In this document: in pieces, positions 1-64,000 of the stretch
Layout of the letters: the number at the start of each line of letters is the position of its first letter
How positions within the stretch are numbered: the stretch's first letter is position 1
NCBI RefSeq assembly: GCF_037042905.1
Contig: NC_087251.1
Span: 8,496,001 to 8,560,000, forward strand
DNA length: 64,000 bases
Source: Lytechinus pictus
Lineage: Eukaryota
Reading direction: 5' to 3'
The notes under the pieces: model-generated
Database searches by the model: none
What the model was told of the DNA's origin: nothing
Seen by the model: the letters and a program-made list of their open reading frames with translations, nothing else
Translations under genes and position numbers: made by a program

Positions 1-1379
1 TCATCTTCAAGGCTTATGACAAAAAAAAATACTTGACAAATCAATGAAAATTATTAAAGTGTGTGTGTTTTACTTTTTACAAACATGCATCAATCTTGCA
101 TCTTATTGGCTGCATGAAGAGTGCCGATGTAGCTGATGTGATATTTATTGATATTTATTGATAAATAGATTATCTAACAAAAATATCATTACAGCATCTA
201 AGTTTTCAAATGTTATGAAATGCTACGGGTGTCTTCTCGTTTACATCAAATGTCAACATAAAAAAGTCTTAATTTTTGCTCGCTTACAACTTTTTTTCAA
301 TTTTGCCCGATATGCCATATCTAGTCCCTTCAAAATCTTTGGCTCATTACACCACTGATATGTTTCATCACACTTCTATGCAAATGCTAATATACTAAAC
401 GTTGTGAGCGAGGAAGCATTAAAAAAATTTCAATGTTTTCATTTTAAAAAGATCAAATTTTGTATAGTAGATTTTGACATAAAAGTATTTGGAAAACGAT
501 ATCATATTTCACCTTTCTCTTCTTTTCTTTCCTTTTTTAGTCGTCATTTTTAGGGGGAAGCCCCCCAAGCCCACCCCCCCCCCCCCCATATGTGCACTTC
601 TACCAATAGCCTATTAATATTATGTTGTTATTATTTGATGAATAATTTTCATAGAAACAACTGGCTCAGAAAACTATTAAACACAGCCTTTCGTGAAAAG
701 CTCCCCCGGTTGTCCCGAAAAGGTGCGTTTATTTGACTCCCCTCCCTCAACCCACCCTTTCCAGAAAAGCTATCCTGGTTTTCTCGAAAGGGTGCAGCCA
801 TCCCTGCTCCACGAACGCAAACGATCGTAACAAGCCCAAGAAGATAAAGAAAATAATACAGTACAGTATATTGCATACATTTAGCACTTTGCAACATCTT
901 TCCAAAAGAAAAAGATGATGAAAAAAAAATCATATTTATGAAGTATCGATTTTCTAAAAATAACAAAATATGGTGAAAATTAGTTAATCATAGATTTTTG
1001 TTAATATACCAAACACATGTTTGGTATACAAACCACAAGTGAAAATCATTTCACATGCGAAGAGGGGCGCAATCGGAAGCTGATAAGTTTTTTTTTTTTA
1101 GATATAGGCCGATTGATTTCAGCCATTTATAAATCTTCAAATTTTGTAGGTATTTGTGATTACTTTATGGTGGAAGTTTGATGAATTGAAAGAAAAGGTT
1201 TGATATGATTGAAAAATATGAAGATCGTTTGGTATTATATATCCACTACCATACATTACGGCAGTATCAATGTTATTCCAAGTTGTCACAATTGTACACT
1301 CACCCGCTTGTGTGGTACAACATTATTTGCTGATTTGTACTTGTTTAGTCCTATTTATTATTACTTTTGTGCCTTTCGC

Positions 1380-1605
1380 CATTTATTAGCAGTTTTGAAG
1401 GCTTTTTCCCGAGGGAGGTATCACCCTTATATTAGCCATTTTGAAACCGTTTCCGCAAGGGAGATATTCTCCCTTTAGCCATTTTGTAGCCGTTTTCCAC
1501 AAGGAAGGTATTCGCCATTTATTAGCCGTTTTGTAGCCTTTTTCCACGAGGGAGGTATTCGCCCTTTATTAGCCATTTTCCCCAAGGGAGGTATTCGCCA
1601 TTTAA
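1380..1605. repeat. Degenerate ~40-bp tandem repeat (TTAGCCATTTTGTAGCCGTTTTCC..AAGGGAGGTATTCGCC)
   Basis: About 5 imperfect copies visible. Confidence 0.7.
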
Positions 1606-1776
1606 TTCTGATAAAAATCATTGTTGCATGGAGTTAGCTTTCAATAGTCGGTACACTTTTTTTGTCACAGTTTTTTAGCCATTTTCTCGCTTTTTTCTAG
1701 CCGTTTCCTGTGGGGAAAAAGGGAGAAAAAAGAGAAAAAACGGCGAATCACCCAAACCAGCCTGGCTCACTGTGTA

Positions 1777-3949
1777 GGGTGTCTGGGTAAAAAATTATTT
1801 TTCTTATTTCAAGAAAATATCATATTTTCTTTGTGAATTTGAAGAGAAATGACCTTCAGACTGACAGAAATGTAACATTTTTGAAAAAATCCAATTATTG
1901 GCTGCAAAAAAGAAGAATGAAATTAGGTCAATTTTCTCATTTCTCTGCCATACCGTCCATATATATAGACTGTGTAGTTAAGAAATGGACACACACAATT
2001 CCAAATTTTTAGCTTCCGAGAGCTGTTATAAATTTATCTTTAATGCTAAAAACTTGTCCGTAAAGAGTCCAATAGGATTTTTTATGCTCTTTCTGATGGT
2101 ACGATTTTTCTAAAGATCTGGAAACCAGATCACAATGAAAAATTGCGACAAAGTGAAAAAAATTGTGCACAACGGACATTTCATTTTCCCATAGAAAACG
2201 CATGGGGAAATGGCAATCTCAACACACACACAAATAAGGGTTTGCAATTTATCTCTAAAGGGTCATTCCATCTGGATTCACCCAGTGGTTGCACCCGACC
2301 GTCTCAGAATTCGTTGTAAATTGGTACACATAAAATTCACCATGGCCCACGCACAAAACAAAAAAATTAGTCCAATTGGTCCGTCGGTTCTCGCGCTACG
2401 GCCCGCCCTTTTCTCCTTGTTTTGACAAAAATGGGCGTGACCCTCAACTTTCAATGGCCACTGCGTCGTAACGTGTTGACCAATTTTCATGAAACAGGTA
2501 CCATTTATTAGAAAATTCAGAGAGGAATCCAAAACATGCATCAAATAATGTATTGGAGCGATTTATAAGGTCATGACCTTTGACCTTTACTTTGACCTTG
2601 AGTTTGACCCCCGGACAAATAATTTTTTAACTTGATTTTCGTGTATGTTAATCATTTGTATGATATTGACAAAATATGTTAAAACCAATGATGATATTTT
2701 ATGTCTTCACCTTTTAAAACTCTTCCAAAGATACCATGAAATTTCACTCTAGTCCTACATACTGATATTCATGTTAGTAAAGTGTTAACCATTTACATGA
2801 TTTCTTCCAATCTTAAGTTACAGTATGCATGCACATGAAAAGAAATTAAGCTCATCAGTTCACAAATGAAACATTAAACATTTATGCTCATGAATAGGTA
2901 TCTGTTTAGGCAATTTGATGTTCAGCAATATATGTCATATATATACATATATATATATATATTCTTGTTAGTAAATAGGCATATACTCAACAATTTGATG
3001 ATAAAAGTAAACACTTTACTAACAAGAATATATATATATATATGTATATATATGACATATATTGCTGAACATTTAATTGCCTAAACAGATACCTATTCAT
3101 GAGCATAAATGTTTAATGTTTCATTTGTGAACTGATGAGCTTAATTTCTTTTCATGTGCATGCATACTGTAACTTAAGATTGGAAGAAATCATGTAAATG
3201 GTTAACACTTTACTAACATGAATATCAGTATGTAGGACTAAGAGTGAAATTTCATGGTATCTTTGGAAGAGTTTTAAAAGGTGAAGAAATAAAATATCAT
3301 CATTGATTTTAACATATTTTGTCAATATCATACTAATAATTAACATACATGAAAATCAAGTTTAAAAATTATTTGTCCGGGGGTCAAACTCAAGGTCAAA
3401 GTAAAGGTCAAAGGTCACGACCTTATACATTGCTCCAATACATTATTTGATGCATGTTTTAGATTCCTCTCTGAATTTCCTAATAAATGGTACCTGTTTC
3501 ATGAAAATTGGTCAACACGTTACGACGCAGTGGCCATTGAAAGTTGAGGGTCACGCCCATTTTTGTCAAAACAAGGAGAAAAGGGCGGGCCGTAGCGCGA
3601 GAACCGACGGACCAATTGGACTAATTTTTTTTGTTTTGTGCGTGGGCCATGGTGAATTTTATGTGTACCAATTTACAACGAATTCCGAGAGGGTCGGGTG
3701 CAAAATTGCACATTCATTGGGTGAATTGGCATGGAATGACCCTAAATCCTTATTCAAAATGATCATATAAACTTGTCCTTACTGTCAAAAGAAGCCCCTG
3801 AATTTTCTCTTTCCATACATGTCAAACACAAGTTAATCAATTCAGATCACATTTTTCTAGCAGCCTGAACTTCCCGAAAAAATGTGCCATTTTCCCCCCT
3901 AAATCAGCCTGTTTTATGTTGACACTTTTCAGTGTGGCTTCAGACACCC
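1777..3949. mobile_element. Non-autonomous TA-flanked element containing a long fold-back
   Basis: TA-GGGTGTCTG at 1775-1785 and CAGACACCC-TA at 3941-3951; internal inverted arms ~2289-2975 and ~3015-3703. Confidence 0.7.
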
Positions 3950-4909
3950 TAGTATTACCTCTGGTGAGCCTTCGCCGTCGAGAAAGCGCTAGCCCACTCA
4001 CACGTATTGCGAGGCTAGTATGCTATACTAACGAATCCCCATACTAACCTCACACCACGTACGTGTTTACGCTACGGATTTTAGAGTTGTCGGTTAAGAA
4101 TCGCTTCATACCACAAATAATGTTACTTAGCCGAAAACTCATTCCGCAACTCACCAGGGCTTTTTCTGGTGAAAAGCGTTCCAATTTCAATTTTACAAAT
4201 ATTTTTTTATGTAAAAAGCATATAAAAAAAGAGCAAAATCACTTACCTCGGGCTTGGCCTGGAAAGTTGCTTCGCATGTCTCTTCGACGGAAATAAAACT
4301 AAGGAAGGTTGTTGATGGCGCTAAAGCCAAGTAAAAAAAGAAAGTAGTTGATCGTCCTCGCGCGCATCTATTTTGGCTGCCGCATGAAATTTTTTACTAT
4401 TTACTATTTTCAAAAATTGGCTAAAAAAATATCAAAAAGTGATGTTTCTCGCCCGCTTCCCTTTTTGATTGCCGCATCAATTTTATTCATATTTACTATT
4501 ATTATGGCTGCTGAAAAGCTAAAAAAATACACAAAATTGGCGAGCGATTTGCTCTCATGTGCTCTCGGATCTCTTGCACCTTCCTAAAACAATTGCAAAG
4601 TCCGATGTCGCCAATGAACTGCAATAAAGAAAAAAATTCTGATTTGGTTTTTTATTGGTAATTTGAAGATACAATCATAAATTAGCGAGAAAGTAAAGTT
4701 TGCAAACTCTGAAAAAATCACAGATTTCTTCATTTTTATTGCATTTTCGGGGACCCCGCTTCCTGAATGTGAACAAATCTGTCGCGTGCTTTGGAAATAT
4801 GGTGCAGAAAAATCAATTTTAATGACGTAATTTGTATTTCAGGGTTTTTTTTTTGTGAGTGATAGCGCCTGTACCCGGGCCTGTACTTCGATGTGTGTTG
4901 CGGTGATTG

Positions 4910-5325
4910 CCCGGGGGGGGGGGGGGCACTTACATTGACGAGTGGATAACAAAAAAAACACGTAAAAAGGATGTCTTTTTCAAGATGGGGCATGTTACGT
5001 AAGTAATGTAATAAGGGTGTCAAAAACACTAAAATAATGAAAAAAGGGTATCTATTTTCGCTAGAAAAGCTACGTGTTTAGGGTAAAATTTGCGAGGGTG
5101 TAAAAAATTAAGACTGAAATGTTTTATAAAGGATGTACTTTTTGCCCCAAGAGTCAACACTACGTGTTTAGAGTACGATTTGCGCGAGATGTGGGAGGTG
5201 GGCCGGGCTGTACTAAACCCAATGATGTGGGTAAAGGTAAAGCCGACGACCGACGTAACAATAAAAATATCGCTGTACTTGTTTAGGGGGCCAATTCAGG
5301 GAGTATCATTTTGTTTCCAATACTT
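4910..5325. mobile_element. Fragment of a CCCGGGG-terminated non-autonomous DNA element
   Basis: Starts CCCG(n)CACTTACATTGACGAGTGGATA; its reverse complement recurs at 55270-55390 and 59713-59836. Confidence 0.7.
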
Positions 5326-6049
5326 GTTAAAGGACAAGTCCAACCCAACAGAAAGATGATTTGAATAGAAAAAGAAAATTCAAACAAGCAGAACACTGAA
5401 AATTTCATCAAAATTGGATGTAAAATAAGAAAGTTATGACATTTTAAAGTTTCGTTAAATTTCACAAAACAGAACATATGCACATCCTGGTCAGTATGCA
5501 AATGATGACATCACCCACTCACTATTTCTTTTGTATTTTATTATATGAAATATCCTAATTTTCTCCTCATTGTCATGGGAAACAAAGTTTCATTCCCCCC
5601 TGAACATGTGGAATTCGATTGTTTTTCTTCAGTTAGATGCACATCTTTTTAATTATTGCAAAAAAATGCTCAGAATGTGTTATCTTCATTTCTTGTTGAA
5701 ATGTCCAAAAGTTTTAGCTTGTGATTCATGCTCGAAACAACTCCCAAGGATGCCCTTTTAACAGTTAATTGACCAAAAAACGAGTTATACAACATCAGTT
5801 TTGAAATTTTGTCCAAACCGCTCGTTACACTCTCGCGAAAAATAAAGCCTAACTATATATCTTACCATAATCAGAAATCACTTTAAAAAGGCTTTGCTCT
5901 ACTTTACTCTACTTTGCTCCGCCGCCCTTCTTTTTGCCTCCCCATCCTCATTACAATTGAACAGCAATGGAGTTTCTCTCCCCCCCCCCCCTCCACCATG
6001 CTTACCCTTCCGGTCTTCCTAACTTCACCACCGATTATTTCATTTTTTT

Positions 6050-6346
6050 GATTAACGAACCTTCGGAACAACAAATCTTATTTCGTTTTCGGATTATCAA
6101 ACCTTCTGAATAAGGAACCTTATTTTGTTTTGGACTAACAAACCTTCAGGATAACAAACCTTATTTCGTCTTCGGACTAACGAACCTTCGTATTAAATAA
6201 CGAACCTTATTTCGTTTTCGACTGACGAACCTTCAGAATTACGAACCTTCGGAATAACGCCACAAATGTTCAGATTAACGTTTTCGGATTAAAGAAAATC
6301 GAGGTAATAGGCAATTTACATGTTTCGGAATTACGAAGTGTAACCG
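6050..6346. repeat. Array of AACGAACCTTCGGA-like motifs (end of a non-autonomous element)
   Basis: More than 8 imperfect copies ending ...TTCGGAATTACGAAGTGTAACCG. Confidence 0.6.
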
Positions 6347-6934
6347 CCTTTTTTATCAAAAAGTGACACAGGCTGTCACTGGTGTTTTAGAGCGAGTATT
6401 TATCGCCGATGGTTCAGGTAGGTGTAGCGGTAGTGAAGTGTAGTGGAGCCTATATATGCACCCACCCACGGGTGCATTACATGCCGCTGTGCACAGGAAA
6501 ATTGTAGACATGGCGCATGCAACACTTGCACTTAGATTTTTACAAGAATAACAATATTCTACGAAACTTACCGAATGATATGAATCAAATTTTTGCTAAT
6601 CCTAAAATACTACATTTAAGCGCTGATTTCTCTTCTCGTTGATGAACTGAGGAGTTAACTCGCATTTCCCGAATTTTACCTCTAAAGAGGGTGCTCAATT
6701 CATATTCATAACAAAGACACTACAAAGGAAAGACTAGGCACTAAAATTATTTTACACGTAAATCGATGCAAAGCATTACGTGAAGTCGGCAAATTGTCCA
6801 CTATAGACTTTGGTCGAATGTTTGTTGACAAATGAATGGTAGCTCGCACTGCTGGCTTCGTTCAAGGCACGTATAATTTTCTATTGTTTTGTTTTATGTG
6901 TAATTACTTTTAGTGTTTTCCAAAAAGTTTTATT

Positions 6935-7923
6935 GTCAGTAATCCGGCCCAAAGCGCCGAAGGGCCAGATGAGCTTGTGGCGTGGCGTCCGTCGTCTGTC
7001 CACAATTTCAAAATGCTTCTTCTTGGTCATTTCAAGTCCGATTTCAATTCTGTTTGCTTTTTTTTATAGCACTAGGTTGGGGATTCAAAACTTTTACAAA
7101 GAATTTTGAAACTCATTAAATATGCTAATTTATGCACATTTTTCAAAATTCACAAAAAATGCTTCTTTATTTGTTTTCCGATTTTAATTTTTATGCTTCC
7201 TTCTGGTAGAGCTTCATGAGTTTCACTAAACTTCTACACAGAATTTTGAAGAGAAAAAATTTTATGCTAAAATTGCAAAATCGATTTATGCGTATTTTTC
7301 CAAATTCACATAAAATACTTCTTCTTTATTTGCCAATTTTTTTCTTCTTCCGTCTGGTAGAGCTTCATAGGTTCACCAAACTTCTACACAGAATTTTGAG
7401 TAGAAAGTTATTTATGTTAAGTTATGCAAAATTTATTCATAAATCCTAGAAAATGCCTCTTTTATTTGTTGACTGATTTGATTTTTTTTCTTCCATCTGG
7501 TAGAGCTGCATGAGGTTCACCAAACTTGTACACAGTATTTTGAAATTTCGACCAGAAAATTACTTACGCTAATTTTTGCAAAATTTATTCATAATCACAA
7601 ATGTCTGCTTCTTATTTATTTGTTGACATTTTATTTAAATTTTTTTTTGTTCCATCAGTGAGCTACATGAGGTTCACCAAGGTTCTACACAGAATTTAGA
7701 AATTTTGACTAGAAAATTATTTATGCTTATTTATACGAATTTTTTTCTTCATAAATTAGAAAAATTGCTTCTTTTTTGTAATTTCTTCATCAATTTCAAT
7801 TCTGTTTCCTCAATTTATGTCACCAATATAATTCTCTACAGTGTCAACTTGGCTGAAATTAAAAATTGTGTTAAATTTCTTTGCGAGATGCTGGATGAGC
7901 TCCACATCATTAATGTGCTAGTT
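6935..7923 (+). mobile_element. Helentron/DINE-1-like non-autonomous element with internal minisatellite
   Basis: 5' hairpin, (CGTC)-type microsatellite, tandem ~120-180-bp units, 3' end ...GTGCTAGTT. An inverted copy lies at 47808-49303. Confidence 0.7.
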
Positions 7924-7948
7924 TCACTCTTTCTTTGAATATGTTCAG

Positions 7949-10900
7949 GTAAAACAGAAGGAGACAAAAAGGCAGAAGAAATGGAGATGTTCACAAAACT
8001 TTACACTGAAATGAAAGGTCCAGATAAAAAGCAAGACAAGACTCTCAGTGCCATTCCCAGATTTTATTTCAAAGTAAGTAATTATTCAGAGAATTTTTTT
8101 TGTCAGTAGGGCCAAGATTAGATGGTGGATTCAGGTCAACAGTTTTTATTTCAAGTCTTGTTAAAAATCACTGTATTAATCAAAATCCTTTTTGTTCATT
8201 TCGAAAGTTGCACTGTTATATCAGAGGGTGTTCCTGATTTATATTCCTTTATCTTGGCCTTTGTGACATCTTTGATACTCTATAATGTGATTCATATTGC
8301 AGCTTCAAAAAACAGAATTAAGCTATACAATTTGTATGTGTCAAGTTTAAGATTTTTGCCTTGCCTAAACAAAGTTTGGCAGAGACCTAGGAATCCCCTT
8401 TCCTGTTAGTCTGATGGTCTGTTACATAAATGTTAAAGTTTTTGTTTAACTTGCTATCATTTCTTTATTATCTCGCCCACCAGAGGTGAAGGCGAGACTA
8501 AGGGATCCAAATGTCGTCCGTCATCCGTCCGTCACAAACCTAATGACACAAAACTCCACAACCGTAAGTCGCTTTTCAACCAAACTTGGATGGTAGATGG
8601 ACTTGGGGGACCTGCATGTTATGCTGCAGTCGGAGGTCACATGGTAAGATCAAAGGTCATTTTCAGGTCAACGTTAAAGTTTACATGCAAGACTCCACAT
8701 GTGAAGTTTACATGTGAAGTTTACATGTGAAGTTTACATGTGAAGCGTGTAAGGTCACATGGTAAGGTCAAAGGTCATTTTCAGGTCACGTTAAAGTTTA
8801 CAAGTTTACATGTGGAGTTTACATGTGGTTTACATGTGGAGTTTACATGTGGAGCGTTGTGGCCCAGTGGATTAGTCTTCGGACTTTGAAACAGAGGGTC
8901 GTGGGTTCGAATCCCAGCCATAGCGTAATTTCCTTCGGCAAGAAACTTATCCACATTGTGCTGCACTCGACCCAGGTGAGGTAAATGGGTACCCGGCAGG
9001 ATTAATTCCTTGAATGCTTGAGCGCCTAGGCAGCCCAGCTAAAGCCGGGGTAATAATAGCAGGGCCCGCTGGGAGAACAGTTTTCGGAACTGAAGCAGCT
9101 ACCCTGGGTAAATATACCGCTATTATTATTATTATTATTATTACAAGCAAGACTCTCTTATGACACCTAACTCCGCAACCGTAAGTCACTTTTCAACCAA
9201 ACTTGGATAGTAGATGGACTTGGGGGACCTGCATGTGATGCTGCAGTCAGAGGTCACATAGTAAGGTCAAAGGTCATTTTCAGGTCAACGTTAAAGTTTA
9301 CATGCAAGACTCTCTTATGACACCTAACTCCGCAACCATAGGTCACTTGTCAACCAAACTTGGATGGTAGATGGACTTGGGGGACCTGCATGTTATGCTG
9401 CAGTCAAAGGTCACATGGTTAGGTCAAAGGTAATTTTCAGGTCAATGTTAAAGTTTACATGCAAGACTCTCTTATGACACCTAACTCTGCAACCGTAAGT
9501 CGCTTTTCAACCAAACTTGGATGGTAGATGGACTTTGGGGACCTGCATGTTATGCTGCAGTCGGAGATCACATGGTTAGGTCAAAGGTCATTTTCAGGTC
9601 AACTTTAAAGTTTACATGCAAGACTCTTATGACACCTAACTCCGCAACCGTAAATCACTTTTCAACCAAACTTGGATGGAAGATGTACTTAGGCGACCTG
9701 CATGTTATGCTGCAGTCGGAGATCACATGGTAAGGTCAAAGGTCATTTTCAGGTCAACATTAAGTTTACGTACAAGGCTCTTAGGACAAGAGTTATTCTC
9801 TCCCAGTCATTTCACAATGAAGTTTCGATACAATTCTGTTGCGTGCCCTCGCAAATCACGATATTTCTGGTTATTTTCATAAGGCGCGAGACACAAAATC
9901 GCTTTTGCCTTGTTTCTGCATCTGATTGATGTCTCAATTAGTCTACTTTAATTCCATGATTGTAGACTTTGCAACTTCTATTGTATTTTCTCTTTATTAA
10001 AGTAAGATTGGAACTAGTACTGTACAATAATAGTTCTAAGCTGATTGTTTTGGGGTGCTCTGTGTACTTTGATTGTGAATTCATGTTGTTTTATTTGATA
10101 TAGTTACCAGGTGAAGATGATGTACTGCTTCAAAAATTAAGAGAGGAATCCAGGTAAGATATTTTTTTGTGAATGCAGGTAAAAAGCATCAAGAATGCAC
10201 ATAATTTGTGAAAAGTACACACCACCAATGTTTATTATCATTTCTTTATTGTGCGGTGTTCTCTTTTCCTCTCTTTATGCCGCCACCAACCATAGATGGT
10301 TTGTGAGGCAATTTATGTTTTGGGGGTCATCACTCTGTTTATTTGCCCTGTTTTTATTTTGATAAAAGAGTGATCTTCTGCTTAGCCCATGTAAGGAGAG
10401 ATGTTATTTGGGGGTCATGAGGTCAAAGGTCACAGTGGTCATTATATACATTGAAACATTTTGTTCTCCAATAACTGGAGAACTGACTGAGAGATCAACT
10501 TCAAGCTAACAAATAACAGATATGAAAATATAGAAACTCTCTTGAACATTATATTATTAGATCATGTGTGAGAGGGGAACAAGTAGATCTTCAGTTGAGA
10601 CTTGAATTCAGCAAATAAAAAAAAAAGGAAGAAAATATTAGTGCAATTGCAATTACAATCCAGTTGTGAAGTGAGAGTTATACTTGGTTTTAAGTTAAAT
10701 GCAGTATATGTATTTAAGATCTGGTAATAGTTGTAGCCTGCGGATGTAGACTGCGTGAAGTAAAAATTGAATAATTCATGTACATGTATGTTTTTCTATT
10801 GGTTGATCTTATTTAGAGCCGTTTTTTTGCAAAGGAGGAGTAGAGAGCTACTAGATAATGAAGAGCTGCAGGTATATCATTGTTTTGTTTTGTTTATTGA

Positions 10901-13900
10901 ATATTTTGATAAATATACAACACCCCTTACCCTTTCCTCTTCAACCAAGTATGAATACCCACATAACACTGCATCAAAGTCAATAGAAAGGTAATAATGT
11001 GAAAAGACATTTAAAGGCCAATTCATTCTCAGTGAGCAAGTTGATTTGAATGGTAAAACCAATAAAAATCAAACAAGCATAATACTGAAAATTTCATAGT
11101 AATCCAATGTTGAATAAAAAAAGTTATGACATTGTAATTTTTTTGTTAAATTCATAAAATGTGTTAACTGCATGTACAATGCATATTATATGTAAATGAG
11201 ATAGATAGTCCATGATCTCACACATTCACCTTTTTTTTCATTAAATGAAGTACCAAATTTTTCATTTTTTAGACTCAACAGTACAAAAGCTCTTGACTGA
11301 ATCGGTATAAGTTCAGAATATGTCAATGATTATTGAAATGTTCATGGAGCAGTCACACTATGTTCTACATTTTATTTCATATTCCATACATTAATCATCA
11401 TAAGCTTCCTCATTTGCATATGACCCATGCTGTGTAGATAATTACTGACTGTGTGAAATTAAGTAAAATGTTAAATGTCATAACTTCTTGTTTTACTTCG
11501 AATTTGATGAAGATTTCAATTTTATATTTGTTTTCTCTCCAAATCAAATGGTTGAGATAGTTTAAGCAGATAGGTTTTATAACTATTGGAAAAGGTGTGA
11601 TTGTGAACACATTACGTGATTAAGTTGATATGACTCATTGTGAATGTATAATGACAAACTGAATAATCATTTTATAGGTGTTGACCAAACTTTAGTACTT
11701 ACAGTGTGCAATGATTTCAAGACATCATGAATGATTATTCCTGTCAAACGACAGAAGGCCTTCCATATTTGTTGAAAATAATTACAAATGTCATTTAGCT
11801 CATTCTCTTTATTCATTATTCAAACACTTTGACATTGTGTTCAATTATGTAAGAATTAATTTTAGTTCTCACAAGTAATGTTTGTCTATTATGGTATATT
11901 ACAATTTGATTACAGAATTTGTGGTTTTTGCTTGACAAACACCATACACCACCTGTAGTCGGTGAAGATCAGATGATAAACTATGATGACTTTCTTAAAG
12001 TTGCTACAGAAGCAGGGGAAAAGTGCAAGTAAGGATAATTACAGTTGCCATGATATTTTACAGTGGCCTCCAGATAACGATATACTTTATCCATGGCATT
12101 CATTTACTCATTTGTGACATTTTGCCTGATTGATGGCATTAGTGATCTTACGAATTGTGTCGTGGGAATTTCATTATCGTAAAATAATTTGCATTTTGAT
12201 ATGAAATATATGCATTCCTTGATATTCAAATACTGCACATGCATGTTTGATTTAATACATTCATGTAAAAGTAGATAATATCTAGGGGAAAATTACACAG
12301 GGGCTCTGAAATAGTGCCCCAGAAAATTCCCATTGACTACAATGTTAGATCATATCCAATGATACAGAATTAGGCAGTGCATTGGGAAAAATAGCCCCTG
12401 GAAGTTTTTTTTTGCCTGATAATACCTTTAAAAAAAGTCAAGAATTCCAATATTTTTTCTTCTACTCCCTTTCCCCCTTCCCCTATCTCTGTCCTTTCCT
12501 CTATCTATCTGTCTCTCTGTCTTTGTATATCTTAGACCATTCTTTACAGCAACCATCTTTGCTAAGCTGCTTCAGAATGACCCCTATGGTAGAATCTCAA
12601 TCATGCACTTCTTCAACTATGTAATGCGTAAGGTGTGGCTTCATCAAACTAGGATTGGTCTGAGTCTCTATGATGTTGCTGGGCAAGGATTTCTCAAGGA
12701 AGCTGTAAGTTTGTTTACCCGACTCTGTTTTTTCCCTGAATACATGTAGTTAGATATGCATCATCTTGTCCAAACTGTCCAGTTATTTGGTTTTTATAAT
12801 AAAATCATTAACAAAAGTAAAATTGATAGTGCATAAATTCACTGAAAAGGGTTGCTGGGGATGCTCCTTTAATACTCAGAAAGGCTTGTTTAGAAAATGG
12901 CTTGACAAAGCGCAGCAATATTTTTGTGTACAAAATAAGTTTGGTTTGGAGCTTGTAGTGTGGGGGCTAACAACTTTTTTATTTTTTGCAAGGCAACCAA
13001 AAACTCTATACCAATCAAATCAAATTCTTTACAAAAATTATTGTAAATAAAACAAATATGTGCAAAACAATGTGTCCAGAGTTGCAAAAACAAAATGTGG
13101 AAGTCATTCAATATAAACATGAAATGATAATGGAATTGTAAAATATGAGATGATTTATGACAAAAAGAAATTATAATGACCTCTTTTAATTTTCAGAACC
13201 TTGATAGAATTAAACATTATAGAAGATACTTGCGCTACCATATTTTGTCACAATTCCATCTCAGTCTAGTTTGAAAAGCTGATGTAGGGATTTTTAGTTT
13301 GTTGCAATTCATATTTTATTTCATTCATCATTCATTCCATTTCAAATGGTACATTAACAATTCATATGAAATAATACTGGATCAGATAAAGAATATTGAA
13401 TAAAGATGTCTTTACTTACATATGTAATAAACAACTGATTGTGAACAAAAATCTATAAAAATTACATAGAAGAGGCAACTGGTCTGAAAGGGGGGGGGGA
13501 TAACATTAAAAAACAAAGAGAAATTAAAATCAGTCTCTTGTTCATTGAACTTTTGATACTCAAAATACTGGTTCATTTTCCAGCATGCTTTGCTAATTCA
13601 CCTTTTGCTTTCGCAATGTTACAGGGATCAGTAACTTGAGATTCAAGGTTATTAATCAAAACTTTTTAATGATATGATATATATACAGGATCTTGAGAAC
13701 TACATTCTTGAGCTGATACCAACCCTACCTCAACTTGATGGATTGGAGAAATCCTTCTACTCATTCTATGTATGTACAGCTGTCAGAAAATTCTTCTTCT
13801 TTCTTGACCCAATGAGGACAGGTAAGAATACCTCAGTATAACCTGATTAATGTACACTAACTCCGGGAATTATATAAATAATAATAATAATAGTAGTCAG

Positions 13901-16900
13901 TTCTTGTAGAGTGCATATCACATACCATTTACGGTGACACAACAATTGCCCCTATGACATTTGCTCCGGTCTTGATATCTCAGAGGGCATAGGGTTAGAG
14001 TTAGGATTGTTATAGAGTTTTTTGTTCAGAATAATGTAAAAATAATGATTAGGGTTTATTTAGTGATGGAGGTTGGATTTTATGTTCGGCTTGACGTGCA
14101 GATTTTCCATCAGAGCAATTGTCGCCGGAGCAAATGTCATGGAACCACCATTTAGTGTCTCCTTGGGCTTCCAAAAGGACTTGGATTTTATTACCCTTGT
14201 TTGAGCCCGGCAGACCTTTTCTGATGGTTATATTATTGGCTTGTTCAGTTTATAATGGCCACTTACAGGATGACAGCCCTGAAGTATTGTAATGTAAAAG
14301 CTACTAATTCATATGTGAATCAGAACAGCTCCATTCATTTAAAGAAATAAACATTTGTAGCCATCATATATTGATACTAAATTCTTTCATATACACAGTT
14401 ATCATTGTCCTCATCTTCAAATTGTAACTTCCCTTTTCTCTGTACACTATATTGACCGTTAAATTGTTTACTTATACTACATATGATTTCTAGATGTAAA
14501 TTCTGTCACTTTCATTGTGTTTGTTTTTTCTTTTACTTTCAGGCAAGATCCGTATTCAAGATATCCTTGCTTGTAGCTTTTTGGATGATCTTCTTGAACT
14601 AAGAGATGAAGAGTTACCAAAAGATGCCCAGGAATCGAATTGGTTTTCAGCTCCTTCAGCACTTAGAGTGTATGGTGTGTAGTACTAATAGAGCTTGATT
14701 TTTTCTATATAGTGAGCAGCTAATGCTCTTAATGTATTCTTCTACTTTTCCTTTACTTGTGAATATTTAGAATGAGAATATTGGTACTCTTCATATCATT
14801 TCATATCTATAATCCCCTCGCCATCATGTAAGTGAAATATTTTTAGAAAGGTCTTTTTTTCCATCAGAGAATGGTCTCATTATCAGGGTGAATTGTCTGA
14901 TTTGTGTAACAAATGTAATCTAAGGCAACTATTTCAGTATCTCGTAAAAGTTATGGCTATAAGTTCTTACAATCTATTTGTTTAGAAGAAGGTTAGCTTT
15001 CATCCAATCCTGTTTTGGACTCTCTCAACCCAAGTGATCAGTCATACTTTTCCCTTGTGCTGCCTGCTGTCTTGCAATAATAAGACCAAAGATAGATGAC
15101 AAGTAAATATCCACATTCCCTGTTTTTCATTTCATCATCCCTAACCAATTTAAGTTTCTCGGGAGCGTTTCATGAAAGGACTTGTCAGATGTTTTATCCG
15201 ACAAGACCTGTTTTATATGACAGTTACTATGGTGACAGTGCCTCTCAGCCAATCATTATCAAGGAAAGTTGTCAGATCTGATAACTTGTCAGATGAAAAT
15301 GTTGATGAAATGCTCCCCTTGAGTATGCATTAAGTTTATAGGAAGCATGAGTTTCTCGCTATTTTTACACTTGCAGTCCTCATATTGATAGCTTCTTAAT
15401 TGTTTGACACATCTAAGTTATCATCTGCTTGTACTTGTAAATTACACCCTAGGTCAATATTTGAATCTGGATAAGGACCACAATGGTATGCTGAGTAAAG
15501 CAGAGTTAGCTAGGTATGGAACAGGAACATTGACAGAGGTCTTCCTTGATAGAGTCTTCCAGGAATGCCTTACGTATGATGGAGAAATGGTGAGTTGTAC
15601 TTTACAAACCGGGAGAGCGTTCCATGAAAGGGGAAGTCTATCCCGTACATCAATTTGGGTCAAATAAAAGCATACAAATTGAGGAAGCATCTTAGTGAAA
15701 GTCGGGGGAAACATCCGTGGAAGAATACCAGTGATAGAGTTCTTGAATTTATATTTTAGATTTAATTTTATCATGTCACATATGAGCATTTCACAGATGT
15801 AATTATATGCTTCAAAAATAAATACTAGTATATATATATATATATATATATTTTATCATCGTGAATGATTACTATATGGCAGTGCATGGAATTCCTTCTG
15901 CATGAAAAATTTGGCAAAAATTGCATGTGATGTCACAAAATCATATCTTTATAATTTCTCAACTCTTATTCCTTAATGAATTTTTGCCAAATCTTGTTTA
16001 ATCTATTCCTCTGATATATCTGCTTGTATTGAAACCAACTTGATGTCAGGATATACTTTACCTTGAATCATCCTGTCAATGATTATCATTGACAAAGTTG
16101 TTCTCAGCCAATCAGATGCAAGAATATAAGTAAATTAAATCTGTTCACTTAATGAAATCCTAACAATGTGTTTCTTTAGTCATAGGATAGAAATAAGCCT
16201 TACCATGTGGTCTAAATTTACATACGGCAGTTATTCAATATCCTTTGTTGTGTAATGATTGTTCTGTGATGGGACAGATTTTCCACCCAATATTTTGGTT
16301 CATTGTGCTGCATTCCTTAATGTTCAACAGATGCTGATTTTATAAGATGTGGTAAGTGTGTTATCTGTTGTTTGAAATTATGTTGTTGGTAATGATTACT
16401 AATAAACATGAAGTATTGTTTGGTTTTATTTCAGGACTACAAGACATACTTGGATTTTGTTCTTGCAATGGAGAATAGGAAGGAGCCTCAAGCTCAGCAG
16501 TATTTCTTCAGATTACTGGATGTGCAGAGCAGGGCTTATCTTAATGTCTTCTCTCTCAATTTCTTCTTCCGGGTAAGTACATACAACTTTTCAAAACATT
16601 TTATGTATGTTATCCTCTTTAATTTTATGTAGCCTATAGAATGTTACTTGAGAATCAATTATTCTATTATTTCTTTTGCAAGAAATCTGACTAGTTTCTA
16701 TGGTTTGTGCTGTCTTTGGTAATATGCTCGAGTGTTTTTTCTGAGCTGTACATGCATATACCGGTAATTCTTTCTTTGATGATCTGTGAGGGTTTGTTTG
16801 AAGGTGTTATTAATACCTGGTATCGTGAAAAGATTTACAGTTCACTGTTAGTGTTACTCCTAAACAAAATTATAGGTTTTCAAAACATAGTGGGAAGAAT

Positions 16901-19299
16901 TAAAAAGGGTATTATAGAGGGAGAATAAAATATTTTTTCTTGAAATTTGATAAAGTCCTTGGGCTTGATCCAGAAAGAGGGTATGATTATGGTAACTTTG
17001 TCATAATGGCAACTACCATTGTAACAGGGCGCAACAAGCCAATCAAAGTAAAGTTAAGTATGGTGGTCATGATGGCAAAATTACTATCAACCAAAGTCTA
17101 AACGAAACTGCCACTGGACTACATTATGAACCTAATGAGATGCAAAAAGGTGGGAAACACTAAATCAGATGAATAGCAAAGATTCAATTGTCATGTTTAT
17201 TCATATTTTATGTGCATGGAAATAGGGAGTATTCATTTCATACAAGATTATTTACAATATTATTTTTAATCTTTATTTTGTCTCCTTTATTAGGCAATCC
17301 AAGAACAGATGAGATCACATGGTCAGGAGCCTGTATCGTTTGCTGATGTTAAAGATGAGATATTTGACATGGTAAAACCAGCTGATCCACTTCATATTAC
17401 ATTACAAGATCTCATCAACAGGTATGTCTCAAATTTATCAATTTAACATTGAGAACTGTTATGAATATTATACCAAAAACACAAAAAATTCCATCTTGGT
17501 AATGTTGCATAACAATTAATAGTATAGTAGCTTTACATCCAATGATAACTTTCATGTTCATGATCAATTATCTGTCAAAATCAAAGATTCATTGGAAATT
17601 ACCATTGGATAGTAAAGTTTCTATAATAGTAATTTTTTTATGCAGTGGGATGCTGATTAGATAATTATATTATCTTCAAAATGCTTACATTTTCAAAATA
17701 ATCACTTCATCCTAATATAGTGAGAGTAATGTTATAAAATACCACACAAGGTAGACTAGAAAACTATTATCCATACCTAAGTATGAAATATGTTTCTGTA
17801 TTATGGTAAGGAATCTTACATGAAATGTCCATACAGTAGATTCAAATAGATCAAAGTATGTTACAGAGGTTATACCTAACAATGACCCATTTTTTGTCTC
17901 ACCTGCATAGCAGAGTGAGACTATAGGCGCCGCTTTTCCGACGGCGACGGCGACGGCGGCGGCGGCGTCAACACCAAATCTTAACCTGAGGTTAAGTTTT
18001 TGAAATGACAGCATAACTTAGAAAGTATATGGACCTAGTTCATGAAACTTGGCCATAAGGTTAATCAAGTATTACTGAACATCCTGCCTGAGTTTCATGT
18101 CACATGACCAAGGTCAAAGGTCATTTAGGGTCAATGAACTTAGACCATGTTGGGGGAATCAACATCAAAATCTTAACCTAAGGTTAAGTTTTTGAAATGT
18201 CATCATAACTTAGAAAATATATGGACCTAGTTCATGAAACTTATACATAAGGTTAATCAAGTATCACTGAACATCCTGCATGAGTTTCACATCACATGAC
18301 CAAGGTCAAAGGTCATTTAGGGTCAATGAACTTTGGCCGAATTGGGGGTATCTGTTGAATTACCATCATAACTTTGAAAGTTTATGGATCTGATTCATGA
18401 AACTTGGACATAATAGTAATCAAGTATTACTGAACATCCTGTGCAAGTTTCAGGTCACATGATCAAGGTCAAAGGTCATTTAGGGTCAATGAACTTTGGC
18501 CAAATTAGGGTATTTGTTGAATTACAGCCATAAATTTGAAAGTGTGTTGGTCTAGTTCATAAAACTTGGACATAATAGTAATCAAGTATCACTGAACATC
18601 CTGTGCGAGTTTCAGGTCACATGATCAAGGTCAAAGGTCATGTAAGGTCAAAGAACTTTGGCCACGTTGGAGGTATTTGTTGAATTGCCATCATATCTCT
18701 ATAAGTGTATTGGTCTAGTTCATAAAACGTGGAAATAAGAGTAACCAAGTATCACTGAACATCTTGTGTGAGTTATAGTAGTTTTCAAAATCAGCACTGC
18801 TGCTATATTGAATCGCGTGATGCAGGTGAGACGGCCAGAGGCATTCCACTTGTTTAATATCAACCATTCTACTTTTCAATTTCAAAATTAGTTTATATAT
18901 GCATATAAGAAGAAAAATGATTTGAATTATTTTGTGTTTTAGAAATATGATGCGGCCATCATGCAGGGCCCAAGTTTGTTGTTGTTTTTTGTTATGATGA
19001 AATATATTCCTCCTACCTTAAACATATGAATGGCTAAATGAATAGACTCATCTGATTGTACAGTAGAGCGGAAAGGGGCATTAAAAAGGTTGTTTATTGT
19101 AAGCTCTCTCTTGTCTAAATAAATAATGTGCTTATTGGACACCAGTAACATCTGTAATTTGTATTTTTATTTTGTTAACAGCAATCATGGTGAGACAGTA
19201 ATCAGTATCCTGATAGATCTAAATGGATTCTGGACTTATGAAAACAGAGAGGTTCTCATGGCTGAAAATAACTCACAAGATGATGATCACGATATCTGA
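7949..19299 (+). CDS. PPP2R3C: Serine/threonine-protein phosphatase 2A regulatory subunit B'' gamma (spliced; 5'-most exon not identified)
   Basis: Exons with AG/GT ends and a consistent frame: 7949-8073, 10104-10153, 10817-10871, 11916-12028, 12536-12704, 13689-13821, 14543-14674, 15453-15589, 16435-16572, 17294-17421, 19182-19299 (TGA). Translation includes IPRFYFKLPGEDDVLLQKLREESRAVFLQRRSRELLDNEELQNLWFLLDKH, KVWLHQTRIGLSLYDVAGQG, DLENYILELIPTLPQLDGLEKSFYSFYVCTAVRKFFFFLDP, EF-hand YLNLDKDHNGMLSKAE and ILIDLNGFWTYENRE, which I recognise as PPP2R3C. Confidence 0.96.
8468..9915 (+). mobile_element. Helentron/DINE-like element with ~130-bp AGGTCA-rich tandem units
   Basis: TCTCGCC..GGCGAGA 5' hairpin, (CCGT)n, repeated CAACCAAACTTGGATGGTAGATGGACTTGGGGGACC..AGGTCAAAGGTCA units, 3' GGCGCGAGAC...CTTGTTT. 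Confidence 0.75.
8851..9143 (+). mobile_element. tRNA-derived SINE
   Basis: A box TGGCCCAGTGG, B box GGTTCGAATCCC, conserved body CACTCGACCCAGGTG..AAATGGGTACC, (ATT)n tail. Confidence 0.88.
13932..14146. mobile_element. Short hAT-like MITE with GGTTAG-like core
   Basis: Flanked by an 8-bp direct repeat ACCATTTA. A related copy at ~31280-31466 is flanked by GTTTAGAG/ATTTAGAG. Confidence 0.65.
17892..18855 (+). mobile_element. Helentron/DINE-like element with AGGTCA-rich tandem units
   Basis: GTCTCACCTGC..GTGAGAC 5' hairpin, (CGG/CGA)n, four ~160-190-bp units, subterminal GCAGGTGAGAC, 3' CTTGTTT; T-rich target. Confidence 0.78.
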
Positions 19300-21305
19300 A
19301 CAGGACATACAATGTTTTTCTTAAAGATGAATACTGATGGAATTGAATGGATTCTGAACTTATGAAAACAAAGAGGTTCTCATGGCTGAAAATAATTCAC
19401 AAGATGATGATCATGATATCTAGATGGACATTTGTTTTAAAGATGGACACTGATGGAATTGAATGGATTCTTGTACAACGAGAACAGGATTAGAACTGCC
19501 CGCCATGTGATGAATTCTCTTTTACCGGCTCAATCCACGTCCATACCAAAATTCATCAGGGTTTAAGACAGAATGTGTGGTTAGTTATAGAAATATTGAG
19601 TTTACCATCATCATTGGTAGGGGAAGATTAGATTTTCAATCCAAAATGTACCTCTATACTGATTTACGTCAGTTATTACTCAGCTGTTGATATTTTTACA
19701 ATGCTTCATGGTCAAAGATGTCAATGGACAAATTGAAATATTTGTCAGTTCTTGCCATTCAGGGCACTGTTAACTTTGTATCGTCTTTACTTTTAAGAAT
19801 GTGATCACAATACAGTCTGTATGTATCTTGAACGAAGAAGGTAACTGTTCTTTCAGTCCCTGGATGTACCTTGTTACAACTTTTTGACTTAAACAAATGG
19901 AATTGAAGCTTTGATATATAGTACAAGTCTGTGTATGTATTAGTTTAATATCTGAGCCCTTCATAACAAAAAGTTGTGTTCTTATCCTGAGGGTGCACCT
20001 TTATATGCCAGATCTAAATCATGAATAAATATTTTTTAAAGTGAAATGAGTCATGAAAATGTCTGTTCTTGTCAACATTGGATTATACAGCACCCAGAGA
20101 TTTCAAATACAGGGGCCTTACATGTGCATTGGCCAGCAGGGACAATGTTAAGTGTATCACAGGTGACATAATAGTGGACTGGATACTTCCTTGATTTTCT
20201 GATTTGAATATGTTAATCATTTATGTTATACAAGGTCAATGCTCTTTTAAGCCTTGCTCAGATATGATACGGCAAAGCTTAGCAACATTTTTCATCGTGT
20301 TCAAACATGGGAGACACAACACACCTCATCCATGCAAATGTATTAAACATTTTGTCCAACGTTGTGCTGAAAAATTCTTAATAGTAATTCTTTCATAGTG
20401 ATTGCATGACTTGTGTTAAATGATGTTAAGAGTTTATCTTCACAATTCTGGACAAATTATTTTGGCATTTTGTTTTTTCACAAAGAATTTGATTGATTAA
20501 TAATTTTCTGTCACCTTGCAAAAAAACAAACTTATATTGCATGTGCTTCATTTCATTTAATTGACTTCATTCATGACAGATGTTGCTGAGGTTTGCTGCT
20601 GAACTTTATGCTGAATTGAATGAGCCCTTATACTTACAGTAATTTTACATGGTATTGCCATGGTGCTGTCATGAATTGAGCATTGCTTTGATATAAACAA
20701 TATAATGGGATCTTTAAGAACTATTTTGAAATGTGCAATGTGTGCATTGTACAATTCTATAAACATGTGAATAACAATGACCCATAATGTGTAAAATGAC
20801 AATACATTCTTATTCCTATATATTGTTTTTAAGTGGAATTAGGTTTTTGTTGAGAAGAGGAAATGAATGAACATCAAAGTTTGAATTAATAGTTCCAATC
20901 GATGGCCAATTATATTTTATAACATATTTTTGTCTTACTATAATGAACATTAGAGTATCTATACCTATTAGAATTTTCTACCCTATACAATTATGTAAAG
21001 ATACATTGAAAATACTGAATTTATGTACTTGTAAACTTCATTACATATTTCACAACTAAAAATGAGGTGCCAGAATGATTAGTTATTCTTATTTCAATGT
21101 CAAATCAAAATAAAATTGATATGTTATTCAGATATCAATGTTCTCTTTTTTGAGGTTAGTCAAACTTGCTATTATTTATCTATCATTTTTTTTTTTTTTA
21201 TTATTGCTTAAATATTGATAGGATTAAACAAGATATTGGTTTTTTTTACTGAATGCTGACTGTAATACACCTAATGCAACATTTCCATCAAAGTCAATTC
21301 CTTAA

Positions 21306-22648
21306 AGGTCAAGTCCACCCCAGAAAGATGTTGATAAAAATCAAACTAGCAAAACGCTGAAAATTTCATTAAAATCGGATGTAAAATAAGAAAGTTATGA
21401 CACTTTAAAGTTTTGCTTATTTTTCACAAAACAGCGATATGTATAATGTTATGTAGTATGTATGTAACTTCCTGTTATCCTTTCAGTCATTCACCTTCAC
21501 TTGTTTACCAACTCCCCCAATGTCATCTAAGAATCCCCAAACCCCCAAGACCATTTAACTCATAAACCTTGACCATAAAAAGACCAACCCTCAGTGACGT
21601 CAGCTAACTTCATGGAAGAAGTATGACTCACACTCCAGCCCCAGTCACTTGCACAGAGCATCACCACACCCCTTATACCAGAGAAAGTTTGATAGACAGT
21701 TACCTGTAGACCAATCAGATCAAGTTTAGATCACTCCCACCTTAAATTGTTACACCCCAAAACTCATGATATAAATAAGACTTCGTGATATTTAGAGATA
21801 GAGAATACCAACGATAGAAAACTAGACCCACACTAATCCTGACTGACTGACTTCAAGACTTAGATGTCCATCTAGTATTAATTTAACTGCACTTCGAATC
21901 TCAACCTGATACTTCTAAATTATTTTATATTCATCGTCTCCTGATATACTCTGAATCTTCATGTACTTCGAACTGTAGCTGAATGTTGATGATTAAATAC
22001 CTAGTGATTTGAACTGTATAACTTTCTCCAAAGTTTCCTTATTACGCTTCCCTTCAATAATCACCGATCCCATCCCAACATAACATGGTGGAGAACCCGG
22101 CTCTATAATTAAGAAAGACTAAAACCATGGAGATCTTCGAGAAAAAGGCTGAGAATAGCTCTTCTCATTACGCTTCCCTAACTTATAATTACCGATCCCA
22201 ACACGACAATAACTCAAATGAGAAAGTTGATGATGTCCCTCACTCACTATTCATTTTGTTTTTTATTGTTTGAATTATACAATATTTCATTTTTTATTGA
22301 TTTGACAATGAGGACCAACTTGACTGAATCATCTAGGATTAAACAATGCTCATTCCACATGTTCAGGGAGGAATTCATCGTTGTTTCACTTGACAAAGAG
22401 GAGAAAAATAGAATATTCCCTATTTCATATAATAAAATACAAAAGAAATAGTGAGTGGATGATGTCATCAGTTTCCTCATTTGCATACCCACCAGGATGT
22501 GCATATAACTATTTTGTGAAATTAAGCAAAACTTTAAAATGTCATAACTTTCTTATTTCACATCCGATTTTGATGAAATTTGCAGTGTTATGTTTGTTGG
22601 ATTTTTCTCTTTATTCAAATCAACTTTATGTTGGGGTGGACTTGACCT
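21306..22648. mobile_element. TTAA-flanked AGG..CCT MITE (Kolobok-like), interrupted by an LTR element
   Basis: TTAA-AGGTCAAGTCCACCCC ... GGGGTGGACTTGACCT-TTAA. An uninterrupted copy lies at 49998-50601 and a truncated copy at ~5331-5610. Confidence 0.85.
21447..22208 (+). mobile_element. Internally deleted LTR retrotransposon (5' LTR + PBS + tip of 3' LTR)
   Basis: TGTTATG(21447)...CATAACA(22085); PBS TGGTGGAGAA follows immediately; the LTR 3' end is repeated at ~22168-22208; 4-bp TSD ATAA. Confidence 0.8.
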
Positions 22649-25184
22649 TTAATTTTTTATACTGTGCATAACAGCAATTTTGAACCCGTATTTTCAGTTC
22701 TTCTATAGTCAACTGCATTCCGAATTGAACTCTAGATATTTTTTATTATTTAATTTCATTCAATCTCAACACCAATTTCAAACTTGGCTCGTGTTTGCAT
22801 ATTTGACTGAGGATGAGGATGATCTGATTAGATTGTGGGGTTTCAAGTTCAAGGGCCAAAGGACATTAGTTCTTTCATGCAATAGCCAATTAACCAAGAG
22901 AAGGGACATCTTCAAACTTGCTTGTGCATATATGGGAGTGAAGATACTCTGACTAGATTTGGAGGGTCATGAGTTCAGAGGTCATTGTTTTAACAGTTTA
23001 GAAGTACACTGTGTGATATATTTCTGATCAAGCAGTGACAGTGGCATACATTTTGGTCTGTGCAGTTGAGAATCTATCTAGTTTTCTTTGGTTTTTGCTT
23101 CAATATGAATTTTTAAAACGTCTATCAGGACTGTATAAAATGTGTATATATTATGTACATTATTAAATTATTTATTTTTCATTAAAGTGAATGAATACCT
23201 GAATGCAATTTTAGTGTTTTGGATAGAAAAGTTTAATAAAGTTTTTCTAGAATTATCTGGATTTGTTTTGTATTTTGTGGTGTGTTTTTTAAATTAATTT
23301 TGTTTTATGTTTTGCTCATTATTTTTAATGAGTCAAACTTATATTGTTGACAGTTCTGAGAGAGAGAGAGAAAATTGAACTGTGTGACTAAAAATACTGC
23401 TAGACGTTGAGAGAGGAGAGGTCATGATAGAGACTATAAATAGGTGCAGCCTAGTAACATTCCATTAAGGATGAAAGGACAATGGATTTATTAAAGTGGA
23501 TATTAATAGAGACAGTATAGCACAGTAGATTTAGTGTAATAATGAAGGAACTTATTAATAATTAGACTTAGACATACAATTAATGGTATGAGTGGTATAT
23601 TGTAACCAAGGTGAAACAGAAATAACTGATACAACTGGAACAAGGAAAAGAAGTATAAGAAAGTAAGAGGGAGAAGGTACATGTATGGTAACCCCAGATT
23701 TTTTTTTAGAATATCAAATAGAAAATCATAGAAAACAAAAGTGACATATCTTCATATGTACTAACAATTTACCATATGCTAGAATATATTTCTTCCCCCC
23801 CCCCAAACCACTAATCTTTTTCAAAGGGAAGTGCCAGAAAGCAATCGTCAATTTCTTCCATAACGATGTTTGTACAAGCAGCCCTTGTCAGATCACATCT
23901 AACCTCCCGTTTCATAATATCAGTGAAGCCATGTAATGCCTATAGCTGAGATAGAGTAATTCCAACCACTCCTTTTCTATCTCTTTGTCTATCTGTCTGT
24001 CCGTTTCTCGTACTTATGTTGCACTGCAATATCAAACTCGCAGAATTGCAAGAACTCATTCCAATACTGCAGCGTCCAACAAAATTTTAGCAAGATTTGA
24101 ATAGGGATTTCATCAACAATCTTCGGAAGGAAGCTTAGTTATTTCCGTCTTTTCTCTCTTATCACATACAAAACGTAATCAAACGCATGTCAGACAATCA
24201 AAGCTATCAAGTATTCTTACATTGCACATCTGTTCACGCCTACATTGACATAAGAAATCACACAAAGCTAATAACCTCACAAGGAAAAGGTAAGTCACAT
24301 TCGTCCATTTTACATCATTTACATATTTTTTCAAGCCCATACCGGCCTATACACAATTGTCTGATCTTGTTTTAAATAGAAATATACAAAACAACGGGGA
24401 AATTTGATCGGAGCTTGAAACTAAGTGTGGGCACCAATTAGTACTTACATTTCAGGAAATAAGAGTTTGATTTATATATATTTTCCATGAAATTTTGAGA
24501 ATATTACGTTCGCATGCACATGTTATTCTAACCCCTCTCCCTCGATATTTGTTACTCTTTTTGTAAATATCATCGAATGAACATTTATACAGAAAGAGAG
24601 TGTCTGTATAGTCACGTTGAAAAGTAAGATTTCTTAATCATATGCTATACGTCCAATATGGATTTAAACATCCTAACAGACAGATTTACCAAAAATCGGA
24701 TTTGAAATAAAATATAACATTTATTTCAGAGTTATATAACACATGGCGCTGATATTCACCATTGCTTCCTTCGTTTAGTCCATCCATGATCTCTTGAAGA
24801 ATATAAACGGGGCAAATTCCAACTTGATCGAAACAAAGCCAATCATAGGATCATAGTCCTGTTAGGAAGCCTGTTCTTTGGTGAGTAACTCAATGGTGTC
24901 CTTTTCCGTACCTTTTAATGTTAATCAATGACAAAGTTTCATTTAGCTGGTAATTCAACCAGTCCCTTCCCCTTTATAAATGAACATTCGCCCCGGCCCC
25001 TTCCCAAACTTAGTCAAACGAGGACTGAGAAAGGTGGGCGGTGCCCTTGCTTGATTGCGCAACAACACCGCACGTGTTCGCAAACATATACATAGCGGCC
25101 ATCATAGTTCTCAGTTTACAATCGTTCGCGAGTTTGCTATAAAGTGCTGGTTCGCCTGGTCGTTGTTCTTAACTAACTACCGTC

Positions 25185-26357
25185 ATGAAATCCTTAATAA
25201 CTTCTTTCAATTTAATCCGTAGGATGTCTTCATTGGGCAATCAAACCATGTATGGCTTCACTGTAACATCTCTTGATGGGAAACAGAAACAATTGTCTGA
25301 TTACCAGGGAAAGGCATGCATGATCATCAATGTTGCATCTCTTTGAGGCACGACCACGCGCGACTACCATCAGCTCAATGAGCTGGCGGGAAAGTACGGG
25401 TCGCGCGGCTTTGAGGTTCTGGCGTTCCCCTGTAACCAGTTCGGGCATCAGGTAAATTTATTTTCTCAGTGTTAATTTTTGACTCTGGACTTCTCTAACT
25501 TCAGCTCACATGTTAAGAAACTAATTTTTTAATCATTTATTCCCCATTTATCAGCTCAATACAGATGGAAAGGTTTGGGCCATGGCCCCCAAAAGTTCTA
25601 AAACCAAGAACAAAAAAGAAAAGGAAACGATAGTGTAACTGTAAGATCTATTATTTTCAGAATGTGTCAAATCTATAGATTCTCATGAAAGGGGTGATAA
25701 TTTGTCTTCTCGCTCGCTTTGCTTGCTCAGGACTGATATTAAGCAACATTTTGCCACATGCACTAATCTGACTATTATTTTTACAGTGGCTTACACTACA
25801 GACAAAGAAAAAAAGAGCGAATGGTACAAAATATATTATTTTCTGAATAATGTCAAAATCTAACATAAAATTGAATTTTTGTAATAAAAATGTCAAAGTT
25901 TTTGCTCGATACGCCAATCTGGCCCCCTCAAAATTTTTGCCTCATGATGCCACTGCCTGCATGTTCATACCATAATGTATGACCTGGAAATTGTTTGGCT
26001 CTTGCCCCCCTCCCCTTCCCTGGCCACTGACCCCTGTACACATACATGCGATATTACAAGCTAACCTATTTCCTTTGAAATATTTAAGCTAGCCAGTGTA
26101 ATCGATCAATGGAAAAGATTCATAACTGACTGCAAATATTACAGACCATCTACAAAGGAATACATATGGGCAATTCCATAAAATATGTACATCCGACCCT
26201 TATCTGTATGTGGTACCTTTATAAAATAATCTGTCTCTGAATACTTGTTCTTTTGACAAGGGACCATGACTTGGTCAGTTTATGAAGTGAAGTAAGACTT
26301 GAGAAAATTGGGGGTCTGACGTACAAAAAGGTTGATCATTTTATGGAAATATATATA

Positions 26358-26412
<55 letters not shown>

Positions 26413-29400
26413 TTGGGGGGAGGGTGTTTTAAAGTTTTGACTTTATGGGAGAAATACAGATCATAGAAGAGAAATACGGCAATATTTCCTCAAAACTAAA
26501 AATTACATATGACTGTTTATTTGTTGACATCTTGTATTATCAATTTATTCATGATGATATATACAAAATGCAGGTGCCAACAACTACTCATTTTTCGATT
26601 GAATTGAATTCATTGGAAGGGTCATGGTGTAGTGGTTCAATTAGTCACTTAACTCCTATGGTATGCAATCAAAAGATAATAAACCTCAGAAATTTTCTAT
26701 GGTTTCAAATTAATTGAATGTCAGTTTAAATAGGACTGCATTTACCCACACCAATAAAAGAAAAAGGAAGATAGCAATTGAAAACTGTGTAAGGAAGAAT
26801 GTTAGATGAAGAGAGGGACACAGAGAGAGAGAGGGGGGGGGTGAAGGAGGGGGAGGACCTTTAGGGATAGGGAGAGTGAGGGGCAGGATAAGGTAGGAAG
26901 AAAGAAGATGTTAATTGTACTATACAAAGTTGAAAGTTCAGGGAAGGGCTTGAGCTTACTATTTCATTGTTTTATGTTGTATTCATTCCCCTTTCGTCAT
27001 CATTAACACCATTATTGTCATTATGGTTATCAGAAGCGTACGCAGGATTTTTGAAAGGGGGGTTTTCGAGTTGAATGAAAATTTGACAAGCAAAAAAAAA
27101 GCCCCCCCCCAAAAAAAAAAAAAAAATTTCATGAAATATCTGAGGGGGGGGTTGAACCCCTGTAAACCCCCCCCTGCGTACACTTATCAAGTGGCAACGC
27201 CATGTGCTGTTTGTGTTTACAATATGAATAATATATTGTAAAGCATTAAAATGTGAAAGCTAGAGAAAATGTTCAACAGTTATCAATGATCAGCATAATA
27301 TTAAGCTCCTCAACTCCTAAATCAAGGGTTGAGGGTTCGAATCCCACCCTGTGCTTATGTCCTTTGGCAAGGCACTTATCCACATTTGTGACTCTCCACC
27401 CAGTTGTTAAATGGGTATCCCGGTAGGATGTGAACGTCAATGTGATTAGATTGGCACAAGTGCACCGATAAACGGTTGCCTGGCAAAGAGAGTCCCCAGG
27501 GAGTGGAGATGTTTGACTTTATGTGTGGAACAGTGATGGATCCTATGACTGGGGTAATAATAATTACAATTTAAAGTGCTTAGAAAGCAATGTATGAAGC
27601 GCTATATAAATGAAACTATTGTTATTATTATCATTATTTGGCAATTGCCAATATTCAGAAAAAAATTGCAAAATGATTCAAAATTTACAACATGTACATA
27701 TATTGTAATAGTTTTAGGAAAAAATGTTAAAATGTAATTTTGATTAATTCTTTTCAGGAAATATTGCTTCTATCTCTTTTGCACGTTCCTATAAAGAAAG
27801 CCAAAATGGTATATATTTATTCTCAATAATTCTACCACTTAAATCATTTATATTGTTCTGTTCCAGGAGAATTGTAAGAATGAAGAGATTCTGAACTTGC
27901 TGAAATACGTCAGACCAGGACAGGGTTATGAACCACAGTGAGTATTGTTTTGGCAAATTCTGCTAACAAGGTTAATGGATAAATAATATGGCAGTCTTCC
28001 CTTTGACTTATTAAGTCAGTCTATCAATCTCTTCTCTACGGAGCCTTTTAAGTGCCATCGACTTGATGACTTGGCGAGATACTTAAAGGAGAATGAAACC
28101 CTTGAAACCAGCTGAATCCATATAAAAGAGAAAAATCAAAGAAACATATTGTTGAAAGTTTGAGGAAGATTGAATGAATAATAAGAAAGTTATGAGCATT
28201 TGAATATTGAGATCACTAATGCCATGTAGATCCTCCCATTGGCAATGCGACCAAGATCTGTGATGTCACACACGTACAACTCCCTCATTACTTTAGTACT
28301 TATTTCACTTATATTCTCACTTTTATAGAGTCTATCACAAGGTGAGGTGTTCTCTTTATGAGAGGACAAGTACAGAGGTTTCACAACATTATATCATTGA
28401 TGAATCGTTTGTCATATGATTAGAATGAGCAAAAAGAGATGTTTTGGGGTATATTTTCAGTGTCCAAAACTGGACAACTCTCCCCTTTTGGACACTGAAA
28501 ATGTACCCCAAAACATCTCTTTTTGCTCATTCTAATCATATGACAAACGATTCATCATTGATATAATGTTGTGAAACCTCTGTACTTGTCCTCTCATATA
28601 AAGAGAACACCTCACCTTGTGATAGACTCTATATAAAAGTGAGAATATAAGTGAAAAAAGTACTAAAGTAATGAGGGAGTTGTACGTGTGTGACATCACA
28701 GATCTTGGTTGCATTGCCAATGGGAGGATCTACATGGCATTAGTGATCTCAATTTTCAAATGCTCATAACTTTCTTATTATTCATTCAATCTTCGTCAAA
28801 CTTTCAACAATATGTTTCTTTGATTTTTCTCTTTGATATGGATTCAGCTGGTTTCAAGGGTTTCATTCTCCTTTAATCTTGCCATGTCGACATAATAACC
28901 TTATTATGTCGACATGGCGAGATACATTATCTCGCCAAGTTGACTTATAAAAAGTTATATGTCAACTTGGCGAGATATTTGGACTCTCGCCGGGCCTTGG
29001 ACACTTCATATCTTGCCATGTCGACATATAATGTTTTATGAGTCGACTTGGGTAAGATAAAATATCTAGCTATGTTGACATATAACTTTTTATAAGTCAA
29101 CTTGGCGAGATAACGTATCTCGCCATGTTGACATAATAAGGTTATTATGTCGACATGGCAAGATAAAGTATCTCGCCAAGTCGTCAAGTCGATACTTACT
29201 AACACTGCGTGCATAAACTTGTATAGGCCTACTGCTTTGTTTTGGTCTGCTATTGTTTTTTTTAAACTAAATATGAAGTAAGAATATTTTACAGCAGGTA
29301 TATTACACCATGCATCTTTTGTAATATGATATTGTATTAGAATAGACAACAGTTGTGTTTATAATCCTAAATGATATATTTCAAATTTGTATTCTATATT

Positions 29401-29743
29401 CTTTTGTTTCCTTTGTGCATGCACAGCATAATCACATTTTTTTTTTTTTTTTTGCATTAACAGATTTCCAATATTCTCCAAAGTAACGGTCAATGGTAAG
29501 GACAGCCATCCTCTCTTCACCTTCCTCAAAACCAGCCTCCCTTTCCCTAGTGACCTGGCAGCAGGGGCGGGATCAGTCCTCATGAATGACCCTAAGGGAA
29601 TCATCTGGAGTCCTGTTAGACGTTATGATATCAGCTGGAACTTTGAGAAGTTCTTGATTAACAAAGATGGAGTACCAGTTGCAAGGTACAGTCCCAAACT
29701 GCCCCCTGCAGACATGGCTGGAGATATTGAGAAGCTCTTGTAG
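25185..29743 (+). CDS. GPX1: Selenocysteine-containing glutathione peroxidase, GPx1/GPx2-like (~205 aa, Sec at codon 54)
   Basis: Exons 25185-25451, 27867-27937, 29464-29743 (TAG). Translation: ...[13 protein letters not shown](TGA 25344-25346)[13 protein letters not shown]...[47 protein letters not shown]...[24 protein letters not shown]. It has the catalytic tetrad U/Q/W/N and the GPx1/2-type oligomerisation loop. GPX1 versus GPX2 orthology cannot be resolved by eye. Confidence 0.95.
26615..27637 (+). mobile_element. tRNA-derived SINE split by a ~650-bp insertion
   Basis: A box TGGTGTAGTGG ~26625; B box GGTTCGAATCCC ~27334; body like the SINE at 8851; ATT-rich tail. Confidence 0.75.
28087..28872. 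mobile_element. Fully palindromic TTAA-flanked MITE (Kolobok-like)
   Basis: TTAA-AGGAGAATGAAACCC ... GGGTTTCATTCTCCT-TTAA; near-identical ~380-bp arms. Inserted in an older palindromic GTCGAC/GGCGAGAT element (28057-29193). Confidence 0.9.
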
Positions 29744-30849
29744 GCTGTGGCATATGCTGCAAAAAAATTATGTTCAATGTTATTTCAAAACAAATCTTTC
29801 CATGATTTGAATTATTTCAAAACAAAATCTTTCCATGATTTGAAATAATTTAATGGCTTTCTATCAAATGGAAAAAACAAATTTTAGTCATTGACTTTGA
29901 AAATAACACTCGCACATTGAATTATCTTTGAAAAAAGCTCGATATTGACAAAGAAACTAAATCTTTAAGTTGTATCACTGTGTATGACATGGGAATTATA
30001 TTTCCATTTCAGATTTTCTGTTGATTTATTAATTTGAGTTTATTTACACAATTTAATACTTTGTTGATTTTTTTCTTAATAAAAATCAGGAACTCTGTTG
30101 TTGGGCATTAAATGAGTATTAATGTTTAAAATATATTGCCTTACATTGTTTACCTCTTGTTGTACATAGGCAGAAGGTAGACCTTCATTAGCATTGTTTT
30201 TTCAGTTTCAATATTCTTTATTAAACTTTCTTCTTGGACATTCATGAACATTTACCTGTTAGAAAATAAAGTCAAGACAATCATGCATTTTGTATGTAAT
30301 TCAGCATGAAATAGCCCCCCCCCCACCCCCGTTGGGGAAATAATTGGTTAACCCACTCATATGATTATGTGCTATATTCAATGTATAATTGATGCCAGCT
30401 TAGCCAATCCTATAATGTGATCCCATATCTGATTATATGTAAAGCATTAATTCATCAATCAGTATTTTGTGTGTGATTTTAACCTTGACAATGTTATCAA
30501 CTAGGATAACCTGTAACACTTCCATTGATTATTATTTATTCTTCACAATAGTATTTATTTGTATTTGCACTTGACAGCTTTTATTTTCTGTGTTGTCTTT
30601 TTTTCAAAGACCATTTTTCCTTTATGATAGTATTGTTTTTAAATCAAGCCTTGAAGAAATGATATTTGATGTGTTGGAAAACCGATGTACTTTAAGAAAA
30701 AAAAGGAAACACTGAAAATAATGGTTTGTTTTTATGTGCTTTGACATTCATTAGTCTTCAGGGTCAGTATGTAGATGTGACATGAGAAGTATTAGTATTG
30801 TATGTGCCTTTATTTCATGCTTTCTTTACCTCTTGCAGATGTCTCCCAT

Positions 30850-30930
30850 TGATTTTTATTCTCATCTATGATGGCGTTGTCTTAAACTCTTAATAGAGAG
30901 AGTAATGCCGGATGCTTTACAGAATCTAAT
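30850..30930 (+). promoter_or_regulatory. SECIS element (type II/form 2) in the GPx 3' UTR
   Basis: ATGA at 30868-30871; helix GGCGTTG(TCT) pairs with (AGA)gTAATGCC; unpaired AAA 30884-30886; apical mini-helix CTCT-taat-AGAG; 3' GA at 30911-30912. Lower helix GATTTT/AGAATC. Confidence 0.85.
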
Positions 30931-31799
30931 CAAACGCAATGCAAGAGATAAAGTAAACATTTGAAGATCATTTTACATAGAGAGAAAATATTAAAATAAC
31001 CACCAAGAAAAGTTTTGATTGCTCAGATTTTCTTTGTCCAATGTCTCAACCACTCCAAATATGGGATCCCTATGTTAATACCTTGATTAATCAGTTTTTC
31101 GGGCCACATAATTTCACATATTTTTGTATTGTTTAGGCTTCCACCAACTGAGAGTTTAGAAGGCCAGCATTCACTAACTACTTTTTAAAGCCAAATGGTC
31201 AATCATTTTTTTTTTCTTTTTGCTGCTTGTTGTCTTGCAATTGTTGGAGAAAAAAGTGACAATGATTAGGTGTTTAGAGGGTGATACGACATATGCTTTT
31301 GTCTGTGGCATTTGCTCCTTAATATCTCAGAGGGAATAGGGTTTTGAGTTAGGATTGTAAGAGAATTTCAGTTCAGAACAATGTAAAGATTAAGATCAGG
31401 GTTTATTTAGTTTTGGAAGTTAGGTTTTGTCGGAGCAATTGTCGCCAGAGCTCATGTCATGGAACCATTTAGAGATTATATAGAATATATATATCTGTAA
31501 ATGGTTCCATGACGTGCTCTGGTGTTGTATATTGTGTTGAAGGCATGTTCAGCTAAAGGAGAATAGGATGGGTTGCTCAGTAGGGGGCCTCTTGTCACTT
31601 CAATAGCTCAATGGAGGTAAAATCTTTGTGGGTTGAGGAGCTTAATATTATGCTGATCATTGATAACTGTTGAACATTTTCTCTAGCTTTCACATATTGA
31701 TGCTTTACAATATATTATTCATATTGTAAACACAAACAGCACATGGCGTTGCCACTTGATAAGTGTACGCAGGGGGGGGGGGAGGTTTACAGGGGTTAA

Positions 31800-32490
31800 C
31801 CCTATAGCACCTACAGATTCCTATGCATAATGGCAATTACTCACTGGAGGAAACAATAAAAATGGTAATAAGTAGGCATTGTTCCAAACAAATTGAAATA
31901 GTTTTTTATAAATTTACTTTTGTTCATTACAAGTTATATCATAGGACCTGTTGAATAGAATGGTACATGGCAAAGTTCAATCAGATGTACGAATATTGAC
32001 CTTTGACAATCGTTTGCAGAGCGAGAAGAAAAAAAACAAAAGTTTGGGTTTAAGCCGCCCCAGTCCCACGCCTTCAAAAAAATGTAAAGTATCACTGACA
32101 GAATACAAAAGTTTTCGCCAAATCTTGGATCAAATATGTCAAAAATTAATTCCAACTCACATCTAGATGTCACTCTGTGTGATATCCAACGTTTTGATGA
32201 ACATATAGCAACGCCCGAGCTTCTTCGGCGAAGTAAGTGGTTTTCCGAGACATGGACGCAGCCATCTTTGCTGAGATCGACTGCGCAACAGTCTGGAACT
32301 TGATCGTTTTTTCTCTATTATACTCAATAGGAGCATACACTTTTCTATGCAGATCTATATAGCAGCCAACCTATACGGTATGCACACGCAATATTACCAC
32401 GGTAAATCATAGACAAGAGATACTATAGCGCAAAGAAAACGTACAGGCGGTTCAGTGTGTAATAGGAAGGGCGGTTCAGGTGCTATAGGG
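31800..32490. mobile_element. piggyBac-like non-autonomous element
   Basis: TTAA TSD (31796-9, 32491-4); 13-bp TIR CCCTATAGCACCT. The empty site is visible in the paralogous copy near 27150. Confidence 0.88.
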
Positions 32491-33119
32491 TTAAACCCCC
32501 CCTCAGATATTTTTTGATAACTTTTTTTGGGGGGGCTTTTTTTTTTGCTTGTCAAATTTTCATTCAACTCGAAAACCCCCCTTTCAAAAATCCTGCGTAC
32601 GCTACTGATAACCATAATGACAATAATGGTGTTAATGATGACGAAAGGGGAATGAATACAACATAAAACAATGAAATAGTAAGCTCAAGCCCTTCCCTGA
32701 ACTGTCAACTTTGTAGAGTACAATCAACATCTTCTTTCTTCCTACCTTATCCTGCCCCTCACTCTCCCTATCCCTCAAGGTCCTCCCCCTCCTTCACCCC
32801 CCCCCCCTCTATCTCTGTCCCTCTCTTCATCTAACATTCTTCCTTACACAGTTTTCAATTGCTATCTTCCTTTTTCTTTTATTGGTGTGGGTAAATGCAG
32901 TCCTATTTAAACTGACAATCAATAAATTTGAAACCATAGAAAATTTCTGAGGTTTATTATCTTTTATTGCATACCATGTTTTAACATCTATTATGTCATT
33001 TCCATTTAGAGACTATTCCAAATAGGATGCAATAAATAAATTGATTTTAAAAATGACAACAAAGCCTGCTTGATCTTAATTATACCTGCATGAATCCTTG
33101 TGCATATGCATTGCACATA

Positions 33120-34810
<1,691 letters not shown>

Positions 34811-36132
34811 TACATGTAGTTGCATGTATAATAGAGCATGAGAAACTGGGTGGGTCTTTACAAAGCTTATGCTAAAAACGTAAATAAATATTTGGTCAAA
34901 TGAATACCACTGATACTTTTTAACACCACTCAGCAGAATTTAGTTCACAGATAACTATATGAAGAGTGTATTACATTATGTTTTGAAGACCTGTTAGCAC
35001 ACAAGTTTGGGGTCTGTGCTCAATAACACATGTATCTGTCAAATCATTTTCAGTTACTGCGCTGGTAATCACAATGTCACTTGGAAAAATAGTTCAAAAT
35101 ATTAATTTTCTGAAATATTCAAATTAATCTAATAAATTTTCCAAAAGATTTTGATAAAATACATTTGTATTTCTTTTTTGGGTCTAGTCATAGGAGGTGT
35201 AATGTATCATTAGTCACACATAATTTCACACAAAACTGTTGACATGTTCATAGGTGCTATATCAGATTTCCTCTTTGGCTAATTGAACTCTTGACATTCA
35301 CATATTATTTTTTTTAATCTGTAAATTTTTTTACCACAGTCATTATCAAAGGAAATTCACGTGTACTATGTTGTAACGGGTATTACGGCATCTCATATAG
35401 CACATGATCAGGGCAGCATTTTATGAAGCTTGTCAGTACTGACAGTTGGTATCTTCTGACAGTTACCATAGTAACAGGCATAGACCAGTGCTTCAAGAAG
35501 TGCACTAAACTTGAGAGCTGACGATTTTCATGAAACTCCCTTAGGTCATCAGTCATGCTTGCTTACAGTCGTGAAAAAAATTACAAACTGCCTTATAAAA
35601 TATGGCATGTCATCACTACCCCTCCTATCCTCCTGGCCAATCTATATCCACTGCTTGAATCATGCTATAATTATACATTCATTCAACATGAACAACCTTC
35701 AGTTGTCTTCATAATAAATGCAATCTGCAGACCTGCAAACAGCTAAATTCCAATTTCAGGGTGGATCTCTCTCAATCATACACATTCTAGCGGCCTCATC
35801 CATTACCCTAAAATCTGTATCCTGCAAAAAATTATGCATACCAACACCATCCTCCATTATTTTAACACATTAGTGATGAAAATACAAAATTGATCTGTAT
35901 TTCCTCTTTGTTTAGAAAATATGAATAGCAAAAGCACCTATAGCAGTACAGTGTCCTTTTAAAAAATGCTTCCATAGTATTTCTAAAATGTTGGAATCAA
36001 GGTTTCAAGAAATGCCCCAGACTCCCCCCGTTCCTTATTATTTCCGGCATCAGGACCACACAGCAGCACATGCTTTTGCTTAAACACTTTACCCCCTATG
36101 TGTAATGAGATGCTAAGTCAAATAGTAGATAT

Positions 36133-36710
36133 AAAGTGTGCCCCCCCCCAAAAAAAATGAAACCGAGATTTATAGATGATTTATCATGCCTTAATCACAA
36201 ATACAATAGACAAATGACCTATCATTGTAAAGCTTGTGGTTTCCTCTTTCATCTGAAATAACGTAGATTATTCCTCTTTCATGCACGAGTGAGCAAAAAC
36301 AATTTGAAGAAAGTAAACCTATAAGTCATTTGACAGGAATTCCAATTAAAAAAAAATCACATGCCTAAAAATCTCATTATCTGCTCCTTATTTCAATACA
36401 AATATCACAGAAAATTATTAAGAAATAACAAAGTTCTGTTTCTTCAAAACAATGCTTCCAGTATTTATACAGTATTGTGGTTAACAAAAGACTTTATTCC
36501 TGGCTGATCATCAAAATGGAGTGTCAAGTAAGTCTGAAAGCTAGCCTGTAAAACCTCATCATTTTATGAAATTATTGGAATGAAGAATAATCTAAGTCAT
36601 TTCAGATGATGAAGGAGACTCTTAAGCTTTACGGTGATAGGTCATTTATCTATTACATTTGTGATAAGTTGTGATAAATCTTAGTTGTTTTTTTTCTGGG
36701 CTGCACTGTA
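36133..36710. mobile_element. Degenerate Tc1/mariner-type MITE
   Basis: Ends resemble CAGTGCGTCCCAGAAAAAACGAAACCGAGATTT (better-preserved partial copy at 60630-60835); right end ...GCTGCACTG-TA. Confidence 0.6.
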
Positions 36711-37354
36711 TAATATATTACTGGCAAAATATAATATGTAATATTTTACCAAACAGTCTATATTGAGGATAAATATGGCAAGAAAACTTGTAACATTCAC
36801 CAAATTCACTTTCAAACATTTATATTTTGAAAATTCCTGTTTTCAAGTTGGTATTTTTCTTTTGTTTCTTCATGTTGGAATGCAATATATGGCAGTTATT
36901 TTTTTAAAATAGGATTTCCTGTTAAGTTCATTATATCTGTATTATTGTAATTTCTTCCAACAATAAAAAATTTGAATCCACATCTATGTCTGCATTATTT
37001 AATATAAGAATTACTCAAGTCTATCATATTGGTTCAAATAAAATTAGGAGAAAGGCAAATGGACAGTTAAAAAAATGTATATATTTTGTTATCCTTTGGT
37101 ATGTCATAAACATATCTCCAATAAGACATTTCTTTTATTTTCCTAATTTCACTGAAAACAAATTGATTTTAGGTGAATTGCACCTTTTGGCAAATGCCCT
37201 TTACATCTCAGCAGATAACCATTGCTCATACAAAAATTATAAATATGTCATATAAATATCTATAACATGCAATATCATTATCCATAATATGCCATATAAA
37301 TATACATTGATTTTTGCATAAATTTATCTAGAAAACTAAGACCCGCAGCCTTCA

Positions 37355-40300
37355 TCAACTGATAGCAATAGTAGTTAGACCTATAAATGTCCTTCTAAAC
37401 CATCTCACAACAGATGAACACATCAGCCAAAGGTACATCTCATAAGCTGATATCTGAAGAAGTTTAACATCTCGTCGCACATGAACCATAAGACGACCCC
37501 ATCTAGTGGTTTTCTGTAATGCTTTATGGTGAGCTACAGAGCGTACACAACATCTGGACATGTTGATGAACGAACTGGCACTCTCGCTGCTCCCCAATGC
37601 ATATTCAATACTACGTAGTAAGTCATTGGTCTTGAGGAGGAGCAGCATCTGTCTTGGTACCATGTTTAGGAGTTTAGTGATTTCTGAGATGTACTGGGCT
37701 GCATGCTCGCGAACCTCACGATCCTAGAATCAAATATAAGTAGAAAATAATATGAATCTATGAGCACCTTGGGCAATTCTCTTTTTAGAAATCTGTTAAA
37801 GATTTTTCATTACCTTATTAAAGGGATAAGAAATTAAAGGCGTATTGAAGAATTATAAATAATCACAATATTGACTGCATTTTTTTTTACAGGAAACAGA
37901 CAAAATAGTATTTTCTATATACTGGTACATGTAACGAGTGATATCCTGGGGCGGTATTCTGAACATTGTCTTTTCTCCATATTTTATCTTATCTCAGAGA
38001 TATGACAAAATCGGTATTCTGGTGGATGTCATATCTTTTGTCACAAAAATTGTCATAAATTTCGTCTCTTCTTTTTAGCGCGCACCAAAAACACGCGGCT
38101 TTAAATGCGCGTAATCCTTTTATTCAAGCAAAAGATATGACAAAAGTTATGACAGGGGGGTAGCAGTCATAAATTTTGTCATATCTTTTAGCACCAAATA
38201 TCCCGATACCCTGCCGACTGAATGTCAAGCATATAATGATATTATTTAGATTAGATTGTGGTATTAGTTTCACTCATCAACCATGACAATTTTCAAAATT
38301 ATATTTTCATGCTACAATTAGTTAGGCCCTACATATTAAATTCCTCCTTTTTCCTTTGTTTTTCTTCTTTTTCTACTTCTCCTCTTAAATCCTTCACAGC
38401 TCCCTGTCTCTCTTTTTAATTAAGCGCATTAATATACGCGTAGTTGCGCGATGCCAGCAACTGCATTGGGGATACGCCCTACCTGCCACGGGGCCTTCCT
38501 ATTGGCTAGAAGGGCTCCCACTGGGAACTAACGATGATTTTGATTGGTTTGCTTCCGAAAAGTTGGGCGGGAACTTTGAGGGATATGACAAGGAAAAGAC
38601 AATGTTCAGAATACTGATTTGTGACAATCATAGCGGTGTCACATCTCGGAGAGAAATGACAAAATTTATGACAAAAGTTATGACAGTGTTCCAAAATACC
38701 ACCCCTGGTGTAACTGTAACAAAGAATTTCTTCCAAAAGTCCTTGTTCTATCCACTTCACACTGTTTACAACATAGTGTTGTAATCCAATCTACATGGAG
38801 GAAGTTACTAATTGATGCAGAGAGTCAAGGTTCCAGCCCTGGTCATGTCTCTTAAATGGTGGCGTTTAAGGTCGGTCCATGACATAAATAATCATATCCC
38901 ATTGATACACGTCATTGAAAATTCAATAACACAGACTGTCCTTAAAAGATTGCATTTACAGAATCATTTTATAGATTCGGAAGAGTGTCAGATTTTACAG
39001 GTGGGAAAAATAGACAGAAAATGGGCAAAAGTAACAAATATACAGTAATTTGGTAACAGCTTGTATGTTTGTTCCAGGACAGTAAACACATAATCTTGTC
39101 CGCAGGTTTCATAACGATGAATAACCAGTAAAAGAAAGTGAAATGTTGCTTTACCTCTTGAGCAGACCTTTGTTTCTTGTCAATACCAACAGCCAATGAA
39201 TCCCATGATCTAGCAGTCAGCATACAAGCAAAGATACCATACATTTGACCAGCCCCTAATGCCATACTATAATGTTTGATACCCTCGAGATCAGCTGCTA
39301 AGATAGACTGCCATAGACGGGAGTAATCCAGACGAAAATCATCTGTCAGTGTCTGGAGGATAAGAAAATACAGACTTACTCAAAACATATGATTTATGCT
39401 ATTACAAGTGTAAATCAATATGCATTTCATTGTCAGATTTGTTGAATCAATTGGTAATGCAGAAGTCAATATTAAAAAAAAAAAGATATTTAATTGTGTT
39501 TAAAGGGATGCTCTGGGCTGAAAATAATATGAATTATACAGATAAAGAAAAATCAGAAAAACAAAACACTGAAAATTTTATCAAAATCGGACAACGAATA
39601 ACAAAGTTATGGCATTTTAAAGATTTGCATTACTATGGTGAAACAGTTCTAGGCATGTCTTCATGAATATTCAATGAGCAAATTGATGATGTCATATCCC
39701 CACTTGTTCTTTTGCATTTTATTACATGAAATTAGGTTTATTCAAATTTTTTCAACCAAGAACTAAAAAAATTGGATTGACAACTGATTTAGTGTATTAG
39801 ATATTCATTGCTGCAACTTATTTCATTAGAGAGGAGACACATTATTCACACATGTATGAAAAAATGAAACAATGATGATTTCATGTAATAACAAGAAAAA
39901 GAAAAGTGTGTATGTGACATCATCAGCCCACCTAATGAATATTCATGATGATGTGCATATAAGTATTTTAATAAAATAATGCTGAACTTTAAAATTTGAT
40001 AACTTTGTTATCCTATTTTGATGAAATTTTCAGCATTTTGCTCTGTGAATTTTACTCTATTTATTTAGATATAAATATTTTCAGCTCGGAGTACCCATTT
40101 AAGGCATGTTTTTCAGTATGTTCTCAAACTGCCATTTTCATGATTTTAATTATCTGTTTAGAAATTGAAGAGCATTATATTTCAAAGCTTAAATGGTTAA
40201 TAAAAAAACTGTCTGATCTCATGTGAGTGAACCTGCAGTGACGCCTGAATCCAAAAATCATTATCGCACCAACTTTCATTTGGAAGGGTATCTATTCACA

Positions 40301-43300
40301 TCCTAATCTTACATTTACTTTTCGGAATGACGTCTTCATATCATTGTTTCTTTCTTGACCAAAGAATAGTGAATACATTCAAAGTTCAACTTACGAGGCT
40401 ATTTTGCAATTTACAATCGTTATTTTTGACATTTTGGGAACTTAATTGCCCTTTGCCCTTCAGTAATTTCAGCTGATTAAAAGTATATTCTCTGAGAAGT
40501 CTATGCACTTTGTGTACATACATTAATAGATGTAAGATATTAGCTCTGTTTATCTTTGCATCTTTCATATTGAAAAAGTTGAATTAAGTTATGTACATAC
40601 CTGATAAAGACCATGATCTAGTAGAACTATCTCTACTTCTTTCTTGTCATTGTGTCGTATGAGAACGTTACCTGGATGAGGATCACAGTGAACATATCCA
40701 TTCACAAATATCATCTCACTATACATCTTACCAAGATTCTTGGTGATCTAAAAAATGAGGACACATGCAGAAATCAATCAATATTTACTCTGACAAGCAA
40801 TACGTCAGGGTAATCTAAAGACACTTGCTTTCATATCAACCTATCCTAAATAGTTTTTTTTTAAACTGTAGATACATTATTCTTAGGCAACACAATCTCA
40901 TTCATAACCCCTGCATTTTACTGATTTAATAAAAATACCATAAAAACAAGAAAAAACAAAAAAATTATTAATTTAGCAAACTTTTCTTAATTTTAAAGAT
41001 TTGAATAATTAAGTTCAGTTTACATCCACTATTTTCTATTTGTTATTAATCTATTTTCTTTATGTAATATATTTTAGACTTGTTATACTTACTATCATCT
41101 CAGAAGAATATTTCAAATATTTTTTCCCACTAAAAACTACAAAATGAATAAAGTGTGTGACAACTGTATCAATGTTTAATGCATATCAATCTTCTATGAA
41201 TCTGATCAACACTGAAAAATAACAGACTTTCTCATTGTACATGTACATTGAGTTTAATGAAAGATTCAGTTTTCAGATTTTTGCCATTGAATCACAACTG
41301 GTAGTTAGGTTGGATGGCCAAAGTGGTTAGTATGCCTAGCCGCCATTAAATATTTAATAAAATTTCTTGTTTCTTACTGTAGGAGTATTGTATCAGGTCT
41401 ATTTTTCGATAGGATAGCATTTTTTGTCATCACTTCATAACAAATAGAAAAAATAATTTTAAAATAATAAATCATCAGCCAAGAAGCAAGAATCAAAGCT
41501 ATACCTTTACATTAGTGTAGAACGAGAATTCCTCCAACCCTCTAACACTACACCATACACAATTGACAGCAGAACTCTAGTCTTCATATCTTTCCTCTGT
41601 CCCCCCCCCCCCCCCCCAAATCCTAATAAGATTCTGGTCAATTTAAGGATTTACCAGGCAAAGCTAACATTTGACTTGGGCAATAATCTTCATACCTGAT
41701 TGACATCAATGCCCATCTGATCCATATATTCCTTGTTATCTACCTTGCCTCCATTGCAGTATTCCATGGTTAACACTCGTGATGTAGACTGTTGCCAATA
41801 AATATCAGGAACCTACACCAAGGCGAAGACAAAGGTCAAGTAAAACAGATTTGCCATTAAATTGCAAATATGAAACAACAATTTTGATTGGTTACTGGCT
41901 TGATTTTAGGACAAATCATGTATGCAACAATGACCTTGAATGGAAATTCTCATGTTCTAACTAATATAAAACATTTTCTTTTATAACAAGGCCAATATAT
42001 CAATGGTACTGCTCAGAATACAGAGAATAAATTAGTTCACTGACATTTTCAATAATTTTGAAGGACTGTTTTTTTTTTTTTTTTACTTCATTATCACGAG
42101 AGCAGGAACATATTAAATGAATTAGTACCATATAACTTGTCTCACTGGTAACTCAATGCTATGTCCAATAGTTTGCACAGCTTTTCAGTATTTCATGAAA
42201 CATCCTAACTGTTAAGCTATTGAGATCCTTGTGAATGATTGGATGAAAGTAACTTTTTCAGTTACAAGCACTTCTTAAAATAATGCTCTGCTGGGCTTGG
42301 AGTCTCATTTACAGCATGCTAGTTTCATGACCTCACAAAAATTATGGATGACCCTAACCAACATCTCTGCTGATGCAGAAATGTATTATCTTTTTTTTAA
42401 GGCATCCAATTTTTTTCTTCAATATTTACATTTGTAACATCATCAAAATCATGATTATGTAAATGCAACATTTATATACTTTGCTTATCAAATGCTGATA
42501 TTATTTTACTATGTATATGGTTATCTAGGAAATATGAAAATGGATAGATACTGACACTGGCGATGATATTGAAACTATTCCTATCCACATGAAAATGGGT
42601 ATTAACAGATGGGGTGCATTTCTGCCCTCCACTGACAAAAGAAAGCAACTCTGATTTTCTTCAAAATTGACATCTTTCTTGATTTGGGATATTTTCTGTA
42701 TGATCTACATGATGCTAAAGACATTTGAGTCACATTTCAGCTCCCAATTTCTGAGATATTGGCATTTTGGAAGCAACTAACTCTATATTTCAGTAAAAAG
42801 TTATGAATTTTCCTTATCTACTAACTCATTCCACAAAGTGGCTTCCTTTTGTCAATAGATGGCAGATTTGATATTAGGAGTGCATTTGATTACCTTTAGG
42901 AATTTAAAATGATTTAGCATTTGAGCCACCTTTTCTGCATTCTTTCCTTCTTGGACAAAGTCTAACTCCATTGGAAGCTTCTCTCTCATTTCTTGTGCAA
43001 GCCAGAGTAATTCAAATTCAGGGAAGATTCGAGCAACAGCATTCAGCAGAAACTGTTCAATGATTTAAAATACGCAACCAAAGGTTATTGAATTTCAAAA
43101 AAAAAAAAATATGTTTGTTGAAACCATAAAGGCAAAAATATTCAACATCACTATTTTATCATGAAAAAATGTAAATTTAAGCCAAGTATTTATTCATTTG
43201 AATTATAAAATTCATCTGTATATATATTATCCATGACAGTAGTTTAAAAATTATCTTGTAATTTGCTTATTTATCACTTAAAATTTTTCAAATAATAAAT

Positions 43301-45734
43301 CAATATAAAATCAGAGGTCAGAGCAGGGACAAATTATCTTAAAAAATGACGGGGGAAAAGAAAAATAGTCCATGGCCTTATTCTCTAACCAACCAAGGGA
43401 AAATTTACAATATAGAATGTGGTTACTTTACAAACCTCCACTGTTCTCATGTCCACCTCAGAGTAGGATTTAACATTGGGATGCTGGACTTTGACTGCTA
43501 CCTTAGTCCCATTCTTAAGCAGAGCTGTGTGGACCTGGGCCAAAGAAGCAGTACCTACTGGCTCTTCAGAAAAATCACTGAACAAATCATCCACCTGATA
43601 CAAAATAAATCATGGAACCAGAATTATTCTTCAGACCACGCCTCCCAGTTATGACTTATGAAGATAAGTAGTCTTATTGGTCCAATGCATCTAATTATTA
43701 TGATTGGATATTAACTATCAATGGGAAATACAAGACGAAACAGAATTAGAACTTAATATTTGGGACAATGTAATCAATAGATTATATAATGTGGAGCATG
43801 GTGGCTAAACTAGATAATCATTTAGGGGGAAACATCATGCAATTTGTCCTGAAAAGGAATGTTGTTTATTGTTTAAAGAAACAATTATTTTGAAGAACTT
43901 TTAAGCCACATGAATAACAACAGTTCTTTTACCAGTTTTTTTCCAGGACTGCTTACATTGTGTTTACACAAACTGCATTATCATTGAAAATAAAAATGCT
44001 ATAAAAGATAGCTTAAGGCCATGGTATCTTCATAGAATCTTGATGTAGAGTCTTTTGATCACTTTTGGGATTGAAAGCTCATCACTGATGAATTAATGGA
44101 GTACGAAACTCAGAAATAAGCTATTAATTGTGCATCAGGTAATCTCTCCTTTAGTCAAGCCAAACAAAATGAAGATTTGGCTAGTGACTCAAAGTTGCTC
44201 AAATTGTCCTAATTCCTATTCTCACTTCAATTGATTTGTTACATAGAAAAGCCAAAGAAAGGGTGGATTAATCTCTTGTCTAGCACCTACTGAATTATGG
44301 TGAAAAGTAGGTTAATTGAACAATGAATGCTTTGCTCTTCAAGGTGTATTTTCCAATTAATGAAGCGTATTGCTAAAGGAGCATTACCGGTATCCCTAGG
44401 TCCTCTGCAACAACCTTCTTGATATCCTTGAGAGATGACTGTGGAGCATCATTGTGTAAAACCTTCATTGTACTGACATATTCCTCAGGCAAGAGATAAT
44501 CAAGAGCACCGACGTGTTGACCCAACTTGATGAAAATCCCTCCATTCTTACAACACAGTCTGTGTAGTCTCTTAGCTGACCGCTTGTGAATCTGTCACAT
44601 CAAAACAAATTAAAAATTTGATGACAAAGAACATTCAAGCCTTGTTCAGATACATTGCAACAAAGCTAATTACAAATAATCATATTGTTCAGTCATGTTT
44701 AATGATGTTGTAGTACACTGGCAAATTGGAATATAAAAAAAAGTTGTAATTGCTTACCAGCTATAATTTCAAGCAAATGATCAAGTTCCAGCAAACATTG
44801 GTAATCCAAACAAAAAATAATGTTCAAGAGTTGTAGGGAAGGGGAACAAATCATCATAGAGGCTTTAATGTACAAAAGAATAGCACTTCTCTAAAGCTGA
44901 TTACTTTATTTGCTCTTGGTGTATCATATTATTTGATTTTCAAGATCATTTGATTGTTAAGCAGCTTGAATTTTCATATATAAATAATTGGGAGAAAAAG
45001 ACTGGTAACGACTTACAGTTGACATCATCTCTTTGTACTCTGTAGAACCAGACTCCTTTCCTCTCATGTTCCATTTATAGTCCACTACAATTGCACCTGC
45101 CTGTATCAAGATACATATGCACCTTGCATTTTAAACTGATAGAAATTAACTTTATTTATACAGATCTGGTCCATGAGAGTGTACATGTACAGAACAGATC
45201 ACATGGATATATTTACTTTGCAGACAATAAACTTTCTTTAGTTTCTTCATATAACTTATGAAAATTTGAATTATTTTCACCTAAATTTTCACAAGAAATA
45301 TTTCTTCCTCCACTCCCTTCCTCTCCTTCTTCCCCTCTTATTCATTATCATTATAATAAAGAAGTTGGGGATACATTTATGTTAATATCTCGTATCAATG
45401 AGAGCAGGTTCATTCCCAATGACAAAATTGTGGATATATTTTCTGAAAAATATCTACACATTATTTTATTCTATCGAGGAAAAATTATCATGTGAACATT
45501 AAGATAAAAGGAGAAAACCTGATTCTACTAAAAGTTAAAAACACAATTAGACTTTAGAACAAGTAAACTCACTGAAAAGAAAGCACGACCAAATCTAACA
45601 ACCCCAACAGATGACCAGTCAATGTAGCCTTGGTCTGTTGCTATGGCAACACCTGCCCCTCCAGCTCCACCAAGAATTGATAATGTCATCCATGGTCTAC
45701 GAAACCCATTTCTGAGATATCGAAGGGCCATCAT
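37355..45734 (-). CDS. ADCK1: aarF domain-containing atypical protein kinase 1 (ABC1/UbiB family), ~532 aa
   Basis: Minus-strand exons 45734-45573, 45100-45017, 44591-44388, 43594-43436, 43052-42894, 41812-41696, 40747-40601, 39352-39155, 37723-37355 (TGA). Motifs: NGGIFIKLGQH (KxGQ), PVGTASLAQVH, VAVKVQHP, ELDFVQEGKNAEK, HCDPHPGNVL, LLDHGLYQ, VPRQMLLLLKTNDLLR. Basic, mitochondrial-type N-terminus. Confidence 0.95.
37949..38704. mobile_element. PIF/Harbinger-like MITE in the last ADCK1 intron
   Basis: TIRs GGGCGGTATTCTGAACATTGTC / GACAGTGTTCCAAAATACCACCC; 3-bp TSD CTG; internal TGTCAT/ATGACA motifs. Confidence 0.75.
39504..40098. mobile_element. Older TTAA-flanked MITE
   Basis: TTAA-AGGGATGCTCTGGGCTGAAAA ... 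TTTTCAGCTCGGAGTACCCAT-TTAA; subterminal motifs shared with the 21306/49998 family. Confidence 0.65.
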
Positions 45735-46116
45735 ACCCTATGACCACTTTTACAAGTTTCTGAAAAAAAAAGTCAATCATAACATTAACAAGAATATAAA
45801 TCACAACTTAAGAAACTCTACACTCATAACATAAGATTTAGATTATAGAGTTTTGACCATTCCCCTCAGTACTTGATTTTGAGCTGGGATAGTACTTTTA
45901 GTAGACACAAATCCAACCCGAAGCAATTTTAATGCCAACTGTGGTAACAAATTAAAATTGAATTCATATAGAATCCAATTGAGCGACTATTCAAGTGTCA
46001 GTTTGTATAAATAAAGAAAATATGTAGCAAAGACTTTTCGTAGGAAAATATATAATTGCTGAGAAAATGGCAAAAACAAGCATGAAATATGAGCACAATG
46101 TTGGGTACTTTTCTAA

Positions 46117-46278
46117 TACCTTGGTCACATTTGCTCTATGGCGGCCGTACGGCGAGTCGAAAACAGCCGTTTTAACATTTTATGTACGAGCTACATATAG
46201 GTGGTTTGTATAAAAATGAATAAAACGGCTGTTTTCGACTCGCCGTACGGCCACCGTAGAGCAAATGTGACCGAGGTA
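46117..46278. mobile_element. Hairpin MITE (Tourist/Harbinger-like)
   Basis: ~58-bp TIRs TACCTTGGTCACATTTGCTCTA..; TAA on both flanks. Confidence 0.8.
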
Positions 46279-46839
46279 TAAACAATAATAAAATGCTGGC
46301 TTACCTGTATTGTTGGTAATCTTCGGTGTAATCATTTTTAACTTAGATTTCAAGATTTCACAAAGTTCATTTATGGAACTGTAACAGATCTACAATTATG
46401 TAGAGTGATGATGAACTATGTAGCTCTTAGACCATTTATATGTAGACAATTGAAACCTTTTGTTTTATAGACTTTATCATGGTCAGCACTTACATTTACT
46501 GCAACTATTTTCATTTAGAGGGAGACTATATTTCACTTTACTCGATAAATAAAGATAATTTTCTTAAAATTTGACTGATATAGCTGGAAAACATGACTTC
46601 TGTTAATTAACGAAGCACCGTTTGCTGACTATTTGAAAATCCCATGGGGTGTTCGGTGTGCGATGCCTACATTTAGCAACAGTAACAAACCCAGGCTATC
46701 CAACCTCTCTGTTGTATTCTTCCTCTGCTAAGCTCGCACTCAGAGATCATAGGCATCATTGAGCACTTTTAGAAACGTACGTCGATATGGACGACTGATA
46801 CGAGATTACAATTTTTTGGCCTGCTATATGCCTCAGGTC

Positions 46840-46935
46840 CTTACACACATCCACTATCAGAATTGAGAACCTCGCCACATCCATTTTGCGGTTCTCCTAA
46901 ATCATAGTCGACGTGCACATGAGTGACGTCATTTC
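46840..46935 (-). promoter_or_regulatory. Probable ADCK1 promoter / non-coding first exon region
   Basis: Locally CpG-rich; perfect CRE TGACGTCA at 46924-46931; CAAAATGG (YY1-like) on the minus strand ~46881-46888. The first coding exon has its own acceptor at 45760-1, so an upstream exon is implied. Confidence 0.4.
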
Positions 46936-47807
46936 AACCGCTCAAGCTCAGCATGAAGATCAACCTTTCCCTTTTAAAACACAGTTTTCAGTTACTTTTC
47001 ACAAAATTAATGTAAGTTATACGATGTATTATGTTTATCATATTTGAAATTGCTTTCTGATCTCCAAAATAACTCGCGTAAAAAGGAATCAAAGCAAGTG
47101 AAAGGGCAAGTGTGCACAAGTTGCACCTTAGCATCACTTGAACGGGTCGCCAGGCGATGGTACGGCAGATCTTCCGGGTCGGGCAGCGTGTCATGACCCG
47201 CTGGTTATCGCGCTGTTTCACATGGACGTACGTACACATACAAGTCGAGTGAAATCTAAAGTATTTGCATCTGTAGTGAACAAGGGCAGACGACATCGTT
47301 GACTCAAACTATCAGACGACTGCTACGCTGTTCTCGTTCACTGCTCCTAAAAGTCTCTATCGGCACTGGGAGGACCGCAGTTCTCAAATCATGAAAAAGA
47401 CTGATATAGACATAAAGTTTTCCAAACCCTTTTAATTTATTGTGCATGATGATGAGTCTTGCTCTGACCACTTGTTCACCGCAAGGTTCATCCTGCCCGT
47501 AAGAGCGGGGGATTCATATTCCGGTGACCCGGGTTCGATTCCCACTTGGTACATATTGCCCTTTGGTAAGGCATTAATCCTCATTACCAGGTCCTTCAGA
47601 GAGGACCTTAAGCTGTTGGTCCTCTGGTTGCTTGCTTACAAGCATTCATGCTTTCTTAGCAATCAGGTAAAAAATCCCCATCAATCAATTCAATTTAAAA
47701 AAACATTAAAAAACACTTTTGTGACCAAAAATACTAATTTCCATATAGTTGCAATTGATTTTTCATTAGTAACTTGGGAATTATTTTTGAATTCATCAGA
47801 GTGCTAG

Positions 47808-49303
47808 ACTAGCACATCAATGATGTGGAGCTGATCCGGCATCTCGCAACGAAATTTAACACAATTTTAATTTCAGCCCAGTTGACACTGTAGTGAATTA
47901 TATTGGTGACATAAATTGAGGATATAGAATTGAAATTGATGAAGAAATGACATAGAAGCATTTTTTTGTGATCTATGAATAAATTTCATATAAATTAAAC
48001 ATAAATAACTTTCTAGTCAAAATTTCTTAACTCTGTGTAGAACCTTGGTGAACCTCATGTAGCTCTCAGATGGAACAAAAATAATCAAAATCAATCAACA
48101 AATAAATAAGTAATTTTTGTGAGTTTTTAAAATATATGAATAAATTAGCATATTTAATGAATTTCAAAACTCTGTGTTGAAATTTTGTATCACCACCTCG
48201 AGCTACCAATCATATAAAGCAAACAAAATTGAAATTGATCAACAAATGAAGAAGATTTTTTTTTGTGATTTATGAATAAATTTTGCATAAATTAGCATAA
48301 ATAATTTTCCAGACAAAATTTCAAAATTTTGTGTACAAGTTTGGTGAAACTCATCCAGCTCTACCAGATGGAAGAAAAAAAATCAAAATCTGTCAACAAA
48401 TAAAGAAGAAGAGGCATTTTCTGTGATTTATGAATAAATTTCGCATAAATTAGCATAAATAATTTTCTACTGAAAATTTCAAAATTCTGTGTAGAAGTTT
48501 GGCGAACCTTATGAAGTTCTACCAGATGGAAGAAAAAAAATCAAAATCGGTCAACAAATAAAGAAGAAGAGGCATTTTCTGTGATTTCTGAATAAATTTT
48601 GCATAAATTAGCATAAATAATTTTCTACTGAAAATTTCAAAATTCTGTTTAGAAGTATGGTGAACCTCATGAATGTCTACCAGATGGAAGAAAAAAAAAA
48701 ATCGAAATTGGTCAACAATTAATTAAAGAAGAAAAAGCATTTCATGTGAATTTTTAAAAATATGAATAAATTAATTTCGCATAAATTAGCATAAAAATTG
48801 TTCTGGTCAAAATTTCGAAATTCTGTGTAGAAGTTTGGTGAACCTCATGAAGCTCTACCAGATGGAAGAAAAAAAAATCGAAAATCAGTCAACAAATGAA
48901 GAAGAAGCATTTCATGTGAATTTTTAAAAATTTGCATAAATTAATTTCGCATAAATTAGCATAAAAATTGTTCTGGTCAAAATTTCAAAATTCTGTGTAG
49001 AAGTTTGGTGAACCTCATGAAGCTCTACCAGATGGAAGCAAAAAATTCAAAATCGGTCAACAAATAAAGAAGAAGCATTTTTTGTGAATTTTGAAAAATG
49101 CGCATAAATTAGCATATTTAATGAATTTCAAAATTCTGTGTAGAAGTTTTGAATCCCCCACCTAGTGCTATCATATAAAGCAAACAGAATAGAAATCGGA
49201 CTTGAAATGGCGAAGAAGTAGCATTTTGAATTGTGGACGGACAACAGACGACAGACGCCACGCCACGGCACAAGCTCATTTGGCCCTTCAGGCCGGATGA
49301 CCT
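47808..49303 (-). mobile_element. Inverted copy of the 6935-7923 Helentron/DINE-like element with more tandem units
   Basis: Reverse-complement match of both ends and units. It interrupts another repeat whose inverted, uninterrupted copy is at ~51830-52350. Confidence 0.78.
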
Positions 49304-49997
49304 AAAAACTTGAATTTTTGGCATATTTTTGTGTATGCCCTCTACTGGTGGAAAGTAATATGGCAAGAAAATTGTTTCATTTTTCAATCTCTATTTTTTA
49401 TTTAAAAATAATCAAAAGAATCAAATGTTGAAATCTACTAGTTAAGAGCCAAGTTATATGATTAGTGTCATGGTCTGTAGAACAATATCATGTTACGTTT
49501 TCAGCGTATAGAAGTTTACAAGATGACTGTCATATTAGGTTGTAATATGTATTCGTATATCTGTACATGGATATAAGCTGCTTTTTCGTATACATTGCGT
49601 TGTCATGTTTTATTTTTGTTGTTGTTGATTATTATTATTGTTAAAATCACTGATATATTTTTGTTTGTTTTTTTATTATATTGATTCAATAAAACACATT
49701 AAAAAAAAAAAAGTTATATGATTAGCTATAGTCTCTAAATAAACTGAGACTCTCACTGAGCTGAGTGAGAGTCTCAGTTTCCATCAGTAGTTTGTGAGTG
49801 TCAAACAATCAAGCATTTTTTCCAAAGAAAAAAGAAAATAAGCCAAACACTGCCAACCTTACTTTGCCACACATGGAGAACTAACAGAAAACAAGGTTAG
49901 GCCTATATCATAACCTTGTTCATTGAATGAGTGGCTATAAAAACGTTAAGACATTTGTTAGGGCACAACAATAATCAATATTCATTTTTAATATTAA

Positions 49998-50601
49998 AGG
50001 ACAAGTCCACCCCAACCGTTAGTTGATTTGAATAAAAAGAGAAAAATCCAACAAGCATAACACTGAAAATTTCATCAAAATCGGATGTAAAATAAGAAAG
50101 TTATGACATTTTAAAGTTTTGCTTAATTTCACAAAACAGTTATATGTAAATCCTGGTCGGTATGCAAATGAGGAGACTGATGACGTCATCCACTCACTAT
50201 TTCTTTTGTATTTCATTATATGAAATATGAAATATTCAAATTTTCTCCTCATTGTCAAGTGAAACAAAGATTAATTCCTCCCTGAACATGTGGAATTAGC
50301 ATTGTTTTAATACTATATGGTTCAGTTAAGTTGGTCCTTACTGTCAAATCTGTAAAAAATGAAATATTGTATAATTCAAACAATAAAAAACAAAAGAAAT
50401 AGTGAGTGATGGACATCATCGACTGACTCATTTGCATGTCACTGAGATGTGCATATAACTGTTTGGTGAAAAATAAGCGAAATTTTAAAAGGTCATAAAT
50501 TTCTTATTTTACATCCGATTTTGATGAAGTTTTTAGCGTTTTGCTCAATGGATTTGTCTCTATTTATTTAAATCATCAATTTTCTGGGGTGGACTTGACC
50601 T
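49998..50601. mobile_element. TTAA-flanked AGG..CCT MITE (Kolobok-like), complete copy
   Basis: TTAA-AGGACAAGTCCACCCC ... GGGGTGGACTTGACCT-TTAA. Confidence 0.88.
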
Positions 50602-51150
50602 TTAATAATCAGTATATCGTAATAGACTCTAACGTTATATTTATTTGCTGTACTAGCCTGTAGCCCGGGGGGGGGGGGGGGGGGTACTCGACCATTTGGT
50701 AGGGGTGTGCCGCGGGCGAGACAAAAAACGAGGGCTCCGGAGCGGGCTTATTGTAAAATGGAGGGTCCTTGGAACAGGCTTCGGAACTACAAATGTTTGT
50801 GAAAACGGGGGTCCTTGGAACGGATCGCCTGCGTGTGACTGCGTATGCATCTCTATGGACAGGCATACGTGCATGTAGCTAGTCCGGCGGCACGGGCTCC
50901 AGGTGCGCTTGCGCAGAGGCGATGGTCGAACAGCGCTCTGCGGCCGCTTTTCACCAAAATGGCAGCTCATTGTATCGGATCAATGCGACCGGAACGGCGA
51001 AACGAAAAATATGCGAAGCTTTGGAGCGGATTTTTCTCGATGAGAAGAAAATGCTATATGCTTTGGAACGGCTTTCTTTGTTCTTTTTCTCAATGAGATA
51101 AAAATGTCATGCCTTGGAACAAAAATTTGAGTGTAAAAATGGGGATCCCC

Positions 51151-53198
51151 TAGCCTGGAGGCTTCTGGGGAGTAAAATTATTTACTACGTAGGCTTACTC
51201 CCCATGAAGCCTGGGACGGCATGCCATTTGTCCCTGTGTAGGGATAGGATTCCCACGGTGGAAGTAAACTTAAATCACACATTTTCCTTTAAGTTTAGAG
51301 CCCAAACTAACGTAAATGGGCCCAAACAATATTTACCCCCCGTTTTTAATAGAGGTCCTTATATTTATTAAATAAATAGTACTAAATTTGAAAAAAAAAA
51401 CATAAAAAGAGCACGAGCGTTTACTTACCCAGTCTGTTTACGTCGCCATTTTGGAGTCTTTTGTTATCGATACCAAGATACCACACGCGTGAATCGGCAA
51501 AAAAATATTACGAATCGTAAAATACTTGTTTCGGTCGATAAATATCATAAAAATTGCTAAATGATATTTATCGACTAAAACAAGTATTTTATGATTCGTA
51601 ATATTCATTGGCTGATGCAAGTATTTTTTTAAATCTTAGACTGCAGCTCTACACGCGTGTGGTATCTTATTATCGATAACAAAATTATTAATTTCCATAC
51701 AGTTGCAATTTATTTTTCATTAGTAACCAGGGAATAATTTTTGTATTCACCAGAGCGCTCAAAAACTTTTCAATCTCCATTATTAATTAAGAAAAAATAA
51801 TTTTAATTGTAACTGAGAACAAGGTTATATCCACTCATTCAATGAACAAGGTTATGATATAACCTTGTTCTCAGTTACATCTCCATGTGTTGCAAAATAA
51901 GGGTAGCAATGTTTGGCTTATTTTCTCTTTTTCTTTGGACAAATGCTTGATTTTTTTACACTGTCTGTTTCCAATACAGCTATTCATCATATAACTTGGC
52001 TCTTAAGTAAATTTGATTCTTTAAATTATTTTTTCTTAATTAAAAATAGAGATTGAAAAATGAACATTTTCTTACCATATTACTTTCCACCAATAGAGGG
52101 CGTACACAAAAATATGCCCAAAATTTAAGTTTTTGAGCGCTCTGGTGAATACAAAAATTATTTTCTGGTTACTAATGAAAAATAAATTGCAACTGTATGG
52201 AAATTAGTCATTTTGGTCACAAAAGTGACATTTTAATGATTTTTTAAAGTGTGTGCTGTGTACAGCATTGGCATACCATAGTCCTACCTGTAGATTCCCC
52301 ACAGGCAGGATGGTTGCAGTGAACAAGTGGTTATATCATAACCTTGTTCATTGAATGAGTGGGGTGAATTTAAAATATGAAAAGAATGAAAAGGGGCAAG
52401 GACCTCAAGTGATAAAACAGAACATAATTACGTTCCAATTTTTTTTTCTTTTATTTATCCCCTTGAAAGCCATAGCACAGATTTGTTTTGCATTCATTTT
52501 ATGTGATAATTTGTAAAAAAAAAATTTCATTTGATTGTAATCCTTTATGTTTGGATTTGAAATAAATAACATTAACTTGAAACTTCCCCGCCCTCCCCCT
52601 TGAAAATTTTGATCTGCCCCTAAATGGGCCTTTGTGGTAAGAGATTTTTTTATTTTATTTATTTTTTAATGAAAATAGGTTTGGCTTTTAAATCAATTTG
52701 TATCGATACGAAACAAAATTGCAAATTTGTCTTGATTGAGGCTATCAAGATTTCATTACCAGAATGCATTACGAGCAAAGTTTTTGAAACCTCTACGGTC
52801 AGTGGTCCAAACGAGTTGATGAGCCTCTATGGTTTCGTAAGATCTTTTTTCTTTTTCGATTTGTCACTGTCGAACACCAAAGACGTAATGGAGGCAGCTG
52901 GATGAGGTTCACGTAGAGAAATCAATGAGTTTTTATTCATTTTTTATTATGACTTTAAGTTTAATGTCATTTCCATCAGAATTACATTTTGAATTAACGG
53001 ATCAGTTCAAGTATGAACTGATTCGCGATGCTTTGGGCAACGGATGGAGGGAAAATGAGCAATGTATATTTTTACAATTGGAAGGCATACAGACGAGAAC
53101 GAGGTTATATTATTATAACCTCGTTCGTAGGATGAGTGGCTTCATGGGGAGTAAGCCTACGTAGTAAATAATTTTACTCGCCAGAAACCTCCAGGCTA
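51151..53198. mobile_element. hAT-like composite non-autonomous element
   Basis: ~61-bp TIRs TAGCCTGGAGG..GAGTAAAATTATTTACTACGTAGGCTTACTCCCCATGAAGCC; 8-bp TSD GGATCCCC/GGGTCCCC. Interrupts a CCCGGGG-type element (50663-~53254). Confidence 0.8.
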
Positions 53199-54748
53199 GG
53201 GTCCCCTCCGCAGCACATACCGTACCCACTACGCATCACTCTAGGCGACACCCCAATACTTACCCGTGTTAATAAACTGGGACTCCACTCACGCGTATTT
53301 GGGCCGCCCTAGCTTAGAACTAAGCATTGATATCACTTTACAAAATATATCTACAAGGTATGTATAATCTATTTACTACTTTGATAATGTTTAAACGGTA
53401 CTCACCAGTTCTTTTGATGTATTTTCTCCAGAATTCCCACGGATTTGTCCCAAATCTTGCGACAAACCACGTCGCGGTAGACAGCTGTACATTCTTTTTT
53501 ATTTATAAATAGAGCGCCCCTTACGATAGTTGTTAACAACGCGGCCAAATCGTTAGGTTTTTTGCACTGTGTCCAAGGCGTTTTTATTTTGTTTGATCTT
53601 TTATTTTTTAATAAACATTTTGTTAAATAGCGATTTTTACGTCAAATATTAAATTTATATCATAAAATATTTTTAATTGTAGAGATATATATAATATCAT
53701 GCAATAATTTATTCTAGGCCTATATATATTTTATAATAAAATTTATAATTGTTGCGGTCTTTAAAAAAGGATAGTCGATAGATCAGGTGATGACTACACG
53801 TATCACGTGATCTGAAAATCAGCTTCATACCGCTTTGATCGCACTCGACGGTGACCAGACTGACTGCCAAGAAAAGATCGAAAAAGGACTCAAATGTAAG
53901 TTTCCCTTTATTTTATTAAATTTTAAGTAAAGTTAGGAATAGGATGATATTTAATGGGCAATCTTTTAATAAATGATAAACAAACGAGGAAAAAACTCGT
54001 ATTTAGCATTTTAGGGAGTAATATCATACTTGGCCCTTGGGTGCAGGAAACAGTAACAGTTCTACTTCTAACCTGTTTTTAACGCATTGTCGCCTATGAC
54101 TATGAGGTCCATACATGCTAATGATTGGACCTCATTGGTACTACTACTACTAAAAAAAGTTAGGAGTGCTACGCATTGCCATTATTAATTATACCGAGTC
54201 TGAGTGCCCCCCCCCCCCCCCCGGGCCTGTACTCTGTACTGTAGGCCTAACAGTAACACTAACACTACAGCAAATAGATACTTAGATTTATATATTAGCT
54301 GTATGTAGCCTGTAGGCCTAACAGCACATAGATAGTTAGATCTAGACTAGTTCTAGTAGTGTTAGTGTTACTACACAGTCTTCCGAAAAAAAAAATTTAA
54401 ATAAAAAACATCCAACGCAATACCCAGTAGGTGGGACAATGTAGATCGAGATCCAACTCAACTGTTTTAATGTGAAAGGTCCGGCCGATACTCTATCTGC
54501 TTCGTCTAGGCCTATAGTATAAAGTACCGGTATAACTAAGCCTAACTGTTAGAGATTCTCAAATACAATTAATAGGCTACTTATTTTACCAAGTAATTCC
54601 AAATTTTGGGGCAAACGCTTACCGTACGATTTGGATAGAGAAACTAAATACACGACCGGTCAGCTTCGGCGGCTCAGCACGATGACGTTGAATTGAAATT
54701 ACGAAATTACGTAATATCGCCCGGTTGCACCCGATGCATATGGCAATG

Positions 54749-54968
54749 TAGTCCAGATTGGACCTTGTTGTTTGGAAGTGCTTTTTCCCAAAGCTAACAT
54801 AGAGGGCACATGTCTCCCAATCTCTAATCAGCGCCAATCCACTCATTTTCCCTCTTGTTGGGGAGGGAAGATAAGTGGATTGGCGCTGATTAGAGATTGG
54901 GAGACATGTGCCCTCTATGTTAGCTTTGGGAAAAAGCACTTCCAAACAACAAGGTCCAATCTGGACTA
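54749..54968. mobile_element. 220-bp fold-back MITE with 9-bp TSD (Mutator-like)
   Basis: ~95-bp perfect inverted arms; ATGGCAATG at 54740-54748 and 54969-54977. Confidence 0.88.
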
Positions 54969-55496
54969 ATGGCAATGGGGCACTTCCATTGACGGTTGGA
55001 TACCATATGCCCGACCATGGGGTCTCGAAAAGCACCCTAAACAAGTATTTTCCATATTCTGAAAATGAACCCCTTATCAAGTAAATTGGCGTATGAAACC
55101 CTACCGTTAACAAGTATTGGAAACAAAACGATACTCGATCTTCATTCTTGGCAAAACGTATTCCCTGAATTTGAACCCCTAATGCCCTATGCTATGTCAC
55201 CGACGTCATGGGCGTCGATCGTTCGTCGGTTTTGGTTTTACCATCATACAGCCGATACAGCCCCACGTACCTCCTCCCGCGCCGGGCGGGCCCACACCTC
55301 GCGCAAATCGTACCGGTACTCCAAACACGTAATGTTGACTAGTGTTGGGGCAAAATTAGTACATCAAAACATTTTAGTCTCTTTTTATATACACTGTAAA
55401 AAAAATTCTGAATCAGTAGTTAACACAATAATGTATTTAAGTAGAATTTACAATTTGTATTTTTTTTTCGTTTTTTCAAGTAGTAGTTTACTTTAT

Positions 55497-58400
55497 CAAG
55501 ATTTTGAAAACATATTTGCTGTAAAAGGCCTTCACTTTGTACATCTAAATGTTAGATCTATTCTACCAAAAATTTCAGAACTTCGAATTATTTTTAAGGG
55601 AAAGAATCTTGCAGTCATTGCTTTCACAGAAACATGGCTAAATAACTCGGTGAACGATGAAGAAATCAATATAGATGGATACAAAGTAATACGCAATGAT
55701 AGATTATCAGGCTCTGGGGGTGGTGTATGTTTTTATGTCCGAAATGATATTGCATTCAATATCATAGATGTTTTAAGTACAGGTGATTCTGAATCACTGT
55801 GGATTAATTTGCTTCTACCAAGATCAAAATTATTGCTGGCGTCATTTATAGGCCTCCGAAAAGCAATCAATTTATTGAGAAGATGTCAAATATTCTCGAT
55901 ATATTAAAGAAAGATGATGAAATTATACTTTTAGGCGATATGAATGTTTGTCTTTTTCAGAAATCTCCACTGGCTAAAAAATATACTGACTTATTGAGTC
56001 TTCATGGATTTAGCCAACTCATCAAAGATGCAACCCGTGTCACTCACACATGTTCTTCTTTATTGGACCATGTGATTTGTAATAACGAACAAAAAATAAG
56101 TCAAAGTGGTGTTATTGATCTTGGTATAAGTGACCATTCTTTTACTTTCTGTACACGAAAGAAAATTAGGCTGGCTATAGGTGTTCACAGAACCACTGAT
56201 ATCAGATCGTTGAAAAAATATAGCGAAGAATCTTTCAATCTTAAACTGTCTGCCGTTGATTGGTCAGATTTAACCCAATGCACTGACGTAAATAAGGCTT
56301 GGTCAGTTTTTCAAAATACTTTTATTTCAACGTTGAATATGATAGCGCCTCAAAAACGGATTAGAATTAAACAGAGATCAGAAAACTGGATGACTAAAGA
56401 TATTATTTCTCTTATTCGAGAAAGAAATGTGGCGTATAAAAAAATGAAGAAAAATCTAAGCGATCACGATTATGACACGCTTTCCAAAAGATACAAGAAA
56501 TTAAGAAATATGGTTCAAAGAGAGGTGAAAAAGGCCAAATTAGAATACCTACAAAATAAAATAGAAGAAAATAAAAATGATTCTAAAAGACTTTGGCAGA
56601 ATCTAAAAAGTTTGGGATTAAAAAAGAAAAATGGAAAGGACCAAGAATTAGTCGTTTCAATTGACGGAGAATTATGTCATGATAAGATAACTATTTCCAA
56701 TAAATTCAATTCCTATTTTACAAATGTCGCAGCTACGTTGGTAGATAAACTTCCATCTTGCAAAGACATTTTCAGTGCAGACAGTGAAAACATTCGTAAA
56801 TTTTATGAAAAAAAAGGTATAAGCCAAGATAAATTTGAATTATTACCTGTTAGTGATCAATTCATTTTTAATGAGTTGCGTAAATTAAATGTATCAAAAA
56901 GCACTGGGTTAGATTTGATACCTGCTAAATTTCTAAAAGAAGGAGCAAAGAGTTTGTACAAACCATTAAATTTCTTAATAAATCTATCTATCTTTACTAG
57001 CACTTTCCCAGAGGATATGAAAATTGCAAAAGTAACTCCTATTCATAAGAAGAAAGATAAAACTGCTGTTGAAAACTATAGACCTATCAGTGTTTTAAGC
57101 ATAGTATCCAAAATTCTAGAAAAGGCGGTATGTGTTCAGATCGAAAAATATTTTAAAGAAAATGATATGATTTACGAATATCAGTCAGGTTTTCGACATG
57201 ACTATTCGACTGAGACATGCCTTATTCACTTGACTGATTATCTGAGAACAAATATGTCTAAGGGACAATTCGTTGGGATGGTACTCCTAGATCTTCAAAA
57301 AGCATTTGATACAGTTAATCACGGCATCTTATTGAAAAAATTACAAATAATGGGTTTTAACCAGGCTACTGTAGCATGGTTCAAATCCTACTTGTCGAAT
57401 CGACATCAAGTAGTGGCTATTCGCGATATTTGTTCCAAAATTATGCCTATAACGTGTGGAGTTCCACAGGGAAGTATTTTAGGCCCAATCCTATTTTCAA
57501 CTTATATCAATGACATGTCTATTTGTTTAAAAGCTGACTGTAAATTATTATTGTATGCAGATGATAGCGTACTACTTTGTTCAAATGCCAACCCAAAATT
57601 TGTTGAGGAAAAACTTAGCGAACAGCTGTCTACATGTGTCGATTGGATGACTGATAATAGATTATCGTTACACTTAGGCAAAACCGAAAGCATTCTGTTC
57701 TGTTCTAAAAGTAATCATAAAACTTCATTTGAATTTGAAGTATCATACAATAATAAGATAATTCATAGGAAAGAATCTGTAAAGTATTTAGGCATTGAGT
57801 TGACTAGCTCCCTTTCATTTTCATCTTTAGTAGAATCAATCGTAAAAAAGGCGAATGCCCGTTTGAAATTTTTGTACAGGTATCAAAGTTGTATGGATCA
57901 AAAAGCAAGGCGTATTCTCTGTTTTGCTCTTATTCAGAGTTTATTTGACTATGCCAACCCTGCTTGGTTTAGTGGCATAAGCGAACTCGATAAAAAGAAG
58001 TTGAAAATTATACAGAATAAAATGGTTAGATTCATTAGCTGTTCTGGTCCCAGAACCCATGTTGGCTACACCGAACTCTCTGGAGCAGGTTTTCTTGAAG
58101 TCAACAAAAGATCAAAACAGCTTATTTTGCACCACGTGCATAAAATCTATCACAATAGATCGAATCATTACATTGGATCAAACTTTAATCTAGTTACCGA
58201 AATACATAACTATAATACAAGAAACAGCCATTTCAATTTTTGCTTACCAGAAAGGATAGGTAGTATTGGTAACTCATTTTATTACAATGCTATAAAACAT
58301 TGGAATTCCCTTCCCAATGATATAAAGGAAATAGGAAACTTTTTGCATTTTAAGAGGAAATTGAAAGAATATCTTTCACTTGAGAGTCAAAAAGAAGATG

Positions 58401-58970
58401 CAAATGATATGTTGTACGGTTGATTTAGCCTGAATACTGACCTAGTTCTTTTCTCTTCTCTACTAGGTATTATTATGTATTTTACAGAGTTTGATTGAAG
58501 CTTCGATATGTCCTTTCTTCTATTCTTTCTATTTCTTTTATTTCTTCCTATTCTCCTCTTCTTGTTGTTATTGTCGTCACGTTTATGCTGTTGTTCTTCT
58601 CCTTATTTATTTCCCTTCGTTATCAGTTTCTTCCGTCTCCTTCTACTCCTCGTCCCCTCTCTTCTTCTGTTCCTTCTCTTCCTTCTCCTTCTTTTCTTCT
58701 TCTTCTTCGTTATATTCTTGTATATATCTTATTTATTGTCTATATATCTTATTTATTGGTAATAGTAAATTCTGATTTTTTTTCTTCATTTTTAATATGT
58801 AAATAGTATAATTTTAACATTTTATTATCTTAATTCTGTATATTGAGGACCCCACTGGAAATAAGCTTTCGAGCTTTCGTGGGTCATCCTGTGCAAGCCT
58901 GTTGTTTTAATGCTACTGTATATATGTTATGGTGACTTGCCAAATAAAATCAATCAATCAATCAATCAAT
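55497..58970 (+). mobile_element. 5'-truncated non-LTR retrotransposon (L2/Crack/CR1 group) ORF2 plus 3' UTR
   Basis: APE endonuclease motifs (HLNVRS, AFTETWL, RNDR..GGGVCFY, LLGDMN, SDH) and RT motifs (YRPISVL, DLQKAFD, GVPQGSILGP, YADD, YLG). 3' UTR ends in AATAAA (58943) + (AATC)n. 5' boundary approximate. Confidence 0.92.
55883..58423 (+). CDS. LINE ORF2 (C-terminal endonuclease + reverse transcriptase), separated from its N-terminal APE part by one frameshift near 55829
   Basis: 846-aa open frame with all RT motifs. Upstream, this frame reads IIAGVIYRPPK, which continues the APE domain begun in the other frame (…INLLLPRSK). Confidence 0.9.
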   Translation: MSNILDILKKDDEIILLGDMNVCLFQKSPLAKKYTDLLSLHGFSQLIKDATRVTHTCSSLLDHVICNNEQKISQSGVIDLGISDHSFTFCTRKKIRLAIGVHRTTDIRSLKKYSEESFNLKLSAVDWSDLTQCTDVNKAWSVFQNTFISTLNMIAPQKRIRIKQRSENWMTKDIISLIRERNVAYKKMKKNLSDHDYDTLSKRYKKLRNMVQREVKKAKLEYLQNKIEENKNDSKRLWQNLKSLGLKKKNGKDQELVVSIDGELCHDKITISNKFNSYFTNVAATLVDKLPSCKDIFSADSENIRKFYEKKGISQDKFELLPVSDQFIFNELRKLNVSKSTGLDLIPAKFLKEGAKSLYKPLNFLINLSIFTSTFPEDMKIAKVTPIHKKKDKTAVENYRPISVLSIVSKILEKAVCVQIEKYFKENDMIYEYQSGFRHDYSTETCLIHLTDYLRTNMSKGQFVGMVLLDLQKAFDTVNHGILLKKLQIMGFNQATVAWFKSYLSNRHQVVAIRDICSKIMPITCGVPQGSILGPILFSTYINDMSICLKADCKLLLYADDSVLLCSNANPKFVEEKLSEQLSTCVDWMTDNRLSLHLGKTESILFCSKSNHKTSFEFEVSYNNKIIHRKESVKYLGIELTSSLSFSSLVESIVKKANARLKFLYRYQSCMDQKARRILCFALIQSLFDYANPAWFSGISELDKKKLKIIQNKMVRFISCSGPRTHVGYTELSGAGFLEVNKRSKQLILHHVHKIYHNRSNHYIGSNFNLVTEIHNYNTRNSHFNFCLPERIGSIGNSFYYNAIKHWNSLPNDIKEIGNFLHFKRKLKEYLSLESQKEDANDMLYG

Positions 58971-61900
58971 TTTAACTTGTCTTTTAATTTACTTGATTTA
59001 ATTTATTTATTTGGGTTCAACATACATTTAAGAAAATTCACGTATTGCTAGCTTGCTTTGATTGAGTAAATCTAACTCAATTAGGCAAAGATGATTATTA
59101 CTTATTAAAATCATCTTGAATGTACTCAATTAACGCCTCATTTAAAGAATGCATGAATATTCATTAGAACAAGTGATTTTTTTATAACTATCATATCTTT
59201 TTGTGTTTGAAATTGTTTTGGATAAGGGTGTGCTAACTATTTTATTCTTTTGTTGAATCAAAGAAAGAGCAACATTAAATAGTCATTTAGCAGAAAATTT
59301 CAGATTCTTTTTAGGTTTTCGGAAAATGCTTATCTATTCTCATTGTTTTATTTGTAAGAATGAAACGATTGCGTATAAATGTCAGTATACCTATACATGT
59401 ACAGGTAAGTGACAATGCACAAAGTCTAATATTTGGATAAAAGATGTCCAAGATGAAAATGATGCCACCAAAAGTGGGACGATGGGGGATCGAGCGGACT
59501 TTGGAATCACGAAAGTCCACTCCCCCATTTGATTTTTTCAAATATTTTAGTGATTGTTTTACTTAATTGAATTAAGTTGTAACTTGAAATGGATGCAAAG
59601 AAAATAAGTAAATTTTACTTAAAACTGCCAAACTCATAAATACTTTAAAAAATCAAGGCAATTTTTTGCCACAATTATATTGAGTAATTTCAATTATTTT
59701 TTTTACAGTGTACACTCGCAAATTTGCAGAGCCTAGACACGTAGCTTTCCAAGCGCCAATAGATACCCTTTTTTCATTATTTTAGTGTTTTTGACACCCT
59801 TATTACGTTTTTTTTTTGTCGCGCATGGTATCCACTTAGTGGCGTACCATGGGTCATGGCACGGGTCACTTTAGTGGGGGCGCGAAGCGCGCTCAATTGC
59901 CAGGTATACTGACCTAATAGAGACATTTTAAAGGCCCTGTCACTTCGTTCCGTGCAAGCCTTGCTGGTGAGTTGCGGGCAGCTGAAAGTTTTTGATATTC
60001 AGACCTAATAAAGGATATCATAAGCAATTTTTTTTGTAACAATGATACGTACCTCTCTCAAAAAACAAACAATGCGAGCATGAAGCGTGAGCAATTTTTT
60101 TTTGTATATATTGACCCGAAACAGGGACATTTTAAGGACTTTTTAAGGAATTCATGAAGAGCATACATAAGTATCTCACCATAGTCATCTAATGCGAGCG
60201 TCATGAAAGCGCTTGCTGATTTTATTAGAATGACACCTAACCCATGAAACACCTTTTGTAGTCATTGTAATCATGAACAGGATACATATCTGACTAATCA
60301 AATATCAAATATTGTGAGCACGACCTGAACCTGAAGAGGGGCATTAATTCTAAGGCGTGTTTGTAAGAATTCACTAAGACCATTTCACTAACCAAATGAT
60401 GCGAGCGCGAAGAGCGAGCTGAATTTTTTTTATATGAAGAGCATACATCTCACCAGTCTTCTAATACGGACAGGAAATGTTTGATATTAAGACCATAAAA
60501 GGGGGGCAATTGTGAAATAGTCATGAAAAAAGCATATGTCACTACATAAAACAATAAAAAAGCGAAGTGCGAGGAAATATACTTGGACTTGAAAACGGGA
60601 TGTTTTATGTTTTGGTATATATGTATATACAGTGCGTCCCAGAAAAAACGAAACCGAGATTTATCGATGATTTGTCATAACTTAATCACATATACAATAG
60701 ACAAATGACCTATCGTTGTAAAGCTGAGAGTCTCTTCTTTTATTTGATATAACTCAAATTATTTTGTCATTCATGCATGAGTGAGTAAAAACAATTTGAA
60801 GAAAGGAAACCAAAAAGTCATTTGGCGGGCGGTATCAAATCAGCCCAATAGAAACGCACCTGATGAGAAAGGGTGCTGATATTAAAGACCATCATGTTAC
60901 CAACTAGTATGCCATTTTGAAATGTCTTAATGTCACACATTTTTTAAAGCCCCAGAAACTCCCAATATAATTAAGTTTTAGTCTTGAACCGGGCCTGGAA
61001 GTTTTACAACTCAGCTTCTTGTCTTCTTTTCCCAATCATTTCAACTTCTTCCGAGTTTTAACAATTTGTTATAATCTCTTCTTGTCCTAAACAAGTCGAC
61101 TTGCCGAATTCTCGTCATCTCTTCTTATCTCGTCAACTAGTTGGGTCTTACTTTTTATGGAACAATTGAGTTGATTTTTTTTCTCGCTATGTGCTCTCTT
61201 GTTGTCATGCATCAGGGAAAGAAGATATTTTTTAAATCGGGCAGCATAAATTAATGGAGAAGGGAAGAAGAAGAAGAAGAAGAAAATACATCGTTTCCTT
61301 GTAATTACCAAATTTAAAAAAATGGGAGGGGGTGGTCCTTAATTTGCTCACTTTGTGTCCCAATTTAGGAATACGCTGTATAGACAATCTGTTTTTTTAC
61401 TAATGCCTTAAGATTGAATCACCTGTTTTGAAAGAAATAGGACAGCGCTTTTCATTTCGCTATTCATATATTCATTACTTTAAAGAGATTCGCAAAAATC
61501 AAATCTTATGACCCTTCTTGCAATCAAAATATTTTTAATGAAATTTCTGCTATTTATATCTTAAATATTTTCAAATAATAGTGACTGCACTACGATTTTC
61601 TAGTTCAAATTTGAACTAAAAAATCAGCACTCGTATATTAGTGCAGTCACTATACAAGCACTGTAAGTGCTAAATTAGCACTTCATTTTTTACAGTGCAT
61701 GAAATACTTTTTTTAAATGGCATGACAAAGGTGATGTGTGTCGTACATTTACTTCTTTTTAGCCATCTCTATAATAAAAAAAAATGAATAAATAAAACAT
61801 AATTTTATCGGATTAATTTTTTCATTATTTACCGTGAAAGCAAATCATCGCTATTTGTAACAGGCCTTATCTCTTGATTAATAAAAATCAAACTAATTGA

Positions 61901-62659
61901 TCTCGGTCGTAAATTCAAAAGAATTAGTTTACTTGGAGACTTTTTTATGATTATGCACTTGCAGCTGCATCGATATTCTGTTTCGCGATTAATGGCAAGT
62001 ATTTTGGTTCCAGAATAAATCAAAAGCCTCGCAATTGTGTTGCATTTCTCCACCGAGAGCGTAAAATTTGATTTACTTACAGCTCAAATGATATACAAGT
62101 AGATTCGATTCCACTTCCTAATTAGCAATTGACATGCATTGCAATCGATTACAATTGTGTTTCTTGTAACACCCGTTCATCATCTACTCCTTGTACCCGT
62201 TTCTTTCTCTCCCCTTCACCTACCCCAGGTACGCTCTCTCTCCAGGACTCGGTAATATCAAATTTCATATGATCTTTTCCACACCTCCACAAACTATAAG
62301 CGGATGTGGATAAACTTCATTCATTTAGCACGGCTCGGGCAAACGGTGCCCCTCTTCTAACCCCCTCTCCCCCTCCTTTCTCACATTCTCTCTTTTCTTT
62401 TCTTTATTTCTACGGATTCTCTTGTTTATCTTTTCCATTCAACTCCTTGAGTCGCGGCTGTATGAGGCGCCGAATGTACCAATATTATATAGAACAATTA
62501 TTTGTTATATAATCATTATTTGTTAAATAATAACTATTATTTATATATAATTTACATTTTATTTGTAAATAACTACTATTATATAAAATATCATTTCTAA
62601 TTATTTATATATAATTCCAAGTAATACTTCATTATTTGTAAATAATAATAGTTCGACAT

Positions 62660-63330
62660 TCCATTATTTATAAATAATGATTATTTGTTTTTCATTATTT
62701 ATAAATAATGATTATTTGTTTTTCATTATTTATAAATAATGATTATTTGCTTTTCATTATTTATAAATAATGATTATTTGTTTTTCATTATTTATATATA
62801 ATGATTATTTGTTTTTCATTATTTACAAATAATGATTATTTGTTTTTCATTATTTATAAATAATGATTATTTGTTTTTCATTATTTATAAATAATGATTA
62901 TTTGTTTTTCATTATTTATAAATAATGATTATTTGTTTTTCATTATTTATAAATAATGATTATTTGTTTTTCATTATTTACAAATAATGATTATTTGTTT
63001 TTCATTATTTATAAATAATGATTATTTGTTTTTCATTATTTATAAATAATTTGTTGAGTTTTCCATTATTTATAAATAATGATTATTTGTTAAATAATGA
63101 AAACGTCTACTTCATTATTTATAAATAAGTTTTTCGAGTGCACCATTATTCTCATTATTTATAAATAATCATTATTTAATGTTCGAGTTTTCCATTATTT
63201 ATAAATAAAGATTATTTGTTAAATAATGCCATTATTTATTAAATAATGCCATTATTTATTAAATAATGCCATTATTTATTAAATAATGCCATTATTTATT
63301 AAATAATGCCATTATTTATTAAATAATGGA
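62660..63330. repeat. AT-rich minisatellite: 31-bp units then 20-bp units
   Basis: TTCATTATTTATAAATAATGATTATTTGTTT about 12 times; ATTATTTATTAAATAATGCC about 5 times. Confidence 0.95.
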
Positions 63331-64000
63331 AAACTCGCTATAACATGCAAATGTGGGACCGCCCATGATATGAATATTCATGATGCGATTTCCTTTTTCG
63401 TGATTTTTCTTCACAAATTTTTGTCCATTTCCTCTTCATAATGACATTTCTTGAAGCAATTTTCTAGGGATATGGTCTGATTGTAATATTCTTCATTTTC
63501 TATATAACTTCGTCTTCGTAGAAATATCAAAAAGTGTAATTTTATACGATTTTTCCTACAGTTCACAATCCCCATAGGCGCGCGTGTACGGTAGGGACAA
63601 CCGGTGAATCGACGGAGTGCTCTTCATCGAAATACTACGTTGGTTGGTCCCCGGAAGTGGCGGGCGGAATTTAGCCCGAATCCTCGATGGAAGTCGATCA
63701 AGTGCATATGAGCTGAGAGAGTGAAATATCAGTGTACTTGTACAGGCCCTTCTACTTTTTATAAATATTTCTTGTTGCTTTTTTGGTTAAGTTAATTTTT
63801 CCTGGTGTAGAGATAAGTTTCAGTTCTAATAATGCACTTCAAATACATTTTGGAGTGTCTGTTTGAGGCGTTTGGGGCGATTTCACCCTGGCCCCAAAAT
63901 GCTCGCAACAACAATACGGGGGCATGATGACCCCTAATTTTTTAAAAACTTATTTTTCTATTGAAAATTATCACAAAATTCACCAAAAGTGTGCACGAAA

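Follow-up and report, generated by a model that had tools for sequence, protein, structure and literature searches.

The question raised by this locus is whether a GC-rich stem-loop, placed within the coding sequence just downstream of the in-frame UGA of a GPx1/2-type gene, might represent a local recoding signal, that is, a selenocysteine (Sec) redefinition element (SRE) cooperating with a distant SECIS, as proposed by the initial annotation of this DNA. SREs have been validated in very few genes, and both their prevalence and the reason why some selenoproteins continue to be synthesized under scarce selenium are open questions. In the passages available to us, SREs are named in SELENON, SELENOT, SELENOO, SPS2 and SELENOP (PMC5727441, PMC8704476, PMC4561486, PMC9496622), SRE candidates are reported at at least 5 of the 36 human Sec codons, with the remark that they may be more common (PMC3159437), and GPx1-type mRNAs are presented as the standard case of inefficient, selenium-sensitive recoding (PMC8704476). 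No SRE is named for a GPx gene in the passages retrieved by our full-text searches, which covered few subscription journals, so that such an element may already be in print. If a GPx1/2 SRE exists, and if the same geometry is present in other eukaryotes, the element would extend to the best-studied selenoprotein family.

Coordinates given without a locus name are positions within the window, i.e., the whole 64,000-nt stretch of Lytechinus pictus DNA analyzed (NC_087251.1), and the GPx gene lies on its + strand (Table 1). The coding sequence comprises 205 codons distributed over three exons and contains a single in-frame TGA (25344), embedded in NVASL-U-GTT; homology and the presence of SECIS-like elements suggest that this UGA (25344-46) is read as Sec. 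The peptide encoded by exon 1 shares 84% identity with the Strongylocentrotus purpuratus protein A0A7M7PU75 and no more than 65% with every other match, and the top matches of this S. purpuratus orthologue carry the names GPx1 or GPx2. The assignment to the GPx1/2 class is also in agreement with the sequence motifs, WNFEKF among them, with the long insert containing PVRRYDI and with a Pfam GSHPx match. In all four runs analyzed, loose ends continue from 25452 into exon 2, which implies that the hairpin region is present in spliced RNA, while the exon 2-3 junction was placed on the basis of GT-AG sites and protein homology. No GPx paralogue was found within the 64-kb window. Two 5' forms of the transcript were observed: in the first, an upstream exon (~24200-24289) is spliced to 25223, thus skipping the first ATG (13 of the 191 raw RNA reads of run X22), and in the second, transcripts starting near 25108 include the ATG at 25185 and a 13-residue basic N-terminal extension, which is also present in S. 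purpuratus. The two forms probably correspond to mitochondrial and cytosolic isoforms.

Table 1. Features of the GPx gene, of the hairpin and of the downstream elements (positions within the window)
Feature	Position	Strand	Remarks
GPx1/2-type exon 1, coding part	25185..25451	+	ATG 25185, second ATG 25224
Predicted Sec codon: in-frame UGA of NVASL-U-GTT	25344..25346	+	GPx catalytic position, by alignment with the GPx1/2 catalytic column
10-nt spacer	25347..25356	+	contains the 5' arm (25351-55) of the competing pairing
Outer stem, 5' arm	25357..25365	+	Thr-Arg-Asp-Tyr codons
Inner helix	25367..25389	+	2 bp + 7 bp, 3-nt AAU loop
3' bulge	25390..25398	+	9 nt
Outer stem, 3' arm	25399..25407	+	Gly-Ser-Arg-Gly codons; common to both pairings
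Exon 2	27867..27937	+	exon 1-2 join supported by reads
Exon 3, coding part up to the TAG stop	29464..29746	+	GT-AG sites and protein homology
SECIS-like element 1	30615..30681	+	AUGA core, AAA bulge, UGA; Rfam SECIS_1 28 bits, E 0.25
SECIS-like element 2	30859..30924	+	AUGA core, AAA bulge, GGA; Rfam SECIS_1 31.5 bits, E 0.028

As for the distant SECIS that the initial annotation assumed, a SECIS-like element is indeed present downstream of the gene, but the idea of a single one did not hold, as two such matches were found, both scoring (28 and 31.5 bits) below the Rfam gathering score of 35; the fold of the second one has a z of -2.76. The two elements, both well formed, stand in tandem downstream of a gene that has a single Sec codon, and in the passages of the literature at hand two SECIS per mRNA are described mainly for SELENOP. 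Assuming colinearity, the end of the 1836-nt contig from run X13 would fall near 30925. Both SECIS-like elements are preceded by two AATAAA signals (30078, 30265), and therefore short isoforms devoid of a SECIS are possible.

The architecture of the stem-loop is the one originally described. The arms CGCGCGAC (25357-64) and GTCGCGCG (25400-07) are exact reverse complements of each other, the stem begins at +11, 10 nt past the UGA (25347-56 being the spacer), and the folding of 25357-25407 returns the inner helix within a structure of -25.5 kcal/mol. As a whole, the hairpin consists of 9 + 2 + 7 bp with a three-nucleotide loop and a bulge of nine on the 3' side, the ninth outer pair being U-G. 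A rival to the outer stem, unnoticed in the initial annotation, is the pairing of CGACC (25351-55) with GGUCG (25399-403), which begins 4 nt past the UGA and over nucleotides +1 to +66 exceeds it in stability by 1.8 kcal/mol. In unconstrained mRNA (12 combinations of isoform/context and span settings), the pairing probability of the outer stem ranged from 0.24 to 0.89, and that of the inner 7-bp helix was 0.99 in all 12. When the first 6, 9, 10, 12 or 13 nt after the UGA were blocked, the outer stem reached 0.94-0.97; with 15 nt blocked, it collapsed to 0.05. This collapse and the lower energy of the competing pairing in free RNA speak against an SRE-like role. With the UGA in the A site, approximately 9-12 downstream nucleotides are covered by the ribosome, and if this footprint applies here, the 9-bp outer stem is the structure expected with a ribosome on the UGA, since it dominates when 6-13 nt are blocked. 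Two further candidates were discarded: a longer stem pairing the UGA itself, which is a minimum free energy fold, had a probability of at most 0.05 in 11 of the 12 settings (0.48 in the other one), and a second structure spanning the exon 1-2 junction showed ordinary stability (z -1.0).

The stability of the hairpin was then compared with that of synonymous recodings of the same peptide. Over codons +1 to +22 the fold reaches -28.9 kcal/mol, with a z of -4.1 against uniform or own-gene codon usage and of about -2.8 to -2.9 when the GC count is matched (-2.81 in the GC-matched synonymous set, where 13 of 1500 shuffles were as stable). The window of nucleotides +1 to +60, which according to the part of the paper available to us is that of the original SRE screen (PMC3159437), gave a z of -2.98 (p 0.007). 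Over the 25357-25407 window none of 200 dinucleotide shuffles was as stable (z -4.55), a value inflated by the choice of a window fitting the hairpin. The 66-nt window following the UGA is also the most stable of the 15 along the GPx coding sequence. As a calibration of the null expectation, 69 distinct Cys-GPx windows (among the metagenome matches listed, mostly bacterial) had a mean z of 0.11 with a standard deviation of 0.94, only one of these 69 falling at or below -2 and none at or below -2.5. The hairpin thus stands out at roughly the 1% level, and its site was fixed beforehand by the UGA. The initial annotation had listed outcomes that would speak against the element, such as a fold no better than that of codon shuffles; this was not what we observed (p 0.007-0.009 in 60-66-nt windows), nor did any other of the listed outcomes that could be examined computationally appear. 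The signal depends, however, on window length: among 11 lengths, z was -1.7 at 51 nt, -2.6 to -3.1 at 57-72 nt, -1.8 at 75-81 nt and -1.1 at 90-105 nt, and over all computations it was -1.5 to -1.8 at 75 nt and about -1.0 at 90-105 nt. The loss of significance at 90 nt and beyond counts against the SRE-like reading.

This dependence fits a different explanation, according to which the hairpin is a compositional by-product, i.e., a fold arisen by chance where GC3- and CpG-rich codons cover the conserved helix of the active site, the first exon being unmethylated. Codon choice downstream of the UGA is in fact peculiar, and the enrichment in CpG-rich codons reported at the outset is real: there are nine CpG in the 66 nt following the UGA (observed/expected 1.35) vs. 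one in the 159 coding nucleotides preceding it (0.18), and exon 3 contains three (0.19). NCG codons were chosen at four of the five eligible positions of +1 to +22 vs. 2 of 36 in the pre-UGA part and exons 2-3 (p 0.0007), both arginines of the stem are encoded by CGC, which is used for none of the six others, and GC3 is 18/22 vs. 72/161 elsewhere (p 0.0009). GC3 is nonetheless high throughout the 35 post-UGA codons of the exon, being still 0.77 at codons +23 to +35, beyond the hairpin, which counts against a cause residing in the hairpin only. Moreover, the protein motif (TRD...GSRG, QLNEL) already sets many of the pairing bases, YGSRG being present also in one crinoid and one reptile GPx, and under a model with GC3 fixed at 0.82, 6% of the recodings contain the inner six pairs and 2% contain an 8-bp helix of some kind. 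The promoter region (24000-25184) has a CpG observed/expected ratio of 0.9-1.6, and we considered a spill-over of this CpG island as a full explanation; it was rejected, since the coding stretch between the promoter and the UGA, which is nearer to the island, is CpG-poor. The same CpG-poor stretch weighs against the by-product in general, as does the finding that shuffles matched for both GC and CpG are still beaten (z -2.75, p 0.008), and an origin by composition leaves unexplained why the most stable window lies right after the UGA in three of the ten other genes described below. On balance, we regard the by-product as an unlikely explanation.

Natural variation was analyzed in four of the 24 runs listed, two each from the related organisms A and B. 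Eight variable coding sites, seven of them synonymous, fall in exon 1 before the UGA, and a single one after it: the replacement 25398 G>A, which changes Gly to Arg in one contig of run X13, is located in the unpaired bulge, leaves the outer stem intact and makes it the lowest-energy fold. Synonymous changes affect none of the 35 post-UGA codons of exon 1 vs. 7 of the 53 preceding ones (p 0.024, in a comparison of two close organisms). In the same two organisms the hairpin codons alone (0/18) give p 0.12, and counting all changes per nucleotide (1/105 vs. 8/159) gives p 0.069. The low post-UGA variation is only suggestive, because five of the seven upstream synonymous changes fall in the variable N-terminal codons 13-28. 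No variant occurs in the hairpin arms, and the four urchin runs are too closely related to exhibit compensatory changes. As to the protein, the only difference from S. purpuratus in the hairpin codons is AG>TA, another member of the same cluster being identical.

The invariant stretch, which begins 27 nt before the UGA and reaches the end of the exon with its splice donor, also suits the idea that selection acted on something other than recoding, such as a CpG-rich regulatory site in the DNA just past the promoter, exonic splicing signals within the 100 nt that precede the donor at 25451, or a fold that influences mRNA stability or pausing and not Sec delivery. At the DNA level the two arms are a CpG-rich inverted repeat, and the exon is reached in two upstream modes (a start near 25108 and splicing from the exon ending at 24289). 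Against this idea, all 13 third codon positions in the helices (codons +4 to +20) are paired, and two of the four A/T-ending codons lie in the loop and the bulge, a distribution that is partly due to the way in which it was defined. In addition, three of the other UGA-GPx genes discussed below (L002, L003 and L014) fold equally far downstream of the UGA in contigs that are intronless over this stretch, the stems of L003 and L014 being AT-rich. We consider selection of this other kind rather improbable, and slightly more so than the compositional origin.

If the stem were linked to Sec decoding, similar structures might be expected downstream of other catalytic UGA codons of the family. The comparison set consisted of ten non-bacterial UGA-GPx genes (L001-L006, L014, L016, L162 and the viral L082), in which the UGA occupies the catalytic codon and on that basis suggests Sec; two bacterial UGA genes, L024 and L032, were not counted among them. 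A metagenome scan, yielding at least 80 mostly bacterial loci, provided at least eight eukaryote-like UGA genes (L001-L006, L014, L016); a pattern scan found one UGA-GPx in genome contigs (L162) and none in viral contigs, and a scan of viral proteins found one UGA gene (L082) among 80 loci. Weak Rfam SECIS matches were present in two of the seven genes scanned for them, L003 being among those with none. Over codons +1 to +22, with 1500 shuffles each, z was -5.0 in L003 (no shuffle as stable), -3.8 in L014 (1) and -2.6 in L002 (9); weak values were obtained for L016 (-1.9, 60/1500) and L162 (-1.6, 105/1500), and no signal for L001 (-0.4), L082 (0.0), L004 (+0.3), L005 (+1.1) and L006 (+2.1). 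Hence, in the window used for the urchin gene, p is below 0.01 for 3 of the 10 genes, among the matches listed. The combined p is 5e-5 for the ten genes, 1.4e-4 without L016, which is related to L002, and 1.5e-3 when only the seven GPx1/2-type genes are taken, again leaving out L016; at nucleotides +1 to +60 the combined values are 0.0013 and 0.006. A z of -2.5 is reached in 3/10 post-UGA windows vs. 2/134 windows elsewhere in these genes (p 0.002), and the post-UGA window ranks first in L002, L003 and L014, but a rank test across all ten genes is not significant (p 0.076). The pattern is therefore one of a few strong cases and not of a general shift, in a small sample whose Cys-GPx controls are mostly bacterial. 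A window of codons +3 to +22, selected with the data already in view, was kept out of these statistics.

The stems of L002, L003 and L014 start at +8, +12 and +12, respectively. Each of them, like the urchin stem, pairs with different partners, so that they are not homologous pairings, and a single ancestral pairing common to GPx genes was ruled out. The hairpins of L003 (47-115) and L014 (296-360), in two unrelated contigs, are very strong and begin 11-12 nt past the UGA, the L014 stem counting ~14 bp in AT-rich codons; both are good SRE candidates. The stem of L002 (300-345) is kept in the related L016 (2154-2200) despite GC3 values of 0.91 and 0.32, and the sole AGG among the seven Arg codons of L002 sits in it. 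Compensatory changes were found at none of its 15 pairs, five of which carry one-sided changes only, and identical codons are used at 6 of the 12 residues shared by the two genes in +1 to +14 vs. 29 of 123 elsewhere (p 0.055). The contig bearing L162 (also L081; NZ_WIPK01000080.1) is a 627-nt contig of a bacterial assembly with an intronless UGA-GPx1 that by eye resembles a fish GPx1, and it is likely a contamination.

The comparison with known systems, as far as these are described in the passages available to us, places the urchin hairpin closest to the SELENON SRE, which is likewise a coding stem-loop just 3' of a Sec UGA, although the 3' elements of the urchin gene are only SECIS-like. The number of pairs is similar (18, including U-G, in the urchin and 16 in SELENON; PMC3159437), whereas the spacer is longer (10 vs. 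6 nt) and three helices, a 9-nt bulge and a 3-nt loop replace a near-continuous stem with a 5-nt loop. The urchin stem also has a competing pairing, unlike that of SELENON. In SELENON, stem, loop and spacer all matter to SRE activity (PMC8704476). With SRE1 of SELENOP, and with the SREs predicted for SELENOT, SELENOO and SPS2, the urchin hairpin would share the condition of an accessory, non-essential structure near the UGA. The disruption of SELENOP SRE1 lowers recoding by 20-50% (PMC5727441, PMC9496622, PMC4561486), and SELENOP also has two SECIS; however, the urchin GPx has a single Sec, and SRE1 overlaps or abuts the UGA, unlike the urchin stem. Viral and cellular readthrough signals (the alphavirus, tobravirus, furovirus and Drosophila kelch stems and the MuLV pseudoknot) offer a further parallel, being 3' structures with a spacer in the same 7-12-nt range; in the source consulted, readthrough stems have 9-14 bp, start 7-12 nt past the stop and show reduced synonymous variation (PMC3159437). 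These systems differ in that they lack a SECIS, use near-cognate tRNAs, have in many cases long loops and read UGA-C, the urchin context being UGA-G. Finally, the bacterial SECIS of Sec-GPx genes (L024, L032) is a hairpin shortly past the UGA in the same gene family, but the urchin gene is spliced, belongs to an animal and has SECIS-like elements in its 3'-UTR and an AAU loop in its hairpin. The identity with a bacterial SECIS was rejected on the basis of the spliced gene and of Rfam, which returned no match at 25340-25420 (E<=5), and hence no bacterial SECIS family there.

Taken together, three features expected of an SRE, namely a coding position 3' of the predicted Sec UGA, a short spacer and a stability exceeding what protein and composition require, are found here, and by analogy with the systems just mentioned we lean towards the view that selection has maintained the hairpin as an accessory, SRE-like element for recoding. 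The local recoding signal proposed at the beginning is thus supported in part: position, shuffles, codon use, synonymous invariance and analogous stems point to a selected structure linked to the UGA, but the conservation signal is marginal and extends past the hairpin. The possible effect on decoding is drawn from SELENON, SELENOP SRE1 and the readthrough stems with 7-12-nt spacers. According to this model, the ribosome arriving at the UGA would cover ~9-12 nt and thereby remove the competing pairing; it would then meet the 9-bp GC stem at its mRNA entry channel, and the stem, as SELENON and the viral readthrough stems suggest, might slow unwinding or disfavor the action of release factors. 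The additional time might allow SECIS-SBP2-eEFSec to deliver the Sec-tRNA. Sec insertion would thereby increase modestly, on top of the activity of the 3'-UTR SECIS, and the stem would not be an essential signal. More tentatively, SRE-like stems may recur in eukaryotic Sec-GPx mRNAs, with several origins, at +8 to +12 and with lineage-specific codons and partners, so as to be missed by human-centered alignment searches; on the same speculative level, the urchin stem might be a two-state switch converted by the ribosome, with two tandem SECIS serving one UGA. The stems of the urchin gene, L003 and L014 represent short natural constructs for asking whether position and stability suffice.

As for the surroundings, intron 2 harbors an 800-nt foldback element, whose arms are 95-98% complementary, and 53-nt palindromic repeats (28083-28876, 28874-29186), which are probably non-autonomous transposons. 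A stop at 34358-60 breaks the reading frame of a Tc1/mariner-type transposase (33548-34570), and the endonuclease/reverse-transcriptase ORFs of a non-LTR retrotransposon occupy 55041-58423. Intron 1 (26671-27321) and the sequence downstream of the gene (31625-32965) share dispersed repeats in inverted orientation (155-305 nt, 96-97%).

Follow-up and report, generated by a model that had tools for sequence, protein, structure and literature searches.

An in-frame UGA at the catalytic codon of a GPx1/2-type glutathione peroxidase gene in the sea urchin Lytechinus pictus, with two SECIS-like hairpins in its 3′UTR

Selenocysteine peroxidases and double-SECIS genes

Glutathione peroxidases (GPx) of the GPx1/2 family are homotetramers that reduce H2O2 and organic hydroperoxides and are recycled by glutathione. 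Animal members with selenocysteine (Sec) at the active site are textbook material, and a Sec-GPx1/2 is expected in sea urchins. The active site is a tetrad in which Sec or Cys is accompanied by Gln, Trp and Asn. Glutathione binding by GPx1 is ascribed to four arginines and one lysine (PMC10298544), and the split between GPX1 and GPX2 is placed in the jawed vertebrates (PMC13134290).

One Sec codon combined with two SECIS elements has been described for Nematostella Gpx_a and amphioxus DI_b (PMC3473315) and for Ciona SelW1 and human Sep15 (PMC2874816). Such genes are called rare in these sources, which give a test of function for Sep15 only, where the upstream element is non-functional (PMC3473315, PMC2874816). 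All four resemble the gene described here, which has a single UGA and two SECIS-like hairpins in its 3′UTR; the hairpins of Ciona SelW1 are of type 2 (PMC2874816), as in L. pictus, whereas those of human GPx1 and GPx2 are of type 1 (PMC2761289). For the N-terminus a parallel is offered by mammalian GPx4, of which mitochondrial and cytosolic isoforms are made from two in-frame AUGs, a cleavable leader preceding the second (PMC4446787). GPx4 is, however, a monomeric enzyme of another subfamily with alternative promoters, whilst the putative L. pictus leader has 13 residues and is attached to a GPx1/2.

The L. pictus gene lies in a window of 64,000 nucleotides, the whole stretch of DNA that was analysed. 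It has in common with vertebrate GPx1 and GPx2 the Sec column, the Gln, Trp and Asn residues, the oligomerisation loop and four of the five presumed glutathione-binding positions, and differs from them in overall sequence (about 55–60% identity), in its two SECIS candidates and in a basic leader with two ATGs. Compared with the one-intron structure of the vertebrate genes, the L. pictus gene has one extra intron. The intron at the FGHQ/E boundary is common to L. pictus and two genomic gene calls of fish-like type (P0007 and P0009), in which the frame is entered at the same point. The Strongylocentrotus purpuratus protein A0A7M7PU75, a full-length orthologue already present in UniRef, shares the two-Met leader, the length of which differs by two residues, and a four-residue insertion in the oligomerisation loop. 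Literature searches found no case of a sea urchin GPx with two SECIS elements and, within the literature covered, which lay mostly outside subscription journals, no paper on this gene. The second SECIS candidate and the two-ATG leader are real, if modest, additions, each with a precedent.

Structure, transcription and family of the gene

The gene comprises three exons on the plus strand, which encode a 205-residue glutathione peroxidase of the GPx1/2 type (Table 1). Joined from ATG 25185, the frame is 618 nt long, and its only stops are TGA at codon 54 and TAG at codon 206. An initial annotation of this DNA had placed an in-frame UGA at the GPx active site, and this is confirmed: codon 54 falls on the catalytic position of human GPx2 (2he3), bovine GPx1 (1gp1) and human GPx1 (2f8a). 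The reading NVASL-TGA-GTT given there is in the correct frame, GTT being the peptide Gly-Thr-Thr rather than a codon, and the frame does continue through PCNQFGHQ to a GT donor directly after exon 1 and into two further exons. The absence of any listed open reading frame on this strand here is as expected, because the UGA leaves exon 1 with open stretches of 53 and 35 codons; plus-strand frames of at least 120 aa are absent from the interval 25–30 kb. A tblastn search with the S. purpuratus orthologue located the three exons exactly and gave no further match in the window, and we are highly confident that the gene is intact, expressed and single-copy within it.

Table 1. Features of the L. pictus GPx gene (window positions)
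Feature	Position	Strand	Basis or remark
13-codon leader between in-frame ATGs 25185 and 25224	25185..25223	+	composition, conservation; candidate mitochondrial presequence
Coding part of exon 1 (89 codons, counted from ATG 25185), with FPCNQFGHQ and catalytic Gln89 at its end	25185..25451	+	frame, homology, stranded RNA
In-frame TGA, predicted selenocysteine 54, the peroxidatic residue	25344..25346	+	alignment to GPx1/GPx2, X1 contig
Intron 1, GT..AG, phase 0	25452..27866	+	spliced stranded reads and contigs
Exon 2, 71 nt, ENCKNEEIL...YVRPG	27867..27937	+	homology, RNA depth, contigs
Intron 2, GT..AG, phase 2, full of fold-back repeats	27938..29463	+	joint inferred from contig coordinates
Exon 3, coding part to TAG 29741-29743; GPx1/2 oligomerisation loop, Trp171 and Asn172	29464..29743	+	
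3′UTR, about 1.29 kb (1288 nt)	29744..31031	+	organism-B contig, X20 depth
SECIS candidate A, type 2, weaker	30615..30681	+	Rfam RF00031, 28 bits, E 0.0018 (451-nt search)
SECIS candidate B, type 2, stronger	30859..30924	+	Rfam RF00031, 31.5 bits, E 0.0002
ATTAAA, likely distal polyadenylation signal	30990..30995	+	coverage ends about 30990-31031

Four sequencing runs were aligned to positions 25000–31400 of the window. X19 and X20 are stranded RNA, of which about 6% of each run was sampled; they share their species label with X1, which is probably RNA, and X5 derives from a close relative (organism B). Over the exons the X19 and X20 reads lie on one strand, at a depth that is modest overall (about 5–13), with values of 12 and 5.6 in the bin 25214–25427 and of 7.4 and 6.2 in that of exon 2. 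Intron 1 is removed in 14 (X19) and 12 (X20) stranded reads and in contigs of X1 and X5. In contigs of both these runs 74 letters lie between the parts that match exon 1 and exon 3, a length that corresponds to exon 2 plus three letters; the joint of intron 2 was not among the splice joints listed, beyond which there were 67 more. A single X5 contig of 1941 nt extends from exon 1, where it has seven differences, through the 3′UTR to 31031, and an X5 alignment (record 8) over 29464–29792 and 29826–31031 shows this UTR to be unspliced. Transcription proceeds through both hairpins: they are included, with no differences, in an X1 alignment (record 7) that covers 30415–30956. X20 depth drops from 2.7 to 0.02 past 30991, beside the ATTAAA at 30990. 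In X19 the depth over 30564–30991 was zero, although the coding exons were covered at about 12. Additional poly(A)-type signals are found 5′ of both hairpins (AATAAA at 30078 and 30265; ATTAAA at 30107 and 30220). At the start of the UTR about 33 nt are also duplicated in tandem (29780–29851), a duplication absent from the organism-B contig (a skip of 33).

Exon 1 alone scores 85 bits with the Pfam GSHPx family (PF00255), for which the cut-off is 27 (E 3.3e-24), and exon 3 matches GPx1 with an E value of 6e-26. These values are far outside the range of chance and assign the protein to the glutathione peroxidases. Within the family, exon 3 scores 93, 91 and 85 bits against two GPx1 and a GPx2 sequence, 59, 55 and 51 against GPx5, GPx6 and GPx3, about 37–40 against GPx4 and 23.5 against GPx7, and it aligns with GPx1 and GPx2 from end to end, oligomerisation loop included. 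U54, Q89, W171 and N172 align with the active site of GPx1 and GPx2. In what we take to be the glutathione-binding set, R59, K93, R105 and R187 are kept and Ala186 stands where GPx1 has Arg. Inspection by eye gave the N-terminus no signal-peptide-like look. The nearest database protein is A0A7M7PU75 (203 aa; 90% identity over exon 3 and 82% over exon 1), and the next relatives after S. purpuratus are at most 63% identical. A tree of 34 rows groups the 14 rows of vertebrate GPx1 and GPx2 in a starred clade (95/91), with the sea urchin protein outside it; the tree was built without GPx3 or GPx4, and its root, which consists of four metagenome rows on a long branch, is unreliable. Together these comparisons support membership of the GPx1/2 subfamily. 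As the protein falls outside the vertebrate clade and the split is placed in jawed vertebrates, it fits a co-orthologue of both GPx1 and GPx2.

In a metagenome scan we collected 80 loci, mostly distant (about 35–42% identity); among the motif matches there were 62 Cys codons and nine TGA codons. TGA occupied the catalytic column in all six eukaryote-like loci (L001–L005 and L013). Rfam found one weak SECIS in these six (L004, 1012–1078, 22.5 bits), and since their UTRs are short they give no base rate for a double SECIS. L002, L004 and L005 are TGA-containing GPx1/2-like transcripts with long N-terminal extensions rich in Ala, Ser and Arg, which by eye have the look of algal transit peptides. 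L021, L027 and L070, which belong to the distant loci (35–39% identity) and have a TGA catalytic codon, are probably bacterial Sec-GPx.

The remark in the initial annotation that automated annotation often truncates or mis-splices such genes is borne out by XP_011674063.1, a RefSeq-named model of 133 aa from which the Sec segment is missing. Among 143 proteins compared, including two exon translations of the L. pictus gene, the active-site motif was kept in 45, of which 20 have W at the Sec column, 18 a gap and 7 C, and was missing from the other 98, of which 28 begin at the downstream MNEL. W also stands at the Sec column of a Logan protein that clusters with the S. purpuratus one, as given by a gene caller that reads TGA as W. 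A 2023 survey of GPx across animals has, in the rows of its sequence file labelled S. purpuratus, a GPx7 and a secreted Cys enzyme only (PMC9925728), and no GPx1/2 of the present type was found under the echinoderm labels searched in its supplement 4 (PMC9925728). Table 1 of the same survey counts four S. purpuratus GPx, so that other labels may exist (PMC9925728).

Several other features of the window were noted in passing. Intron 2 contains nested fold-back (MITE-like) elements at 28083–28876 and 28873–29193, with arms of 248 and 108 nt, to which reads from other loci align by the hundred, on both strands. A stretch of about 600 nt in intron 1 (26671–27321) recurs inverted downstream of the gene, in three pieces at 31625–32965 with 96–97% identity, and exons 2 and 3 are thus flanked by inverted copies. 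A strong AT-rich palindrome lies at 31443–31525, just past the transcript end; weak matches to several miRNA families there were rejected, being beyond the transcript end, within an AT-rich palindrome and far below the cut-offs. Further downstream on the plus strand are a Tc1/mariner-type element (33118–34812) with 29-nt terminal inverted repeats, whose transposase frame (33548–34357) matches Pfam HTH_Tnp_Tc3_2 and HTH_SB and has a stop inside the DDE region, and a non-LTR retrotransposon (55041–58423) with an 871-codon frame, a reverse transcriptase match (RVT_1, E 2e-38), a partial endonuclease domain and an overlapping frame upstream. Exon-like frames at 37355–37723 and 38969–39379 belong to a convergent gene on the minus strand; they have no Pfam match, and we take them to resemble the C-terminal sequence of an ADCK1/ABC1-type kinase.

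Candidate SECIS hairpins and the N-terminal leader

The initial annotation had tied the identification of a selenoprotein to a functional SECIS in the mRNA, and two SECIS-like hairpins are indeed present in the transcribed 3′UTR. Hairpin A has an AUGA core at 30624, an A/U-rich helix of 11–12 bp, an unpaired AAA, an apical minihelix of 4 bp and a GA at 30668; in hairpin B the core is at 30868, the helix measures 10–11 bp and the GA is at 30911, again with an unpaired AAA and a 4-bp apical minihelix. At gathering level Rfam returned no match over the window, the gathering score of RF00031 (35) being above both SECIS scores; the two matches emerged at E-value level, both on the sense strand and in the UTR. 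Against shuffled sequences the fold of B gave z values of −2.66 and −3.19, and that of A gave −0.62 and −1.44, which are non-significant. A pattern scan whose thresholds were chosen with the Rfam matches known, and which A passes narrowly (−5.4 vs −5.0 kcal/mol), found two matches in the 1288-nt UTR; of 300 shuffles, three gave one match and none gave two. The scan also matched two places outside the UTR, in exon 3 at 29582 and on the minus strand at 18206; the minus-strand match (18159–18206) has no matching gene and is probably due to chance. The hairpins are identical at 40 of 77 aligned columns (52%) and produce no BLAST self-match, and a recent duplication was rejected as their source on these grounds. 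Among the organism-B gaps listed, none lies inside either hairpin, and those at 30692 and 30695 are just outside A; 32 further gaps and 454 further differences lie beyond those listed.

The leader that separates the two in-frame ATGs is basic and amphipathic and has no acidic residue, the first of which is found at position 31; its maximum 11-residue hydrophobic moment is 0.62–0.67, a value that stands by itself, with no control set. The product would have 205 aa from the first ATG and 192 aa from the second. S. purpuratus and the Logan relative retain both Met codons, with 11–13 basic, acid-free residues between them that end in RR-M-S, and presequence-like N-terminal extensions are also seen in L001, P0056 and P0065. 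A third in-frame ATG, at 25248, was rejected as a start, since all 10 X19 reads have ATC there and organism B has ATA. In its composition and hydrophobic moment the leader resembles a mitochondrial presequence, and we place the existence of a mitochondrial isoform a little above an even chance.

Decoding of the UGA, alternatives and significance

A selenocysteine GPx1/2 gene is, with high confidence, the best explanation of the locus. After splicing of the introns, a SECIS in the 3′UTR, most likely B and possibly A too, would bind a SECIS-binding protein, and SBP2L is named as the only one in sea urchins (PMC3328465). Bound SBP2L would recruit eEFSec and Sec-tRNA, allowing UGA54 to be decoded as selenocysteine. 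Family knowledge suggests that Sec54, together with Gln89, Trp171 and Asn172, would reduce H2O2 and organic hydroperoxides, with glutathione regenerating the enzyme, and that the protein would be a homotetramer. The exon 1/exon 2 junction lies 105 nt downstream of UGA54, the same distance as in mammalian GPx1. When selenium is scarce the mRNA is predicted to be a target of nonsense-mediated decay, because this distance exceeds the 50–55 nt of the decay rule; the rule and the sensitivity of GPx1 mRNA under low selenium are described in PMC4105750. A multi-Sec SelP has been named for sea urchins in the literature. Against the reading, selenoproteins had not been detected by 75Se labelling in these invertebrates as of 2012 (PMC3328465).

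The TGA might be a sequencing error or a private allele of a Cys codon (TGC or TGT), which would make the enzyme a Cys-GPx. The UniRef orthologue P0003 is in fact displayed with C at the Sec column, although this does not discriminate, as the display renders U as C. The initial annotation had pointed to TGT or TGC in reads as a refuting observation; the independent X1 contig over 25193–25448 retains the TGA, and since both of its differences (25223 and 25250) fall away from codon 54, the codon is confirmed outside the assembly. The W in the Logan cluster member is likewise a mark of TGA read-through, and a Cys-GPx would not need SECIS elements, so that we consider a Cys codon scarcely conceivable. 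It is also very improbable, if marginally less so, that the locus is a transcribed pseudogene, with a genuine premature stop at UGA54 and hairpins left over as relics. The modest RNA depth and the sub-threshold scores of both hairpins would suit such a relic, but the 151 codons that follow the UGA are open and share 89–90% identity with the orthologue from S. purpuratus, the stop sits exactly on the catalytic codon and relatives have the same arrangement.

Within the reading as a selenocysteine GPx, the number of working SECIS elements and the use of the start codons are less settled. There is a substantial possibility, somewhat short of even, that only B works and that A is decaying or a chance look-alike; a precedent is human Sep15, whose upstream SECIS is cited as non-functional (PMC2874816). 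The lower bit score of A, its helix rich in A/U and G-U pairs and its non-significant fold all point in this direction. On the other hand, A has every consensus feature in register and is not a fresh copy of B, and selection on it is suggested by the fact that an old copy still pairs; the gaps listed for organism B, none of which lies inside either hairpin although two lie just outside A, speak on the same side. For the leader, the chance that ATG 25185 is either the sole start or unused, with no role in targeting, comes close to one half. The leader is short, at 13 residues, and the N-terminus with which mammalian GPx1 enters mitochondria is rich in Ala. Against this stand the conservation of the two Met codons and of the basic, acid-free leader in S. 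purpuratus and the Logan relative, the loss of the ATG at 25248 in X19 reads and organism B, and the presequence-like extensions of L001, P0056 and P0065.

Taken together, the selenocysteine reading could be extended to a scheme in which the mRNA, with its single UGA, has two working SECIS elements that sea urchins in general conserve; use of the proximal poly(A) signals (30078–30270) can remove both elements and so decide whether the mRNA serves enzyme production or decays; and a presequence-bearing mitochondrial Sec-GPx1/2 arises beside the cytosolic form by leaky scanning at two AUGs, a design that would recur in L001, P0056 and P0065. We regard this combination as unlikely as a whole. If it were true, the gene would offer a natural test of what maintains two SECIS elements on an mRNA with one Sec codon and of how enzymes of the GPx1 type come to enter mitochondria; the conserved two-AUG leader may in any case send a GPx1-type enzyme to that organelle. 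The main value of the present finding is the correction of annotation, as the RefSeq-named model of the orthologue is without the catalytic segment.
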